Source: a virus
Lineage: Duplodnaviria > Caudoviricetes
DNA: 64,000 bases
Virus record (IMG/VR): IMGVR_UViG_2630968332_000001
Location: 1 to 64,000 of that record
Reading direction: 5' to 3' (one strand)
Part shown: positions 1-64,000 of the stretch, one piece after another
How positions within the stretch are numbered: the stretch's first letter is position 1
Layout of the letters: each line of letters starts with the position of its first letter
The notes under the pieces: generated by a model
What the model saw: the letters and a program-made list of their open reading frames with translations, nothing else
What the model was told of the DNA's origin: nothing
Databases searched by the model: none
Made by a program: the position numbers and the translations under genes

Positions 1-60
1 ATAACAAATACAAAGATGTTCTACATTTATACATGTATATATGTGGTAATGTGTACAATG
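1..60. repeat. TGTACA/TACAT-type ~8-bp repeats upstream of parA (plasmid-type centromere/operator candidate)
   Basis: ctacatttatacatgtatatatgtggtaatgtgtaca; same motif class at 1591-1630 and 2060-2190. Confidence 0.5.
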
Positions 61-119
61 GGGTTGATAAATTATTTTTTTAAGAATATACTAAAAGCAT
101 AATATTGGAGGTGCTTATC

Positions 120-992
120 ATGCGTTATACTAAGAAGACTTTTGCTGAATTAAAAGATGTTATAGAAAAACGTGGTAAGGGTATCACAGTTGTTATTGGT
201 AATCAAAAAGGTGGAGTTGGTAAGACTGCCAATGCTACTATCATGTCATATATACTAGCCAAGCATGGTATCAAGACACTTGTAGTTGATTTAGACCCAC
301 AAGCTAATGCTAGTGAAACTCTAGTCCATACTATGTCACGAAATTCAGAAGATGGGAGAATACCAGCTATTAAGAAGACAATCTTATTAGGTATATCCGA
401 AGGTGATTTAACTGACCTACCTGTTAAAATTATGGATAATTTATATCTTCTACCTAGTTATATAGATTTTGAAGGCTTCACAGAATATTTATATGAACAT
501 ACTAATAATGAATATGAAAGAAACCATTTCCTAAAACCATTATTAGACCCATTGAAAGAAGATTATGATGTAATCATCTTAGATATGCCACCATTGATGA
601 GAGAAATTAGAGATAATGCTGTTGTATTATCAGATTATGTATTAATCGTATTACAAACGCAAGAACATGCTTTAGTTGGTGCTAAGAGATACATTAAGAA
701 GTTGATTGAACTTAGACATAAATACGATTTGCCAGTAGACCTACTCGGTGTTATTGGAGTATTAAACAATAGACGTGGACGTGTAGATAAGATTGTTTTA
801 GATGAGGCTAAAAGAGATATTGGTGAAGACCTTGTTTTTGAAACAGTAGTACCTAATATGGAAAGAATAAAGAGATTCCCTATTCAAGGTGTTGGAGAAG
901 ATGATAGATTCGACACTCAAGTATTAGATGTTTATCGTAAGATTACTACTGAATTTGCTAAGAGATTAACAGAGGCTGAAACGAGAGAGTAA
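120..992 (+). CDS. parA: ParA/Soj family partition ATPase
   Basis: Deviant Walker A GNQKGGVGKT, VVDLDPQANA, IILDMPP; GGAGG RBS before ATG 120. Confidence 0.95.
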   Translation: MRYTKKTFAELKDVIEKRGKGITVVIGNQKGGVGKTANATIMSYILAKHGIKTLVVDLDPQANASETLVHTMSRNSEDGRIPAIKKTILLGISEGDLTDLPVKIMDNLYLLPSYIDFEGFTEYLYEHTNNEYERNHFLKPLLDPLKEDYDVIILDMPPLMREIRDNAVVLSDYVLIVLQTQEHALVGAKRYIKKLIELRHKYDLPVDLLGVIGVLNNRRGRVDKIVLDEAKRDIGEDLVFETVVPNMERIKRFPIQGVGEDDRFDTQVLDVYRKITTEFAKRLTEAETRE

Positions 993-1186
993 AAAAGATA
1001 TATTATGTTAGAAAGTGTAAAAATATGGAGCAAACTTAAAATATCTTCACAAAAAAATGAATATATCTTGACTTTTATTATAAGCAACCATATAATAAAT
1101 AATGTAAGATATGGAGGAAAGGAGATAATAGCTCTTTCTAGTTAAGTATTCATATACTTAATTCCATATTGTTATAGTAATGTGAT

Positions 1187-1507
1187 ATGTCATCAATCAA
1201 AAGAACAAGTAATTTAGAAGACTTGGCTAGTAAGGATAACTTTAAGCCAGAAAATACTTACGATACAGTTAAAAGCGAAGGCAAGACTGAGAAAAGAAGA
1301 ACACGTAAAGATAAAAGATACAGTTCTATGCGACTTAAAACTGGAACACGTAAAGAATTTGACGCTTATAAACTTGCTACCAAACTTAAATATGATGATG
1401 ATGGTTTAGTTAGACTAATGGACTTCTGGAAAGCAAATGCGAAGATGTCACAACGTAAAAGATTTGATATGTATCTAATGGGTGCTGAGGAAGAAGACGA
1501 AGATTAG
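1187..1507 (+). CDS. Putative ParA partner (small centromere-binding adaptor)
   Basis: Small basic protein after parA; flexible N-terminus; KRYSSMRLK...KYDD motif shared with the next three ORFs. Confidence 0.6.
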   Translation: MSSIKRTSNLEDLASKDNFKPENTYDTVKSEGKTEKRRTRKDKRYSSMRLKTGTRKEFDAYKLATKLKYDDDGLVRLMDFWKANAKMSQRKRFDMYLMGAEEEDED

Positions 1508-1590
1508 TTATCAATCTAAACTATTATATAAATGGACAAAAAGTAACAGATATTAGACGCTGTTGTACCAGCGTTTATATTTGTGGCTAA

Positions 1591-1630
1591 AATTTGTACA
1601 CATTTGTACATGTACACATTTACACAAAAA
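1591..1630. repeat. 8-bp-period TGTACA repeats
   Basis: aatttgtacacatttgtacatgtacacatttacaca. Confidence 0.65.
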
Positions 1631-1651
1631 TTAGATAGGAGTGATTTTATA

Positions 1652-2059
1652 GTGTACTGTCAAACATGCGGTGCGATTAATCGTGAGGACGCTAAGTTCT
1701 GTTTTAAATGTGGAGATAAACTTGAAAAAGGTATCGAACCAAATAGAATTGTGATTCCAGCAGACGTACAACCACAACATGGTGATGACGAAGATATTGA
1801 AGCTATCGAATTGGAATACATCAAAAAGTCATTAAATAGTGGTAGTGGGACTAAGAACCAACAATGTGGTTTTAGAATTAATAAAGATATTAGAGAAAGA
1901 ATGGACACTCTAAAGAATATCACGAGATTGAAGTTCGATTATCAAGTCGCTGATTATCTTTTAGATTTCCATAGACGTCATGCGACACCAAGACAATTAG
2001 GTCTATATGCAGCCTACGATAGTATTAAAAGTAATGACGTAGCAACGGATAATGAATAG
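1652..2059 (+). CDS. Zinc-ribbon protein, paralog of parA partner
   Basis: CxxC...CxxC N-terminus, KFDY motif; AGGAG RBS before GTG 1652. Confidence 0.7.
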   Translation: MYCQTCGAINREDAKFCFKCGDKLEKGIEPNRIVIPADVQPQHGDDEDIEAIELEYIKKSLNSGSGTKNQQCGFRINKDIRERMDTLKNITRLKFDYQVADYLLDFHRRHATPRQLGLYAAYDSIKSNDVATDNE

Positions 2060-2190
2060 ACAAGTATACATGTAGAAGTGTACAAAGTTCCACAAATAAA
2101 GATGTAAGAATACTTATATATAGGTGTTTTAAGAACTTCATGTACATATGTAGAAATGTAGAACTGTACAAATGTACACAAATATAGTAA
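2060..2190. repeat. Degenerate 8-bp-period TGTACA/TGTAGA repeats
   Basis: catgtacatatgtagaaatgtagaactgtacaaatgtacacaaat. Confidence 0.65.
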
Positions 2191-2208
2191 ATTATGGAGG
2201 TAAATAAT

Positions 2209-2559
2209 ATGATTTGTCCTAAATGTAATAATGAAAATTCTGATAAGGCTATGTACTGCATGTACTGTGCTAATAAGATTGGTAGAACTTATAATGTGGA
2301 AGATAATGTAGAGAAAATCGAAAGCATTGTTGCTGCCAATAATGATAAACCCAAGAGCAAAGGTAAGAAAGCTAAGAATCCAAACCAAGCTGTTAACATT
2401 AAGATGAGTGAAGACCTTAAATATGACCTTGAAATATTTAAAGCAATGATGTCTATTAAGTTTGATTACGCAGCTATTAGTTACTTATTGCAAGATTGGG
2501 CTGAACGTTTAGACCCATCTGAAAGAGCTGTATATGACGCATTGAGAGCAAGACAGTGA
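2209..2559 (+). CDS. Zinc-ribbon protein, paralog of parA partner
   Basis: CPKC...CMYC, KFDY motif; GGAGG RBS. Confidence 0.7.
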   Translation: MICPKCNNENSDKAMYCMYCANKIGRTYNVEDNVEKIESIVAANNDKPKSKGKKAKNPNQAVNIKMSEDLKYDLEIFKAMMSIKFDYAAISYLLQDWAERLDPSERAVYDALRARQ

Positions 2560-2570
2560 GAGTAGTTAAT

Positions 2571-2978
2571 ATGAAACTTTGTAAAGAATGTAGAACAGAA
2601 AACCCAGATTATGCGAATATGTGCTGTGTATGTGGTAGTAAAAACCTAGTTCGTTTCGATGAAGTGATTGATACGTATATGGAATTAGACGCAAACAAGA
2701 GCAAGAAGAGTACTAAGTTTAATGATTTATGCGAATACATTGACGACCCATTAGTATTAGATGACAAGAGATACACATCAGCAAGGTTAAAAGACCTTAC
2801 AAGAAGAGTATTTGACGGATATAAGATTGTAGAGAATATCAAATACGATAACGAGGCTACATTTTCATTGGTGAATTATTGGACTACACATCCCGACACT
2901 AAGGCATATAAAATCGACAAGTTAGATGATATTGTCAGAATGTATTTTGATAGAGATAAGAGCTTAAGAACTATCTAA
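2571..2978 (+). CDS. Zinc-ribbon protein, paralog of parA partner
   Basis: CKEC...CCVC, DKRYTSARLK...KYDN motif. Confidence 0.7.
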   Translation: MKLCKECRTENPDYANMCCVCGSKNLVRFDEVIDTYMELDANKSKKSTKFNDLCEYIDDPLVLDDKRYTSARLKDLTRRVFDGYKIVENIKYDNEATFSLVNYWTTHPDTKAYKIDKLDDIVRMYFDRDKSLRTI

Positions 2979-3000
2979 CCAAGCTAAATAGTGATATAAT

Positions 3001-3245
3001 AAAAGGCGATACAGGGGCTTTCTCCTTTTGCCCGCCTGTGTCACCAATGTGATATTTTTCCGACTAACCCTTCTGCCTATAGAGTTAGTCTTAAAATACT
3101 AGCAACATCACACTCCATAGTTTGTTGCTAAATTGAGTTCCAGACCGTTGTATCCTTCTGCAGCGGTCTTTTTATTTAGATAGCTTTCTATGAATTATAT
3201 AGGAATATTTTAGACCGTTACATTAGCTTGTATCGGTCTTTTATT
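3001..3245 (+). ncRNA. Putative multi-hairpin small RNA with CU-rich loops
   Basis: TATAAT at 2995-3000 then five consecutive stem-loops, the last two with U tails. Confidence 0.45.
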
Positions 3246-4573
3246 TTGCCTTAATATCATAGTTGTATCATGAACTACACTATAATAAGCAGCATTATAG
3301 ATTTACATACGGTATTTTAACGCATGATAAGGTAGTGATTGTCATGTAAGTCTTAAAAACCATATAAACAAGGTCTGTTTAGCATTTGTGGGAGTTTTAT
3401 TTTTAGAATTTCGTTTTGAAAACTCAATGTAAGCGTGATAATAAGGGGCTAATATGACAACTTCTGAAATGAGTGATTTTAGGGGTAAAAACATAAGGTT
3501 TACCACCTTGTAAAGCCAGATGTAGATGTGTCGCTTATTAAGGATAATTTTAGAGGCATGAATATAAAATCTAAATAAAAACTAGGTAATAATGTCATAA
3601 AGATAAGATAAAGTTATAGTAAAGTATGGAGAAAAGTAAATTGGAGTGAGTGAAAAATTCACTGTTTACATGGGCATATTAAGGTAGATTTTTTGGAAGA
3701 ATGAAAGAGAAAACAGAACTTTCCATTTTTCGTACCAGCAGAGTAGCTGCGAGTGTATTGTTACAATGGTGTAGCTCACAGGGACTTTTGTCAATGATTT
3801 ATAGACAAAACTTGATGTGTCTTAGTGTGTATTTTGAGCAGTTTTTGAGTGCAATTATAGTGAGCTAAAAAGGTCGAAATCTATGAAAAAGCAAAATATT
3901 TTATAAAAGTAGAGTGAATTTGCAGCTGGAAATTGTGAAGATTTTGTGAAGATTATAATTGGAGTGATTGTAATGGCTGGAATTGAGTTTGTTAATTATA
4001 AGATTATTGTTATGTAATTAGTTAGATTTAATGTATGGGTGATATGGGGAGATACAGGCAATATTATAGTGTTTTTGAGCTTAATAAGGGGTGTTAGTAT
4101 CATTTTATGTAAGAAGGGAAGGGTGAATAGCCTTTTAAGGCTGCTAACACAGCTAAATTAGGAGTAAAAACGCAATGTAAGACAGTTAGAGAATGGGGTG
4201 GTGTGGTAATGGAATTTGGGGTATTCTGGTAGGAATTTGGGGTGTGTGGGGAGAGCTACTGTACCTAAAAGATTGTGCAAAATTTAAAAGATTTGAGATA
4301 AATAGGGGGCTTCCTCTATGTAAAATAATTCTAGTTATTTTTCGAATGCTAAAAAAGTATATATTTTGATCCTTAAAAAAGATTAAAAATGAAAGCGTTT
4401 TCAGAATAAAATCAAGCTTCATAAAAATTAATAGAGTGAAGATGTATCTATAAATTAAATTTATAGTATCTATAAGAATAACTTATATTTTGCACTATTA
4501 ATAAAAATTGATACACAAACTCTCTATTATACCACACTCCACACAATAACACAATACTATATTTAAAATAATA

Positions 4574-4589
4574 TGTTTCACGTGAAACA
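4574..4589. promoter_or_regulatory. parS: Canonical chromosomal parS site (Spo0J/ParB box)
   Basis: Perfect TGTTTCACGTGAAACA inside a 22-bp palindrome (4571-4592). Confidence 0.85.
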
Positions 4590-4599
4590 TATATAGTTT

Positions 4600-4925
4600 A
4601 TAACAATTCTAAAATAATAAAGATTATAGCTTCACAATATTTATTACATTGTAAAAATTCTAAAATAACAAAAACTCTCACTTTTTAATTATTCTAAACT
4701 GATAAAGATTACTAAACTAGAAACATTCTAAACCAATAAACATTCTAAACTAATAACGATTATAAGTTAATAACTATTACAACATTATAACATTTATCAC
4801 TTTATAACTATTCTAAACTATGTAACATCTTTATGAAGCTTATTATTTACTTACAATAAGTAAGTAATATACACTCAATTAACTAGATGTAACGCCCTTA
4901 ACACTTATAACAAACTCTAAAATGT
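4600..4925 (+). repeat. ATTCTAAA direct repeat cluster
   Basis: About 6-7 copies of (a/c)attctaaa(a/c)t in gene-free DNA. Confidence 0.6.
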
Positions 4926-5352
4926 ATATTATAGTAGATACAACACAATAAGCACTTATAACGATAAGCATAATATTATATTAACATCTACACCTATAAA
5001 TACCAAACTGTATACGCTCAAAACCTTGATGTATCAACGTTTATCGCGCTTACATTACATAGATTATACATGATAACTGCATATATATACACGTATAAGA
5101 CACCTATAATACTAACCATATATAACACTATGAAAAGCCTTATATAATAGCATTTATAGCACCATACCACCATAAGATTATAATAAAATACTTATAACAA
5201 TAAAATAAGCATAAAATAAAGCTTCACAAAATACACCAATTCAAAAACATTATTATATCAAGTTTTCACAGTGTTTTCATAAAGTAAATGAAAGCGATTA
5301 AACACTTATTAAATAAGGGTTTAATAGTGCTTGAATAATACCATCTTATAAT

Positions 5353-5712
5353 TTACTTGCTAGAGGTTAGCCCTTGTAAAAATGCTTTCAATGCTATTAT
5401 ATCGGTACTTGTAAGCGTTTTACCATTGTATGAAATACCAGTTTTCAAAATGGTATCTAATTCTTTATCATTCATAAGATTTTTATTATTTTTATTATTA
5501 GATAGACCATAGATATAATCTAAACTTACATTATACAAATTAGCTAATTTTAAAGCGTTTATACTGGTTAATATGTTTTTACCGTGTTCAATATCTGAGT
5601 AAGTACCGTGGCTTTTTAGGTCAATTTTTTTAGCTATATCTTGCATGGTGTAACCGTGCTTCAATCTTAATTCTTTCAATCTTTCAGAAGATAAACTTAT
5701 ATTATACAACAT
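5353..5712 (-). CDS. Xre-family HTH repressor
   Basis: RLKELRLKHGYTMQDIA...YSDIEHG...YNVSLDYIYG; divergent from the promoter cluster. Confidence 0.9.
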   Translation of the reverse strand: MLYNISLSSERLKELRLKHGYTMQDIAKKIDLKSHGTYSDIEHGKNILTSINALKLANLYNVSLDYIYGLSNNKNNKNLMNDKELDTILKTGISYNGKTLTSTDIIALKAFLQGLTSSK

Positions 5713-5867
5713 ATAAATTATTTTAACCTTTCATTTTTTATTATAATAGTAGAAACTATTTAATTCTTACTTTTTATTATACCCCACAAACGTTATTATA
5801 TCAAGGTTTTAACGGGTTTTTATACTAGATGTTAGCAATCTTTTTTTCAAAAATATTATAAAAGGTG

Positions 5868-6336
5868 TTGACAAGCTAACAAAAAGGGTTTATAGTGTTA
5901 TTGTCGATGAGGTCGACAACACAAAAAAGCATATTTTTTTATTGGAAGCTTCCAATTTCAAAATTTTTGAAAAAAAGAGTTGACAATAAAATATATATAT
6001 GTTTTAATAATGTTGTCGATTAGGTCGACAAATTGGAAGCCGTAGATTGACGGTATATAATATCAATTCATACTTAATTTAATATCATCTTCCAGTAAAG
6101 GAAGCTACAAAATAAAGATTTTTAAAATCTTTTTTAAAAAAGTAGTTGACAAAATGGAAGATATAAATTATATTAAGATTGTCGATTAAAACGACAAGCT
6201 ATATAATAATTTTAGGAAGCTACCACTTCCTAACCTTGAAAAATCAAGTTTTTAAAAGATTTTGATTTTTTTAAAAAAAGTACTTGACAAAATTCAAGGA
6301 AGTAATTATTATATAAATTGTCGATAAGGTCGACAA
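5868..6336 (+). promoter_or_regulatory. Four tandem sigmaA promoters, each followed by a TTGTCGA-N5-TCGACAA operator
   Basis: TTGACA at 5868, 5980, 6146, 6284 with 17-bp spacers to -10 boxes; palindromes at 5901, 6013, 6179, 6318. Confidence 0.85.
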
Positions 6337-6344
6337 AAAAATAA

Positions 6345-6785
6345 AGCCCTTGAGTTGAGGCTTCCGACAATATCAACTTAATTAGTCAATTTAACTGTAG
6401 TCCCCCGCACGTGGGGGAGGTAAAACATAGCGTGCAAAATACACCACTCTTCAGGTGGGGGTGGTGGGTAAAATAAACTACTATCTAATCCCTGGGTAGC
6501 CCTGGGCGTTCTTTGGACAATTTCATAAAAATTAGAGGTTAGCTTCCTCTAGAGTGGTAGCCGTAACACTATAAAAACGGAAGAGCGTATGCAAGCATAG
6601 CATACACACTCGGTCAAAAGCGGGCTTTCAAGGTGGAGTGCACCCTCCCTCGCTTTCACTAGCAATGGTAAAAGCGGTACTGAGTACGTCAATAAAATTG
6701 AGAGCCTGGCGTGATTTGCTTAATAACCCGCATACGGTAGGGGTATCAGAACGGACGTGGAAACACGCATGCTACCAGACTATAT
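6345..6785 (+). ncRNA. Putative large structured RNA, first transcript of the early operon
   Basis: GC-enriched, hairpin-rich, no credible ORF, directly after the promoters. Confidence 0.55.
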
Positions 6786-6933
6786 ATAAATATAGTTTAA
6801 TGTTTGACAAAACTTGTATAGTTTCATACAACCTCTTAATATACCTCAACAAAATCAATTAATTTTGATTTTGTTTTAAAGCACTGTTGAAAAATAGTGT
6901 TTTAAATAAAAATCAAAAACGAGGTATAAAATT

Positions 6934-7227
6934 ATGAGGAAGTTTGTTAAAAGTTTCAATGAAAAAGGCTATGGTTATGTATTAACAGTAGAAGAAGAAA
7001 ACGGCTGGTATTATCCAACTATTGACTTCGGAGATGGTTACATTTGTAAGCCTAATATAAAAGGTCGCGATATATCATGGCTTCGCATGTTTGCAAGATT
7101 CCATGATATTGAACTAGACTTTTTAACAGTATCTAAAGAGTACAAAATTGACTACGCTTTAAAGTTTTTCAACAAGCATATTAATGTAGAAGAAGAGTTG
7201 AAAGACTTTTATATTGAAATGTATTAA
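6934..7227 (+). CDS. Hypothetical early protein
   Basis: GAGG RBS, ORF. Confidence 0.75.
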   Translation: MRKFVKSFNEKGYGYVLTVEEENGWYYPTIDFGDGYICKPNIKGRDISWLRMFARFHDIELDFLTVSKEYKIDYALKFFNKHINVEEELKDFYIEMY

Positions 7228-7258
7228 CCTAATAAAATCTATGAGGAGGTACTTTAAA

Positions 7259-7513
7259 ATGAAAAAAGTACTAAAAAATCTAGACTCAATCATGTTGAGT
7301 CGTAAAGTTGATAGTGATAGTAAAAATACCATCACTAATCTAATGGATAGTAAGAGTATATACACAACACGTACGCTTGCTAGAGTTGGTGTAAAGGTTC
7401 AACCAAGAAGAAGAAAGCGTAGAATTGCTAGACTAATGATTGAACTAGCACCTAAACATAGTGAATTGTCTGATATTGAATATCAGTTACTAGAATTTCA
7501 AGAAGAGATATAA
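7259..7513 (+). CDS. Hypothetical basic early protein
   Basis: GAGGAGG RBS before ATG 7259. Confidence 0.75.
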   Translation: MKKVLKNLDSIMLSRKVDSDSKNTITNLMDSKSIYTTRTLARVGVKVQPRRRKRRIARLMIELAPKHSELSDIEYQLLEFQEEI

Positions 7514-7515
7514 CT

Positions 7516-7591
7516 AACCACGTATAGACAAACTCAAAAACGAGTTGCCACCGTGCAAGTCGGTGGGTGGTTTTACCACTTGAAAAAGTGG
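7516..7591 (+). ncRNA. tRNA-like mini-element plus leader hairpin (E1)
   Basis: aaccac/gtggtt closing stem, ccaccg-TGCAAGT-cggtgg T-arm, downstream hairpin. Confidence 0.6.
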
Positions 7592-7617
7592 ACAAAATTT
7601 AAGAGGAGGTATTCAAA

Positions 7618-8037
7618 ATGAATACACAATTTCAATTATTACACGAACGTAGTTTTAATAAAGGTTTAGACTTTATAGCCATAGACCTTGACGAAGTGGA
7701 GGACTACACAGACACACAAACAGAAAACGGTGTGTTATATGGAATCCTTGATGACCTAGACACGTTCGATTATCTAACTGAAAAGTTAGTAATAGATAGT
7801 AACGATAACTATTACTTACTATTTAGTAATAACGGTTGGTTATTCTTAAATAGTGCAATCAACGTGAAAGATGGTACTATTGGATATTTCAACTATATTG
7901 ACGACTCAGACACTGAGTGTGAATATGAACCAGTTACAACAATATCAAGCCATGATATTAGATTGCTAACTGATGCGATAGATAGATATTATCTATCAGA
8001 TGGTTGCGATATTGTCAAGGTAACTGAAATTAAATAA
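7618..8037 (+). CDS. Acidic hypothetical early protein
   Basis: GAGGAGG RBS; D/E-rich. Confidence 0.8.
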   Translation: MNTQFQLLHERSFNKGLDFIAIDLDEVEDYTDTQTENGVLYGILDDLDTFDYLTEKLVIDSNDNYYLLFSNNGWLFLNSAINVKDGTIGYFNYIDDSDTECEYEPVTTISSHDIRLLTDAIDRYYLSDGCDIVKVTEIK

Positions 8038-8165
8038 ACTCAAAATTGGTTAGTCAAAAAAAGAATTTTTAAGAAAAAATAAATTTTATTGTTGACAATC
8101 CATAAAATAGAGTTAAAATAAAATTGTAAATTAAAAGTTTAGAGAATAAATTGGAGGAATATATC

Positions 8166-8330
8166 ATGAGACTAAATAAAAATGAATTGTTTGAAAAGAT
8201 GGATGAAATGGTGGAATTAATGGGTGCTGAAGCTGTACTTGAGGAACTAGCTCGTGCAATGAGTAGTGATGAATTACAAGAAAATTTAGAATATATTGAT
8301 AGGATGAATGAAACAGACTTATTTAGTTAA
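8166..8330 (+). CDS. Small acidic protein (54 aa, not in ORF track)
   Basis: GGAGG RBS; MRLNKNELFEKMDEMVELMGAEAVLEELARAMSSDELQENLEYIDRMNETDLFS. Confidence 0.8.
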   Translation: MRLNKNELFEKMDEMVELMGAEAVLEELARAMSSDELQENLEYIDRMNETDLFS

Positions 8331-8348
8331 GAGTCTAGAGAATAAATA

Positions 8349-8429
8349 AGGGTAGGTAGTTAGTACGAAGTGGACACTTTCAAGGTGCGACTCCTTGCTA
8401 TCCTATATCACTAAAAATAAATTTAGTGA
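8349..8429 (+). ncRNA. tRNA-like mini-element plus leader hairpin (E2)
   Basis: agggtag/ctatcct stem, caagg-TGCGACT-ccttg T-arm, tcactaaa hairpin. Confidence 0.7.
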
Positions 8430-8458
8430 GAAAAATAAATTTATGGAGGTAGTCTATT

Positions 8459-8683
8459 ATGACTAAAAAGAATTTTAAGATGAAATTACAAGAAACATTA
8501 GAAGGTAAAGGTGCGACAATAAGCACTAATTCTAATGGAGCTACTATCATATTCAACAATGAAACTGATTATAATGATTTTGCACTATTCATAGTACAAA
8601 ATTATTATAGCTTCAGTGAAGGGCTTGTTGTGAGTGGTAGTTATTACGATAACAGTAAAATAATAGTGTTGGATTACAAGTAA
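8459..8683 (+). CDS. Hypothetical early protein
   Basis: GGAGG RBS. Confidence 0.75.
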   Translation: MTKKNFKMKLQETLEGKGATISTNSNGATIIFNNETDYNDFALFIVQNYYSFSEGLVVSGSYYDNSKIIVLDYK

Positions 8684-8694
8684 AAATAAAAACA

Positions 8695-8772
8695 AGGGTA
8701 GGTTAGTACATAGAAAAAATTCTATCAAGGTGCGACTCCTTGCTATCCTATATCACTAATCAATATTAGTGA
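8695..8772 (+). ncRNA. tRNA-like mini-element plus leader hairpin (E3)
   Basis: Same closing stem and T-arm as E2, different internal hairpin. Confidence 0.7.
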
Positions 8773-8799
8773 AAAAAATAATTTTTAGAGGTGTAAAAA

Positions 8800-9132
8800 A
8801 TGAAAGAATATCATGTATATAATGCAACATACACAATTAAAGGAGTAGAAAAAAATTTTGATACTACCGTTACTTGTATAGTTAACGATTATTTTAACGA
8901 CTTATTTTTTGAAATGGAATTTAAAAAATACGATATGTTATGGTATGAAATACTCAATCTAGCATACATGGAGAAAAATAATTCACTATTTTACTTAGAA
9001 GAAACATACCTTGACAACCTGGAGCAAGCTGAAATAGATAATCTATTCAACTACCTCAATAACGAAGTATCAGATGAAAAAATAATAAAAGTATTAAATA
9101 AAAATGGTGTTACTTGCAAATTCTTATATTAA
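8800..9132 (+). CDS. Hypothetical early protein
   Basis: GAGG RBS. Confidence 0.75.
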   Translation: MKEYHVYNATYTIKGVEKNFDTTVTCIVNDYFNDLFFEMEFKKYDMLWYEILNLAYMEKNNSLFYLEETYLDNLEQAEIDNLFNYLNNEVSDEKIIKVLNKNGVTCKFLY

Positions 9133-9144
9133 AAAGAATTTTTA

Positions 9145-9224
9145 AAGGTAGATATTGGTATCAAGTGCAAACTTGTAAGGTTCGAATCCTTACTGCCTTA
9201 TATCACTAAAAATAAATTTAGTGA
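9145..9224 (+). ncRNA. tRNA-like mini-element plus leader hairpin (E4)
   Basis: gtaagg-TTCGAAT-ccttac canonical T-arm; aaggta/tgcctt stem. Confidence 0.75.
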
Positions 9225-9253
9225 GAAAAAAATAAATTTAGGAGGTACTAATC

Positions 9254-9508
9254 ATGTATATAAGTACTATAGACAAACAAACTAATTTTAGAAGGGCTTG
9301 GGATTTCATAGACTGCCACGAAGAATTGAAAAACCTTGACGATTTGAACGTGTGGACACTAGCAAAAGCATTTGATTATATAGACAGACTAAACAGACAC
9401 TTAAAAAGAGGTGTAATAACTGAAAGTGAATTTAATTTTGTAGTAGCTAAACACTTGATAGAAAAATTTAATGATAATGCTTTTACAATTTACACAAACA
9501 TTATATAG
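9254..9508 (+). CDS. Hypothetical early protein
   Basis: AGGAGG RBS. Confidence 0.75.
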   Translation: MYISTIDKQTNFRRAWDFIDCHEELKNLDDLNVWTLAKAFDYIDRLNRHLKRGVITESEFNFVVAKHLIEKFNDNAFTIYTNII

Positions 9509-9572
9509 AAAAAGAATTTTTAGTAAGTAATTTCAGTAGAAAAAAGAATTTAAAGAAATAGAGGTAATTATT

Positions 9573-10265
9573 ATGATAGACAATAACAATGTATATGTAG
9601 ACAACAAAAACAAATTTTATGTAGTGCTAAACGATGAAGATTATGGATATTTTGAAATAGAAAGTTTAAAAGAAGAGGGCTTTCATTTTGTAAGTGATTG
9701 TATGACTAAAGAAGATGAAGAAAGTTTATTAGAAGAAATAAAAACTTTACCTATTGACAAACAAATAGAATTACTGGAATTAGTAGAAGAAAAAGCTCGA
9801 GTAATGAAAGAATTTAGATTTGACCTTGAAAGTCACCAAGAAGAATTTATAGAATGGTACGGTTATTTTGACCGAGAAGAATTTAATGAATGGTTACAAG
9901 AAGAAGTTATACCAGAAAGATTAGACCTAGATTGGCATGATATAGAAACAGTTTGTGAGTATCTAATTCAATACAAAAAAGAATTTTTATTCTATGAATT
10001 AAGAGGTTACAGTCAAGGCGATATAGCGTACGTATGGAATACTGATACAACATTAAAACTCACTAAAGAATATTTAGAAAGTGTATGTTTTGATAGTTGG
10101 ATAAAAATTTACACTAGCAACGAAGAAGGCGATATATTAGACAATTTAGAAGATTTGCCAGGCTACTATATCAGTAACGAAGGTGCAAATATATATTTAA
10201 ATGAATACATGAAAGAAAAATATAATGCGTGGCTTGCTGATTATGAAGTGACTTATAAACAATAA
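9573..10265 (+). CDS. Highly acidic hypothetical protein
   Basis: E/D-rich, RGYSQGD motif. Confidence 0.8.
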   Translation: MIDNNNVYVDNKNKFYVVLNDEDYGYFEIESLKEEGFHFVSDCMTKEDEESLLEEIKTLPIDKQIELLELVEEKARVMKEFRFDLESHQEEFIEWYGYFDREEFNEWLQEEVIPERLDLDWHDIETVCEYLIQYKKEFLFYELRGYSQGDIAYVWNTDTTLKLTKEYLESVCFDSWIKIYTSNEEGDILDNLEDLPGYYISNEGANIYLNEYMKEKYNAWLADYEVTYKQ

Positions 10266-10290
10266 AAGAATTTTTAGGAGTGTATTAATC

Positions 10291-10497
10291 ATGAAAAATA
10301 AAATTGAATATGTAGGTTTCATCTATTGCTTAGATGATATAGAAGTAGAATTTATCGTTAATGGTGTGAAAAAGAATTTATATATCTACAGTAAAGGTAT
10401 AGAAGATATTCTAACATTCATGGACTATCAAGAAAACGAAGATGTAGATACAATACTAGACAACTATTTTGAAACATATAAGCAAGAAATGTTTTAA
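10291..10497 (+). CDS. Small acidic hypothetical protein
   Basis: AGGAG RBS. Confidence 0.7.
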   Translation: MKNKIEYVGFIYCLDDIEVEFIVNGVKKNLYIYSKGIEDILTFMDYQENEDVDTILDNYFETYKQEMF

Positions 10498-10528
10498 CAA
10501 AAAATAAATTTTAGTGGAGGACAAAACA

Positions 10529-10909
10529 ATGAAAAAAATTAACGGTTTAAAGATTGCTAACGTGATAACAATAATTGGTGTGGTGTGTTTAGGTGTATCT
10601 AGTCATGAATACATTAAACAAAATAAGCAACTCAAAAAAGAAAATTTACATCAAGAAACAGTTATTAAAAAGCAAGAAAAAGAATTGACTTATAACGTCA
10701 AAAACCTTGACTTGCAAAGTGGCAATATTATTAAGACAAAAAAGTTTACACTAGAATACTATGATGATAATCAAAAAGATTTTCATATAGTGCTATATCC
10801 TAACGATAAGAATTTAAGGGTAGTTAGTGAACAAGGTCAAGGTGCAAAGGGTGTAGAAATTGAAAGTGTACCTAGTGATTTTAAAGGTACTACTACAATA
10901 ATTCAATAA
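10529..10909 (+). CDS. Membrane-anchored hypothetical protein
   Basis: N-terminal hydrophobic helix; GGAGG RBS. Confidence 0.75.
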   Translation: MKKINGLKIANVITIIGVVCLGVSSHEYIKQNKQLKKENLHQETVIKKQEKELTYNVKNLDLQSGNIIKTKKFTLEYYDDNQKDFHIVLYPNDKNLRVVSEQGQGAKGVEIESVPSDFKGTTTIIQ

Positions 10910-11024
10910 AAATAAATTTCAGTGTTGACAAAATAAAATAAAGAGTTATAATACAGTTATCAAGTTAAAGGTATAGAGAATAACTTGATAACAAAAAATA
11001 ATTTAAGAAAAAGAGGTAATTAAA

Positions 11025-11669
11025 ATGACAAACGAAGAAATTTTTGGAATTATGGATGACGTGGTTAATGCGTGGGGTTTATATATCGAAGATATAAATA
11101 TATATACCAATGACCTAGAGGCTACTATTGTAGGTCAATACGACAGTAGAATTTACTACACTTACAACGATATAGATGAATTAGAAGGTAAGTCAGAAAA
11201 AGAAATTTTTGCAAGTTTAGAAAAGCAACTTATTGAAACACTAGAAGATTTTGACGCCGAAGAAGAGTTCGAAAACTTAGACTTGAATGAAGCAAGAATT
11301 TTAGAAAACATGAAACTTGATGAAAAAGATTTTAAAGAAACCGTATGGATGTATGAACAAAAACAAAAAGGTAAAGAAGTATCAAGTTTTGAATTGGCTT
11401 TGACACATGAATTACAAAAACTAGGTCAACTTATGAATGATGAAGTTTATCCTGGTATGGTAGCAGCATATGCAGTAGATATTTCAAGAGTTAGATGGTC
11501 AAATGAAATTTATGAGTATATGAAAGAAAAAAATATTGATATGAGTAATGCTGATTATTATGACGTTAATTTCTTTAGCATTGTGAAAAGGGATTACTTA
11601 ATAACTGAGTTGTGGACTCAAGGCAAGAAGGATGAGGCGGTAAAACAATTTCAAAAAAACGTATTTTAA
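11025..11669 (+). CDS. Acidic hypothetical protein
   Basis: Own TTGACA/TATAAT promoter near 10925; GAGG RBS. Confidence 0.8.
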   Translation: MTNEEIFGIMDDVVNAWGLYIEDINIYTNDLEATIVGQYDSRIYYTYNDIDELEGKSEKEIFASLEKQLIETLEDFDAEEEFENLDLNEARILENMKLDEKDFKETVWMYEQKQKGKEVSSFELALTHELQKLGQLMNDEVYPGMVAAYAVDISRVRWSNEIYEYMKEKNIDMSNADYYDVNFFSIVKRDYLITELWTQGKKDEAVKQFQKNVF

Positions 11670-11698
11670 AACAGTTAAGAGTCTGGAGAAGAAATAAA

Positions 11699-11774
11699 AA
11701 GGTATCTAGTCGGTAGAAAGTTTACAACTTGTAAGGTTCGAGTCCTTACTACCTTATATATCCTAATCAGGATA
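11699..11774 (+). ncRNA. tRNA-like mini-element plus leader hairpin (E5)
   Basis: gtaagg-TTCGAGT-ccttac; aaggta/tacctt stem. Confidence 0.75.
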
Positions 11775-11805
11775 GAAAAATAATTTTATATAGGAGGTAT
11801 CTATT

Positions 11806-12417
11806 ATGAAAAAGTTTATAGATACAGTAAATAAAAAAGAATTGTTGGTAAGTGAAGAATTGTATTTTGCAAGTGATTTTACAAGTGATTTGTACAGTGA
11901 AGGCATCCATGTTGTAACTAACGAATATATGGATTACTCAGACTCTTTAGAGGATATATGCGAAGCATTTAATAGTTTAGATGATGAATTGAAAAATAAT
12001 TATTTCAGACAACCAACTGAAAAAGAGTTATTAGATGTGTGGAATGAATCGGGATTTGAAAACGAACCTTTTGATAAAGAATTGGCAACGGGATTTTATT
12101 ATGATGATTGCGTTCGTGATGAAATTTCTGAAAATTCTTTTGATTTTTTAGATTGGTTAGATAGTGTAAACAAAAACTTTACCTACATTTCATTAAGTGA
12201 TTATACAGATTTTGTGGATTTAATCGAATATCATCCTTATGGTGAAAAAAATGAATTATTAGAAGATACAGATTATTTAGAAAAAGTATTTTTTAAAGAA
12301 TGGTATTCAGTATTTAGCAAAGATAGTGGGGTAGAAGAAAAATTTAGCTTAGATAATTCAAACATGTTGGATAGATACATGTTTGAAAACTACAATGCTT
12401 TAGAAGTAACTAAGTAA
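11806..12417 (+). CDS. Highly acidic hypothetical protein
   Basis: AGGAGG RBS; D/E-rich. Confidence 0.8.
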   Translation: MKKFIDTVNKKELLVSEELYFASDFTSDLYSEGIHVVTNEYMDYSDSLEDICEAFNSLDDELKNNYFRQPTEKELLDVWNESGFENEPFDKELATGFYYDDCVRDEISENSFDFLDWLDSVNKNFTYISLSDYTDFVDLIEYHPYGEKNELLEDTDYLEKVFFKEWYSVFSKDSGVEEKFSLDNSNMLDRYMFENYNALEVTK

Positions 12418-12479
12418 AGAAAATTTTCCAAGAATTTCAATAACAAAAAATAATTCAAGTAAAAAGGGTGGTAATCAAT

Positions 12480-12677
12480 ATGTACAATCAGGAATTTTAC
12501 GGAGGGCTTTTCATGATGAGTTTTGTTGCGTTGGTAATAATTCTGATGGGTAGCTATCATGCTGTTTGTTGGTTATTCAAGAAAAGAAGGTTTCTTTTAA
12601 AGTTGATGTTATTCATACCATACACAATTTTGACTTTATTGTTGGTCGGTATCAAAGCATTAAATAACAAAATATAA
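12480..12677 (+). CDS. Small membrane protein
   Basis: Two hydrophobic segments. Confidence 0.65.
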   Translation: MYNQEFYGGLFMMSFVALVIILMGSYHAVCWLFKKRRFLLKLMLFIPYTILTLLLVGIKALNNKI

Positions 12678-12711
12678 GAATAAAAAATAATTATTAAAGG
12701 TGGTAATTAAA

Positions 12712-13524
12712 ATGACAAAAACAGAAATTAAAGTAAATGCAAAAGAATTAGTAAAAGGATACAAAGAAATTTTAGTACATGTTTCAAAATCAAGTTTCAG
12801 ACCTATATTAGCAACACTTAATCATGTAGTAGAAAACAATAAATTAACTTTAGTTGCTACTGATACACATTCACTAGGTAAATTAACGCTTGATTGTGAA
12901 AATAACAATGATGTTGAGTTTGCAGTACCTAGAAAAGCAATTCAAGCAGTAGCAAAGTTAAAAAATAAAGAATTAGTTGATAAAGAAATTATCCTTGAAT
13001 TTTCTGATAACAAAATCAATTACATTGTGAATGGTAAAGAATTTATTAGCTCAATGACAGAAAGTAATTATCCAAGTGTTGAAAGAATTTTACCAGTGGT
13101 AAACGAAGATAGAAATATTACGTTCAATATTCGTGAATTAAAAGAATTTATCAAACATATTAAAGAAACTGGTTACCACAGAAAGAATTGGAATAATAAA
13201 ACAATTCAATCAAATATTAAATTTATCAAGGGTCAATTCGTATTTAGTTATGAATACGAAGATGAAGAAGGTAGTGTCTACTACAAAAAAGAAAACATTG
13301 ATTGTGTTGTAACTAAGGGGTTCACTGATGATTACGATATTAACTTAAATATCTATGAATTGGAAAAACACGTAAATAAATTCTTAGTTGGTAACAAAAC
13401 AATCACATTAGCTTTTGTTGAAAAAGAATTTATGAATAGTCAAAACGTCAGACCAATTCAAGTAACATATAACGGTTTAGATAATTACGTTGGTGTGTTA
13501 GCACCAATGAGGGCTTTTAGATAG
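12712..13524 (+). CDS. Beta sliding clamp (DnaN)-like protein, two-domain length
   Basis: SFRPILA, LVATDTHSL, NYPSVERILP, C-terminal VLAPMR match DnaN motifs. Confidence 0.75.
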   Translation: MTKTEIKVNAKELVKGYKEILVHVSKSSFRPILATLNHVVENNKLTLVATDTHSLGKLTLDCENNNDVEFAVPRKAIQAVAKLKNKELVDKEIILEFSDNKINYIVNGKEFISSMTESNYPSVERILPVVNEDRNITFNIRELKEFIKHIKETGYHRKNWNNKTIQSNIKFIKGQFVFSYEYEDEEGSVYYKKENIDCVVTKGFTDDYDINLNIYELEKHVNKFLVGNKTITLAFVEKEFMNSQNVRPIQVTYNGLDNYVGVLAPMRAFR

Positions 13525-13595
13525 TAGAAAAATAAAGAAAAATTAGTTAGAAAATCGAAAACAAAAATAATTTAAAAATTAAAGGGTGGTTAATT

Positions 13596-13985
13596 ATGAT
13601 GGAAAATAACTTATTTGTAGCAACAATGTTAGGCTGTGGCACTAATGACTTGGATGTATTTTTTGGTAGATTAGATAAATATGAAGATACGGTATTTTTG
13701 CATGACGAAGAATTTTCATATGAAAAATTAATCGAAGAAACAAAATTTATGTTTGGTAGTGAATATGGTTTTAACGATTTAATGGAGGCTTTAGACTGCA
13801 TGGCGGTTGATAGTGCATTAGGTCAAATAGAGAAATCAGAAAAATTTAATGAATTTGATGATTTAGTACATGAAAGTATGCAAGGTTGGTACAACTATGC
13901 AGACAATAACTTTTACTTTGACAATGAAGAAGAGTTAGAAAAATTTGATGAATGGAAAGAATTTTCAGAATTATTAGGTTTATAA
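13596..13985 (+). CDS. Highly acidic hypothetical protein
   Basis: D/E-rich ORF. Confidence 0.75.
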   Translation: MMENNLFVATMLGCGTNDLDVFFGRLDKYEDTVFLHDEEFSYEKLIEETKFMFGSEYGFNDLMEALDCMAVDSALGQIEKSEKFNEFDDLVHESMQGWYNYADNNFYFDNEEELEKFDEWKEFSELLGL

Positions 13986-14000
13986 AGGGTGGTAACAAAA

Positions 14001-14261
14001 ATGAAAAACACAATTCAAGTAAACAATGTAAGTAATAAGGTTTTAGAAATGTTGGTAGATGATTTTGAAAATAAGTATTCTTTTGATACCAGTTATTTTG
14101 TAGACTTCATCTTCTATGGAGTAAAAGAAAAAATTCTAGGTATGAAACCAATGAAATACATTATTGTTTTGAGTAATGCAAACAAAATAATTTTAACTGA
14201 CGACAATCAACTATACGAAGATATGTACAAAAATAATTTTAAAGAATATATGGAAAACTAG
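14001..14261 (+). CDS. Hypothetical protein
   Basis: AAGGGTGG RBS. Confidence 0.7.
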   Translation: MKNTIQVNNVSNKVLEMLVDDFENKYSFDTSYFVDFIFYGVKEKILGMKPMKYIIVLSNANKIILTDDNQLYEDMYKNNFKEYMEN

Positions 14262-14275
14262 AGGAGGAGTTAATT

Positions 14276-14515
14276 ATGAAAGTAAGAAATTTTAAAGAAT
14301 TAAACAGTGAATATCCAATGGTTGTTGAGTTGGTAGTATATAAACCAACTTTTAGAAAGCGTGTAGATATTGTTGTAAATCAAGAAATAACTTTAGCTTT
14401 AGCAAGTAATATTGTTGCTTATGTAATACCAAGAAGTCTAAACGATAGAGTGAGAAAAGTCTGGGATATGGATTACATAGACAATCAGACAATCATTACA
14501 GTTGATTATGAATAA
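14276..14515 (+). CDS. Hypothetical protein
   Basis: GAGGAGG RBS. Confidence 0.7.
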   Translation: MKVRNFKELNSEYPMVVELVVYKPTFRKRVDIVVNQEITLALASNIVAYVIPRSLNDRVRKVWDMDYIDNQTIITVDYE

Positions 14516-14545
14516 AAGAATTTTTAACAAAGGGTGGTAATTAAG

Positions 14546-14785
14546 ATGAAAGAAAGAAAATTTAATGTGTACGTGAAAGATAGATTAGTAGGTCAAATAA
14601 CATATGATAACTGGGTTTACTTTGATGATTATCGTACCAATGAATACGATATTGACCTAGATATAAAAGATTTAGATGAGGCAATGGAAACTTTGATTGA
14701 TTACTACATTAAAGATATACCTTGCAATTATGAAGATGTTGGTTTTGTTGAGTTAGTTAATAAAGAAAATTTAGTTGAAATTTAA
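14546..14785 (+). CDS. Acidic hypothetical protein
   Basis: AAGGGTGG RBS. Confidence 0.7.
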   Translation: MKERKFNVYVKDRLVGQITYDNWVYFDDYRTNEYDIDLDIKDLDEAMETLIDYYIKDIPCNYEDVGFVELVNKENLVEI

Positions 14786-14832
14786 GGCTCGGATAAAATA
14801 ACGATTTTATAAACGCTATAAACGTTGGTATG

Positions 14833-14923
14833 CAGGGTAATTGGTATAATACAATAAAATAATTTATTGCATTTTAAGGTTCGATTCCTTTTTACCTTGT
14901 CAGTTTGAAACACAATTCAAACT
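14833..14923 (+). ncRNA. tRNA-like mini-element plus leader hairpin (E6)
   Basis: cagggtaa/ttaccttg stem, aagg-TTCGATT-cctt T-arm. Confidence 0.65.
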
Positions 14924-14950
14924 AAAAAAAATAATTTTAGGAGTGATTAT

Positions 14951-15256
14951 ATGCAAGCTATACGATATGGCGAAGCCTTGAATTATCTGTTTGAGTTTTG
15001 CTTGTCTACTGGTAAAGAATTTCCGAAAGACTGGCGAAAGATAGACAATAGATTTTTTAATGGAATAAAAGATAATAAATTGAAAGATGAAGTGAAGATG
15101 TGTGTTGATGTTATAAGTAACCATTCAATTAGTAAGAATGGAAAAATTATACCTAAATCAAAACGTGAAAGAAAAATTAATAGAGTGTTTAGACTGCAAA
15201 AATACTCGAACATGATATTAACTTTCATTACGGTAAACATACAAAAAGCATTTTAG
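14951..15256 (+). CDS. Hypothetical protein
   Basis: AGGAG RBS. Confidence 0.7.
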   Translation: MQAIRYGEALNYLFEFCLSTGKEFPKDWRKIDNRFFNGIKDNKLKDEVKMCVDVISNHSISKNGKIIPKSKRERKINRVFRLQKYSNMILTFITVNIQKAF

Positions 15257-15267
15257 AAAGCGAAGGA

Positions 15268-15546
15268 TTGCGTTTGAGCAATATGTACTCAGCATTAGAT
15301 AATCATGATGATTACTTATCACAAAGAGAAAATGGTAAAAGAATTTTCTTGATTGATAGAGAAATGATTATCCATAAAACATATGATGATGTACACGTTG
15401 CAAGTAAAGAATACGGTGTCCAACCTTACAATATTTACGATTGGTGCAATCGAGGTGCTTATCGTTTTAATGGAAAAAGAATGATTAAAGCACATACGTA
15501 CAGTAACTTAATATGCAAAAATAAAGAATTTCATTATCAATTTTAG
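15268..15546 (+). CDS. Small NUMOD1-like DNA-binding protein
   Basis: TYDDVHVASKEYGV...IYDWCN pattern. Confidence 0.5.
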   Translation: MRLSNMYSALDNHDDYLSQRENGKRIFLIDREMIIHKTYDDVHVASKEYGVQPYNIYDWCNRGAYRFNGKRMIKAHTYSNLICKNKEFHYQF

Positions 15547-15585
15547 GTAGCAAAAACAATTTGAATTTGAAAGGGTGTCTTAAAT

Positions 15586-15864
15586 ATGGAAAACAAAGAA
15601 GAATTAGCAACAAAATTATTAAACGTATCATTAAAAGCAATTAACGACAAAGAATTGAATCTAGAAGAAAAGAGTGTTGTGTACATTCTGATAAACAAAA
15701 TTTTAACTATTGGATATGAAAATGCAATGGGCGAGTTATTGCATGAAGAAAAATTTTATGAAGGATTCGGCTTTACATACAACTATCCAACGTTAGTAAC
15801 TAAGTTTCTGATGAGTAATTACTTTAATGAAATTCGTGAAATTTTGAATGGTGGTGAAAAATAA
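15586..15864 (+). CDS. Hypothetical protein
   Basis: ORF in operon. Confidence 0.7.
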   Translation: MENKEELATKLLNVSLKAINDKELNLEEKSVVYILINKILTIGYENAMGELLHEEKFYEGFGFTYNYPTLVTKFLMSNYFNEIREILNGGEK

Positions 15865-16550
15865 TGGAAAAAGAAAAAATTCTAGTAGAAGTTAAACAAT
15901 TTGAACGTGAGCTACAAATGCAAAATAAGGTGCTTGCAGCTTTAAATACAGTAGATGATGTTAAGTTAGTCGTTATTGAAAATGAATTGTTAGATATGTT
16001 CAAAAAGAAATTAAACATGAAATTGAAATCATGGGGTGCTAGTGAAGGCATGGCAGAAAATTACTTAAATGTTAGTTGGGATAGAAAAGTTATGGTTATG
16101 TCTTTAGACAGAGAGAAGGTAAAGGTTAGATTGGGCTTAAAAGGAATAAAAAGATTTAAGTTTGACAACTATACACTAGATGAAACTTTAGAGTTAATAA
16201 GAGGGGAAATATACCGTCAAGGTATTGAAGATAATCCCAAAGCTATTGTTTTTAAGAAAAATTTGGTAGGTGGTACAGTCCCAACACCAGAAGCTATGAA
16301 ACGAAGATATGATTTAAGTTGGAATGACATTCTTGACAGAATAGGATTAAAACAAAAGAGTTCAAAGAAAACAAACGAACAGGTTTTAGCAGAATTAAAA
16401 GCAGAAATAATTCGTGTGGGTATGAAACCACCATATAGCAGAAGTGAATACGAGAAGAAAAGAAATCCTGAAATAAGTCCAGTACCGTCAACAGTCATGG
16501 TTCGTACTGGTAAGAGCTGGAAAGAAATTATGAAGGAAATTATGAACTAG
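15864..16550 (+). CDS. Protein with duplicated helical DNA-binding-like repeats
   Basis: Two EIxRxG...VPxP...SWxxI repeats; paralog of 17663. Confidence 0.65.
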   Translation: MEKEKILVEVKQFERELQMQNKVLAALNTVDDVKLVVIENELLDMFKKKLNMKLKSWGASEGMAENYLNVSWDRKVMVMSLDREKVKVRLGLKGIKRFKFDNYTLDETLELIRGEIYRQGIEDNPKAIVFKKNLVGGTVPTPEAMKRRYDLSWNDILDRIGLKQKSSKKTNEQVLAELKAEIIRVGMKPPYSRSEYEKKRNPEISPVPSTVMVRTGKSWKEIMKEIMN

Positions 16551-16698
16551 AAAATGATTTGAATTTAAAAGGGTGTCATCACTTTAGGAGGTGGTTAAAT
16601 TGATTGTTTAACAAGCGTAGTTGTAACTACGGGGTATAAATAATGTTGGAATTAGAAAGAAATTTTATTATGAAGAAACATTTTAGGAGGATTTCAAG

Positions 16699-17484
16699 AT
16701 GAATAATGTATTAGACATGAGTAATGAATTAATTAAGGTAGAAGTTAACGACAGAATGGAACAAGTTGTGAGTGCGAGAGAATTACACAAGGGCTTGGGA
16801 TTAACAACACGTTTTAGTAAGTGGGTATCACAAAACTTTAAAAACTTCATTGAAGATGAGGATTTTACGAGCGTAACTGGAGTTACGGACATGCCAAACG
16901 GCGGTACAAAGGTAATTCAAGACTATGTTATCACAGTTGGTATGGCGAAAGAATTAGCTATGATGAGTAAATCTGAAAAGGGAAAACAGTACAGAAAATA
17001 CTTTTTAGAGTTAGAAAGAAAATGGAATGACCCACAAGAAGTCGTTAAACGTGGTTATGAAATTTTAAAGAATGAAAATATTAAGTTAAAAATTGAGAAC
17101 AATAATATCAAAAAAGAAAAATTAGCTATTGAGCAACAATACAATGAAGCTAAACCAAAAATCACTTACTACGATATTATCTTACAAAATCCATCGCTTG
17201 TATCAATTACACAAATTGCTAAGGATTATGGTATGAGTGGCAAAGCTATGAACCAAAAATTAAAAGAATTAAAACTTCAATTCAAGCAAGGCGATACATG
17301 GTTCTTGTATGCAAAATATCAAGATAAAGGTTGGACTTCATCAGAAACAAAAGTTATCCCAACTCAATATGGCGATAAAGTAAAAATGTACACTAAGTGG
17401 ACACAAAAAGGTCGTTTGGCATTGTACGACATCTTAAAAGAAAAAGGTATCTTACCTATGATTGAAAGAAACAATCAAGATTAA
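16699..17484 (+). CDS. Phage antirepressor (AntA/AntB plus KilAC domain)
   Basis: VSARELH, AKELAM, PKITYYD...TQIAKDYGMS...WTQKGR. Confidence 0.92.
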   Translation: MNNVLDMSNELIKVEVNDRMEQVVSARELHKGLGLTTRFSKWVSQNFKNFIEDEDFTSVTGVTDMPNGGTKVIQDYVITVGMAKELAMMSKSEKGKQYRKYFLELERKWNDPQEVVKRGYEILKNENIKLKIENNNIKKEKLAIEQQYNEAKPKITYYDIILQNPSLVSITQIAKDYGMSGKAMNQKLKELKLQFKQGDTWFLYAKYQDKGWTSSETKVIPTQYGDKVKMYTKWTQKGRLALYDILKEKGILPMIERNNQD

Positions 17485-17662
17485 GATACCAAAATAAAAA
17501 TAATTTTGAAAATTATCTTTAGCACGAACAACTAAAGATTAACACAAAAAATTATTTTTTCCCAGCTTTCTGGGTTTTTAAATATTCCCTAGTAATAGGG
17601 GGTATCTAAAAGTTCAGAACAATGAGCTTTAAAAAATAAACAAAAGAAAGTAGGAATTAATC

Positions 17663-18409
17663 ATGGGAAAATTTGAATACAAGGATTTAGAACATATGAA
17701 AGAAGTAGTTAGAAATGAAATTATACGATTGGGCATTCAAGATGACCCAAAGGTGCAATCTTACAATGATGGGTACATTCGTGGTAAAGCACCAAGTCCA
17801 AGTTTTATCTTTTCAAAATCTAAGATGACATGGATTGAATTTATAGAAGAAATTGGTTTTAAGTCAATCTCACGAAAAGAAAGTAGTGAAACAGGTAAAC
17901 GTAATTTAGGTAAGAAGTATGCAAAAGTAGGTAAGCAAGCATGGAAAAGTGATAGCTTCAGAAAAAGAATTATGGACGAAGCGGTAACAGCTATGCACGA
18001 AGGTGGATATGGCATGCAAACTGAATTGAGTAAGTATTTTAAGAATGATATTGGCATTGGTTTTGGAACATTTTTAAATCATGATTTTACTTATGGCGAC
18101 TTTATTCACGCTTACGTGGAAAAGTACGGTGAACTACCACATGGTGTAAGAAGTACATGGAAATATGCTACAGATAAAGAATTAATTAACGGTATGGAAA
18201 ATTTATTCAAGAAATATGAATGCACTAGCTTCTGGGACTACATCAGAAAAAATCATGACTCGCTTGCACCAGACTCAAAGTTGTTAATGAGGAGATTGGG
18301 TAAAAAGAATGTTTACGTATTAGCAAATGGTTTTGCAGAACGATATGGAGAATTTGGTAAAGCTAAAAGTATTAATAGAAATAAAGGCATTGGTAAGAGA
18401 TGGGCATAA
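17663..18409 (+). CDS. Repeat-containing hypothetical DNA-binding protein
   Basis: EIIRLGIQDDPK...APSP...TWIEFIEEIG, similar to 15864. Confidence 0.65.
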   Translation: MGKFEYKDLEHMKEVVRNEIIRLGIQDDPKVQSYNDGYIRGKAPSPSFIFSKSKMTWIEFIEEIGFKSISRKESSETGKRNLGKKYAKVGKQAWKSDSFRKRIMDEAVTAMHEGGYGMQTELSKYFKNDIGIGFGTFLNHDFTYGDFIHAYVEKYGELPHGVRSTWKYATDKELINGMENLFKKYECTSFWDYIRKNHDSLAPDSKLLMRRLGKKNVYVLANGFAERYGEFGKAKSINRNKGIGKRWA

Positions 18410-18425
18410 TCAAGGAGGAATTAAC

Positions 18426-18722
18426 ATGGAATTAACATTCGCAGATAAAAACACAGAAATGATTTACAAGAAAAAGTTTTCTAAGAAGATACCACATCAG
18501 ATACAGAAAACAGCATACAAGAAGTTGGCATTGTTAGATGAGGCAGATAGCGTAGGTGATTTAAAAGCAATACCTTCTAATCGCTTAGAGTTTCTAAAAG
18601 GCAGCATGAAGGGTGGTAAGAAAAATAAATATAGTATTAGAGTAAATAAGCAATACAGAATATTATTTGAATACATCGCAGATATGTTTTGCAATGTTGA
18701 GTTGGTAGACTACCACATCTAA
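18426..18722 (+). CDS. higB: HigB/RelE plasmid-killer family toxin, orphan
   Basis: DLKAIPSNRLEFLKG...YSIRVNKQYRILF...VDYH; AAGGAGG RBS before ATG 18426. Confidence 0.88.
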   Translation: MELTFADKNTEMIYKKKFSKKIPHQIQKTAYKKLALLDEADSVGDLKAIPSNRLEFLKGSMKGGKKNKYSIRVNKQYRILFEYIADMFCNVELVDYHI

Positions 18723-18928
18723 TGGTTAGGCGATTAAAAGAATTTTTACCAAAAAATATAAATGAAAATATTTTTCAAATTAAAAGGGTGTCAGCGTGCT
18801 GCTTGGGGTGAGTTGACGTGCTACAATCAGTCAAGATAGATAAAATGAAATTGATATTGATAAACTTATAAAAAACCAAGATAATAAAGATATAAGATTG
18901 AGAAGGATAAGAAAGGGAGTACAGGATA

Positions 18929-19660
18929 ATGAATAAACTAAAAACCAAAGAATTACAAGAAACATTAACTAACTTGTTTAAGTTAGGAGTAGAAAAAACT
19001 AATAACAACTTAACGATTGTATTTGGTCAGACACAGACCTTGCTACTGGTTAGAAAGTTAGATGAGTTTTATGAAACGAACAACAACGGTTTTATTGAGT
19101 TTGCAGCAGTATTAGATGCAAACAACCAAGAAGAAGGATTGGTTTTGCTTAGGGACGCAGTTGGATTTAAGAATGAAATAAGTAAGATTGAAAGTGAAGA
19201 TGTAGAGTTTAAGCTAACTAATAACCAGTTAGTAGTCAACAATGGCACATACGTAACTAAATACAGTAGTTTAGATATGCGTTCAAGAAAAACCATGAAC
19301 TCTCAAACAATGGTTGCGATTGACCTTGACGGTAAAGAATTACAACAAGCGTATAAACAAGCGTTAAAACACGTATCACTAGATAAACGTAGTGTTGGAA
19401 TCCACCATGAGTTAAAGCAAGGACAATTAAATATCGGTGTGACGGATTGTACTTTATCCTTAGAAACAATCTCAAGTAATAGAGATGAATTAGAATTTTT
19501 AGTAACGTATGACATGGCAAAAACCTTGTCTGAAGTAAAAGCTGATAGCGTTAAAATTTGTGTTGAAGAAAATGATAATAACTGGTATATCAGATTTATT
19601 TTAGACGGTAGATACTTGCTTGAAAGTACAGTTAAGAAAGTTAAACGTGCAGAAGAATAA
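18929..19660 (+). CDS. Divergent sliding-clamp-like protein
   Basis: ELQQAYKQALKHVS...LNIGVTD resembles the clamp motifs of 12712. Confidence 0.45.
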   Translation: MNKLKTKELQETLTNLFKLGVEKTNNNLTIVFGQTQTLLLVRKLDEFYETNNNGFIEFAAVLDANNQEEGLVLLRDAVGFKNEISKIESEDVEFKLTNNQLVVNNGTYVTKYSSLDMRSRKTMNSQTMVAIDLDGKELQQAYKQALKHVSLDKRSVGIHHELKQGQLNIGVTDCTLSLETISSNRDELEFLVTYDMAKTLSEVKADSVKICVEENDNNWYIRFILDGRYLLESTVKKVKRAEE

Positions 19661-19722
19661 GATATAGTTTATTTTAATTATTTATATTATATCAAACTGT
19701 GTTATATGATATAATATATAGT

Positions 19723-20328
19723 ATGAAAGCAAATGAAGTAATGAAATTATTGCAAATTAGTCGTTCCACTTTATTAAGGTGGCGAAAAGATGGAATTTTA
19801 AAAGCTACTAAATTGCCTTCTGGGCAATATGATTGGGACGCTAATTCTGTTTTTAAAATATTAAATAAAGGTGAAGTTCGTGGTGTTTATTTATATGCTA
19901 GAGTGTCTACACCTAAACAAAAACAAGACCTTGAAAACCAAATTGAAAACCTGCAAAGTTTTGCGATGAAAAATGGTTATCAAGTTAAAGGTCTATACAA
20001 AGATATAGCTAGTGGAATTTCTTTTGAAAAAAGAAAGGAGTTTTTTGAATTATTAGATCTTGTAATTAGTGGTAAAGTATTAAAGATTATTATCACCTAC
20101 AAGGATAGATTAAGTCGTGTTGGTTTCGATCTGTTTAAATACTTATTTTCCAAGTATCATACCGAGATAATTGTGATGTCAGAATTAACCGATAAAAAGA
20201 CAGACCAACAAGAAATATTTGAAGAAATCATTAGCTTGTTGCACGCATTTTCAATGAGAATGTACTCGAGTAGAAGAAAGAAAATTAAAGAAGCTTTGGA
20301 AGATAAGGAGGTGAATAAGGATGGTTAA
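19723..20328 (+). CDS. tnpA: IS607 serine recombinase transposase
   Basis: MerR-like HTH, YARVST, DIASG, YKDRLSRVGF. Confidence 0.95.
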   Translation: MKANEVMKLLQISRSTLLRWRKDGILKATKLPSGQYDWDANSVFKILNKGEVRGVYLYARVSTPKQKQDLENQIENLQSFAMKNGYQVKGLYKDIASGISFEKRKEFFELLDLVISGKVLKIIITYKDRLSRVGFDLFKYLFSKYHTEIIVMSELTDKKTDQQEIFEEIISLLHAFSMRMYSSRRKKIKEALEDKEVNKDG

Positions 20329-21664
20329 ACAGCAAAAATCAAAGAAGAAAGTCATAAAAACTTTTAAAGAAGTAAGAGCAGAGAAAACGGAAGTTCAATA
20401 TGAGTATTTGGTGGAAAAGCATATTATTAAATCTAATGATGCACGTTATGCTATTTTAGATAAATACGCTCATCTATCCAATAATGTCTACAACCAAGCT
20501 CTATATCGTTTTAGACAGGCTTTCTTTAAGGGTAAGTGGCTGAGTTACGAAAAACTAGACAAATCATTTAAACAATCTTTTAATCAAAAGGACTGTATGC
20601 TGTATCGTTCTATGAAAAGTGTACATTTAGCTCAACAAATTTTAAAGTTAGTCAATCAAAATATGACTTCTTGGAATAAAGCTCGTAAAGCATATTTAAA
20701 GGCACCGCAAAAGTTCACTGGCAAGCCTAAAATACCCAAATATAAACCCAAAGGCGGTAAAAATATTGTTATCGTAGATAACCAAACTGCTAAATTAAGA
20801 GCTAATGGAATTGTAGAAATACCAGTGATGGATAGCTTGAAAATTAAGTTACAACACAAAAAAACTAATAAAATTCAACAAGTTAGAATAATCCCTAGAA
20901 ATAATACTTTTGTAATTGAAATAGTTTATAAAACTAATAAGGTTATTGACTACAAAGAAGATAATGGACGCTATTTAACGATTGACCCAGGACTTGATAA
21001 TGCCTTTACGTTGGCATCTAATGTTAAAGGATTCAAACCTGTCATTATTAATGGACGTCCTTTAAAGTCAGTCAATCAATACTATAACAAGCAAAAAGCT
21101 AGATTAACTAGAATTTATGACTTGTCAAAACAAAATCGTAATACTAAGCGTTTAAATAAACTTGATTTTTATCGTAATCAAAAAATGTTAAAATTCGCTC
21201 ATGAAGCAAGTAAACGCATTGTTGAGATAGCGTTAAGCCATGAGTTAAACACGATTGTTATTGGTAAAAATAAAGGGCAAAAACGTTCTAGTAATATGGG
21301 AAAACGAATAAACCAAAACTTTATTGGTATTCCACATCAAAAAATGCTTGAGATGATTGAATATAAAGCTAATTTAGCAGAGATAGTTGTAATTCAAGCT
21401 AACGAAGCTTATACAAGTCAAACTTCATTTTTAGATAATGAAATACCAATTAAACAAAATGGCGATAAAGCTCGTAAACGTAAAGGGTTAAGTCCTGTCA
21501 AAAGACGCGTTAAACGTGGTTTATTTAAATCAAATAAAGGTATCTTAATTAACGCTGATGTTAATGGAGCGTTACAGATATTAAGAAAAGTAGTACCGAA
21601 TGCTTTTGCTGACGGTATAGATGGAATCGGATTAGTTCCAGTTAAGCTAAACTTAAATTTCTAA
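20321..21664 (+). CDS. tnpB: TnpB RNA-guided nuclease (IS607 type, rearranged RuvC-II)
   Basis: IDPGLDN, IVIGKN with alternative Glu in NEAYTS, NADVNGA; no zinc-finger Cys. Confidence 0.93.
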   Translation: MVKQQKSKKKVIKTFKEVRAEKTEVQYEYLVEKHIIKSNDARYAILDKYAHLSNNVYNQALYRFRQAFFKGKWLSYEKLDKSFKQSFNQKDCMLYRSMKSVHLAQQILKLVNQNMTSWNKARKAYLKAPQKFTGKPKIPKYKPKGGKNIVIVDNQTAKLRANGIVEIPVMDSLKIKLQHKKTNKIQQVRIIPRNNTFVIEIVYKTNKVIDYKEDNGRYLTIDPGLDNAFTLASNVKGFKPVIINGRPLKSVNQYYNKQKARLTRIYDLSKQNRNTKRLNKLDFYRNQKMLKFAHEASKRIVEIALSHELNTIVIGKNKGQKRSSNMGKRINQNFIGIPHQKMLEMIEYKANLAEIVVIQANEAYTSQTSFLDNEIPIKQNGDKARKRKGLSPVKRRVKRGLFKSNKGILINADVNGALQILRKVVPNAFADGIDGIGLVPVKLNLNF

Positions 21665-22076
21665 TTTAGGAGGCTTACGAACAATTTTCGAAACAAAACA
21701 CGACTGCCAAACGAGTTGTAAAGTTGTCCACGAGAGCTTTTGGATTAATTCTAAAAGTTTGTAGACTGGTTGACTCTATTAGGTTGAGTGCAGTGTCTTT
21801 TTAATTAGTATCATTTGATATGATTTGTTTAAAAAGACTAGAAAATTATTAATCTAGTAACTGAAAAGACAAGAGGAGCGATGATTAAGTTCATCGCTTT
21901 TTAAGTACAAAATTTAAGAAAAGTAGTGGGAAGTCGCAAGTGTCAACAGAAGAGGCAAAGCAAGAGTGTAAGGTGAAATAACTAAAATAACGTTATTTTT
22001 ATTATTGACAATCGTATTGATTATGATATAATTCAGTTGTAAAGTTAAAAGTCAAAAGAATAAGGGGCGATACAAT

Positions 22077-22328
22077 ATGAAAAAGAATTTAATCACAGTA
22101 ATCTCAAGTCAAGGTGAAAACAATGAAGTGAGATTGCATATCAATTACGAAAACAATGTGTACTATAAAGGTACTCCAGCAACAGATGATGATATTTATG
22201 TTAACTTTCATGAATATCCAGCTGTTAATGTAATGAATGAAGATGAGTTAAATAATCAAGTAAGTGAATTGAACGCTAATGGTTTTAGAAGTGTTAGCAA
22301 AGCAGACTATCAAAGATTAATGAACTAG
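22077..22328 (+). CDS. Hypothetical protein
   Basis: TTGACA/TATAAT promoter near 22006-22033; RBS. Confidence 0.75.
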   Translation: MKKNLITVISSQGENNEVRLHINYENNVYYKGTPATDDDIYVNFHEYPAVNVMNEDELNNQVSELNANGFRSVSKADYQRLMN

Positions 22329-22381
22329 AAGATAAAAACAAAATAACAATAAAGATTAAGAATTAAAGGGTGGTAATTATT

Positions 22382-23398
22382 ATGGAAATTAGAGATGTAT
22401 ACACAAGTTGGTTAGAAAGCAAATCAGAAAATACAAGAACAAAATATCAAGCAAAGGTAGATAACTTTTCTGAAATGGTCTTTGGTAAAGAGGCTTGGGA
22501 ACTAACAGAAGAAGATTTGGTTAACTTAACATATCATGATGTTTATGGTAAATATATCAAAACATTCTTAACAGGTAGCAAGAAAGCTAAAGAAACTACG
22601 ATTGTTAACTACTTACGTTCTATTAAGTCATATTTTGGTGCTATCAGACGTGCAGATATTTATCCTAACGTTAACTTCGACCATCTGGTTAATGATGTTT
22701 TATATACAAAAGATTTATCTGCTAAAGATGGTGGACATAACGAACAAATTTCCAAATCAGAAGTTAAGGAAATGGAAAGTTGGTTGATTGATAACAAGCC
22801 AAATGGATATAAATATGCTACATTGATTGATTTCATGTTTCATACAGCAGTTCGTGTTTCAGCTGCATTCACTATTCGTTGGAGTGACTTTACAGTTTAT
22901 GAAAGTCCTTATGGTGGTACATTTGCTAAATTAAAAGTAATTGATAAGGGACGTAAATTAAACGATAAGGATATTCCAGTAAAACACTTTAACAACTTAA
23001 AGGAAACTATGGGTTATGATGGACATGATAACGAGTTAGTGTTTAAGGGTATGAAACAAACAACCTTGCGTAATTATATGAGGGAATTTAGCGACCTTCG
23101 TGGACGTAACTGGACACCACATTCATTAAAGGTTGGTGCTGCTACTACATTTTATAGCATTACTAAAGATATTGTTGCTACATCAAGACTACTAGACCAT
23201 GAAAGTTTAGATACAACAATGACTTATATTAGGAACAATCCTAACCCAAATGATAGTGGTACAACAATTTTGTATAGTTCAGATACACACGTTGATTTTA
23301 GTAAATTAAAGAAGGAACAATTATTGATGTTGATTAATAATAGACCAGAAGTTGCTGATATGTTATCACGTGACGCAGCTCGCATGGGGGTTAATTGA
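22382..23398 (+). CDS. Tyrosine recombinase family protein
   Basis: TAVRVS, KGRK, HSLK (R to K), LDHES, TMTY. Confidence 0.88.
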   Translation: MEIRDVYTSWLESKSENTRTKYQAKVDNFSEMVFGKEAWELTEEDLVNLTYHDVYGKYIKTFLTGSKKAKETTIVNYLRSIKSYFGAIRRADIYPNVNFDHLVNDVLYTKDLSAKDGGHNEQISKSEVKEMESWLIDNKPNGYKYATLIDFMFHTAVRVSAAFTIRWSDFTVYESPYGGTFAKLKVIDKGRKLNDKDIPVKHFNNLKETMGYDGHDNELVFKGMKQTTLRNYMREFSDLRGRNWTPHSLKVGAATTFYSITKDIVATSRLLDHESLDTTMTYIRNNPNPNDSGTTILYSSDTHVDFSKLKKEQLLMLINNRPEVADMLSRDAARMGVN

Positions 23399-23474
23399 TT
23401 TATACTCTAGACTCTTAATTGGAGTTAGCACCTAGACCTGTAACATAAGTCTTTGGTATAATTGATAGGGACAG

Positions 23475-24821
23475 GTGATGAAAATGGAGAGAACTTTTAA
23501 TGAAATTAATGTAAAGATGGTGACGCATGAAGAGTATGAAAAACTCATGCGTCTTTGTCATAATCTAACTTATGAAGCAAGAAAAAGAGACGATATTGAA
23601 TATCTAAATCAAATGTTAGATGAATATTACGCTATTCGTGACTACTTTTATAGTCTACATTCTGACGAATATTGGTATAAAAGATTGGACGGAATGTCAG
23701 ATGATGAGTTTTTAAAAGAGGGAATTAAAATTGTACATTTCCCCAATTACCAAAATATTCCTAGTAAAATGGTACTTGGGAGGGTTGTGCGTAATATAAA
23801 ACTCATAGACTATACAGTATATGCGGGCTACAATCTAGCATTTAAAAATTCGTGTGTTTTAAGAGCTAATGACCTAAACATAAAAAAGAAGAAGATAGCT
23901 GATAAAATGTCTTGGATAGGGGAGGTGGAAGAAAAAGAAGGCAAACCTTTATCCAAAATACCAGTAGAAGATTTTTGCAAATATTTTTACTCAGAAAAAA
24001 TAGCAACAGCCGGATTCCAAAGAAGCGAGTTTTTGTGGTGTGTTAAAGGGTTATTGAAACACGATGGCATGACAGAAACAGAAATAGAAGAATACACAGA
24101 TACTTATATAAAGCATGTTGTAAAAGAAGTGGCAGAACGTTCTAATGCCGAGCTTGAAAGCAGTCAAACTTTATATGGTGAAATAAACAAAGTATTAGGG
24201 ACAGTATATAGCAGAGGCAAAAGTTTTAAATATAGGTTTACTAATGCAAGAGACCAAGTTATTATCTGCCTTGTATTGTTAGGTGTAACAATAGATGAGT
24301 TTCAATACCTGGACGAGAAAGATTTCAATTCAAAAGACTTTAAGGACAATGGTGTCCTAACAATTAGAAATCCTAAAATGGGAACTAGAACTATAGAAAT
24401 ACCGTTGAGTTTAAAGTTGAAAATGAACGAGTACTTAGGTATGGTGCATACGAAATCTTCTGATGGTTCTTTGATAGTCGGTGTGAGAGCAGTAAATGAT
24501 GAGTATGTACGAATCACAGAAAGACAAGTGCGTGTTGCTGTGATGAAATATGATGATAAGATGAAAAAAGCTACCGACCTAACGCAAATAGGCAGAATGT
24601 TAAACTTTATGGACGTAGTTCGTGAGTATGAAGAGGAACATGGTGAAAAACCAAAAGGTGATTATTTTGAAGATAAAGAGAATTTAGATTTAATAACAAA
24701 TAATATGAGACGGTATGGTATGCTCCATGCAGATGGTTTCATTACTGTTGACGACATGAAATTTATACAATTACAGTACCATAAGTTTTATGCAAACTAT
24801 CTTGGAACTAGGGTTCAATAA
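23475..24821 (+). CDS. Degenerate tyrosine-recombinase-fold protein, SPbeta YopR-like repressor candidate
   Basis: NARDQVIICLVLLGVT...RTIEIP; catalytic R, HxxR not seen. Confidence 0.55.
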   Translation: MMKMERTFNEINVKMVTHEEYEKLMRLCHNLTYEARKRDDIEYLNQMLDEYYAIRDYFYSLHSDEYWYKRLDGMSDDEFLKEGIKIVHFPNYQNIPSKMVLGRVVRNIKLIDYTVYAGYNLAFKNSCVLRANDLNIKKKKIADKMSWIGEVEEKEGKPLSKIPVEDFCKYFYSEKIATAGFQRSEFLWCVKGLLKHDGMTETEIEEYTDTYIKHVVKEVAERSNAELESSQTLYGEINKVLGTVYSRGKSFKYRFTNARDQVIICLVLLGVTIDEFQYLDEKDFNSKDFKDNGVLTIRNPKMGTRTIEIPLSLKLKMNEYLGMVHTKSSDGSLIVGVRAVNDEYVRITERQVRVAVMKYDDKMKKATDLTQIGRMLNFMDVVREYEEEHGEKPKGDYFEDKENLDLITNNMRRYGMLHADGFITVDDMKFIQLQYHKFYANYLGTRVQ

Positions 24822-24851
24822 ACGGGTGAGAAATTACCCGTTTATTTTTTT
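24820..24851 (+). terminator. Intrinsic terminator
   Basis: aaacgggt-gagaaatt-acccgttt plus U tract. Confidence 0.8.
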
Positions 24852-24940
24852 GTTTATAATTATTGACTCAACATTATTATATGTTATAATAAAATAGTTG
24901 AGTTAAGAGTTTAGAGAATAAATGATTAACTTGCAAGAAT

Positions 24941-25606
24941 TTGATAAAGGAGGTTAGATTTATCAATTTCGGAATTATGGCTTCCAGTGGTGGAAGTGGT
25001 AAAGATACAGTAGCAGATATGTTGTTGGCTCACCTAGCAAGCTATGATAGACATTCTAAGAAATACGCATTAGCAGATGGTATTTATGATGTTTGTTATT
25101 CAATTCTAGGTAATGAAGACGACATTAAGCGTAGTCATCTACAAGGTGTAGGCGAGTCATTAAGAAATGTCTTTGGCAAAGATGTTTGGATTAACGATAC
25201 AGACAAGAGAATTAAATCAGACCAACAATTCCTTGATGATGTTATCGTAACAGATATTCGTAAGCTAAGAGAGTTCTCACATTACTTTGTAGATAAAGGT
25301 TTTGTTCCACTATATATCAAGGTTGACAAGAATATTGCCTTAGCACGTTTAAGGGAACGTGATGGTTATGTTCAAACAGAAAACTTTGGTAACAAAATCG
25401 AAAAGGAACTTAACTTTATTGAAAGTTTACCTACTATCAAGACTAACATACCAAATGTTAGCAAGGTAAATGTTCCAAACAATTCAGTGCTTAACAGTAT
25501 TTATATCATTGACAATAACAGTGATGTAGATGAGTTGAGAGTTACAATTTCAGCGTTAGTTGATAATTTAGCACAAGAAGAAGGGTGGAATAAGTTGGAA
25601 TGGTAG
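24941..25606 (+). CDS. Deoxynucleoside monophosphate kinase (P-loop)
   Basis: GGSGKDTVA, LQGVGESLR, VTDIR; probable ATC start at 24962. Confidence 0.8.
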   Translation: MIKEVRFINFGIMASSGGSGKDTVADMLLAHLASYDRHSKKYALADGIYDVCYSILGNEDDIKRSHLQGVGESLRNVFGKDVWINDTDKRIKSDQQFLDDVIVTDIRKLREFSHYFVDKGFVPLYIKVDKNIALARLRERDGYVQTENFGNKIEKELNFIESLPTIKTNIPNVSKVNVPNNSVLNSIYIIDNNSDVDELRVTISALVDNLAQEEGWNKLEW

Positions 25607-26286
25607 AAGGTAAAAATTACACACATATTCTCAATATCAAGGTTGGTATGAATATTGACGAAGCAATTAGTCCAGAAAATATTCATGGGGTAATGTATAT
25701 GCTTGGTGTAAACAACCCAGATGATGTTGAGAAAGTATTTCTACAACACAAGTATGATGAAATACAAACTACATTAGGTGCATTACATTTTGACGTGTTG
25801 CAAGGTGAAGTAGAACCTTTAAATCAAGGTCAAGCTGTTGATACTAAACCAGAAACAACACAAGAAATGGAACAAGTTGAACCAGAAGAATTACCAGAAG
25901 AAAATGGTGAAATCGCTGGTGCAACAGCCACACATATCGAACCTAATGAAAACATGGAAGATGATGGAATGTTCATGACAGAACCTCCAGAAAACTTACA
26001 TGATGACGACAAAATCGTACAAGATATGACAGATGAAGAACAAGAGTTAATCGGTGATTACTTTGGTTACTTACAAGACCACGAAGCAGATGATGTGGTA
26101 ACTTTTGTCATTAATAAATCTTACAAAGATAAGATTAACGAAGATGTTGTCAAAGCATTTGTCAGTGGCTTAACTGTAGTACCTTTTATACACGAAAATT
26201 TAGGTGAACATGTATTAGCTGGCATTAAATACCTAAACAAAGAAACAAATAAGGTCGAAACAATTAAGTACGACACACTACTGTAG
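25600..26286 (+). CDS. Acidic hypothetical protein
   Basis: ORF in replication operon. Confidence 0.75.
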   Translation: MVEGKNYTHILNIKVGMNIDEAISPENIHGVMYMLGVNNPDDVEKVFLQHKYDEIQTTLGALHFDVLQGEVEPLNQGQAVDTKPETTQEMEQVEPEELPEENGEIAGATATHIEPNENMEDDGMFMTEPPENLHDDDKIVQDMTDEEQELIGDYFGYLQDHEADDVVTFVINKSYKDKINEDVVKAFVSGLTVVPFIHENLGEHVLAGIKYLNKETNKVETIKYDTLL

Positions 26287-26312
26287 AAAACAATAAGGAG
26301 GGATTGCCTTAG

Positions 26313-27467
26313 TTGGCAGAATTAGAAAAAGAATTGAAAAGAGGTCAAGCACGTTTTGAAGTGTTTGGCGAATTAAGAGTAAATGAAGACTCATGGGGTG
26401 AAGTTAGACAATCAACTTCATCAACATATAAATATCGTAGAGCTGCTTTGTCCGTAGACTTAGGAGAAGGACGCTCAACTTTCGTAGAATTGATGGGTGG
26501 GTATGACCCTAACCGTCCTATCTTACGTAGACTTTCTAAAACACAAGGCGAAGGCTTAATGGATATTCCCTGGGCTAACCGCCTTAACGAAAACATTGTA
26601 GCTAACGTTTCACCACAAAGTTTGATTTCAGTAGGTAAATTAGACGAAAATGGTAACATCGCTCGCAAAGTTTTTGTATCTGAATTAGACGCTATCGAAG
26701 AAATGGAAAAGACCTTTAAGAATGGTGACTCAGTTCACATTTGGGGTGATGTTGAATATCATCGCTACAACGGTCAAATCCAAAGACGCCTAAGCATTCG
26801 TGGTATCTCTCAAATCGTACCAGACAGTTCATCAGCTGGTCGCCACGAAGCAACACTTAGACAATCATTCTTATTCTCTAAGAACTCAATTTCCCCAGAT
26901 TATGAAGATGAATTAGAAGAAAAAGGCAAGACAACTATTACAGTACACGTACCACAATATGTTGGTAAAGAAGAAGGTGTAGAAGTACGTAAAGTCTTAC
27001 CATTCCCACAAACATTAGTATATAAAGCTAATAATGAAGATGAAATCAAGCGTGCAAAATTTGTTATTGAAAAATTCATGACAGTTGAAGATGACGATTT
27101 AGTACGTGAAGTTGTCTTAGTCGTTGATATGTATGACGGTGTTGAAACATCTACTGGCGACTTTGAATTAACAGATGATTTAAAAGACTTATTAGATTTA
27201 GGTGTGGTTACAGAAGATGAATTGAAACGTACATCAACTGTAAGTGGCAAGCGTATTCGTGAAAACATTGTGTTAAAACCATACGTATACAAAGACCCAC
27301 GCACACAACAAATTACAGTAATGTCTAAAGACCGTTACGACATTTCGGTTTTAGATACATCTGTTAAGGAAGAAGAACCAGAAGAGGCTTCAATCGCAGA
27401 TATGTTTGGTGAAAGTGATGTTGACACACCAAGCGAAAGTGAATTAGATGAATTAGATTTATTCTAA
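26313..27467 (+). CDS. Putative ssDNA-binding protein (SPbeta YorF-like)
   Basis: OB-like beta pattern, acidic tail ending DLF, position before AAA ATPase. Confidence 0.6.
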   Translation: MAELEKELKRGQARFEVFGELRVNEDSWGEVRQSTSSTYKYRRAALSVDLGEGRSTFVELMGGYDPNRPILRRLSKTQGEGLMDIPWANRLNENIVANVSPQSLISVGKLDENGNIARKVFVSELDAIEEMEKTFKNGDSVHIWGDVEYHRYNGQIQRRLSIRGISQIVPDSSSAGRHEATLRQSFLFSKNSISPDYEDELEEKGKTTITVHVPQYVGKEEGVEVRKVLPFPQTLVYKANNEDEIKRAKFVIEKFMTVEDDDLVREVVLVVDMYDGVETSTGDFELTDDLKDLLDLGVVTEDELKRTSTVSGKRIRENIVLKPYVYKDPRTQQITVMSKDRYDISVLDTSVKEEEPEEASIADMFGESDVDTPSESELDELDLF

Positions 27468-27513
27468 TCAAAATTGCATATAACAAATAAATAATAAGGA
27501 GAGAGCTCGTCTA

Positions 27514-28491
27514 ATAGCATTAAAATTTAGAAAACCAGAAAAGAAGAAAAAAGGTGCAACATTCTTAGTTTACGGAGAAAGTGGTTCTGGCAAGACATTG
27601 TTTGCTTTAGGTTTCCCTAAGTCAGCATACATTGACGCAGAAAACGGTACTACTTTCTATGAAGGTACTGATAAAGCAGAACAAGTAGTAGGTTTCTTAG
27701 AAACACAATCATTCCAAGATATTACACAACAAACAAAAGAGTTGGTTAAGTTAATGAAGAAAGGTGATAAGACCTTTGAAACATTGGTAATTGACTCTGA
27801 AACAAAAATCTACGAAAACTTACAAGAAGCATTGTTAACAGTTGATGAAAAGCGTGCTAGAGAAAAAGGTCAAGATGCATTAGACGCAAACATTTCTATG
27901 CGTTCTTGGGGTAAGATTAAACAAAAGGCACGTTCAATGCAAAACTTGAAGTTACAATTAGCTTCTACTGGTATGAACGTTGTTTCTATTGCACAACCTA
28001 AAGACACAATGGAAGATTTGGGTAATGGCAAGCGTATCAAGGTTGGTATTGAACCAGATATGAAGAAACAAGCTAAATTTGATTATGATGTAGTGTTACG
28101 TTTCTATACGGAAGATGGCAAGTATTATGCACAAGTTGAAAAAGACCGTACAGAAGCACATTTACGAGATGAAATCATCGAAAACCCTAGCTTTGAAGAT
28201 TGGGCAGAAGTAATTGCAGACCGTAAAGATTTAAAGGCGGTTGACGTTGATTACAATGTTGATACAGAAAAAGCTAAGGCAAGTTATGAAAAAGAATTAG
28301 ATAACGAAGACTTGGATAGCTTACCAAAGACAGAACAAATCAAGGTTATGTGGGGTGAGTTATCACAAGATGACAAGAAAGAGTTCGCTGGACGAATTAA
28401 AACAGAAATTGGCATTACAGGCACATTAAGTAAAGCTAGTGACGACCAATTAACACAAGCATTAGAACTCCTAAAGACTGATTTTGCTTAA
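27514..28491 (+). CDS. AAA/Sak4-like ATPase (YorG-like)
   Basis: Walker A YGESGSGKT lies upstream of the ORF-track start; Walker B LVIDS; in-frame ATA start at 27514 after AAGGAG. Confidence 0.8.
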   Translation: MALKFRKPEKKKKGATFLVYGESGSGKTLFALGFPKSAYIDAENGTTFYEGTDKAEQVVGFLETQSFQDITQQTKELVKLMKKGDKTFETLVIDSETKIYENLQEALLTVDEKRAREKGQDALDANISMRSWGKIKQKARSMQNLKLQLASTGMNVVSIAQPKDTMEDLGNGKRIKVGIEPDMKKQAKFDYDVVLRFYTEDGKYYAQVEKDRTEAHLRDEIIENPSFEDWAEVIADRKDLKAVDVDYNVDTEKAKASYEKELDNEDLDSLPKTEQIKVMWGELSQDDKKEFAGRIKTEIGITGTLSKASDDQLTQALELLKTDFA

Positions 28492-28497
28492 TAAAAA

Positions 28498-28526
28498 GGA
28501 ACTCACTTCGATAGTGGGTTCTTTTC
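28498..28526 (+). terminator. Intrinsic terminator
   Basis: ggaactcac-ttcgata-gtgggttct plus Us. Confidence 0.7.
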
Positions 28527-28694
28527 ATATTAATAGATAAGGTGGTTTTATGAAAGATTTCAAGAAGATATAAGAATAGCAAAGGCGAAACAGTTACTGT
28601 AAGTGACGAACACCTTGCTGCTGCGATTAAAATCAAGGAAGAACTACAAAAAGCCAGTCCTGGTAGACGTACAAATTGGAAAGAACACAAAAAG

Positions 28695-29801
28695 TTGATG
28701 ATAAAATCAGGATTTTATGATAGCGACTCAAACGAAAGCTATCGCTGTTTAATCAAAGCTGTACAAAAAGAACAAGGTAGTTTACCAAGTGTAGAGAAAC
28801 ACGCTGATATGTTGTCTAGCAATAAGTTACAGGGCTTAAAAGAGAAAATAGGCGAACTACATTACGCTAAGTTTGCTGAACAACAAGAACGTAGAGAACT
28901 AAACAAGGTTAAACGTGATATGTCTAAGGGTGCTTTAGTGGCAGATAGTATCAGTAATTTAGTTGCTGATATGAATTTCGCTGAATTACCTAAGAGCAAG
29001 ATTTACAAAAATCAAGTTAAATCACCTAGTTCATTAATCATCTGCTTATCTGATATTCATTATGGGGCTGATTTTTCAATTCCACAAAATGAATACAACC
29101 CAGAAATGTCTGCTAGATTACTAGATGAATACGCTGGGAAATTAATTAGCTTCATTAAAATGCGTAAAGATATTATCCACGTACATGTGGTTAATTTAGG
29201 TGACTCCATTGAACATGCTCAAATGCGTCAACAAAATACATTTGAAGTACGTAAGACTGTATCAGAACAAGTCACAGAAATTGCTAGGTTGATTTGGAAA
29301 TTCCTAGCACGATTAAGTGAAGTGGCATATGTAACCTATGAAGGTATTGCTGGTAATCATGACCGTTTGAATGGTAACTACAAAAATGCTTTAACTGGTG
29401 ATACAGCCTCCACATTAATCAATCAAATTATTCGTAGCTTAGCAGAAGTTACTGATGGACGTGTGGAATATGTTGAGGCTAAAGATTACTACTTTACTGA
29501 TATTGACTTGATGGGACATAGCTTTGCCTTTGTACATGGTGACAAACATAAGGTGGATAGCAATAACAGTGTGTTATCTAAGTTAGGTGACATTCATAAC
29601 AAACATTATGACGCTGTAATTGCGGGACATATCCACCATTATAAGATGACAGAAGTTGGGGAAAATCGTTTCCAAGTTAACTTTGGCTCATTCAAAGGTA
29701 TTGACCCTTATGCAGTACAACAAGGTTTTGCATCCAGTCGGTCACAAGGCATAATTGTAGTAAACAAAAAAGGTTACGAAATCAGACGTGTAACTCTTTA
29801 G
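28695..29801 (+). CDS. Calcineurin-like metallophosphoesterase/nuclease
   Basis: SDIHYG, LGD, GNHD, HGD, GHIH; frame is open back to ~28554. Confidence 0.88.
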   Translation: MMIKSGFYDSDSNESYRCLIKAVQKEQGSLPSVEKHADMLSSNKLQGLKEKIGELHYAKFAEQQERRELNKVKRDMSKGALVADSISNLVADMNFAELPKSKIYKNQVKSPSSLIICLSDIHYGADFSIPQNEYNPEMSARLLDEYAGKLISFIKMRKDIIHVHVVNLGDSIEHAQMRQQNTFEVRKTVSEQVTEIARLIWKFLARLSEVAYVTYEGIAGNHDRLNGNYKNALTGDTASTLINQIIRSLAEVTDGRVEYVEAKDYYFTDIDLMGHSFAFVHGDKHKVDSNNSVLSKLGDIHNKHYDAVIAGHIHHYKMTEVGENRFQVNFGSFKGIDPYAVQQGFASSRSQGIIVVNKKGYEIRRVTL

Positions 29802-29812
29802 GTAGGTGGATT

Positions 29813-30664
29813 ATGGCAAAAAGAGCTAAAACGTGTTTCTACTGTGGTGGAACTTTTGAAGATGAAATGGACATTGTAGAGTTTAGAGTTTCTTATACAA
29901 GTGGGAAATCAGCTCACAGAAGATTTCATGAGAAGTGTTTGCCAGAATTTAAAAAGGTATTAGAGGAACAAGGTGGGGAAATCGAGTCGGCTTCATATCG
30001 TAAGAAGTTGAATGAGAGAAGAACCGCCCAGAAAAAGCCTAATTGTACGTATTGTGGAAGATTGTTCGTTGATACAGATGAGTCACTGGTGTTGTATAAC
30101 CAGTTTGGTAATAGTTATGGCAAGTATCACCCTAATTGTTATATCAAGTACATTAACAACATGCAAAATGCAGACTTGAGAAAGCAAGAAAACAAGGAAT
30201 GGGAAGAAGTATACGACTACTTTGCTTATGAAATTTTAAACATGCGACCATCGCAAGCGAGAGAAAACAAAGCTATCGTTTACAGGCTCGCAGCATTACG
30301 AATTGGTAAGAAAAGACTTAACCGAGGTGACGTTATTATGGGTGTTGAGGCTGGTTATTCTTATAAGACTATCCTTTACACTATGAAATACGTTAAAACA
30401 CAAATCAACGAAGAATTTGCAAGTCGTAGATTTCACGATATGAACCATAAGATTAACTATGCAATGGTTATCATCTGGAACAACATTGACTTTATTAACG
30501 GTAGAGTAAAAGCGATGGAACGTCAAAAAGAATTGACTGAAATTGAAACCAAGAAACGCTTGGCAGAAAAAGAGAGATTGAAAGATATTAAGAAATTACC
30601 ATATCAACGCAAGTCTAAGACAGGTGGTAAAGCTAAATGGCAATGGCTTGAAGATGAGGAATAA
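29813..30664 (+). CDS. Zn-finger protein, putative helicase loader (YorH-like)
   Basis: Two CxxC...HxxC modules upstream of dnaB. Confidence 0.55.
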   Translation: MAKRAKTCFYCGGTFEDEMDIVEFRVSYTSGKSAHRRFHEKCLPEFKKVLEEQGGEIESASYRKKLNERRTAQKKPNCTYCGRLFVDTDESLVLYNQFGNSYGKYHPNCYIKYINNMQNADLRKQENKEWEEVYDYFAYEILNMRPSQARENKAIVYRLAALRIGKKRLNRGDVIMGVEAGYSYKTILYTMKYVKTQINEEFASRRFHDMNHKINYAMVIIWNNIDFINGRVKAMERQKELTEIETKKRLAEKERLKDIKKLPYQRKSKTGGKAKWQWLEDEE

Positions 30665-30681
30665 GGAGGGCTATGTTTTAG

Positions 30682-30996
30682 TTGGATAGAACTAGCGAAT
30701 TAGAGTATGTAAAGCACGAGCTTGAACGTAACAAGATGTTGTTACTATCAAGTTTTGGATTAGAAGGTATTGTTAAATCAGAAAACAAGGAACGTATTTT
30801 CATGAAGATTATAGACAATACACATAAATATTTTAATGTTTCTAATGGGGCGGTATTGAATATACTGTTTAACACTTTGGAAATTATGTATCGAAGTGAT
30901 AAAGCACTTAAATCATTATATGACCCAGAAACATTAAGTAAATTTGCAGCCGAAGAAAAGGCATATATAACAAATAATTTGATGAAAGTAGGGTAG
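30682..30996 (+). CDS. Hypothetical protein
   Basis: AAGGAGG RBS, co-oriented. Confidence 0.65.
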   Translation: MDRTSELEYVKHELERNKMLLLSSFGLEGIVKSENKERIFMKIIDNTHKYFNVSNGAVLNILFNTLEIMYRSDKALKSLYDPETLSKFAAEEKAYITNNLMKVG

Positions 30997-31000
30997 AAAC

Positions 31001-32482
31001 TTGCCAAAGAAAATAGAAGAGTTGTCAGATTTTGAAAAGAACTTAGTATACGACCAACAACGTGAAGAAGGTTTGTATGTATTATCCATATACAAAGACA
31101 CAGAATTGTATTATGAATACAAATTAAAACCAGAAATGCTTGTTAGTAAAGGTTGGAAGGTGTTCTATAGCATTGCACAAGACTTGATAGATAACGGTGG
31201 TGTGCATAAACTAGACGCTGTTACAGTGGGAACTTACGTATCTGGACAAACTGAAAAGTTTCAAGACCTATACAATTCTTTTGGTGGTTACCAAGAAATT
31301 GCTGACGGTATGGATGTGGTTGAAGAAAGCAATATCGAAACATACTACAACAATATCCAAAAATACCAAGTGTTGAGAATTTTGTACAAGAAAGGTTTCC
31401 CTATCGAAAGTCAATGGAAAAAACTTAAAAGTATGCCTTTAGAAGAACTCAACGACTATTTTACTACTGTAATCAACAATGCTTTTATTGACACAGATAG
31501 TCAAAACGAAAAGGTTGGAGATATTTTTAGAGGCATGGACGAAATGATAGAGTCTGCTAATCTTGGTAAGGAAGCTGGTTTACCACTAAAGTCAAAGCTA
31601 ATGGAAAATATACAACATGGCTTACGTTTAGGTAATATTACTATGCTGGCGGCTCATTCTGGTGTTGGTAAAAGTTTCTTAACAACTTTAATCCATGTTC
31701 AATCATGTATTGAGAATAAAGAGTCTGTATTAATTATTGCTAACGAAGAAGATAGAAGTAAATGGCAACAGGAATTGTTGGTTAGATTTATTAATACAAA
31801 ACATAAGAATGCTTATTTCAATAAGAACCGTTTCTTTGATGGTAATTTTTCAGATAAGGAAATGGAATATCTTAAAGAGGCAAGTGATTGGTACAAAGCT
31901 AACATTGAAGAAAACACTATACGATTTGTAAGTATGGAAAGTTTTAGTATGGCTAAGACAATCAGATTGATTAAGAAGTATGCAACAATGTATGATGTTA
32001 AGTACTTTGTATTAGATACGTTAAAGTTAGACAATGATACAGGTTCACATGTTAGTGATAAAAGTTGGTTAGTTATGCAACAAAACATGGTTAGATTGTA
32101 TAACGTTATCAAGGAATCCAGCTTGAATGTTCATGTCTGGGTTACAGCTCAATTATCTAAAGGTGGACGCAATTCAAGATATTTAGACCAATCACAATTA
32201 GGGGTTTCTAAAAATATCATTGACGTTGCCTCATCTGTTATGTTGGTTCGTGATGTAACTCAAAGTGAAAAAGACCCAGAGGCTAAGGCTTCTGAAAGAT
32301 TAACGGTGCATAATGCAGCTGGATATGAAGTTGAATTACAACCAGAAGATGATTATGTGATTGTATTCTGGGACAAGAACCGTCAAGGGACAACTAATGA
32401 ACAAGTTGTATTAAAGGTAAATCGAGGGTTAAACACCTTTACAGATGTAGGGACTTGTCGTTTGGATAGAGCATTGGTATAG
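31001..32482 (+). CDS. DnaB-like replicative helicase
   Basis: AHSGVGKS, FVLDTLK, TAQL, KNRQG. Confidence 0.9.
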   Translation: MPKKIEELSDFEKNLVYDQQREEGLYVLSIYKDTELYYEYKLKPEMLVSKGWKVFYSIAQDLIDNGGVHKLDAVTVGTYVSGQTEKFQDLYNSFGGYQEIADGMDVVEESNIETYYNNIQKYQVLRILYKKGFPIESQWKKLKSMPLEELNDYFTTVINNAFIDTDSQNEKVGDIFRGMDEMIESANLGKEAGLPLKSKLMENIQHGLRLGNITMLAAHSGVGKSFLTTLIHVQSCIENKESVLIIANEEDRSKWQQELLVRFINTKHKNAYFNKNRFFDGNFSDKEMEYLKEASDWYKANIEENTIRFVSMESFSMAKTIRLIKKYATMYDVKYFVLDTLKLDNDTGSHVSDKSWLVMQQNMVRLYNVIKESSLNVHVWVTAQLSKGGRNSRYLDQSQLGVSKNIIDVASSVMLVRDVTQSEKDPEAKASERLTVHNAAGYEVELQPEDDYVIVFWDKNRQGTTNEQVVLKVNRGLNTFTDVGTCRLDRALV

Positions 32483-32489
32483 GAAAATT

Positions 32490-32515
32490 AGCACTCAAAA
32501 ACGAGTGCTTTTTTC
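32490..32515 (+). terminator. Intrinsic terminator
   Basis: agcactc-aaaaac-gagtgct plus Us. Confidence 0.8.
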
Positions 32516-32624
32516 ATATCTAATTATTGACTTAATATGTATATATGTTATAATGTAATAGTTAAGTTAAGTGTTTAGAGAATAAACAAATGACTTACAA
32601 GCACGAAATAAGGAAGGTGATTTT

Positions 32625-33119
32625 CTGCTTAGTAACTCTTTCTACGAGCATTTAAAAAACGCAGAGTATAAGAACGGTTTAGATATTGAATGGACATTAG
32701 ATGATAATGACCCAGACCTAGTATGGTGCAGAGAATATCTAAGCAATCGTTATTTCTATCAAAGATATTTCGCATTTGCAAATATGGTGATGGAGAACTT
32801 AACTCTACGAACAAAACCAACTCTCAAGCAAGTCCTTTCTAAATTTGCTGGTAAAAAGACAGATGAGCCATTCATAAAGAAGTTGAAAACAGATAAACAC
32901 TTCAAAGAATATGTAAGTCTTGTCAAAAAACACCAAAATCATTATGTATTATCTAGTTCGCTCGGTATAGATGATACTACTATCTTTTCTAGTAAGGCAA
33001 AAGCCCTTAAATATATCCGTACAAATAATTTACAAGGCTATATTCCTTACCCCTACACCAAGTTACTTTGCAAGAAATACTTGAGAGGAAGGGAGGATAT
33101 AGATGGAAATTGTAACTGA
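32625..33119 (+). CDS. Hypothetical protein, probable CTG start
   Basis: AAGGAAGGTG RBS then in-frame CTG 53 codons upstream of the ORF-track start. Confidence 0.65.
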   Translation: MLSNSFYEHLKNAEYKNGLDIEWTLDDNDPDLVWCREYLSNRYFYQRYFAFANMVMENLTLRTKPTLKQVLSKFAGKKTDEPFIKKLKTDKHFKEYVSLVKKHQNHYVLSSSLGIDDTTIFSSKAKALKYIRTNNLQGYIPYPYTKLLCKKYLRGREDIDGNCN

Positions 33120-33405
33120 TGAAGGTCGTGGAACTTTTAAGTTAAGACGTGATTTTAACATGGCAAAGTTCAAGTCGATTATTCATTATGAAATGTTCAC
33201 AACTCTTGACCTTAAAGAGTATCATCGTTCCAAAGGTGCTATATCAGCTGTTTTAAGTAAAGATGATGTGGACAGAGCTATTGAGTCTGGTAGACCGATT
33301 TTGGTTTATCACGAAACAAGTAATCATGTAGCAGACATGCTAGATTATTACAACGTTGATGACGCTCAAGCAATGCAAATAGTAAAGGCTGTGAAAAGTT
33401 CATGA
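33103..33405 (+). CDS. Hypothetical protein
   Basis: GGAGG RBS. Confidence 0.7.
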   Translation: MEIVTDEGRGTFKLRRDFNMAKFKSIIHYEMFTTLDLKEYHRSKGAISAVLSKDDVDRAIESGRPILVYHETSNHVADMLDYYNVDDAQAMQIVKAVKSS

Positions 33406-35723
33406 GAGATGGAATTAAATTTGTAGGAACGCTTAATAACTATATTTTTTCTTCCAAAACAAGTGATTTTAAAATTGCTAGTATTAACGTTCTTGATGAG
33501 CTAGAAGGCTTATTCAGGTACAACAATTATGGCAATATCACTCTTAAAGGTGGTATGGAGCTACTACCGAAAACAGAGTATGAAATTGTTGCCTCATACA
33601 TTGTTGATAAGAAATATGGTGAGCAATATAATATCGAGTCATACAAGCGTACACGTGCTATTGAAGATATGAGTGTAGAAGACTTTAACGAGTTTATGGC
33701 TAGTCTAGGCAATAGTGCTGATAAGGTCGCTGAATACTTCGGTGAAAAGACTAAAGATATTATGAATAAAGCTCTTGAACAAAACGATACCAGTGAGCTT
33801 GAAAAGGTAAACGGTATTGGCAAGGTTAAGGCTTCAAAGATATTAGATAAGTATGGTAGCCAACGTGATTATAGTATGGCTATTGCAGTATTTGGTAAGT
33901 GGGGCTTTACTCATTCTAAGATTAAAACTATCGTTAACAAATATCGCAATCAAGATTTGGCTATTAAAAAGCTGAATGAAAATCCATACAATCTATATCT
34001 TGACCGTATTCCTGGCATAGGGTTTAAGACTATTGATAACAAAGCGTTAGAAAATGGTATTGCACCTAATGACAGAAGACGTGTGGAGGCTTATATCTAT
34101 AATTTCTTTGATGATTTAAGCATGTCTGGTGACTCATATATTCCTATTGAAAAGCTACGTAATCATCTACGTACAGAAGTCTACAATGCTGATTTAGATA
34201 GTGCTACTAACTTTATCTTAGGCAATGAAGACTTTAAGATATTCAAAAAAGATGGTGTTAATTGTGTAGCTTTAAGGGAAACATATGAACTTGAGAAGAA
34301 AACAGCTTATGAACTATTAAGGGTTCAAAATGCTTGGGATAGCAAAAAGAGTATTGATGATATTGATACCTACATATCAGAAGTTGAAAAGGAACAAGGC
34401 TGGAAGTATGGGAAGCAACAATTAGAAGCTATCCATACCATCGCCACAAATAATGTCTTCTTATTACAAGGTTATTCTGGTACGGGTAAATCATCTTTGC
34501 TTAAAGCAGTAGTAAGAGCTATGCAAGCTAACAACTTTACAATAGCTCAATGTGCTTTGTCTGGTAAGGCAGCAGATAACTTGACTAAAGTTACAGGGTT
34601 GCAAGGTATGACTATTCATAGGTTATTACAATACAATCCTAGTTCAGAATCCATGTTTAATTATTGGAAGAAGAACCCATTGCCTTACGATGTAATTATT
34701 TTAGATGAAGTTTCAATGGTTAGTTTAGACCTGTTTTATAGTCTGGTTAGTGCAATCAAAGATGGGGCTAAGTTAATCATGGTAGGTGACTCGGGTCAGC
34801 TTGACTCAATCGGTATCGGTGTTATGTCTGGTATTTTAGACTCGCAAGTTATTCCTACAATCACCTTAACTGAAATTCATAGACAAGCAGAAGAAAGTGC
34901 CATTATATCTCATTCTATTACGTATCGTAAAGGTGCTATGCCAAAGGAAGTAAACAAAGAAGGCTTATTCCTATGCGGCACTAAAAAGGACTTAGTATAT
35001 AAGTTACTCGAGAATGAGAAGGAACATGATAATCAAGGTAAAGTGGTAGATAATCTAATTCCTAATGCTTTAGTCTTTTTCAAGAAAGCCTTGAGCAAGT
35101 ATAACGTGAAGGATATTCAGATTATCACACAAACTACAAAGAATTGTAATGCGTTAAATGCCCTTTGCCAACAGATTGCTAATCCTAAGAATAGGGAAAA
35201 AGAAGAGTATGTCGTTTCATTCCAAAACAAAGATGATGATTATGTTTTACGTGTAGGTGATAAGGTCATCAATACAGTAAACAATAGACGCACTGTTTCT
35301 GCTGAAAAAGGTAATGCTATCACACCTATCTATAATGGTAACACTGGAATAATCGAGTCTATTACAAAGCAAGTTGACGAAGATGGCGATGAATATATCG
35401 AGTCTGTAATTAACTTTGATGGTATCGGCAGAGTGCTTTTGGACAGTGGTGATTTAAGAAGTATTAGACTTGGTTATGCAATTACAGTACATAAGTCACA
35501 GGGTTCAACTATCCCATGTGTAATTGTGGTATTACCATTCCAATTCATGTTGAACAGTCGTGAGTTGGTTTATACAGCTATTACACGTACAAGTGAATTA
35601 TGTTTTGTAATATCTAGTTATGCTACTTTGGCTAAGGCTATTAAGAAGTCTACAAACAAGGTGCATAAGACAAATCTATCTGCATTCATGTCTTTGGAAG
35701 CTAGAAAGCGAGGTGATATTTAG
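33402..35723 (+). CDS. recD2: RecD2-like SF1B helicase
   Basis: HhH GIG motifs, GYSGTGKS, DEVSMV, GDSGQL, YAITVHKSQGS, YTAITR. Confidence 0.93.
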   Translation: MRDGIKFVGTLNNYIFSSKTSDFKIASINVLDELEGLFRYNNYGNITLKGGMELLPKTEYEIVASYIVDKKYGEQYNIESYKRTRAIEDMSVEDFNEFMASLGNSADKVAEYFGEKTKDIMNKALEQNDTSELEKVNGIGKVKASKILDKYGSQRDYSMAIAVFGKWGFTHSKIKTIVNKYRNQDLAIKKLNENPYNLYLDRIPGIGFKTIDNKALENGIAPNDRRRVEAYIYNFFDDLSMSGDSYIPIEKLRNHLRTEVYNADLDSATNFILGNEDFKIFKKDGVNCVALRETYELEKKTAYELLRVQNAWDSKKSIDDIDTYISEVEKEQGWKYGKQQLEAIHTIATNNVFLLQGYSGTGKSSLLKAVVRAMQANNFTIAQCALSGKAADNLTKVTGLQGMTIHRLLQYNPSSESMFNYWKKNPLPYDVIILDEVSMVSLDLFYSLVSAIKDGAKLIMVGDSGQLDSIGIGVMSGILDSQVIPTITLTEIHRQAEESAIISHSITYRKGAMPKEVNKEGLFLCGTKKDLVYKLLENEKEHDNQGKVVDNLIPNALVFFKKALSKYNVKDIQIITQTTKNCNALNALCQQIANPKNREKEEYVVSFQNKDDDYVLRVGDKVINTVNNRRTVSAEKGNAITPIYNGNTGIIESITKQVDEDGDEYIESVINFDGIGRVLLDSGDLRSIRLGYAITVHKSQGSTIPCVIVVLPFQFMLNSRELVYTAITRTSELCFVISSYATLAKAIKKSTNKVHKTNLSAFMSLEARKRGDI

Positions 35724-36106
35724 TGACAAAACCATATCGTTGGTATAAAGGTGAGCCTGTTATCATGAAGAGAGTCTATTACATAGGCAATCAAATGTTT
35801 ACTAGGTTGGAACACTTCTATACTAAGAAAGTAATTCCAGCAGTTGATGTTCATGAAGTTAAAGATACTCGTGAAGAAAGCCTAGAAATCGCTAGTGATT
35901 TACAGGAAGAACCAAAGCAAGAAGAACAAACACAAGTCAATAAGATTAAATTTACTGACACAGATGGTAATGAAAGTGTGTTTGAAGAAAACAGCGAAGA
36001 ATACCAAAAGTTTGTTGATGATAACAAGCTAAAAGATGAGTTTATTGGACGTGTCTTAGATGGCAAAATCAATAAACATAAAGGTTTTAATATCGAACGT
36101 GTATAG
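35723..36106 (+). CDS. Hypothetical protein
   Basis: Translationally coupled ORF. Confidence 0.7.
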   Translation: MTKPYRWYKGEPVIMKRVYYIGNQMFTRLEHFYTKKVIPAVDVHEVKDTREESLEIASDLQEEPKQEEQTQVNKIKFTDTDGNESVFEENSEEYQKFVDDNKLKDEFIGRVLDGKINKHKGFNIERV

Positions 36107-36576
36107 CCTTAACATTCGGGAAGTGTGCAAGGGTATGTAATGTTTGATGATTATGAAACTTCTGAATTATTAGATATACTCAATTACATTTTACGTTCTG
36201 GAAGATGGAAAGAGTTGGAGTATGTCTATTCAGAGTTAGTTTTAGAACTACGAAAGCGTAGTGAATTGATGGGTATGATTTATTAAAAGGTATAAAAATA
36301 GGATAGCCTTATCAGAATCAGCTATCCTAGAACCTCGTGAGTGTACCGACCTTTTTTAATTCCGAATATTAGGTTTACAGGATGGAAGTAAGAAAGGTGT
36401 TTTTGACATTTTTCGTTTCAGTTTCAGTATGTTAAAACAATTAGAGGTACACTCGGTTCATACCTATTATACCTTAAATTCATTACGTTTTCTATAACAA
36501 ATTAAGAAGCGATGTTAATCGTGGATAAGCAAGTCGTAAGACTGAAAGCTAAAGAGAAGAAAGAGGTTGAATTATT

Positions 36577-37344
36577 TTGGAAAACAATACAATAGATAAG
36601 TTTGATAACACAGGTGCATGGTATAACGTGTTGAAACCAACATGGTATGTAGAACAAATGAAAGGCTGGTCTTTTCCTAGCTACATGCTGTTGATGTTTG
36701 GTTTGGGTGCAATTATTGGTATGACAGCTGCTAGTGGTATCAATGGTATCTCAATTTTAACTTTGTTGGCTGGTACATTAGGTTTCACATGTACTATTTC
36801 TATCACAAACGCTAAACCATTAAACGGTATTTTTGGTTTGGTTAGTGCTTTGATTTACATTACAGTAGCTATTCATGCTAAGAACTTCAATGATGTTTTA
36901 TTGCAAACTGTTTATATCCTGTTATTAGACTTACCAGTATTGCTTATGCCATCTTGGGCAAAGAACGTTGAAGAAAAGGTGCGTTTCTTACATGAAGGTG
37001 GTAAAGGTAAGCGTAATTGGTTATTAACATTAGTATTCTTTGTAGTGGTTGCTTTGGTATTGTACTACTCAGATACACATTGGTTCATTAGCCCACGTCC
37101 AGTTGTAGATAGTGTGGCAGCGGCTATTGGTATCACAGGTGCTATGTTAACTACATTACGTTTCTCAGAAAGTTATTATTTCTGGATTGCACAAGGTCTT
37201 TCTTCTGTTGTTTTATGGGGAATTACCGCAGCAAGTGGAGCAGTTAACTGGGTATTATTCGTAACATACCTATTGTACTTATCTAATGACGCAGTTGCAT
37301 TATTCGATAAGAAAATTAGCTGGTTTCACCATAATAATAAATAA
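36577..37344 (+). CDS. pnuC: PnuC-family nucleoside/nicotinamide riboside transporter
   Basis: Multiple TM helices, P-x-x-DS, R-x-x-E-x-Y-x-x-W motif. Confidence 0.85.
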   Translation: MENNTIDKFDNTGAWYNVLKPTWYVEQMKGWSFPSYMLLMFGLGAIIGMTAASGINGISILTLLAGTLGFTCTISITNAKPLNGIFGLVSALIYITVAIHAKNFNDVLLQTVYILLLDLPVLLMPSWAKNVEEKVRFLHEGGKGKRNWLLTLVFFVVVALVLYYSDTHWFISPRPVVDSVAAAIGITGAMLTTLRFSESYYFWIAQGLSSVVLWGITAASGAVNWVLFVTYLLYLSNDAVALFDKKISWFHHNNK

Positions 37345-37448
37345 GACTTCCAAATGCTAAAAGAATAATGGTTGTTGTAGACTGGTTTTCCAGTCTTTTA
37401 GAAGCGGTAGATAATAAGCTACTGTTTCTAAAAGGGGGGGGAAAGAGG

Positions 37449-37676
37449 ATGAATAATACGGAAAGAGAAAAACGCAACAGACTTATCGGTGTGTTTTTAA
37501 CTATCATCGGGTTTATTGTCGGAAACATATATGTAGCATTATTTGCTATGTATTGGGGTACAAGTCGAGTAGCAAGCGGATTGTTGCTAATAAATGGTTT
37601 TTTCGTTTTTGTACCTTCATTCTTTTGCTTCGTAGCTGGATTGGTTACGATGATAATTCTGTTAGATTGGCGATAA
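37449..37676 (+). CDS. Small membrane protein
   Basis: Two TM helices. Confidence 0.65.
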   Translation: MNNTEREKRNRLIGVFLTIIGFIVGNIYVALFAMYWGTSRVASGLLLINGFFVFVPSFFCFVAGLVTMIILLDWR

Positions 37677-37861
37677 AAAGGAAGTGATATAGATGGAAGT
37701 ATTAAAACTATTCGTAGGAACTTGTGCCTTCACATTGGCTTTCCTTTTCCTGTACATATCGAGTAGAGCATTCATGGTAGGTATGTTTGTTATTGGCTTC
37801 ATGTCTGCATTAATTGTAATAGGCATGGGTCATCTATCATATTCAATGTTCATAGATTTGT

Positions 37862-38098
37862 TTGAAGAATAAAGGAGTGGTATTCATAGTAGGAAAGATG
37901 CTTGATGGAATATTATTAGGGCTATTAACGGTTGTGTATTTAGTTCTACTAGCTTGTGTAATATATTTCTTCCCACATGTAATCCATGTATGTCTTGGGG
38001 TTGGTTGGTTGATATTATATTGGCTATTCTTTGGCATACAAACTACGCTTGGTTTAGTTGTAGTGCTGCTAATTATTATAGATAGCTTAGGTGATTAG
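37862..38098 (+). CDS. Small membrane protein
   Basis: Hydrophobic; AAGGAG RBS just inside the ORF. Confidence 0.6.
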   Translation: MKNKGVVFIVGKMLDGILLGLLTVVYLVLLACVIYFFPHVIHVCLGVGWLILYWLFFGIQTTLGLVVVLLIIIDSLGD

Positions 38099-38158
38099 TT
38101 CAATGCGACTATAATAGATTGAGATAAATAAATGTGTTAGCAGAGGAGGGGAAGTACA

Positions 38159-38536
38159 TTGTTTGTAATGCTTGTATTTTCATGTTCTTTATATTATATT
38201 TTTATGCCACTATTGTTTTCAGCTGTGATATTAACGGGGAATGTGGGACAAGGAGTTTTGATTTTTTATATATGGACTATAATGCAGCCAATAGTATGGA
38301 CGATTATAGGTTCTTTTATGGGGTCTAAATTCTTTTTAATCGGTAAAATCCTAGAAGGCGACTTTGAAAAATTGTGGGGTTTACTTGCTAGTATTTTGCT
38401 AGTGGTTATGTGGTACACAGTTGTTCCATATTGTTTATGGCATTTGACATTGTGCTACCCAACTTGGTGGGTGTGTGTAATCTGGTGGTTGTGGGGTACT
38501 ACCCCAACCATAATGACTGTTATAACGGAGGAATAA
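38159..38536 (+). CDS. Membrane protein
   Basis: Several TM helices; GAGGAGG RBS. Confidence 0.6.
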   Translation: MFVMLVFSCSLYYIFMPLLFSAVILTGNVGQGVLIFYIWTIMQPIVWTIIGSFMGSKFFLIGKILEGDFEKLWGLLASILLVVMWYTVVPYCLWHLTLCYPTWWVCVIWWLWGTTPTIMTVITEE

Positions 38537-38538
38537 AC

Positions 38539-38952
38539 ATGACATTACAATTAGGTAATTTTGATGGTCTGATGATAAATAATAGATACGAATATCATTA
38601 TTGTATAGTTGCTTATATTAAAAGTGGATTGAATGACGCATATATTGCTCAGTACACTTACTTCGATGGTTTCTTTGAATTAGAAAAAGGGTATAAGAAA
38701 ATCGTTGACGCATTAGAAGGTCGTAGTAAATGGGTTAATACCGAGGCTGGAGTTTTTAGTGTAGAAGATATTGAACATATTGCTCCAGTGGTTGCCTATA
38801 ATGTCCCATCTGACGAATTTGACGAGGGGACATACAAAAAATGTTTGGACTTTAATGTGAGTAAAGGTGACGCTTTTGATGGTCGATACAATCATGTTAA
38901 ACACGTTCCTATTGATTTGATACGTGCTAGTGAAAGACAAGCACACGAATAA
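38539..38952 (+). CDS. Hypothetical protein
   Basis: GGAGG RBS before ATG 38539. Confidence 0.7.
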   Translation: MTLQLGNFDGLMINNRYEYHYCIVAYIKSGLNDAYIAQYTYFDGFFELEKGYKKIVDALEGRSKWVNTEAGVFSVEDIEHIAPVVAYNVPSDEFDEGTYKKCLDFNVSKGDAFDGRYNHVKHVPIDLIRASERQAHE

Positions 38953-38978
38953 AATGGATATTTTATAAGGAGAAATTA

Positions 38979-39248
38979 ATGGAAATAATAGACATGCGTA
39001 GCAATAGTGTTGATAAAAATATCAAAATCGGTGACGTTTTAGAGATAATTCACCCAGAAGACCATAGGCATGAATATTGGTTTGTAGGTTATAACGAAGG
39101 ACTAAGTAATAAAGGTAAGTATTCGCTTGTGAACTTAGAAACTGGTGTGGCATTATTAGCACCAGACCTTGACTCAGCACTTAAATACTATTGCTTAGGC
39201 TGTGATATTAGGGTGGTAGATACAGAACTACATATTATTAATGATTAG
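38979..39248 (+). CDS. Small beta-rich paralog 1
   Basis: IGDVLEI...YSLVNLETG. Confidence 0.75.
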   Translation: MEIIDMRSNSVDKNIKIGDVLEIIHPEDHRHEYWFVGYNEGLSNKGKYSLVNLETGVALLAPDLDSALKYYCLGCDIRVVDTELHIIND

Positions 39249-39259
39249 GAGGAGTAAGT

Positions 39260-39544
39260 ATGGAAATTGTAAAAGGTTTAAAGCGTAACAAGATTATTGG
39301 GTCTGGTGACGTAATCAAAATCTTGTTTTCCGACATCGAAAACGAAGAGTCTTTGGTCGTTGAAAGACGAGAATGTTATGTCATAGTAGTATATGACCCT
39401 GGTGTAGGTAAGTATCATCTGGTTAATTTAGAATCTGGTAGTATCGTGTTTTCAATAGATTTTGATAAAGATATTTGTGATGAATTAAACACTTGTGTTG
39501 ATACGTGGGAATTTGTAGACGCTGAATTGAATGTATCTAAGTAG
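39260..39544 (+). CDS. Small beta-rich paralog 2
   Basis: SGDVIKI...YHLVNLESG. Confidence 0.75.
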   Translation: MEIVKGLKRNKIIGSGDVIKILFSDIENEESLVVERRECYVIVVYDPGVGKYHLVNLESGSIVFSIDFDKDICDELNTCVDTWEFVDAELNVSK

Positions 39545-39554
39545 AGGTGTAAGT

Positions 39555-39812
39555 ATGTCAATACGTAGAAATGTGAATGTAATAAAGAGCCTTAAAAGTG
39601 GAGATATAATCGACCTCGGTTTAAACGGGCATAACGAATACTATATAGTAGCGTACCAAGCGGTTGGTGGAAAATATTGTTTAACCAGTTTGCAAGATGG
39701 CTACACAAGTGTATATGGGGATAGCCTAGCATATATTGAAGATTTCTTGCGTAGCTTGGGTTATGAAATTATAGAAGATACAGAAACAAAAGAGTTTGAA
39801 TTTAGTTTTTAG
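39555..39812 (+). CDS. Small beta-rich paralog 3
   Basis: SGDIIDL...YCLTSLQDG. Confidence 0.75.
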   Translation: MSIRRNVNVIKSLKSGDIIDLGLNGHNEYYIVAYQAVGGKYCLTSLQDGYTSVYGDSLAYIEDFLRSLGYEIIEDTETKEFEFSF

Positions 39813-39825
39813 GAGGTATTGGATA

Positions 39826-40113
39826 ATGAAGATTAAAGAGATATTCGATAATTATGATGTCCAAGTAGGCGATATTATTCATATCAAAGATTATGATAAC
39901 TATTTCATGCTTTCATTTTATGATGGCGGCTATGAGAAGTTTGCGTGTGTTGTTGACTTGGACACTGGAAATGTTGGTAAGGACACTTGGGTAGGTGATG
40001 GCGAAGACTACTTTATCGAAATATTCTCTAATTTTGATTGCGAATTGGTTGGTAAGCATACGATTGAAAGAAGAATAGCCAGAAAAGAGGGAGAAGACAA
40101 TGACGAAGATTAA
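39826..40113 (+). CDS. Small beta-rich paralog 4
   Basis: VGDIIHI...CVVDLDTG. Confidence 0.75.
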   Translation: MKIKEIFDNYDVQVGDIIHIKDYDNYFMLSFYDGGYEKFACVVDLDTGNVGKDTWVGDGEDYFIEIFSNFDCELVGKHTIERRIARKEGEDNDED

Positions 40114-40208
40114 AGAAAGTAAAGATTGCTTTAAGTCTACTGTTACAAAAGAAGGTCGTAAGAGTACAGTAGTATTTACAACAAATTGCATAAATGTGGT
40201 GTTAAGCA

Positions 40209-40475
40209 ATGACAATTAAAGAGATAATTAACGAGTATGGTTTACGTTTCGGCGATATAATCTACGATAGAGATAACGATAGCTTCTACATGTTTACGTT
40301 GGAAACAAACAATTCATGCGTTGTTAATCTTCATAATGGGCATATTCATATACATTATTGGGAGCATGATGTTAAAGAAACTGCGTTAAGGTTCTTTGAT
40401 AACAAGAATTGCGTACTCATTAACAAGAGTTCACTTTTAAAAGGTGCAACTAACATGGGGGGAGGAGTTCTATGA
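40209..40475 (+). CDS. Small beta-rich paralog 5
   Basis: FGDIIYD...CVVNLHNG. Confidence 0.75.
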   Translation: MTIKEIINEYGLRFGDIIYDRDNDSFYMFTLETNNSCVVNLHNGHIHIHYWEHDVKETALRFFDNKNCVLINKSSLLKGATNMGGGVL

Positions 40476-40636
40476 GAGTATGGAAAATTCTAACAACAAT
40501 AGTATTCATATTAATAACTGTAGGCATAGCTTTCTCAGAAATAGACATGGCAATGAAAATTTCAGCTGCAATGTTGGTTCTTATTTATTGGGAACTCGTG
40601 GACATTTCTGAGAAACTTGGATAGGAGGAATAGCTC

Positions 40637-41047
40637 ATGGATAGACCATTGCAAAACATAAACGACATAGATGAATCTAAAATTATCGAAGTCTATGATA
40701 ATCTATTGTGGTATAAATTGCCATTAGATAATGGATGGACATCTTATACGCTGCGTGCGGTAGATTGTATGCACGATAACGTGGAAATCTATAACAAGGA
40801 TAATGTCTATTCTGACGATGGCTATACCCTCGGTGTTAATTTCTCACATATTCCTTCTGAACGCTATGACGAACTACGTCCCATTGTTAAATGGTATGGC
40901 TGCAAGATTGAAGACGATGGGGAAGTTGTATTAAACACTAATAAGATGAGATTTGGGAATCCATTGTTGAACATGACGTTAGCCCTTAGTACAATCGAAA
41001 ACTATTTTGAATTTAGTGGTAAGAAGGGAGATTATCCGTACAAATGA
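40637..41047 (+). CDS. Hypothetical protein (DUF1828-like)
   Basis: YSDDGYTL motif; AGGAGG RBS. Confidence 0.55.
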   Translation: MDRPLQNINDIDESKIIEVYDNLLWYKLPLDNGWTSYTLRAVDCMHDNVEIYNKDNVYSDDGYTLGVNFSHIPSERYDELRPIVKWYGCKIEDDGEVVLNTNKMRFGNPLLNMTLALSTIENYFEFSGKKGDYPYK

Positions 41048-41418
41048 CAAGTGCTGAAAGAGAGTTTAATAAATCAGTACGTAGATTAGACATGTACTTA
41101 GAAGATGGTAATATGGTCTCTGCTGACATTGAACTAAAATCTATGCGTAGAGTATATGATGAAATGAAGAAACTAGAAAGTCATAGTGTTACCTTCTGGC
41201 TTTTTGTTACAGCAGCTCTAGTTGTGTATATTGGTATGGGGTGGGGTAAGTATGAAATACCAACTATGCTAATGACAGGGCTAGAGGCAATATCATTTGC
41301 TTTGATGACTTATGTTTCTAATATAGTAGACAATTTCATTGATAATATCGAATACTGGGAAGACAAGTATAATCTGCATAAGGAGGTGAATAGACGAGTT
41401 GACAACAGTATCAACTAA
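41044..41418 (+). CDS. Membrane protein
   Basis: Two TM helices. Confidence 0.7.
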   Translation: MTSAEREFNKSVRRLDMYLEDGNMVSADIELKSMRRVYDEMKKLESHSVTFWLFVTAALVVYIGMGWGKYEIPTMLMTGLEAISFALMTYVSNIVDNFIDNIEYWEDKYNLHKEVNRRVDNSIN

Positions 41419-41659
41419 CAATGTAGTAACAGTATATACTAAGAATAATTGTCAGCAATGCAAAATGACAAAGAGAAAGTTGCAAGCTATGGGAGTTGAT
41501 TATCACGAATATAACGTAGATAACGACCCTAAAGCACTAGAATACCTATTAGAGAAAGGTTGGACTAGCTTACCTGTTGTAGTTACAGAAGATGATGTTT
41601 GGATGGGGCTGCGAATGGATAAGTTAAACAATCTTCAAAAAAAGATGAAGATTTCTTAG
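41399..41659 (+). CDS. nrdH: NrdH-like glutaredoxin
   Basis: VYTKNNCQQC, SLPVV, WMGLRMD. Confidence 0.9.
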   Translation: MTTVSTNNVVTVYTKNNCQQCKMTKRKLQAMGVDYHEYNVDNDPKALEYLLEKGWTSLPVVVTEDDVWMGLRMDKLNNLQKKMKIS

Positions 41660-41667
41660 TTTTTCTG

Positions 41668-41730
41668 TTGACTTTTATTTTTTATATGGTATTATAATAT
41701 ATGTAAGTTAAGAGTTAAGAGAATAAACGA
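41668..41730 (+). promoter_or_regulatory. Promoter of RNA locus with AGAGAATAAA leader motif
   Basis: TTGACT...TATAAT then gttaagagttaagagaataaa. Confidence 0.75.
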
Positions 41731-41813
41731 ATAACTCAAAGCTACAACAAAACAATTAAATAAATCTGTTAAATATGTTGAACTTAATGTAATTGTCCTT
41801 ACGTGAGTCAACA

Positions 41814-41891
41814 ATCGGATAGCTTAATGGCAGAGCGTACGAGTATGATAACGATACTTGTAAGGTTTGGTGTTCAATTCATCAATCCGAT
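41814..41891 (+). ncRNA. tRNA-like element with aberrant anticodon arm
   Basis: atcggat/atccgat stem, D-arm agcttaatggcagagc, T-loop TTCAATT, elongated middle arm. Confidence 0.65.
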
Positions 41892-41894
41892 ATT

Positions 41895-41988
41895 TGTCAC
41901 AGTGATATTTATTTTACGCATTCACAACGAGTGCCTCCTTGAATTTAAACTTATTTTTCTGAATTATGTATACCTAATCACTGTGACA
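41895..41988 (+). ncRNA. Stem-closed sRNA with anti-SD and anti-AUG loop
   Basis: Perfect 12-bp tgtcacagtgat/atcactgtgaca stem; loop has CAT and CCTCCTT. Confidence 0.55.
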
Positions 41989-42033
41989 CACCTCCAAGTT
42001 AGATTGGTAGGTGGGTAAAACGGTATTGCCCAT

Positions 42034-42102
42034 CTACATAGGGTTTGGTTAGAATGTTAACTTATAACTCCTTCCGTCCAGAAGTTGCCAAATCCTATGT
42101 AG
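42034..42102 (+). ncRNA. Stem-closed sRNA with anti-SD loop
   Basis: 15-bp stem; loop CTCCTTCC. Confidence 0.5.
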
Positions 42103-42313
42103 GTAGACAAAACTTAGTTTGCCTAAACAACTTTTGCAATTCTGAAAAGGATTTGTACTTCCAAATTTTTCTTATAATTGATGATATTCTATGGTTAGTG
42201 TATCTCTAGTCTATTTTGTTAATTACATTAATACTAATTTTAATATCATCTCTTTAAAACTTTTCTTTTATATTATTTTTGTTTTTATCTGTAAATGTCA
42301 GCCCATTAGGGTT

Positions 42314-42401
42314 GATATATCAGCGAGTAGGCGGTTGACTCTTGATATATTTTTTAAAAACCTTCTTATGTATTTGTATTTTGGCTACTCGTTGATATAT
42401 C
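42314..42401 (+). ncRNA. Stem-closed sRNA
   Basis: 17-bp stem; loop CCTTCTT. Confidence 0.45.
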
Positions 42402-42423
42402 TATCTTAATTGGAGGTGCAAAG

Positions 42424-42639
42424 ATGGATAAGCTAAGTAATATGATTGATAGATTTCTCTTGACGAGAACATGGTATGTAATTCAATGGTTGTTCATTAT
42501 GACCGTTGCGTTTGACCTAATCTTTTATAGCTATGGTTTCTGGACTAAGTTATTTTATTTAGCTGGTTTGGCAGCTGGGTTTAGCAATATAAAAGAATGG
42601 CACAAGAAACATATCTATTCTGTTAAGAGAAAACACTAA
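42424..42639 (+). CDS. Small membrane protein
   Basis: GGAGG RBS, two hydrophobic segments. Confidence 0.7.
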   Translation: MDKLSNMIDRFLLTRTWYVIQWLFIMTVAFDLIFYSYGFWTKLFYLAGLAAGFSNIKEWHKKHIYSVKRKH

Positions 42640-42670
42640 AACTACATAAGGCAGCTTTGATTGTTGCTAA

Positions 42671-42767
42671 AGGGAACGGGTTGGTTTTTCACATCCTTTC
42701 AATAAATACAGATAATTAACCCCTATTTACTAATACGATACTGACACAGTTTTTCGTCCCGTTCTCT
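42671..42767 (+). ncRNA. Stem-closed sRNA with anti-SD loop
   Basis: agggaacggg/cccgttctct; loop CATCCTTTC. Confidence 0.45.
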
Positions 42768-43005
42768 CTAGGAGCTATTAAAATGCTCTCCCAAAACAAG
42801 TCTACTATATGTTTAGAGTCTAGAGAATAAATGGTAGACATTTGGTATGTAAAATGTTGGACTGTCGGGAACACTATACCACACAAGCTAATATGCGGCT
42901 TTTACATACCACGCTCACAGACTTTAAAGGGAATGTGGGAGCGGATAGGCGAACGCGAATAGTGTAGTTAGTAAACCTATGCGTAATTATTTATCCTAGT
43001 TGGTA

Positions 43006-43078
43006 GTCATGTGGTGTATTCGGGTAACACGCTCGTCCTTGAAACGAGAGCAGTAAGGTTCAAGTCCTTGCTATGACA
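43006..43078 (+). tRNA. tRNA-Gln(TTG)-like, probably degenerate
   Basis: D-arm, ctcgt-CCTTGAA-acgag (C at position 33), taagg-TTCAAGT-ccttg; imperfect acceptor. Confidence 0.5.
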
Positions 43079-43180
43079 TAGAGGTGGAAACACCTCGAAA
43101 CAAACATTTATTAATTCGTTCATTTTTTATTAGTTGATTAGGTTTTGCGTATTAATCAACACTCCTTTTTAAATTATTTT

Positions 43181-43238
43181 GGTTGCCACAGGTGCAGTAA
43201 AGGTGCATTTTATAGGTTCGACTCCTACTGTGGTAATT
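43181..43238 (+). ncRNA. tRNA-like mini-element
   Basis: ttgccacag/ctgtggtaa stem, tagg-TTCGACT-ccta T-arm. Confidence 0.7.
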
Positions 43239-43395
43239 GGGGTAGAGCATGACTACCCCGAAAGCACAATAACGGTAAGTGCATAGATTTGTGTAATTTT
43301 TTGACATTGAATCTGAATTAATTCATGAACAGGTTCATTACGACTTACGGATTGGTTCATGATTTAAGATTTCCTCCTTTTGAATTAGAAGGTTC

Positions 43396-43453
43396 GCAAC
43401 GTAGCTCAACTGGTAGAGCAAAGGATGATGTGGGTTCGAGTCCCACCGTTGCA
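43396..43453 (+). ncRNA. Anticodon-arm-less tRNA-like element
   Basis: gcaacg/cgttgc acceptor, TAGCTCAACTGGTAGAGC D-arm, gtggg-TTCGAGT-cccac T-arm, only a ~10-nt linker. Confidence 0.8.
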
Positions 43454-43500
43454 ATTAGCCAATATGGCTATAAATATACAATAGAAAAGAGGTGAGATAG

Positions 43501-44757
43501 ATGAAGACAATGAGTGAGTTAAAATACCACTATGGCTTGAAGATGTGTATTCACCCTAGCACGAAGCAAAAGCAAATCATTAAGATGAACAGTGATGTAT
43601 CTAGGGCTGTATATAACGCTATGGTTGCGATTGATAAAGAGTTGTATCAACTCAAACAGGTAAAACTACCTATTGATACAATCCAAACACGTATTGCTGA
43701 ATTAGAAAAACGTAAGAAGGCTCAAAACTATTTAGCAACGCACTATACTTACATGAAACACCCTTATATTGATAGTCATTGTCGTTCTATGGCAATGCGT
43801 TCTTATAAAGCTGCATGGAATATGTTTAGAAAAGTTCATAACGTTGGTACACCTAATTTTCATAAGAAAACTTACGAGGAGAAGTATCAAACAAGTGGAA
43901 CTTATACGAGTAAGAAGAAACCAGTTAATATGTGGACTGGCTCAATTAGATTTGTAGACAATAAACATATTAATATTCCTAAGCTGGGTATTATTCGTGT
44001 GAGTGGTTCGTATAGAAAACTACTAGATAATAAAGATGATATTAGAATTGGCACAACTACTATTTCTAAAAATGCTTTTGGTATCTACTACGTTTCTATG
44101 CAGTTGGGTTCAGATACACCTTTTGTTAAAGAATTGCCTAAAACTAATTCTCAAGTTGGAATCGACTTGAATACAGATAACTTCTTAACAACAAGCGAAG
44201 GTAATGTTATAGCTAACCCGAGATTTTATAGAACTATCAAGGGTCGATTGGCTAAAGCACAACGTAAATTATCACGCAGACAAGTTAGAGCCAAGAAAGA
44301 AGGACGCTCCTTACGTGATAGCAAGAATTACCAAAAGCAACGCATAGTGGTATCAAAACTTATGAATAAAGTGCGTAATCAACGTAATAAATTCTTAGAT
44401 GAAATGTCAATAACACTTATCAAGAACCACGATTTGGTTGTGGCTGAAAATCTAAGAAGTAAAAATATGTTGAGAAATCACGCTTTGGCTATGTCTATTA
44501 GTGATGTAGGTTGGAGAACATTCCTACAAAAACTAGAATACAAAGCTGAATTATATGGTAAGACTTTTGTTACTGTAAATCCTAAGAATACTACACAAAC
44601 ATGTAGCGAATGTGGGCATGTTATGGGAACAAAAGATACGGATAAGCTAACACTAAAAGATAGAAGTTGGGCTTGTCCTAGCTGTAATACTTACCATATA
44701 CGTGATGTAAATGCAGCAAAGAATATCCTAGACAAAGGATTAAAACAATTAGCCTAG
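43501..44757 (+). CDS. tnpB: TnpB (IS200/IS605 type), CRISPR-adjacent, no tnpA
   Basis: GIDLN, VAENL, CSECG...CPSC, RDVNAAKNI: RuvC D-E-D and zinc finger intact. Confidence 0.93.
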   Translation: MKTMSELKYHYGLKMCIHPSTKQKQIIKMNSDVSRAVYNAMVAIDKELYQLKQVKLPIDTIQTRIAELEKRKKAQNYLATHYTYMKHPYIDSHCRSMAMRSYKAAWNMFRKVHNVGTPNFHKKTYEEKYQTSGTYTSKKKPVNMWTGSIRFVDNKHINIPKLGIIRVSGSYRKLLDNKDDIRIGTTTISKNAFGIYYVSMQLGSDTPFVKELPKTNSQVGIDLNTDNFLTTSEGNVIANPRFYRTIKGRLAKAQRKLSRRQVRAKKEGRSLRDSKNYQKQRIVVSKLMNKVRNQRNKFLDEMSITLIKNHDLVVAENLRSKNMLRNHALAMSISDVGWRTFLQKLEYKAELYGKTFVTVNPKNTTQTCSECGHVMGTKDTDKLTLKDRSWACPSCNTYHIRDVNAAKNILDKGLKQLA

Positions 44758-44759
44758 AA

Positions 44760-44938
44760 ATAGGTAGTCCGTTTGTCTGTTGCGGACTCAAAAGCATTTG
44801 GTAATTACCATGTAAGACCTTTATTTCAGATTTTTCTGATACAAAGGCAACGGTGTATCTAATGAAATTTTGGCAACCCTAAAAAATTAGGAGTTCCCAA
44901 AACCCTAGTACTGTGGGATTTGTTAGTCTGTTTTTAGT
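44760..44938 (+). ncRNA. omegaRNA/tracrRNA-like scaffold
   Basis: Structured region between tnpB stop and array; hairpin loop GTCTGT complementary to repeat end ACAGAC. Confidence 0.65.
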
Positions 44939-45155
44939 GTGTTACCCATATGTGCGTGGGGACAGACTGGAATACGTACAAACGATATACTCAAACTCAA
45001 GGTGTTACCCACATACGTGTGGGGCAGACTACGGCAAGTTTTTTAAAGACAATGAAGAATATGTGTTACCCATATGTGCGTGGGGACAGACTATATGTAG
45101 TTAAGAGTTTAGCGAACAAACGAAAGTGCTACTCATATGTGTCAAAGAACATATA
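44939..45155 (+). CRISPR. Mini CRISPR array: 3 repeats plus a degenerate 4th, 3 spacers
   Basis: GTGTTACCCATATGTGCGTGGGGACAGACT at 44939 and 45063, variant at 45002, degenerate at 45126; spacers 33, 32, 33 nt. Confidence 0.9.
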
Positions 45156-45165
45156 GCTATATTTA

Positions 45166-45207
45166 CTCACCTCGGTAGTTCTGTTCTGGTTCAACTCCAG
45201 AAGTGAG
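45166..45207 (+). ncRNA. tRNA-like mini-element closing the array
   Basis: ctcac/gtgag stem, tctgg-TTCAACT-ccaga T-arm. Confidence 0.6.
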
Positions 45208-45209
45208 CT

Positions 45210-45612
45210 TTGTACCAACTCCTGATACACCTCTAATCAAGGCAAGACCGTTATGCGTCTTTTAATGTAGGACAGGTGCGGTACGGCATCTCATTAGTAC
45301 GTTACTCGAGGGTACGGAAGGTGTTTTGCAAGGGATATACTATGCCAAGTGTGGAGGTTGATTACCTCGCAGCAGATAGCTACTGTTGTCATACGTGCGA
45401 GCTTGGTGTGTGTAGTTAGATGTGCCGATTATTTAGTAAGTTATCTCAAAGTGGCGAGATGACTTTTTCGCTGGGGATAAGCCCAATCGTTTAGATATAT
45501 CCACCAGTTGCTTTAGCCAGTTATCCTCTCGTAGCAGTGGAGTTCTTTCGCCGAACTTGCTAGGGAACAGATTGTTGAGGCGAATGCAATTTAATGTTCG
45601 ATAACTGGTTAT
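45210..45612 (+). ncRNA. Putative ~400-nt structured RNA
   Basis: GC-enriched, hairpin-rich, no credible ORF, bracketed by a tRNA-like element and tRNA-Ser. Confidence 0.55.
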
Positions 45613-45616
45613 ATTT

Positions 45617-45706
45617 GGTAAGTTACTCAAGTTGGTGAAGAGGACTGTTTGCTAAACAGTTAGGTCTGCGATTGTGGACGCAAGGGTTCGAGTCCCTTAC
45701 TTACCG
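45617..45706 (+). tRNA. tRNA-Ser(GCT)
   Basis: actgt-TTGCTAA-acagt, long variable arm, GGTTCGAGTCC, G discriminator, no encoded CCA. Confidence 0.9.
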
Positions 45707-45726
45707 TTAACAATTAAATATTAAAA

Positions 45727-46001
45727 TTCGTGTGTATATAGGAACAAATCTGATTGTATTTATAATTTTGGTTTGTACAAACAAAAATCTTATAATATTT
45801 ATAATTATCTTATTGTTTTAGAACAAATTGCGACACCTCCTTTACTAAACCGCCCGCTTTTTGTCCTAACATGCAATTTTTAAAATAAAAGCCTGTGAGT
45901 GAAAGTAGCTACTGTTTTAAGCAAGTGCCCCGCTACTTAAATTTTTAAAAGTGAAATTTTAGCAAAACTAAAGCCAGATTTGTTCCTACATGCACACGAA
46001 T
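45727..46001 (+). ncRNA. Long stem-closed RNA with anti-SD segment
   Basis: ~27-bp inverted repeat at the ends; internal CACCTCCTTT. Confidence 0.5.
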
Positions 46002-46013
46002 TAGAGAAAGAAG

Positions 46014-46739
46014 TTGGTTAGTATTATTTTCGTGAATGCCCCGATAGGTGCGGGTAAGACAAGCCTAACACGTATGCTCGTTGCAGATTTAGGCACTAAA
46101 GGTTTCTATGAAGAAGTTGATAAGATACCTATGCTCAAAGAGTTTTACGCACAAGGCGAAGAAAGTAGAAATGATTTAAGTTTTGCTTTACAAATCGCCT
46201 TTTTAAATTACCGTTTTGGACAATTACGTGAAGGACTGCATTTGGCTGAACGTGGAATTGTCAATACAGTATATGATAGTTCCTTGATTTCTGACGCTTT
46301 AATGAGTTTTAACTTGTATAAGCGTGGTGAATTTCCAGAAGTTATGTACAATCTTTACGTAAGTTTAAATCAAAATATGGTTTCTGATGTTGCGGGTCAT
46401 CCGTTCAATGGTTATCCAGATTTAATTGTATTCCTAGATATTCCATTTGATTTAATGCTAGACCATATTTCTAAGCGTGGTCGTGATATGGAAGATATAC
46501 GTAAAGACCCTAAGCTAGTAGATTACTATTATTCTGTATGGAACACATACAATTCATGGTACGACAGTTTCGGTCAAGCACCAGTAGTTCGTGTGGATAT
46601 GAGTAAATACGATTTCGTAAACAACTTATCCGACCGTAATACCGTACTTAATCTAATTGAACAAAAACTGGTTGATTTAGGTAAATTAACACAAGATGAG
46701 TTCGATAAAATCAAAGCAAAACGTGATAAGGAGGTGTAG
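46014..46739 (+). CDS. Deoxynucleoside kinase
   Basis: APIGAGKTSL, FALQIAFLNYRF, PDL, RGRDME. Confidence 0.9.
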   Translation: MVSIIFVNAPIGAGKTSLTRMLVADLGTKGFYEEVDKIPMLKEFYAQGEESRNDLSFALQIAFLNYRFGQLREGLHLAERGIVNTVYDSSLISDALMSFNLYKRGEFPEVMYNLYVSLNQNMVSDVAGHPFNGYPDLIVFLDIPFDLMLDHISKRGRDMEDIRKDPKLVDYYYSVWNTYNSWYDSFGQAPVVRVDMSKYDFVNNLSDRNTVLNLIEQKLVDLGKLTQDEFDKIKAKRDKEV

Positions 46740-46747
46740 CCGATTTA

Positions 46748-46969
46748 TTGCGTAACATTGAAAAGTTATCTAAACCAATTTATATCATTAAAGGTTTGAG
46801 CGATGATTACTATCATGTAACCACAGATAATACTGCTGATGGTACAGATGTATTGTTTAGTAGCGATAATGGTATTGAGTTATTATCATTCGTTAGTGGT
46901 TATAATATCAACGCTCAAATTAAAATCAATGAAGATGAATTGGAAAATCTAATTACTGAATTATCATAA
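46748..46969 (+). CDS. Hypothetical protein
   Basis: AAGGAGG RBS. Confidence 0.65.
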   Translation: MRNIEKLSKPIYIIKGLSDDYYHVTTDNTADGTDVLFSSDNGIELLSFVSGYNINAQIKINEDELENLITELS

Positions 46970-46981
46970 GGTAGGTAAACG

Positions 46982-47611
46982 ATGAGTTCAATTAACAAGG
47001 TGTTGTATGGAGATACTAATTATCTCAATACACTTAAAGATAAAGTTAATAAAGTAGTAAACAAAAACTTGAAACAAATCTCTAAAGAAAAGGACGGTGA
47101 CTATATGTTTACAAGCACAAAATTGGTAGAAGCTCCTATGCCTCCAGTCAAAGCATATATTGGTTGTTCATGGTTTAGTGATAAACAAACGGAACATATG
47201 AAAGCTGGGATAGAAGCTATCAAAGCTAACCCTAGTGTAAGTTGGGAATACTCACATTATCCATTGGCACATCAATATAAAGGTATGGACGTGAATAACA
47301 ACCCAGAAATTATGCTTGATAAAGAGTGGCAGATGGCAACTGTATCAGCCGATATTGAAGGAATTAAAGGCTGTGAATTAGGTATTATGCTTTATGTTCC
47401 AAGTGAACCAGATGATGGGCAAGCATGGGAAATGGGTAACTTATACGGACATGGTAAGCAATGTGTTGTAGTTATTCCAGATGATGAAGTACACGAACCA
47501 TTAAATCTTATGGTTGCATGTGGTACAACACGCATTATTAAGTTATCTGAATTAGCTACATTTGATTTCAGACATGTAGTTGCTGATGTCTATGACGGTG
47601 AAGTCTACTAA
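46982..47611 (+). CDS. Nucleoside 2-deoxyribosyltransferase
   Basis: AYIGCSWFS, DDGQAWEMG, PLNLM; alternative start 47105. Confidence 0.85.
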   Translation: MSSINKVLYGDTNYLNTLKDKVNKVVNKNLKQISKEKDGDYMFTSTKLVEAPMPPVKAYIGCSWFSDKQTEHMKAGIEAIKANPSVSWEYSHYPLAHQYKGMDVNNNPEIMLDKEWQMATVSADIEGIKGCELGIMLYVPSEPDDGQAWEMGNLYGHGKQCVVVIPDDEVHEPLNLMVACGTTRIIKLSELATFDFRHVVADVYDGEVY

Positions 47612-47729
47612 GACCATTCTTACACACCGAAATAAGCAAGTGTTGTTATGATAATCAGACTAGATTGTAATTAGACTATAATAACACTTCGATACATATT
47701 GATACTGATATAAGGAGGGATTAGCTTGT

Positions 47730-48011
47730 TTGAGTAAACAAGTACAGTGGGAATTTATTAAAGGTGAATCATTAGATGGAGAAAAGATTGTGTTCGCACA
47801 TAGCACAAAATACTTGGGACGTGTTGACGCTGCGACATGGAGTCCGAAATGGGCTTTACAACAATCTATCTTTGATGAATATATTTATGTAATTGAAGAT
47901 GAAGATATGAAATTGGTTGATGTATTAGATAAGCATGGCTTGTCAGAACATACATTAATCAAAAACCAAAAAGAGTTCATTGATATGAGTAAGCCAAGAA
48001 CAGAGGTGTAA
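47730..48011 (+). CDS. Hypothetical protein
   Basis: AAGGAGG RBS. Confidence 0.7.
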   Translation: MSKQVQWEFIKGESLDGEKIVFAHSTKYLGRVDAATWSPKWALQQSIFDEYIYVIEDEDMKLVDVLDKHGLSEHTLIKNQKEFIDMSKPRTEV

Positions 48012-48015
48012 ATTC

Positions 48016-48399
48016 ATGTACGACCGAGTATTAATGGTTGACGCTAGAACATATGATAGAACTGGCTATATGACAAGTACTACTAGATATACCGTTATTG
48101 ACGACCAAAGTCTAGCAGAAGAAATAGCCGAAGATTTAGCTTTTGAATGTATGAAAGAATTAAATTATCAAATTCGTAGTAATGTTTATGCTGATGATTT
48201 CACGAATGAGGAATACACAGAAGCTGATATGCACAAGAGATATGTTGGCGATGAGGACTTCCCAGAATTGAAGTATATAACTATTGCTGATAAAGACGTA
48301 CCAGATTTCATGAGAGTGGTCGTAGAAATCACTCCATCAACATTAATCAAAGAAAGAGATGATTATTTTTCATTGAAATCATTTCGTGATTATAAATAG
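48016..48399 (+). CDS. Hypothetical protein
   Basis: GAGG RBS. Confidence 0.7.
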   Translation: MYDRVLMVDARTYDRTGYMTSTTRYTVIDDQSLAEEIAEDLAFECMKELNYQIRSNVYADDFTNEEYTEADMHKRYVGDEDFPELKYITIADKDVPDFMRVVVEITPSTLIKERDDYFSLKSFRDYK

Positions 48400-48699
48400 G
48401 AACGGCAATTCCTAGTCCTAGCGACCGTTTAAGACGGTGGTTAGTCTTGGTTTTTAATAATTAATTAATCCACTAGCTTAGAAATGAGTTAGTGGTTTTT
48501 GTTTTAAATAGAGTTATTATGCGGTAATTATTTATATAAATCATTAGATAAATCCACTAATTTTAGACTTTACTTATTTTATACAAATTCGATAAAGTTA
48601 TTTCCTATCTTTTCAACAAATCGTATTTGCACCATTTATACTTTATCGAAAAAGTAGTATAATGTATTTAATCAGTAAAGTAGGTTTTGGGGTGGAAAT

Positions 48700-49257
48700 A
48701 TGGTTTACAATTCTAAACCACTTAGAACACAAGCCCAGATAGATGATGTGTTATTCTATTTAAGACGAACTCGTTATCCAGAACGTGATACATTCTTATT
48801 TTTGATTGGAATTAACACTGGGTTAAGATGTTCTGACATAGTGAAACTCAAAATAGGTACTTTAAGACATTCCAAGCGACCAGAAATCACAGAGAAGAAA
48901 ACTGGTAAAAAGAGAACGTTATTCCTAGACAATGTGCAAGATATTGTGCGTGATTATATCGAAGGCAAAGATGATAGTGAGTGGGCATTCCCATCTAGCT
49001 ATGATAAGAGCAAACATATAACGGTGCAGAATGTATATAAACTATTCAAACGAATTGATAATGAATTAGGTGGAATAGGTTTTACCACACACTCTATGAG
49101 AAGGACGTTCGGTTTGTGGTATTATCGTAAGACTAAAAACATATATTACTTGATGGAGTTGTTCAATCATTCCAGTCAAACCATCACCATGAGATATATC
49201 GGTCTTACGGAAGATGAGTTAGGGGACTCTTTAGAAGGGTTCAGAATAGGGTATTAA
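48700..49257 (+). CDS. Small tyrosine recombinase (catalytic domain only)
   Basis: TGLRCSD, EKKTGK, HSMRRTF, FNHSS, TMRYIG. Confidence 0.92.
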   Translation: MVYNSKPLRTQAQIDDVLFYLRRTRYPERDTFLFLIGINTGLRCSDIVKLKIGTLRHSKRPEITEKKTGKKRTLFLDNVQDIVRDYIEGKDDSEWAFPSSYDKSKHITVQNVYKLFKRIDNELGGIGFTTHSMRRTFGLWYYRKTKNIYYLMELFNHSSQTITMRYIGLTEDELGDSLEGFRIGY

Positions 49258-49315
49258 ATAACCCCTATATAATAGGTAGAGTTTTTTCAAAAATTAAGAA
49301 GGGTAGGTAATTAAT

Positions 49316-49417
49316 ATGCGTGATTTGGTTGGTTGCGTAGGTTGTTTGTTCTATATTATTTTAGCTATTTTTAGTATTGGATTGATTATGTTTTCATTCA
49401 TTGAGATGAGTTTGTAG
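49316..49417 (+). CDS. 33-aa hydrophobic peptide
   Basis: MRDLVGCVGCLFYIILAIFSIGLIMFSFIEMSL with RBS. Confidence 0.5.
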   Translation: MRDLVGCVGCLFYIILAIFSIGLIMFSFIEMSL

Positions 49418-49695
49418 ATGTGTTATAATATAGGTAGCTAATCTGCACAGGAAGATTAGTTTCAAAAGAATATTAAATCGAGTTAAAACTCGTAGTCCCG
49501 CAGCAGTGTGGGGCTTTTTCTTTACAAGCAGATATATTAGTGCTATTATAAACTTGTATGAAGTATAAATTCATAATCTTGTTTTGTGAGATTACTTGAG
49601 CGAGCCTTTCACTTCCACTATTGTTAGGCTTGCTTTTTGTTTATATAAAAAGACCCACCGAAGTGAGTCTTAAGTTTGACATCTAAAACGCTGTA

Positions 49696-49782
49696 TCAAC
49701 GTTTCTTAAAGACGTCATACAACCAGTTTGCAAGCAAACCAGTTATTACACCTATTGCTAGGTTTGTGAGAATGGTAAACAA
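49696..49782 (-). CDS. Type I toxin-like peptide (Fst/Ldr-like)
   Basis: MFTILTNLAIGVITGLLANWLYDVFKKR; SD sequestered in hairpin aaggga-gtgt-tccctt. Confidence 0.7.
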   Translation of the reverse strand: MFTILTNLAIGVITGLLANWLYDVFKKR

Positions 49783-50008
49783 AAGGGAACACTCCCTTCT
49801 TGTGCGTAATTAGAGTTTGGTAGGCTCTAGCACAATATCTATTATACCATTAATTTTGACTTAATGTGCTATCCATAGTATAATACAGTTGAGAATGGTA
49901 ATCATAGCAGTGGGAACACTCTTTATGATTTCGGGGCTGGTAACCCCATTTATGACGATTTGGGCGGGACTTAGTTCCGTCCTTTTGTTTATTCAGAGGT
50001 GATTTTAG

Positions 50009-50347
50009 ATGGAATATATGGGCGAAATTCATGCAGATATTGTCAATCAAAGCAATGACTACAATGTTAATTGGTATGTCACACGCAACAATTTTGGCAG
50101 CTTTAATGGCTATGCTGAATTACCAGATGACTGGCATGATGGTGATGAAGATGATTTGCTAGTGCATGGTGGAGTAACATTTCGTGGTAAGTTAAATGGT
50201 GTAGAAGTAATAGGCTTTGACACAACAGATGAGTTAGACTATGACATGAGATGGTCTTTGAATGAGGTAGTGCGTGAAACCAAAGAGAGATTGGCACGTG
50301 GAGTAGATGATAGTATAACATATAGAAGAAGTCAAAAGGCTAGGTAA
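50009..50347 (+). CDS. Conserved phage hypothetical protein
   Basis: NGY...VHGGVTF...IGFD motif. Confidence 0.75.
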   Translation: MEYMGEIHADIVNQSNDYNVNWYVTRNNFGSFNGYAELPDDWHDGDEDDLLVHGGVTFRGKLNGVEVIGFDTTDELDYDMRWSLNEVVRETKERLARGVDDSITYRRSQKAR

Positions 50348-50354
50348 GACAAAT

Positions 50355-50385
50355 AAGACCCGCACCGTAATAGTGTAGGTCTTTT
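50355..50385. terminator. Bidirectional terminator at the transcription convergence
   Basis: aagacccgcac-cgtaata-gtgtaggtctt with A/U flanks. Confidence 0.7.
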
Positions 50386-50635
50386 ATTGTATTGTCAACT
50401 TATTTTATTTATCTAGTTTACATAAGATACGTTATCGAAAGTATAACAAAGTTGGAAAATACATAAAAGTTTATATCATAACAATCATATAATTAGATGT
50501 CGCATACACGCATTTTAAGGTATATTTGTGATGGTTCGTCTGTTTAATGTTCTGAACTCGTGCTTAGAATGCGTCTGTCAGCACCTAAACATAATAAAAT
50601 AAGGTATTAACCCACTACGAGCCAATACCTTATAC

Positions 50636-51301
50636 TTATTTACTACTTGCTTTTCCTATTCTATCAACGATTTCTTCAACTGGAGTATTTTTGTTGTCAA
50701 CGTCTTTTGTAACAGCAGTTTTTAGTCTACCCAACTTCCAATGAAATCTACATAGTGATGTATATTCTTCATCACCTATTACCACTTGTTCACCATTGGT
50801 TACTTGCTTACCATCTACTAACCTTGCATTCATTGTGGCTTTGCGTTGGCATGTTGGGTTTGCACAAACTGTTTTGATTTCTTCCAGCTTATCTGCATAC
50901 TTTAATAACGCTTCTGACCCCTCGAATAACTCACCACGAAAATCAGTCTTTAAACCATAACAGATAACTGGCATATTATAATAGTCTACTATTCTGCAAA
51001 GGTCATGCACATTACTCTTTGATAAGAACTGTGCCTCATCAACTAAAACACAGCTAAGTTTATCTTTGTCTTGAGCGTTCTTATACACCACATTAACCAA
51101 GTTATCATCTGCATTGATAGCAATAGCGTCTTCTGACAAACCAATACGACTAGCAACCGTTCCAACACCATCACGTGTATCTAAGGCACTTGTCATAATA
51201 ATAACCTCTTTACCCTGTTCTCTATAATTATGAGCTGTTTTGAGTAATTCGATACTCTTACCACTGTTCATAGTGCCATACTTAAAGAATAGTTGAACCA
51301 T
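50636..51301 (-). CDS. tdk: Thymidine kinase
   Basis: YGTMNSGKS, VDEAQFL, YGLKTDF, CRFHW. Confidence 0.95.
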   Translation of the reverse strand: MVQLFFKYGTMNSGKSIELLKTAHNYREQGKEVIIMTSALDTRDGVGTVASRIGLSEDAIAINADDNLVNVVYKNAQDKDKLSCVLVDEAQFLSKSNVHDLCRIVDYYNMPVICYGLKTDFRGELFEGSEALLKYADKLEEIKTVCANPTCQRKATMNARLVDGKQVTNGEQVVIGDEEYTSLCRFHWKLGRLKTAVTKDVDNKNTPVEEIVDRIGKASSK

Positions 51302-51645
51302 TATTCAGCCACCTCTTTACTTGCAAGGAGCTTGTCAATTTCATCTTTTTCAATACGTACAATACGTGTATCTTTTTCAACCCATTCTTCAAATTCCTTA
51401 CGTTTGAAACCAGAATGAGAACGGAAACGATTATCTCCGTCTACTTCATCAAAACGTGAAGCGTCAAATACAATAACTGTACGTGATGTTTGTTCAAATA
51501 CAGGATATAAGAAGTCTGCTACGAATACTAAACCATCATAGCTCTTAGGTAAGCCTGTATCTTCATCATACTTAATGTTTTCGTAAATGTCTTCTTTTGG
51601 ATAAATGTAATATAAAATCTTGTAATCGTTGTTTTCTTCTGTCAT
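51301..51645 (-). CDS. Hypothetical protein
   Basis: Coupled to tdk. Confidence 0.7.
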   Translation of the reverse strand: MTEENNDYKILYYIYPKEDIYENIKYDEDTGLPKSYDGLVFVADFLYPVFEQTSRTVIVFDASRFDEVDGDNRFRSHSGFKRKEFEEWVEKDTRIVRIEKDEIDKLLASKEVAE

Positions 51646-51904
51646 TAATTCACCTTGCTTTATGTTTAATTAGAATCCTAACTTGAATGCTGCATTGAGA
51701 ATATCAACTGTCTTAGCATTTTGTAACTTAACTCGACTACCATTTGCTAATGTAATTGTGTTAATTCCTTTTGATTTCATGAATTTCTTTACTTGTGCTT
51801 TTAATCCTGTCATATTATTTTCTCTCCATTCTTTGTATAATAAAAGTCAGCTATTGCTGCTGACATGTTTTTTCTTTTATAATTAATTTAGAGTCGCATT
51901 GTTA

Positions 51905-52213
51905 TTAACTAGGAACTCTATTCCATTCTACCTCGGTATATACACGAACCATTTTACGAACCTTATACGGTTGTTCATATTCGTATGAGTTAGTAGATTG
52001 GTTATATAACCCTGTAATATCAAAAGCATATCCATAATCTTGATTAGCAAAATTAGGAACGACAATGATTTCATAATCATTATCTTCTATGCTAGAGATT
52101 AATGGGCTGTTATCTAACTCACCGTCATAATAAGCATTTACAATGTATTGCTTATCTGAATTGTTTAGCTCTTTTCCCTTATGCAACTTGTTAAATATCT
52201 TCTCTAGGCTCAT
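51905..52213 (-). CDS. Hypothetical protein
   Basis: Coupled ORF. Confidence 0.7.
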   Translation of the reverse strand: MSLEKIFNKLHKGKELNNSDKQYIVNAYYDGELDNSPLISSIEDNDYEIIVVPNFANQDYGYAFDITGLYNQSTNSYEYEQPYKVRKMVRVYTEVEWNRVPS

Positions 52214-52731
52214 TAAAATTCTAAATCCTTTTCTGTTGCCTTTTCTGCTTCCTCTTTATCTACTTCTTTTACTATCTTTTTCCAGAGTAGATTAAAAAAA
52301 TGGTTGCCTAATTCTTCTGCATATTTTTCTGTATCTAATCCGTCAATATCACTACTATTCTTTTCCATGTAGTCTTGAACAATAGCTGTATATAAGCGGT
52401 TATTGATTATTTTAGCTACTTCTTTGTCACCGTTTTCTGTATCGAAATTAAGTAAATCGTCAATAGCTTGGTCTACATCAATATGTTCTTGATATTTCAA
52501 TGGGACTTTTACGTCCTTTTCATCGTCTGTACTATCATCTTCAACCTTTTCATTGTCTACTGCATAGCCAGCAACTTGTTCTAAATTAAACATAGCATGA
52601 CGTTTTTTCATTACAGTTTGTCCATAATAATCAAATTCAAGAATTTCATTGTATTTATCACCACTAACGTTTTCTACGTCCATAAAGTGATATGTAGCAC
52701 CATTTTGTAAAAATACTGTTAATTCAGCCAC
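52213..52731 (-). CDS. Acidic hypothetical protein
   Basis: AAGGA RBS. Confidence 0.7.
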   Translation of the reverse strand: MAELTVFLQNGATYHFMDVENVSGDKYNEILEFDYYGQTVMKKRHAMFNLEQVAGYAVDNEKVEDDSTDDEKDVKVPLKYQEHIDVDQAIDDLLNFDTENGDKEVAKIINNRLYTAIVQDYMEKNSSDIDGLDTEKYAEELGNHFFNLLWKKIVKEVDKEEAEKATEKDLEF

Positions 52732-52760
52732 TATAATTCCTTCTTTCTATTTAAGTTAAT

Positions 52761-52828
52761 AACCCCATTGAGTACTCGAAACTCATGTCTAACCACCTAG
52801 CAGCAACGATAGGTTATAGAATAGGGTT
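52761..52828 (-). ncRNA. tRNA-like mini-element (minus strand)
   Basis: aacccta/tggggtt stem, tgagt-TTCGAGT-actca T-arm. Confidence 0.6.
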
Positions 52829-53053
52829 TGCATTTGCTCCACCTACGATACGAAAAAGTTACGAAGATGTTAGTAGTTTATGAAATTAGACGGGCAAACA
52901 ATCGTAAAATGCACCGCCTTTCCATAAGATTTTAGTTTAATGTGTAGGTGGAGTAATAACAGAATTGTACCTACTGATTAAGTTATTTAGTTTTTATTTG
53001 GTAGTTTCCTACCTATAACCTACCAGCCTTTTACAACTGATAGGTTTACAATT

Positions 53054-53611
53054 CTAGTCTTTTAAATCAGCCTCTTTGACAAACACACCGTCAATCATTT
53101 TACCTTTACGGTCTTTGATTTCGTTGTATGCCATCTCTAATGTTTCTTCCAAAGTAGTGTTGTATTCCTTAGCAATGTCATGCAAGCATTCCATAACACG
53201 TTCTACTGAAAGATGTTCAAGTTGAATAGGTCGGTTTCTGTTGTATGCACTGATAATTCGTGAGCTACTGAAAACTAAGTAATTGAACACTTTGTTTACG
53301 TCAAAGCTCCCCTCTTCCTTATGTTTTTGGGCAAGGTCATCATACTCAGTCCAGAAACTACCTTCTTCTTCAACTTGTTTCTTAAAGTCGATACCACGAA
53401 TTAAACAATAGATAATTAAGGTTACTTGATAATCACCTAAGCTATCTTTTACCCCAGAGTCACCATTGATGTTTTCTTCCAACATAGCTAACCCTAACTC
53501 GCCTTGTTCTTCAATTAACTTACTATATTGAGTACGTGCCTCAACAGTATCTAAACCCCTATCCTTAGCCCATTGCTCTACTTTATTTAATAATTCCAAA
53601 TATTCCATCAA
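53054..53611 (-). CDS. MazG-like NTP pyrophosphatase
   Basis: WAKDRGL, KLIEEQGEL, DSLGD, AYNEIKDRKG. Confidence 0.88.
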   Translation of the reverse strand: MMEYLELLNKVEQWAKDRGLDTVEARTQYSKLIEEQGELGLAMLEENINGDSGVKDSLGDYQVTLIIYCLIRGIDFKKQVEEEGSFWTEYDDLAQKHKEEGSFDVNKVFNYLVFSSSRIISAYNRNRPIQLEHLSVERVMECLHDIAKEYNTTLEETLEMAYNEIKDRKGKMIDGVFVKEADLKD

Positions 53612-54022
53612 TTAAACCTCCAAAGCGATTTCTTCTGTTTCTTCATCAACCTTAATGATAGGTTTTGTTTTACCTCTTTCATCAACAAAATCTCTAAACT
53701 CATCTACTGAATTAAATTCCAACAGCTTATTATTGTCTAAGATAACCGTTGGTGCGTCAATCATATCATTACGTGTTTTTAGTTCAGCCACATATGTTAC
53801 AGGTACAGAACCCTTAATCTTTACACGCAAAGCAAATGCTCTTACGTTGTCATTTTGTTTGTCTGTAAACATCGCATGAATTGATTTGATTACATCGCCC
53901 CTAACACCATAAGATGAAGGCTTGTAACCATATTCAGCTGCAATGTCTAAGACTTGATTGTACCTGTCTAATAGTTCCTTACGTACTTCTGTACCACAAA
54001 ACTTAGATGATGTCATTGTCAT
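53612..54022 (-). CDS. Hypothetical protein
   Basis: GAGG RBS. Confidence 0.7.
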   Translation of the reverse strand: MTMTSSKFCGTEVRKELLDRYNQVLDIAAEYGYKPSSYGVRGDVIKSIHAMFTDKQNDNVRAFALRVKIKGSVPVTYVAELKTRNDMIDAPTVILDNNKLLEFNSVDEFRDFVDERGKTKPIIKVDEETEEIALEV

Positions 54023-54671
54023 TTACCTCGTTTTCATCTACCCAGATTACGTTTAATTCTTGTGCGAACTCATCTGTCTTAGGTAATTCAATTACTTCTG
54101 AAAATTTTAAGTAATCAGATGTGTTATTGCGAATAAAGTAAGCGTGAGTAGCTTTACGAGTTAAACTATCACATTGAATAGCAACACCATTCATGCCACG
54201 AATAGCCATATTAAAGATTAAGAATGGCAATGCTCGGTCTGATAGTTCTTCTGCTTGATACCAGTAAGCACGAGGGTCATAAGTCATTAATTGGGCTAGT
54301 GGCAATTCACTTGCTACTGGGTTATAAATTCTATCTTTTTGCCATTTAGCAACTAAGATACTACCTGTACCAGCAGCTGGTTCATAGTAAATGTTGTCGT
54401 CCTTATCTTCGCCACTGATTAGTGCATTGAGCAATTTAGCAACGGAATCTGGAGTAAAATCTTGTTTCTTTGATTTTCTTTCAGCTTGTTCCTTTTGGAA
54501 ATACTCTCTGAACCAATCACGACTTACATCTGTTTCCACTTTCAAGAAACGCTTAAACATTTCTTCACGTTTCTTATCATCTAACATGACGTCCATCACC
54601 TTTTGTGGTGCTTTATAAGCGTCATTTACACCCAACAATTCATTAATTTCTTTTACACTAAACTTTTTCAT
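54003..54671 (-). CDS. N6-adenine methyltransferase-like protein (SAM-binding part)
   Basis: QDFTP, YEPAAGTG; no NPPY motif seen. Confidence 0.75.
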   Translation of the reverse strand: MKKFSVKEINELLGVNDAYKAPQKVMDVMLDDKKREEMFKRFLKVETDVSRDWFREYFQKEQAERKSKKQDFTPDSVAKLLNALISGEDKDDNIYYEPAAGTGSILVAKWQKDRIYNPVASELPLAQLMTYDPRAYWYQAEELSDRALPFLIFNMAIRGMNGVAIQCDSLTRKATHAYFIRNNTSDYLKFSEVIELPKTDEFAQELNVIWVDENEVNDNDII

Positions 54672-54890
54672 GGTTTAGCACCTCCAAAGTATTGTTAAAA
54701 ATTCTCGGCACGAATTAACGGTATGTGCCTAAGCCCCACCACGCTCTCAAAAACGTGTGATAGCTCAAATCTGCTAATGTAAGGCGATTGACGTGACTAA
54801 TAAAGTACAATCCATTCATACCTTATTTTATATTGGTAGATTTATCTACCTATGACCTATTAACCTTTTACAATTAATAGACCCAGTGCA

Positions 54891-55403
54891 TTACTGTAAG
54901 GCTAACGCTGAACCATGCCCAAAACGTGCCACAACAGCACTACATAATGCTAAGAACAAATCATCAGCAAATGTATTTACTTTACCATCTTCGTTATCAA
55001 GTTTCTTAGCTAACCCTAGCTTAACCTTGTCACCTAAACCAAAATTGGAACTTGAGATAGTACCGTATAGCTGTGTAATATTGAACGCTAAGGCTTCGTC
55101 AACACCAAACATACCTAAGTCATTTGCAATGATAGTATGCAATACTGGTGTTAATTTGTTTTCTGCTGCTAGGTTATCTAATTCAAACCCAATAGCTAAG
55201 ATATTAAGCACTTCACGTTTCTTTAACACGTTCTTTAATTCACTACCAAATTGTTCTACTGTAACATCTGGATAGTATTCGTGTTGTAATTCGTAGGCTA
55301 CTTTACCTACTTCGATTTCATTAATGCCACGCTTGTCTAACTCTTGCATAACAAAATCATACAATTCTTTATCTGGGTACTTTACACCTTTAGTTGCTAC
55401 CAA
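54891..55403 (-). CDS. pgpA: Phosphatidylglycerophosphatase A (YutG-like)
   Basis: KREV, ELD, FGVDE, NFG, TFADD. Confidence 0.85.
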   Translation of the reverse strand: MVATKGVKYPDKELYDFVMQELDKRGINEIEVGKVAYELQHEYYPDVTVEQFGSELKNVLKKREVLNILAIGFELDNLAAENKLTPVLHTIIANDLGMFGVDEALAFNITQLYGTISSSNFGLGDKVKLGLAKKLDNEDGKVNTFADDLFLALCSAVVARFGHGSALALQ

Positions 55404-55787
55404 ATAATCACCTCCGTTTATTCTCTAGGCTTTTAATTACATTTATTATAATATCACACAAAAACAAAAAGTCAATACATATTCACAAAAAAATGAACAT
55501 GTTTTGACTTTCTTCTAATTATTTAATTAATCATCATCTTCAAACAACCATTCTTGTTCTTCTTCTTGAATTGAACGTAGGTAGCTTGTATCATCAAAAT
55601 CTACAAAGTTATCTATGCAACCATCTTCCTTATTTTGTAATGTTATGGTATACTAAAAACATTAGAGGGAATAAATTACCGCCCTTTAATTCTTAATTTT
55701 TGTTTTTTGTTAAAAATTCTTTTAAAGAACAGAAGGTTTACCCGACTTTCTGTTTTTTTTATTTGCCATAATTTCTTATTTTTTGTA

Positions 55788-56072
55788 TTATAAAACTAAG
55801 TTTTTATTAAGCTCGTTTTGTTGCTCATTATATAATTTGATGAAATCTTCAAGGTTATTCATGTACTTATAAACCTTGTCGTCAGAAACCATATTATCTG
55901 GTATAGCTGTGGAGTCTGATACAAACTCACTATACTTGATTTGTGGTTCTTTCTTTAATCTAATCTTTGTTTCATACAAATCAGCCACATCATTGCTAAC
56001 ATAATGATATACGTATGTATTATTAGCTTGTGGTGAGTATGCTAAAATGTGTGTGTATTTGATATTAATCAT
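55788..56072 (-). CDS. Hypothetical protein
   Basis: AAAGGA RBS. Confidence 0.65.
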   Translation of the reverse strand: MINIKYTHILAYSPQANNTYVYHYVSNDVADLYETKIRLKKEPQIKYSEFVSDSTAIPDNMVSDDKVYKYMNNLEDFIKLYNEQQNELNKNLVL

Positions 56073-56232
56073 TCCTTTCTATTACTCCCAAGTAAAACAT
56101 AAACCCCACCATCACGATAACGGTTTAATGTTATTATATTTGTTATGTTGCGTTTGTATATTTCTTTAAAGAATATCTTGAGATATATTGGAACGTCATT
56201 TTTCTCTTTGGTTTTATTTGGATAATCACCTA

Positions 56233-56730
56233 TTACCATTCAAAAATCACCCACGTTTCATATTCATCTTCTTTACGCTCACCGTCTTCGTATACGAGGT
56301 CTTTTAAATATTCTTTGGAAGATACTCCTATTCCCATAGTTCTACCTAGTTCACTTAGTACTTCTACTAAGTCATCTATATCAACACCACCAAAACCTTT
56401 ATCTTTCAGTATATTTTTCACATCTTCTTCTGAAACGGTATAACGAAAACGACCGTTGTTTGCTTCCTCCCGTAGTTGTTCTTTTGTATTATTAAATACT
56501 ATTTCTGCGTAATGTTTATATTGGTCTTCTCTTATTTCTCTCATTTTCTTTAGTTTTTCCATGTACTCTTCATGTATAGGTGTTGCTATTTCTCTTAGTT
56601 CCTTGCCCAATGTCTTTGGTTGTGGCTTAGGAGCGATAACTGGCGATTTCCCTTCTTCTGGTAGAACACCTTTATTGCCACCATAGCAATTACCACCACA
56701 AACACGCTTTTGTTCTTTCTTAAACCACAT
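56233..56730 (-). CDS. Hypothetical protein
   Basis: Coupled ORF. Confidence 0.7.
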   Translation of the reverse strand: MWFKKEQKRVCGGNCYGGNKGVLPEEGKSPVIAPKPQPKTLGKELREIATPIHEEYMEKLKKMREIREDQYKHYAEIVFNNTKEQLREEANNGRFRYTVSEEDVKNILKDKGFGGVDIDDLVEVLSELGRTMGIGVSSKEYLKDLVYEDGERKEDEYETWVIFEW

Positions 56731-57011
56731 TAATTATCACCCAACTCAAATTCTACATTTTCAACGTGTTTGTAAGCGTCAAAATATAGCTCATTCTTGT
56801 CGCCATTATATGTTACTTCGTAATACATACCGTCTTCTATTGTGGTAGATAATAGTGCTTTGTTGTTTTGCAGCGTTCTGTTCAACCACACCACATACAC
56901 ACTATCGGTAGTAATAGCAACTGATGATTTAGTATTGGTTACATTAATTCCATTGTTATTGTAATCAACTACTTTTTCTTTACATAATTCTACAAATTCT
57001 TTATTATCCAT
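56730..57011 (-). CDS. Conserved phage protein (DUF6275-like)
   Basis: VYVVW...LQNNKALLST...YYEVTYNGDK.E.Y.DAY. Confidence 0.75.
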   Translation of the reverse strand: MDNKEFVELCKEKVVDYNNNGINVTNTKSSVAITTDSVYVVWLNRTLQNNKALLSTTIEDGMYYEVTYNGDKNELYFDAYKHVENVEFELGDN

Positions 57012-57012
57012 A

Positions 57013-57375
57013 TTAATCTCTCCAACCTATTTCTAAATATCTTTCGTTATCCACATAATACACATCAGATAGGTATAAACTCTCATGATTTTCGATAGTT
57101 TCTTTTAGTTTATATTGTACTGACTCATTAAGTGTAGAGCGATTTAATGGGGTAAAAAGTATACTGTGCACCATTCCATAATTTCGTATCGGACTTGTCA
57201 TATTCTCAACAAAATCACTAATGTACTTGTCAGATACGGTTACATATGCTTCGTCATCATTACAATCTACACCCAAACTGATAAGAGTGCGTATACTATC
57301 TTCTATCACGCTCATGATATTATCTACACACCCTTTTACTTTCTTGTCATATTCACGTTCCATACTACTTTTCAC
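57013..57375 (-). CDS. Hypothetical protein
   Basis: Coupled ORF. Confidence 0.65.
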   Translation of the reverse strand: MKSSMEREYDKKVKGCVDNIMSVIEDSIRTLISLGVDCNDDEAYVTVSDKYISDFVENMTSPIRNYGMVHSILFTPLNRSTLNESVQYKLKETIENHESLYLSDVYYVDNERYLEIGWRD

Positions 57376-57745
57376 CCAATATATCTTTCATATCATCTTC
57401 CATTTGGTTAGTAATTTCTTCTAATCTATCTGTCATACTTTCAACAGATTTGCTTGCTGTATCAACACGCAATGCAAGTAATCTGAATACTCTCCATGCC
57501 CAAATGATATTGTCAAGAACATACATAGCTAATTTAATAACTAAGAACATAACAGTATAAGTTACAAATAAACCTAATGTATGCCATGAAATAACCTTGT
57601 CTACAATGAACCATGAATAGTTGTTTAAAATTAAATATGTGTTAATTGCTAAAAATATAACCACACTCAACCAGCTGAAAACTCGTGGGTGCTTTTCTTC
57701 AAACGTATATAATTCACGTTTTCCTTCATCTACAAAATCAAACAT
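57365..57745 (-). CDS. Membrane protein
   Basis: Two TM helices; GGAGG RBS. Confidence 0.7.
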   Translation of the reverse strand: MFDFVDEGKRELYTFEEKHPRVFSWLSVVIFLAINTYLILNNYSWFIVDKVISWHTLGLFVTYTVMFLVIKLAMYVLDNIIWAWRVFRLLALRVDTASKSVESMTDRLEEITNQMEDDMKDILGEK

Positions 57746-57758
57746 TAATCTGCCTCCA

Positions 57759-58199
57759 TTACTTTCTCTTTTCCCATACTAATTTAGCTTGCTTTACTAA
57801 TTCTTTATCGTCCAACATCTTGTCAGAACGCACATAGTCAAAGCAACTCGAGTAATCGGGATGTATACAATCTTCTAATGCCGACATGAAACTGTCATAT
57901 ACACCGTTGTCCTCTGTGTATGTTGCTTTTTTGAACAGCATATTGAACTTAAATCCCAAGATTAAAATTAAGGCAACCAAAACACAGGAGAGCAAATAGT
58001 ACAAGAAATATAGTGGGATAATAGGAGCTGAAATATACCAGTTGATAGTTGTTTTTGTCATCATCCTGTAAGCATAATCCCCATTTTTACTCCACTTAGT
58101 AGGCTTAGTCGAAACATATAATTTGTTCTTACCTACAAGTCCATACCTCTTTGCTGTTACGTATAGGTATCTCTCATTTCTGTAATTGATACTTCTCAT
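57759..58199 (-). CDS. Membrane protein
   Basis: Central TM segment. Confidence 0.7.
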   Translation of the reverse strand: MRSINYRNERYLYVTAKRYGLVGKNKLYVSTKPTKWSKNGDYAYRMMTKTTINWYISAPIIPLYFLYYLLSCVLVALILILGFKFNMLFKKATYTEDNGVYDSFMSALEDCIHPDYSSCFDYVRSDKMLDDKELVKQAKLVWEKRK

Positions 58200-58684
58200 T
58201 ACTTCACCTTTCTTTCAAAAGTCGTAATTGTGTCATTGTGCCAGCTACCATGAGCCACCAATAGTATTTCCTGTATCTCAAAACCATATTTCTTACCGAT
58301 ACCACCGCTATTCCAAGCACAACTGATGACATAGCCATCTTGCTTTACAATACGTGCAATCTCACGTTTTTGCTTAGTCCAATAGCTATTTTGTGTGGTT
58401 TCCATATTCACACTCATATCTAGTTTTCTATACGACTCGCTGACTTGTCGTTGTGAATATGGTGGGTCATATAATACTAAATCTACTGAATTGTCTTTAA
58501 TTTGTTTGAGAAAATCTAATGCGTCTAAATGATAGTCTGTATCATATTGTGGGTCTAAATCATTTGTGATAGTCGCTAGTTTATTAGCGTTTGCGAAGGG
58601 GTCAACCACAAGCATATCTTCCTTCAAATACCTGTGAATTAACTCATTGATAGGTTTTATGTTGAATGTATTTTTGTTAGGCAT
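58199..58684 (-). CDS. Adenine DNA methyltransferase
   Basis: DPFA, DPPY; probable CTG start 8 codons upstream (58708). Confidence 0.85.
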   Translation of the reverse strand: MPNKNTFNIKPINELIHRYLKEDMLVVDPFANANKLATITNDLDPQYDTDYHLDALDFLKQIKDNSVDLVLYDPPYSQRQVSESYRKLDMSVNMETTQNSYWTKQKREIARIVKQDGYVISCAWNSGGIGKKYGFEIQEILLVAHGSWHNDTITTFERKVK

Positions 58685-58721
58685 AGCCCATTTTCTATTT
58701 ATTTCCAGTTAATCAGCTCCC

Positions 58722-58979
58722 TTATTCATCTTTGAAAGTGTAATACAATTCGAGTAAGACTATACCAAATGCTATTACTCCCAATACTCCTAAAAGCACC
58801 ATACCAATACGGAGTAACAACAATGACATCGCTATGGCATAATCATTTTCTGATGTGGTTAATACCACAGCTGCTACCAACATAAGTAACTGTATTATTG
58901 CACCTGGTATTCCTATGAATACTGCTATGGGGTCTTTATTAACCATCTTTCTTATGGTAGCTTTGACCTTATTCATCAT
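58722..58979 (-). CDS. Small membrane protein
   Basis: Two TM helices; resembles 58969. Confidence 0.7.
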   Translation of the reverse strand: MMNKVKATIRKMVNKDPIAVFIGIPGAIIQLLMLVAAVVLTTSENDYAIAMSLLLLRIGMVLLGVLGVIAFGIVLLELYYTFKDE

Positions 58980-59250
58980 TATCTTCGTCTGGGTATCTGC
59001 CTTTATTGTGTATTCTTGAGTAGGTTGTATAGATTAACGATAGTATTACACCAAATGCAAATATAACTACAAAAGCAAAACCAATAAAACCAATGTTTAA
59101 AATCAACTTAGCGAAACCCATATTGATTGCTGTAGCAATAAGCGAAATAATATAAATGGGAACTAATATGAAAACGATAAATACCGCTAAGCACACCGTT
59201 ATACGTTCAAGACTAAATACTTCACGAATGAAACTCTTTATCTTATTCAT
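58969..59250 (-). CDS. Small membrane protein
   Basis: Two TM helices. Confidence 0.7.
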   Translation of the reverse strand: MNKIKSFIREVFSLERITVCLAVFIVFILVPIYIISLIATAINMGFAKLILNIGFIGFAFVVIFAFGVILSLIYTTYSRIHNKGRYPDEDNDE

Positions 59251-59621
59251 TTAATCAACCTCTCAATTCCATATCCCGATACCTTACCTGTTGTTCTGAT
59301 ATTTCTTAACCAGTTTGTAGCAGCGAATAATATATCAATCTCACTAACCTTTTCTTGCGTTAATATACAATGTAGATGGCTTGCATAACCTATTCCAGCG
59401 TTTTCAAATAGTAGTCTTAGTAATAACCTATCTTTCCTAACTTCTAATATGTCGTATGCGTAACCATAATCAATATTAACTCTAGGTTTTGGACTAACAT
59501 AAATATCTGTCTTACTTTCAAGTTTGTGTATTGTGCCAACATACAACCATCTGTCGTCTTGATAAGTTATATTTTTCTTTTCATTTATTTCGACTTTTCT
59601 AATCTTTACACCGAAACTCAT
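59247..59621 (-). CDS. Hypothetical protein
   Basis: GAGG RBS; N-terminus resembles 57759. Confidence 0.65.
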   Translation of the reverse strand: MSFGVKIRKVEINEKKNITYQDDRWLYVGTIHKLESKTDIYVSPKPRVNIDYGYAYDILEVRKDRLLLRLLFENAGIGYASHLHCILTQEKVSEIDILFAATNWLRNIRTTGKVSGYGIERLIK

Positions 59622-59630
59622 TTAGTCACC

Positions 59631-59891
59631 TCAGTCAAATATATCAAATAACTTAGCTGTGATTGTTCCAATTAAGGCAGATATAATAATAACAATACTG
59701 CATACCAACAGTGTTAATAGCACTTCGACAATCCCAACCTGTATTGCAACGCATACAAGGAGATAAATCGTGACGAACAAACAGATAACCATTAGTCCTA
59801 TCAGCGTATTCAAAACAATGTCCAACAAATTACCCTTCTTTCCAATCCCATCATACTGGTAACAACACTTGTTTCTTATTAATTTCTTCAA
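59631..59891 (-). CDS. Small membrane protein
   Basis: Two TM helices. Confidence 0.6.
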   Translation of the reverse strand: MKKLIRNKCCYQYDGIGKKGNLLDIVLNTLIGLMVICLFVTIYLLVCVAIQVGIVEVLLTLLVCSIVIIISALIGTITAKLFDIFD

Positions 59892-60390
59892 ATACTACCT
59901 GTCTAGGTAGAATGTCATGTGTGATATATACACTAGAAAACGGTGGGTTTAAAGCAGTCTTCCCACTCGTAAAGTCTTTCATAAATGAAACTCTACGGTT
60001 AAGATACATAATTTCCCAGTCGTTATCTCTAAACATTTCAAAGCGTCTTTGGCTTTCAAATAGTCCCACTACACCTATTAGCATTGCAAATGGTTTACCT
60101 AATTCAAATAATCGTTCTAATACTTCTGTTTTTAGCGAATATGGTGGGTTACTTACGATGTAATCATAGCTATCTCTATTAGGCTCATATTCAAAGAAGT
60201 CATACCCATCTTCGATATGAGTTGCTATCACATCGTACCCCCCCATCTGTAATGATTTAACAAATTGGCTATCTTGTGTATCAAAAGGACACCAAATTGT
60301 TGCACCCTTTTTCAAATATTTTAATATTGGTTTAACAGCATAATATGGAGTATAGAACTCATCATTCTTGCTGCCAGCTACTTTATCCAT
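59851..60390 (-). CDS. Phage adenine DNA methyltransferase
   Basis: DEFYTP, IWCPFD, SNPPYS. Confidence 0.85.
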   Translation of the reverse strand: MDKVAGSKNDEFYTPYYAVKPILKYLKKGATIWCPFDTQDSQFVKSLQMGGYDVIATHIEDGYDFFEYEPNRDSYDYIVSNPPYSLKTEVLERLFELGKPFAMLIGVVGLFESQRRFEMFRDNDWEIMYLNRRVSFMKDFTSGKTALNPPFSSVYITHDILPRQVVFEEINKKQVLLPV

Positions 60391-60408
60391 TTTCAGCTTA
60401 CGAACTCT

Positions 60409-61966
60409 CTGCTATATAAAATGTGGAATAATGTAGAACAATATTTATTAGTTCTACATTATTAGAAAGAAATATAGTTTTTCCTTTCCTAGATTTTATT
60501 TACTACCGTCAACAACAGTATTCCCATATCCTAATAAAAGGGTAATGACATTGACTGTCTCTGATAACCTAAGGGTGTAGCCCACCCCGTTGTATTTTTA
60601 TGCTACTAAATTCAATAAATTCATAACCGCATTTTCATCTCTATCCATAATCGAACCACATTCATAACAAATATATTCGTTATGTTTTGTTCCATGCTTA
60701 CGATTACCATTAAGACCAACTTTATCTTCGCCAGTCTTGATATATCCACATTCAGAACATCTTTGTGTGCTTGGATAATATTGGTCTGCTAAGACTATTT
60801 CCTTGCCATACCAGCCAGCTTTATAAACCAATACTTGTCTAAAAGTTCCAAATAATGACCTTTGTAAACCTTTAGAAGCAACGTGTGTCATCTGCATTTT
60901 CTTCACATCTAAATCTTCGATTACGATTTTGTCGTAATCACTTACTAATTTAGTTGTAAATTTATGAATAATATCATGTTGGATATTAGCCACTTTACGA
61001 TAATCACGTTGCAACTTGGCTCTCGTTTTAACGTAATTATTCGACTTAGTTGCTTTCTTTCCATTAACAACACGTTTTCTAGCTAACTGACGTTGGTAAT
61101 GTTTGATACGTTTATAGAGTTTCTTTAGATGATTAGGCAATGTATTAACTTTACCTTCGGTATAGTTAAAATGACCGACATTAATATCTACAGCTGTTTT
61201 CTTACCAGTTTTAGTTTTCTTGGTTATTTCAACTTCAAAAGGTAAACTAGCCCAATATTTACCGTTTTCACGATAAATTGATACAACTTTTAAATCACCA
61301 TCTAAACTCTTAGCGCCTTTAAAACTAATACCATACCAAGTTTTAACCCCACGAGGTTTATCAAGTCTTAACTTGCCATTAATAATCTTGGCTCTGTCAG
61401 TTTTAAAACCTTGTCTAGTAGCTTTCTTAGATTTAAATTTAGGTTTACCCCAGTCTGGCATAGCTTTATTAAAAAAGTTGCTCCATGCTTTACCTAAATC
61501 AGAAATCGCTAACTGTAAGCAACGAGGTGATAATTGATACTGCCAATCCTCTTTATTAGCTACTAACTCATCACGCACCTTGCGTTCGCTAGGTTTTAAC
61601 TTTTTATCATCTAAAATCAACGAACTATCATACATATCATTCCATAAAGCTAAGCCTTGATTCCAACAATATCTACGATAATCACATAAATCATCAAGAA
61701 CTTTCTTCATGGTTTTATTTGGATAAAGTCTTACCTTTTGCGTTCTAATCATATATATCACCACCTTGCTTCACAAAATTGATATAATAAATTTATCTTC
61801 TATATTATACTAACTTTAGAGAAGTAAGTCAAGATATATTCATGAAAAAATGAAGATGTTTTATGTTTTTGAATTCATTGTTTTTAAGCCTATTTCACAT
61901 TTTTACTCTTTCTAGTAGGCTCGTTGTTCTATATAGTTCTACATAATTCTATATTTTTGTTAACAG
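60409..61966 (-). mobile_element. Non-autonomous tnpB-only element with imperfect inverted ends
   Basis: 31-nt ends ctgctatataaaatgtggaataatgtagaac vs ctgttaacaaaaatatagaattatgtagaac (24/31 by hand count). Confidence 0.75.
60598..61752 (-). CDS. tnpB: TnpB RNA-guided nuclease
   Basis: AVDIN, VIEDL, CSECG...CYECG, DRDENA. Confidence 0.93.
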   Translation of the reverse strand: MIRTQKVRLYPNKTMKKVLDDLCDYRRYCWNQGLALWNDMYDSSLILDDKKLKPSERKVRDELVANKEDWQYQLSPRCLQLAISDLGKAWSNFFNKAMPDWGKPKFKSKKATRQGFKTDRAKIINGKLRLDKPRGVKTWYGISFKGAKSLDGDLKVVSIYRENGKYWASLPFEVEITKKTKTGKKTAVDINVGHFNYTEGKVNTLPNHLKKLYKRIKHYQRQLARKRVVNGKKATKSNNYVKTRAKLQRDYRKVANIQHDIIHKFTTKLVSDYDKIVIEDLDVKKMQMTHVASKGLQRSLFGTFRQVLVYKAGWYGKEIVLADQYYPSTQRCSECGYIKTGEDKVGLNGNRKHGTKHNEYICYECGSIMDRDENAVMNLLNLVA

Positions 61967-61985
61967 TTACCGTCCTCCTTATTGT

Positions 61986-62563
61986 TTAATATATCCAGTC
62001 AATCGTAGGTTTACCTTTATATCCTTTTTCCCATACAAACCAAGCATGACACATAGCTGTTGACTTGTATTTATCAAACTCACCATTCTTAGCTGTGCTG
62101 ATACGTTTTGAATAAACAAATACATGTTTTAATTCATTGTGTTTGTATAATTCTTCGTATCTCTTAGCACCTTCTAAGAATTGGATTTTAAGGAAATAGC
62201 AAACTTTATTCCCTACTGTTACTGTATCTAATGCCTTAGTAACAAATTCTGTGGCTAACTTATATGGAGGGTTAGTAACAATATCACAATTAACTGGTTG
62301 TATTTCTTCTTCTAAAAAATCAAATACTTTATCGAACTTCTTAGCTCCTCTATCTTTAATGTCGGTAGCGGTTACGTTATAGCCAAGCTCAATTAACTTG
62401 TCTGACAACGCACCCCCCCGCAAGCACATTCCCAAACATTTTTATTTAACGAAATCTTGGATAGTAAATCATCTATTGCTCTAGGCGGTGTTGCATAGTA
62501 ATCATCTTCTTGGCGATTAGGGTTATGATTACCTCCAATGCCTCTTACATAAGCGATACCCAT
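61986..62563 (-). pseudogene. DNA methyltransferase frameshifted in a G7 tract
   Basis: ATG 62563 gives DYYATP...WECACG; TNPPY is in another frame; G8 restores a 192-aa ORF. Confidence 0.8.
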
Positions 62564-63273
62564 TATTTCGCCACCGCCTTTTCAATTCTATCTTTGGCAA
62601 TGTTATAGTACTCACTACTCAATTCTATTCCTATAAAATTACGGTTAGTGTTTGCACAAGCAACACCTGTGCTACCAGAACCCATACAGTTATCTAAAAC
62701 TGTATCGCCTTCGTTAGTATAGGTTTTGATAAGGTATTCTAATAATGCAACTGGTTTTTGTGTTGGGTGGAGTTTCTTACCATCATGTTTAAATTCGATA
62801 ATATCCACTGGGTAGCGTCTACCATCTTTACTTTCGCTAGGAGTATAAGGTCTTTGCTTATCGTAATTACTAGATTTACTACGTCCTTGCTTTACTTTAT
62901 ATGGAGTGCTATACCACCATTGTGGGTTGTAAGTAGGTAATTTCTTGTAAAACACTAAGATATTCTCATGCTTTTTAAGTGGCATTTTCTTAGCATTCAA
63001 ATGACCTGTTGCCAAACCCTTTGTCCAAATCCGTTCATATCTGAACATCTTTGGATTACTTTCAATCAACTTTGAACTGAATGGTTGTTGTGAGAATAAT
63101 ACGATTGCACCATTATCCTTGATGATACGGTTGTAATGTTCCCACAACTTGTCCAAATCAATTATCTTATCCCATTTATTTCTTGTAGTGCCATAAGGTA
63201 GGTCGCACAAGATAAGGTCAATCGACATATCTTGTACCCCCCCCAGAAGCTCTAGGCAGTCACCTTTCTTCAA
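62563..63273 (-). CDS. N4/N6 DNA methyltransferase (beta class)
   Basis: CDLPYG, HPTQKP, DNCMGSGST. Confidence 0.92.
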   Translation of the reverse strand: MKKGDCLELLGGVQDMSIDLILCDLPYGTTRNKWDKIIDLDKLWEHYNRIIKDNGAIVLFSQQPFSSKLIESNPKMFRYERIWTKGLATGHLNAKKMPLKKHENILVFYKKLPTYNPQWWYSTPYKVKQGRSKSSNYDKQRPYTPSESKDGRRYPVDIIEFKHDGKKLHPTQKPVALLEYLIKTYTNEGDTVLDNCMGSGSTGVACANTNRNFIGIELSSEYYNIAKDRIEKAVAK

Positions 63274-63308
63274 ATCAATGCTTACTATCTTCCCTAAATC
63301 CCACCTTA

Positions 63309-63665
63309 TTATTTATTTGTACTATTTTTGGTTACACTGCTATTGTCAAAGAACTTAGCTTTAATCAAGAACATGTAATAATATATCCTACTTGTTAATC
63401 TGCCCCAAAATGTTCTATTCTTACGTCTGAAATACAAACATTGGAATACAATCTCATCTAGGTCATGGTTCTTTAACAATACGTTCATACCATTAATAGC
63501 TTGCTGATTTGTTTTAATGTTTAAATCTTCTTGTTTAGCCAGTGTAGTTAGGCTATAAGCAACTTCGCCTTCTGGCTGTTCTTTTAACCAATCCATTAGT
63601 TTATAGATTGACTTATTATCTTCTGGTGTAATATCTTCATAGTCACCATGAAAGAATGCACGCAA
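63309..63665 (-). CDS. Hypothetical protein
   Basis: Co-oriented ORF. Confidence 0.65.
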   Translation of the reverse strand: MRAFFHGDYEDITPEDNKSIYKLMDWLKEQPEGEVAYSLTTLAKQEDLNIKTNQQAINGMNVLLKNHDLDEIVFQCLYFRRKNRTFWGRLTSRIYYYMFLIKAKFFDNSSVTKNSTNK

Positions 63666-63669
63666 TTAA

Positions 63670-63969
63670 TCACCCCACATACACAATCATCACACCGTCT
63701 TCTGTGGTACTTATTTTAAATAGCCTTTCGTACTCTTCGATATACTTATAGACATAGTTCTTTTTAACCTGTGACTCGTTTGAATGATAATTCAAAATTT
63801 TCGTTTTAACACCTTTGCCAGTAAAGAAGTCTTCATAACCAAAAAGAGTGTATGGAATAATAGCTTTGGCTCTACCGTTTTTATCTATGTTGCGTAGTAT
63901 TTCACGTTCTATTTCATAAAAAATGTGTAAGTATTCCACACTGTACTCATCTTCAGACAATCTAAACAT
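63670..63969 (-). CDS. Hypothetical protein
   Basis: Co-oriented ORF. Confidence 0.6.
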   Translation of the reverse strand: MFRLSEDEYSVEYLHIFYEIEREILRNIDKNGRAKAIIPYTLFGYEDFFTGKGVKTKILNYHSNESQVKKNYVYKYIEEYERLFKISTTEDGVMIVYVG

Positions 63970-64000
63970 TTTACTTGCAGTAGTCCCAAAGCCATCAGCA

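What the first reader, a model, noticed from the sequence alone, without database searches (positions are those of the whole stretch)
45093..45125. Spacer 3 resembles the element's own promoter-leader motif
Seen: spacer 3 (atatgtagttaagagtttagcgaacaaacgaaa) aligns to 41699-41732 (atatgtaagttaagagttaagagaataaacgaat) with one gap and four mismatches. That site is the start of the transcript carrying this locus, and the same motif recurs at other promoters. Inference: the spacer targets the homologous promoter of a related competing phage, with seed-region divergence protecting self, or it gives non-cleaving autoregulation. Spacers 1 and 2 have no match I could find in the window.
Basis: partly seen in the sequence, partly recalled or inferred. 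Interest (0 to 1): 0.85.

Follow-up and report, generated by a model that had tools for sequence, protein, structure and literature searches.

The report
Phage-plasmid TnpB spacer targets sibling promoter
A 129-kb phage-like plasmid of Ligilactobacillus salivarius carries a transposon-derived RNA-guided nuclease (TnpB) with a tiny CRISPR-like array, and one spacer matches a promoter start region of its sibling elements, while its own copy differs by one extra base.

Summary
Spacer 3 (45093-45125) aligns to 41699-41731 with 29 identities and one gap, score 24 against at most 19 in 200 shuffles.

The array belongs to tnpB (43501-44757). All 6 related loci have tnpB, a ~180-nt omega-RNA scaffold, then repeats that copy the scaffold's last hairpin and pseudoknot tail, each with different spacers.

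In 3 of 3 assembled siblings the homologous promoter site matches spacer 3 without a gap: the first 17 bases are identical and there are 3 later mismatches. The window's own site has an extra A at protospacer position 7. That A is absent in those 3 siblings and in 4 of 4 sequencing runs laid.

TnpB keeps its RuvC triad and shows dN/dS of 0.04-0.09.

Best reading (0.55): the system excludes sibling elements, and the host element is spared by an indel in the seed. Autoregulation is unlikely. I found no perfect target, and activity is untested.

This is a new member of a known kind (TranC, phage Cas12r, virus mini-arrays). The scan has noted similar phage TnpB mini-arrays on other DNA, mostly without targets.

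The parts
41668..41698 (+). Sigma-70-like promoter: -35 TTGACT at 41668-73, and a TG-extended -10 TATTAT at 41690-95 that overlaps TATAAT at 41693-98. Its last six bases are the 5' flank of the near-protospacer and so a candidate TAM.
   Evidence: conserved in G001, G002 and L033
41699..41732 (+). The element's own near-protospacer for spacer 3, the start of a promoter-leader motif. An extra A (41705/41706) interrupts the match at protospacer position 7.
   Evidence: base 41705 is left out in 4 of 4 runs laid
43501..44757 (+). tnpB, 418 aa, with the RuvC triad D222/E316/D402 and a zinc ribbon. No tnpA lies beside it.
   Evidence: Pfam OrfB_IS605, Cas12f1-like_TNB and HTH; aligned to ISDra2 TnpB 8bf8; dN/dS 0.04-0.09 in 15 of 15 pairs; no Y1_Tnp in G000-G002
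44758..44938 (+). Omega-RNA-derived scaffold (tracr-like). Stem-loop 1 is 44767-44787, and its loop GTCTGT (44775-44780) is complementary to the repeat tail ACAGAC. A vestigial terminal hairpin CCCTAGTACTGTGGG lies at 44903-44917 and has no guide of its own.
   Evidence: homologous to the omega-RNA region of Ligilactobacillus-type IS605 relatives; pseudoknot partners covary between host IS and phage lineage
44939..44968 (+). Repeat 1: GTGTTA, a CCCA..TGGG hairpin, and the tail GACAGACT
   Evidence: folds as a hairpin
44969..45001 (+). Spacer 1 (33 nt). It has no DNA match. Frame 1 reads GIRTNDILKLK, which resembles the element's own tyrosine recombinase motif.
45002..45030 (+). Repeat 2, a variant with compensated stem CCCACA/TGTGGG
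45031..45062 (+). Spacer 2 (32 nt), no match found
45063..45092 (+). Repeat 3, identical to repeat 1
45093..45125 (+). Spacer 3 (33 nt), the finding. It is the trailer-end spacer.
45126..45155 (+). Degenerate terminal repeat GTGCTACTCATATGTGTCAAAGAACATATA. The same sequence ends the G002 array.

Best explanation
Spacer 3 is a guide of a TnpB-derived mini type V system (TranC/Cas12r-like) carried by a phage-like plasmid of L. salivarius.

Proposed mechanism. The locus makes TnpB, a ~180-nt scaffold RNA, and repeat-spacer units. Each repeat is a copy of the omega-RNA's last hairpin plus its pseudoknot tail. I infer that this tail docks on the loop of scaffold stem-loop 1 and places the following spacer as guide.

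Proposed target. Spacer 3 is directed at the transcription-start region of one particular promoter of sibling elements, the homologue of 41699. That region lies directly behind the -10 box TATAAT. Sibling DNA entering the same cell would be cut, or at least bound at that promoter. The carrier is spared because its own copy has a 1-base insertion at position 7 of the target, and because the spacer in the array is flanked by the repeat tail rather than by TATAAT.

Shown:
- the match and its statistics;
- the better, ungapped match in siblings, and the insertion found only in the carrier;
- the derivation of the repeats from the scaffold;
- the intact, selected nuclease;
- spacer turnover between relatives.

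Inferred:
- transcription and processing of the array;
- docking of crRNA on the scaffold in trans;
- the TAM;
- tolerance of the three distal mismatches;
- cleavage.
For: 1. Link between array and TnpB.
- All 6 loci with a TnpB 92-98% identical have tnpB, scaffold and array in the same order.
- In G003 the scaffold's own end, CCCTAGTACGATGGGATAGACT, abuts a 32-nt guide directly and is followed by repeats ...CCCATGCGTACATGGGATAGACT.
- In the repeat hairpin, 90.6% of cells are paired and 2 of 6 pairs change on both sides.
- The pseudoknot covaries. In 42 host-IS sequences the loop CAACC pairs with the tail GGTTG. In 5 of 6 phage-lineage loci the loop is GTCTGT, complementary to the repeat tail ACAGAC.
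- The repeat pattern was found only in G001 and G002 among viral contigs. It had 0 hits in the collection of 185,579 species genomes.
- No Cas1 is present in 0 of 4 genomes.

2. The nuclease looks functional.
- The RuvC triad aligns with D191/E278/D361 of ISDra2 TnpB and is kept in 6 of 6 orthologues.
- dN/dS is 0.04-0.09 in 15 of 15 pairs, at dS 0.20-0.66.

3. Target.
- G001, G002 and L033 have TATAAT|ATATGTAGTTAAGAGTTAAGAGAATAAACGAAT.
- Spacer 3 matches this at 29 of 33 without a gap. Bases 1-17 are identical, and the mismatches are at 18, 21, 25 and 33.
- TnpB-bound RNA of ISDra2 carries a guide of about 16 nt (PMC8612924, passages).
- G000 aligns to G001 and G002 over 84% of its length at 92-94% identity, so they are siblings.

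4. Self-protection.
- The extra A at 41705 is 'left out' in 4 of 4 runs laid, from 4 studies, and is absent in G001, G002 and L033.

5. A second case.
- The trailer-end spacer of G002 matches G001 at 30 of 32 with a 2-base gap. It matches G002's own homologous site only with a 3-base gap, and the window's site at 43177-43206(-) less well.
- Its 5' flank is TAAAAT, against TATAAT for spacer 3.

6. Spacer turnover.
- The 16 spacers of the four genomes are all different.
- Five more different ones appear in runs X1 and X10 (table 5c).

7. Precedent.
- Archaeal virus mini-arrays carry spacers against close relatives. Their own orthologous loci carry point mutations or deletions, and the targets lie close to the arrays (PMC6858448, passages).
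Against: - No perfect protospacer was found. The distal 21-mer of the spacer has 0 hits in IMG/VR. There was nothing in 50,697 phage records, and only the record itself in PLSDB. No listed variant at 41716/41719/41723 appeared in the 4 runs, but that table was cut, with 507 rows not shown.
- The two Cs of the spacer (positions 21 and 25) occur in none of the 13 motif copies of the genome.
- Only 2 of 16 spacers from the four genomes have a near-full-length match among those genomes.
- The TAM is unknown. TATAAT and TAAAAT share only the ending -AAT/-AT with the left-end flanks of the IS relatives, TTCAAT and T/CTCAT.
- Nothing shows that the array is transcribed or processed, or that a repeat can dock on the scaffold in trans.
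- L034 has a mismatching loop and a decayed terminal hairpin, so the system does decay in some lineages.
- The extra A could be neutral or an assembly error. The error is unlikely, since the paper reports Sanger, 454 and 204-fold Illumina data (PMC4165912, Methods passage).
- The searched collections may leave out records very near the window.
Confidence: 0.55

Rival explanations
1. Relic. The array is evolutionary debris of omega-RNA end duplications. Spacer 3 was once taken from a sibling, or from the element itself, has since drifted, and has no present role.
For: - Three to four mismatches to every known site, and no perfect target.
- It is the trailer-end, presumably oldest spacer, next to a degenerate repeat.
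- L034 shows a decaying locus.
- There is no adaptation gene.
Against: - tnpB has no transposase yet is under strong purifying selection (dN/dS 0.04-0.09), which implies a function independent of transposition.
- The repeats keep the hairpin through compensatory changes and keep the pseudoknot tail.
- Every relative has a different spacer set.
- The first 17 bases of the spacer are still identical to the sibling site.
Confidence: 0.2
2. Autoregulation. Imperfect pairing of spacer 3 with the element's own promoter start region lets TnpB bind without cutting and damp the transcript that carries tnpB and the array, in the manner of TldR or Cas12c/m.
For: - The own site is 29 of 32 identical, lies at the transcription start, and sits upstream of the locus on the same strand.
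- TnpB relatives that repress promoters exist: TldR (abstract of bioRxiv 10.1101/2023.11.30.569447 in the listing; passage of PMC13565253).
Against: - The catalytic triad is intact in 6 of 6 orthologues, unlike TldR.
- The own site has a 1-base bulge at position 7, inside the TAM-proximal part where type V and TnpB guides are least tolerant (general knowledge; a seed at the 5' segment was shown for phage Cas12r).
- Spacer 3 is absent from the arrays of G001, G002, G003, L033 and L034, so it is not a conserved regulatory part.
Confidence: 0.08
3. Borrowed type I-E array, or RNA decoy. The repeats (29-30 nt, hairpin, 32-33-nt spacers) serve a host Cascade or Cas6e, or they sequester host Cas proteins, and their position behind tnpB is incidental.
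For:
- The phage Cas12r paper notes the same resemblance and proposes that host I-E Cas1-Cas2 does the adaptation.
Against: - The repeat is homologous to the scaffold's own 3' end, and its tail covaries with the scaffold loop.
- There were 0 hits of the repeat pattern in the collection of species genomes.
- The paper on the carrier strain reports a single CRISPR locus with 36-bp repeats (PMC4165912, passage).
- The array always travels with tnpB, even into the unrelated 180-kb element G003, which aligns to only 4.6% of G000.
Confidence: 0.05
4. Primordial homing guide. Spacer 3 is the remnant of the DNA that flanked the right end when the ancestral IS inserted behind the -10 box of a promoter-leader copy. 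It would then be the original omega-RNA guide, not an acquired spacer.
For: - In IS200/IS605 the guide equals the right-end flank and the TAM precedes the empty site (established knowledge).
- Spacer 3 sits at the distal end of the array.
- The match begins exactly behind a short A/T-rich motif.
Against: - Spacer 3 is followed by a degenerate repeat, not by the continuation of the leader.
- G002 has the same terminal repeat and downstream DNA but a different spacer in that slot.
Confidence: 0.04

Closest known systems
TranC, transposon-CRISPR intermediates (Jin et al., Cell 2025). The paper is not held. I know it through passages of bioRxiv 10.64898/2026.03.27.714800 and PMC13565253 and through the PDB entries LaTranC 9jfo/9jfq.
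   Same: - A TnpB-sized effector sits next to a short CRISPR array with no adaptation genes.
- The guide RNA is understood as an omega/right-end RNA split into a tracr-like part and repeat-spacer units.
- Phage-borne examples exist, such as CauTranC9, whose array targets phages.
   Different: - The protein is much closer to ISDra2 TnpB (E 1e-35 over the full length) than to LaTranC (E 5e-23, C-terminal third only).
- The full ~180-nt scaffold with a vestigial terminal hairpin is kept, and each repeat carries a whole hairpin plus pseudoknot tail.
- Repeats are 29-30 nt, against 32-38 nt for the clades.
- Whether this lineage is among the published clades could not be checked, because supplements are closed.
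Cas12r-CRISPR of Thermus Lalka phages (bioRxiv 10.64898/2026.04.20.719267; passages read)
   Same: - A phage-encoded TnpB-like nuclease is followed by a few 29-bp, partly degenerate repeats that resemble type I-E repeats.
- There are no adaptation genes, and spacers differ between sister phages.
- The seed lies at the 5' end of the protospacer.
   Different: - Cas12r needs no tracrRNA and has a 15-bp gap between gene and array. Here a 180-nt scaffold is retained.
- Cas12r spacers hit integrative elements of the host. Here the two spacers with matches hit sibling elements.
- Cas12r activity is shown by experiment. Here nothing is.
Virus-borne mini-CRISPR arrays in interviral conflicts (Medvedeva et al. 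2019, PMC6858448; abstract and passages read)
   Same: - Short arrays sit at the same genome position in sister viruses with different spacers.
- Spacers match close relatives.
- The carrier's orthologous site has a point mutation or indel that prevents self-targeting.
- Targets lie close to the array.
   Different: - Those arrays use host repeats and host Cas proteins and have 1-2 spacers.
- Here the element brings its own effector, and the repeats come from that effector's own RNA.
- The host here is bacterial.
- Matches here are imperfect (29 of 33, 30 of 32), whereas 100% matches are reported there.
TldR, TnpB-like nuclease-dead repressors (bioRxiv 10.1101/2023.11.30.569447, abstract start in the listing; PMC13565253 passage)
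   Same: A TnpB-derived protein whose guide matches a promoter region next to a TAM.
   Different: TldR proteins have lost the RuvC active site and carry one fixed guide. Here the triad is intact, the guides are several and variable, and the own promoter is mismatched in the seed.

Membership tests
TnpB (IS200/IS605 OrfB RNA-guided nuclease) | OrfB_IS605 RuvC core, zinc-ribbon TNB domain and N-terminal HTH | tested here: met
   PF01385 at 1.7e-16, PF07282 at 2.2e-25 and PF12323 at 1.1e-5, all above their cut-offs
TnpB (IS200/IS605 OrfB RNA-guided nuclease) | RuvC D-E-D catalytic triad | tested here: met
   D222/E316/D402 align with D191/E278/D361 of 8bf8. The residue numbers of ISDra2 were counted from that alignment; their catalytic role is recalled. 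The triad is kept in 6 of 6 orthologues.
TnpB (IS200/IS605 OrfB RNA-guided nuclease) | Omega-RNA scaffold encoded at and behind the 3' end of the gene | tested here: met
   The 180 nt behind the stop align block by block with the right-end region of 50 IS relatives
TnpB (IS200/IS605 OrfB RNA-guided nuclease) | Part of a mobile IS with TnpA and transposon ends | tested here: not met
   No Y1_Tnp (PF01797) in G000, G001 or G002. Its two hits in G003 lie elsewhere. The IS relatives L005-L009 do have a divergent tnpA.
TranC / minimal type V CRISPR-Cas | TnpB-like effector constantly next to a repeat-spacer array | tested here: met
   6 of 6 loci with 92-98% identical TnpB.
TranC / minimal type V CRISPR-Cas | Repeat derived from the omega-RNA 3' part and able to pair with the remaining scaffold | tested here: met
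   The G003 scaffold end is homologous to the repeat. Loop GTCTGT is complementary to tail ACAGAC, with compensatory difference from the host IS pair CAACC/GGTTG. This is sequence evidence only.
TranC / minimal type V CRISPR-Cas | crRNA plus tracrRNA guide DNA cleavage next to a PAM/TAM | not testable with these tools
   Needs RNA sequencing and interference assays
Cas12r-CRISPR (Lalka phages) | No tracrRNA; the array starts about 15 bp behind the gene | tested here: not met
   181 nt of conserved scaffold lie between the stop codon (44757) and repeat 1 (44939)
Virus-borne mini-CRISPR array using host Cas proteins | Repeats identical or near-identical to a host CRISPR array | tested here: not met
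   0 hits of two repeat patterns in the species-genome collection. The paper reports that the carrier strain's only CRISPR has 36-bp repeats. The patterns were strict, so a distant resemblance is not excluded.
Virus-borne mini-CRISPR array using host Cas proteins | Spacers match close relatives while the carrier's own orthologous site is mutated | tested here: met
   Spacer 3. G002 spacer 5. The matches are near-perfect, not perfect.
TldR (nuclease-dead TnpB repressor) | Loss of RuvC catalytic residues | tested here: not met
   Triad intact
Type I-E CRISPR array | Associated I-E cas genes or Cas1-Cas2 in the element | tested here: not met
   Cas1 (PF01867) found in 0 of 4 genomes. Other cas families were not searched.

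The most novel reading that the evidence does not exclude
The locus is an actively adapting sibling-exclusion system that works without any Cas1-Cas2 of its own, in a strain whose only reported CRISPR locus has 36-bp repeats.
- New hairpin-tail-spacer units would be added by an unknown route, either TnpB/omega-RNA-linked or recombinational.
- Spacers would be drawn preferentially from the neighbourhood of the locus in rival elements.
- The TAM (TAWAAT) would coincide with the -10 promoter box, so the nuclease is biased towards transcription start regions.
- The small indels seen at both known target sites among siblings would be traces of an arms race between sister elements.
Probability: 0.15. 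Interest if true: 0.8.

Novelty: new member of a known kind. Interest (0 to 1): 0.5.

Why it matters
Phage-borne TnpB mini-arrays (TranC, Cas12r) are recently described half-way stages between transposon guide RNAs and CRISPR. For most of them no natural target is known.

This element offers four things together:
- Two spacers have recognisable targets in sister elements.
- The carrier has a single-base self/non-self difference at one of those targets.
- A relative (G003) still has the unsplit omega-RNA with its own guide in front of the repeats.
- The carrier is a cultured L. salivarius strain in which the element is a stable circular replicon (PMC4165912).

That combination makes the questions 'does a TnpB use an array in trans?' and 'what are such arrays for?' directly testable with ordinary interference assays. 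It also suggests that a replicon filed as a 'putative chromid' is a phage-plasmid with its own exclusion system.

Tried and rejected
Searches that led nowhere:
- Megablast of window stretches against the phage collection gave no match, so the element has no close cultured relative there. The best protein-level hits are 33% (RecD-like helicase) and 40% (TnpB).
- Spacer 3 alone against phages gave only a 20-nt chance hit at E=4.
- The whole arrays of the window, G001 and G003 against phages gave nothing, or one chance hit at E=0.08.
- The window array and the 3.6-kb locus against PLSDB hit only the record itself.
- Spacer 1 with up to 3 mismatches had 0 hits in G001-G003.
- A codon-degenerate pattern for its peptide had 0 hits in IMG/VR.
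- The first, too strict repeat pattern had 0 hits in both collections because it required GGGG. The looser pattern recovered only G001 and G002.
- The sibling-type site TATAAT plus 17 nt occurs in IMG/VR only in G001 and G002.
- The HK97 capsid Pfam had no hit. Terminase_6N had one hit at 25.7 bits.

Ideas rejected:
- Chance resemblance.
- A borrowed host I-E array (see rivals).
- A TldR-like dead repressor, because the triad is intact.

Limits and errors:
- The fold of 'L033:6451-6479' used wrong coordinates and is disregarded.
- In some searches I used spacers 1 and 2 trimmed by 1-2 bases (32 and 30 nt). By the GTGTTA register they are 33 and 32 nt.
- I read five further spacers in the read-laying output (table 5c) by eye only. 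One begins CTAGGAATAAAC, like the 3' half of the leader motif.
- I did not see the supplements of the TranC and Cas12r papers, which may list this lineage.
This report is the same with that field added.
Full report
WHAT IS THERE. The window is the first half of a 129,218-bp, 33.9% G+C single-contig genome. IMG/VR classes it as a complete virus. PLSDB holds the same sequence as a circular plasmid of Ligilactobacillus salivarius, NZ_CP007648.1. The paper on that strain calls it a 'putative chromid' of mostly cryptic genes, reports two tRNA genes on it, and reports one chromosomal CRISPR locus with 36-bp repeats. In the passages I read it does not mention an array on this replicon (PMC4165912). 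The element has a terminase-like gene and phage-type replication genes, so I treat it as a phage-plasmid.

At 43501-44757 lies a 418-aa TnpB. Behind it come 181 nt of conserved non-coding sequence. Then come three repeats of 29-30 nt (44939, 45002, 45063) and a degenerate fourth (45126), separated by spacers of 33, 32 and 33 nt.

THE OBSERVATION. Spacer 3 aligns to 41699-41731 with 29 identities and one gap. The score is 24, against 14.8 +/- 1.2 (maximum 19) for 200 shuffles. Spacers 1 and 2 reach 13. The site starts directly behind a strong sigma-70-like promoter. It is the beginning of a 22-nt leader motif that follows 7 such promoters in the genome. Only the 41699 copy shares the first six spacer bases.

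THE ARRAY BELONGS TO TnpB.
- IMG/VR and metagenome scans found five further loci whose TnpB is 92-98% identical (G001, G002, G003, L033, L034). About 85 loci were 47-73% identical; those whose flanks I read (L005-L009) are ordinary IS605 elements with a divergent tnpA.
- All 6 close loci have the same scaffold followed by repeat-spacer units. None of the IS relatives whose right ends I read does.
- In G003 the scaffold's own terminal hairpin and tail (CCCTAGTACGATGGGATAGACT) directly precede a 32-nt guide, and repeats ending ...CATGGGATAGACT follow. The repeat is therefore a copy of the omega-RNA's 3' module.
- The repeat hairpin is maintained with compensatory changes (CCCATG/CATGGG, CCCACA/TGTGGG): 90.6% of cells are paired and 2 of 6 pairs change on both sides. 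With nine sequences this is modest, since 45 of 500 shuffles reach it.
- The pseudoknot is more telling. In 42 host-IS sequences the loop of stem-loop 1 reads ..GGCAACC.. and the 7 nt before the guide read GGTTGAC. That gives five Watson-Crick pairs, a mismatch and one more pair. In 5 of 6 phage-lineage loci the loop reads ..GTCTGT.. and the repeat tail reads (G)ACAGAC, which gives six Watson-Crick pairs. Crossing the host loop with the phage tail leaves only 3 of 7 pairs.
- So the repeats carry exactly the strand that docks on the scaffold. This is what a split omega-RNA (tracr-like part plus crRNA) needs, the principle published for TranC (known to me through).
- In the window, G001, G002 and L033 the scaffold's own terminal hairpin survives without a guide.
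- The repeat was not found in any bacterial or archaeal species genome. No Cas1 and, in G000-G002, no TnpA is present.

THE NUCLEASE IS KEPT. The RuvC triad aligns with that of ISDra2 TnpB and is present in 6 of 6 orthologues. All 15 pairwise comparisons give dN/dS of 0.04-0.09 at dS 0.20-0.66. A transposase-less tnpB under such constraint must do something other than support transposition.

WHAT SPACER 3 MATCHES BEST.
- G001 and G002 align to 84% of the window's genome at 92-94% identity. G003 shares only 4.6%, including this module.
- In G001, G002 and L033 the homologous promoter reads TATAAT|ATATGTAGTTAAGAGTTAAGAGAATAAACGAAT. Spacer 3 matches it without a gap: bases 1-17 are identical, and mismatches fall at 18, 21, 25 and 33.
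- The window's own site differs from these within the 33 nt only by one extra A (41705/41706), at protospacer position 7.
- Laying contigs of four runs from four studies on the locus shows that base left out in 4 of 4. No difference is listed at the three distal mismatch positions, although that table was cut.
- So every sampled relative has the seed-matching form, and only the carrier of spacer 3 has the interrupted form.
- ISDra2 TnpB carries a guide of about 16 nt (PMC8612924). If this TnpB is similar, the sibling site is a full match and the own site is not. That step is inference.

A SECOND CASE. The trailer-end spacer of G002 matches G001 at 30 of 32 with a 2-base gap. It matches G002's own site only with a 3-base gap, and the window's site (43177-43206, minus strand) less well. 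The three sites differ by small indels within the first 12 bases. The 5' flank is TAAAAT, against TATAAT for spacer 3. Both targets lie 2-3.4 kb upstream of the array. Own-site mutation and proximity of target to array were both described for archaeal virus mini-arrays (PMC6858448).

TURNOVER. The 16 spacers of the four genomes are all different, and runs X1 and X10 show five more. G000 and G002 share the degenerate terminal repeat and the DNA behind it, but not the last spacer. How spacers are gained is unknown. The phage Cas12r paper proposes host type I-E Cas1-Cas2 for a very similar repeat format, but the carrier strain here is reported to have only a 36-bp-repeat system.

WHAT IS NOT SHOWN.
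- No exact protospacer for spacer 3 exists in IMG/VR, the phage collection or PLSDB.
- Its two Cs (positions 21 and 25) occur in none of the 13 motif copies.
- Spacers 1 and 2 have no DNA match anywhere I searched.
- Spacer 1 reads GIRTNDILKLK in frame 1. That resembles the catalytic-arginine motif GLRCSDIVKLK of the element's own tyrosine recombinase (19 of 32 nt identical). A pattern written after seeing the match hits only that gene's orthologues and the spacer in six-frame translations of all four genomes. This fits a more distant relative's recombinase as the source, but the pattern is post hoc.
- The TAM, expression, processing and cleavage are all untested.

COMPARISON AND VERDICT. The system works like TranC and phage Cas12r (TnpB-derived effector plus mini-array) and like virus-borne mini-arrays (exclusion of close relatives with a mutated own site). 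By sequence the protein is an ordinary TnpB, closer to ISDra2 than to LaTranC. The locus differs from Cas12r in keeping the scaffold. The scan's earlier follow-ups describe several other phage TnpB mini-arrays, including repeat tails that mimic the pseudoknot strand, so the architecture is not new.

What this finding adds:
- recognisable natural targets;
- a one-base self/non-self difference;
- an unsplit intermediate (G003);
- a cultured carrier strain.

I rate it a new member of a known kind, interest 0.5.

Noticed in passing
window 8325, 11673, 42810 (+), 23420 (-); genome 124848 (-): A variant of the leader motif (..GAGTCTAGAGAATAAA) occurs 5 times without a recognisable promoter in front. 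L001, L002 and L033 keep the copy that corresponds to 42810. Its role is unknown.
   Followed up: no
window 43177-43206 (-): This is the near-protospacer of the trailer-end spacer of sibling G002. The three siblings differ here by small indels within the first 12 bases, and the 5' flank TAAAAT is conserved. The site overlaps a tRNA-like element on the + strand.
   Followed up: partly
window 44969-45001 and 48820-48852: Frame 1 of spacer 1 reads GIRTNDILKLK, like GLRCSDIVKLK in the element's own tyrosine recombinase (annotated as such). 19 of 32 nt are identical. A codon-degenerate search of IMG/VR found no source.
   Followed up: partly
window 20321-21664 (+) and 60598-61764 (-): Two further TnpB genes (447 and 388 aa) lie in the window. 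The second has an Rfam Transposase-1 RNA directly behind it at 60509-60567 (-). G003 shows 9 matches to the TnpB TNB-domain family. Only the 43501 lineage has an array in the loci I read.
   Followed up: partly
window 43395-43454 (+): Rfam scores a tRNA here (46 bits), just upstream of tnpB, but ARAGORN does not call it.
   Followed up: no
window 54731-54785 (-): A match to the Rfam salivarius-1 RNA family (56 bits, gathering score 50) on this element.
   Followed up: no
whole genome G000; terminase-like ORF at 120817-121215 (-): The replicon, published as a 'putative chromid' plasmid, is classed as a complete virus by IMG/VR. It has a terminase-like gene and phage-type replication genes, so it is probably a phage-plasmid. 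No HK97-type capsid Pfam hit was found.
   Followed up: partly
G002 (L113 1-200, L115 3860-4073): The G002 contig begins and ends inside its own array, with about 100 nt of overlap. Its 'direct terminal repeats' are the array, which has 5 spacers once the ends are joined.
   Followed up: yes
Read-laying table 5c, run X1, behind window 44960: One spacer of a metagenomic relative begins CTAGGAATAAAC, which resembles the 3' half of the same leader motif, and ends GAACAAACGA like spacer 3. I compared it by eye only.
   Followed up: no
L034 2390-2720: This locus looks decayed. The scaffold loop has a C that breaks the pseudoknot pair, the terminal hairpin is disrupted, and the repeats are truncated. 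The tnpB ORF is still intact.
   Followed up: partly
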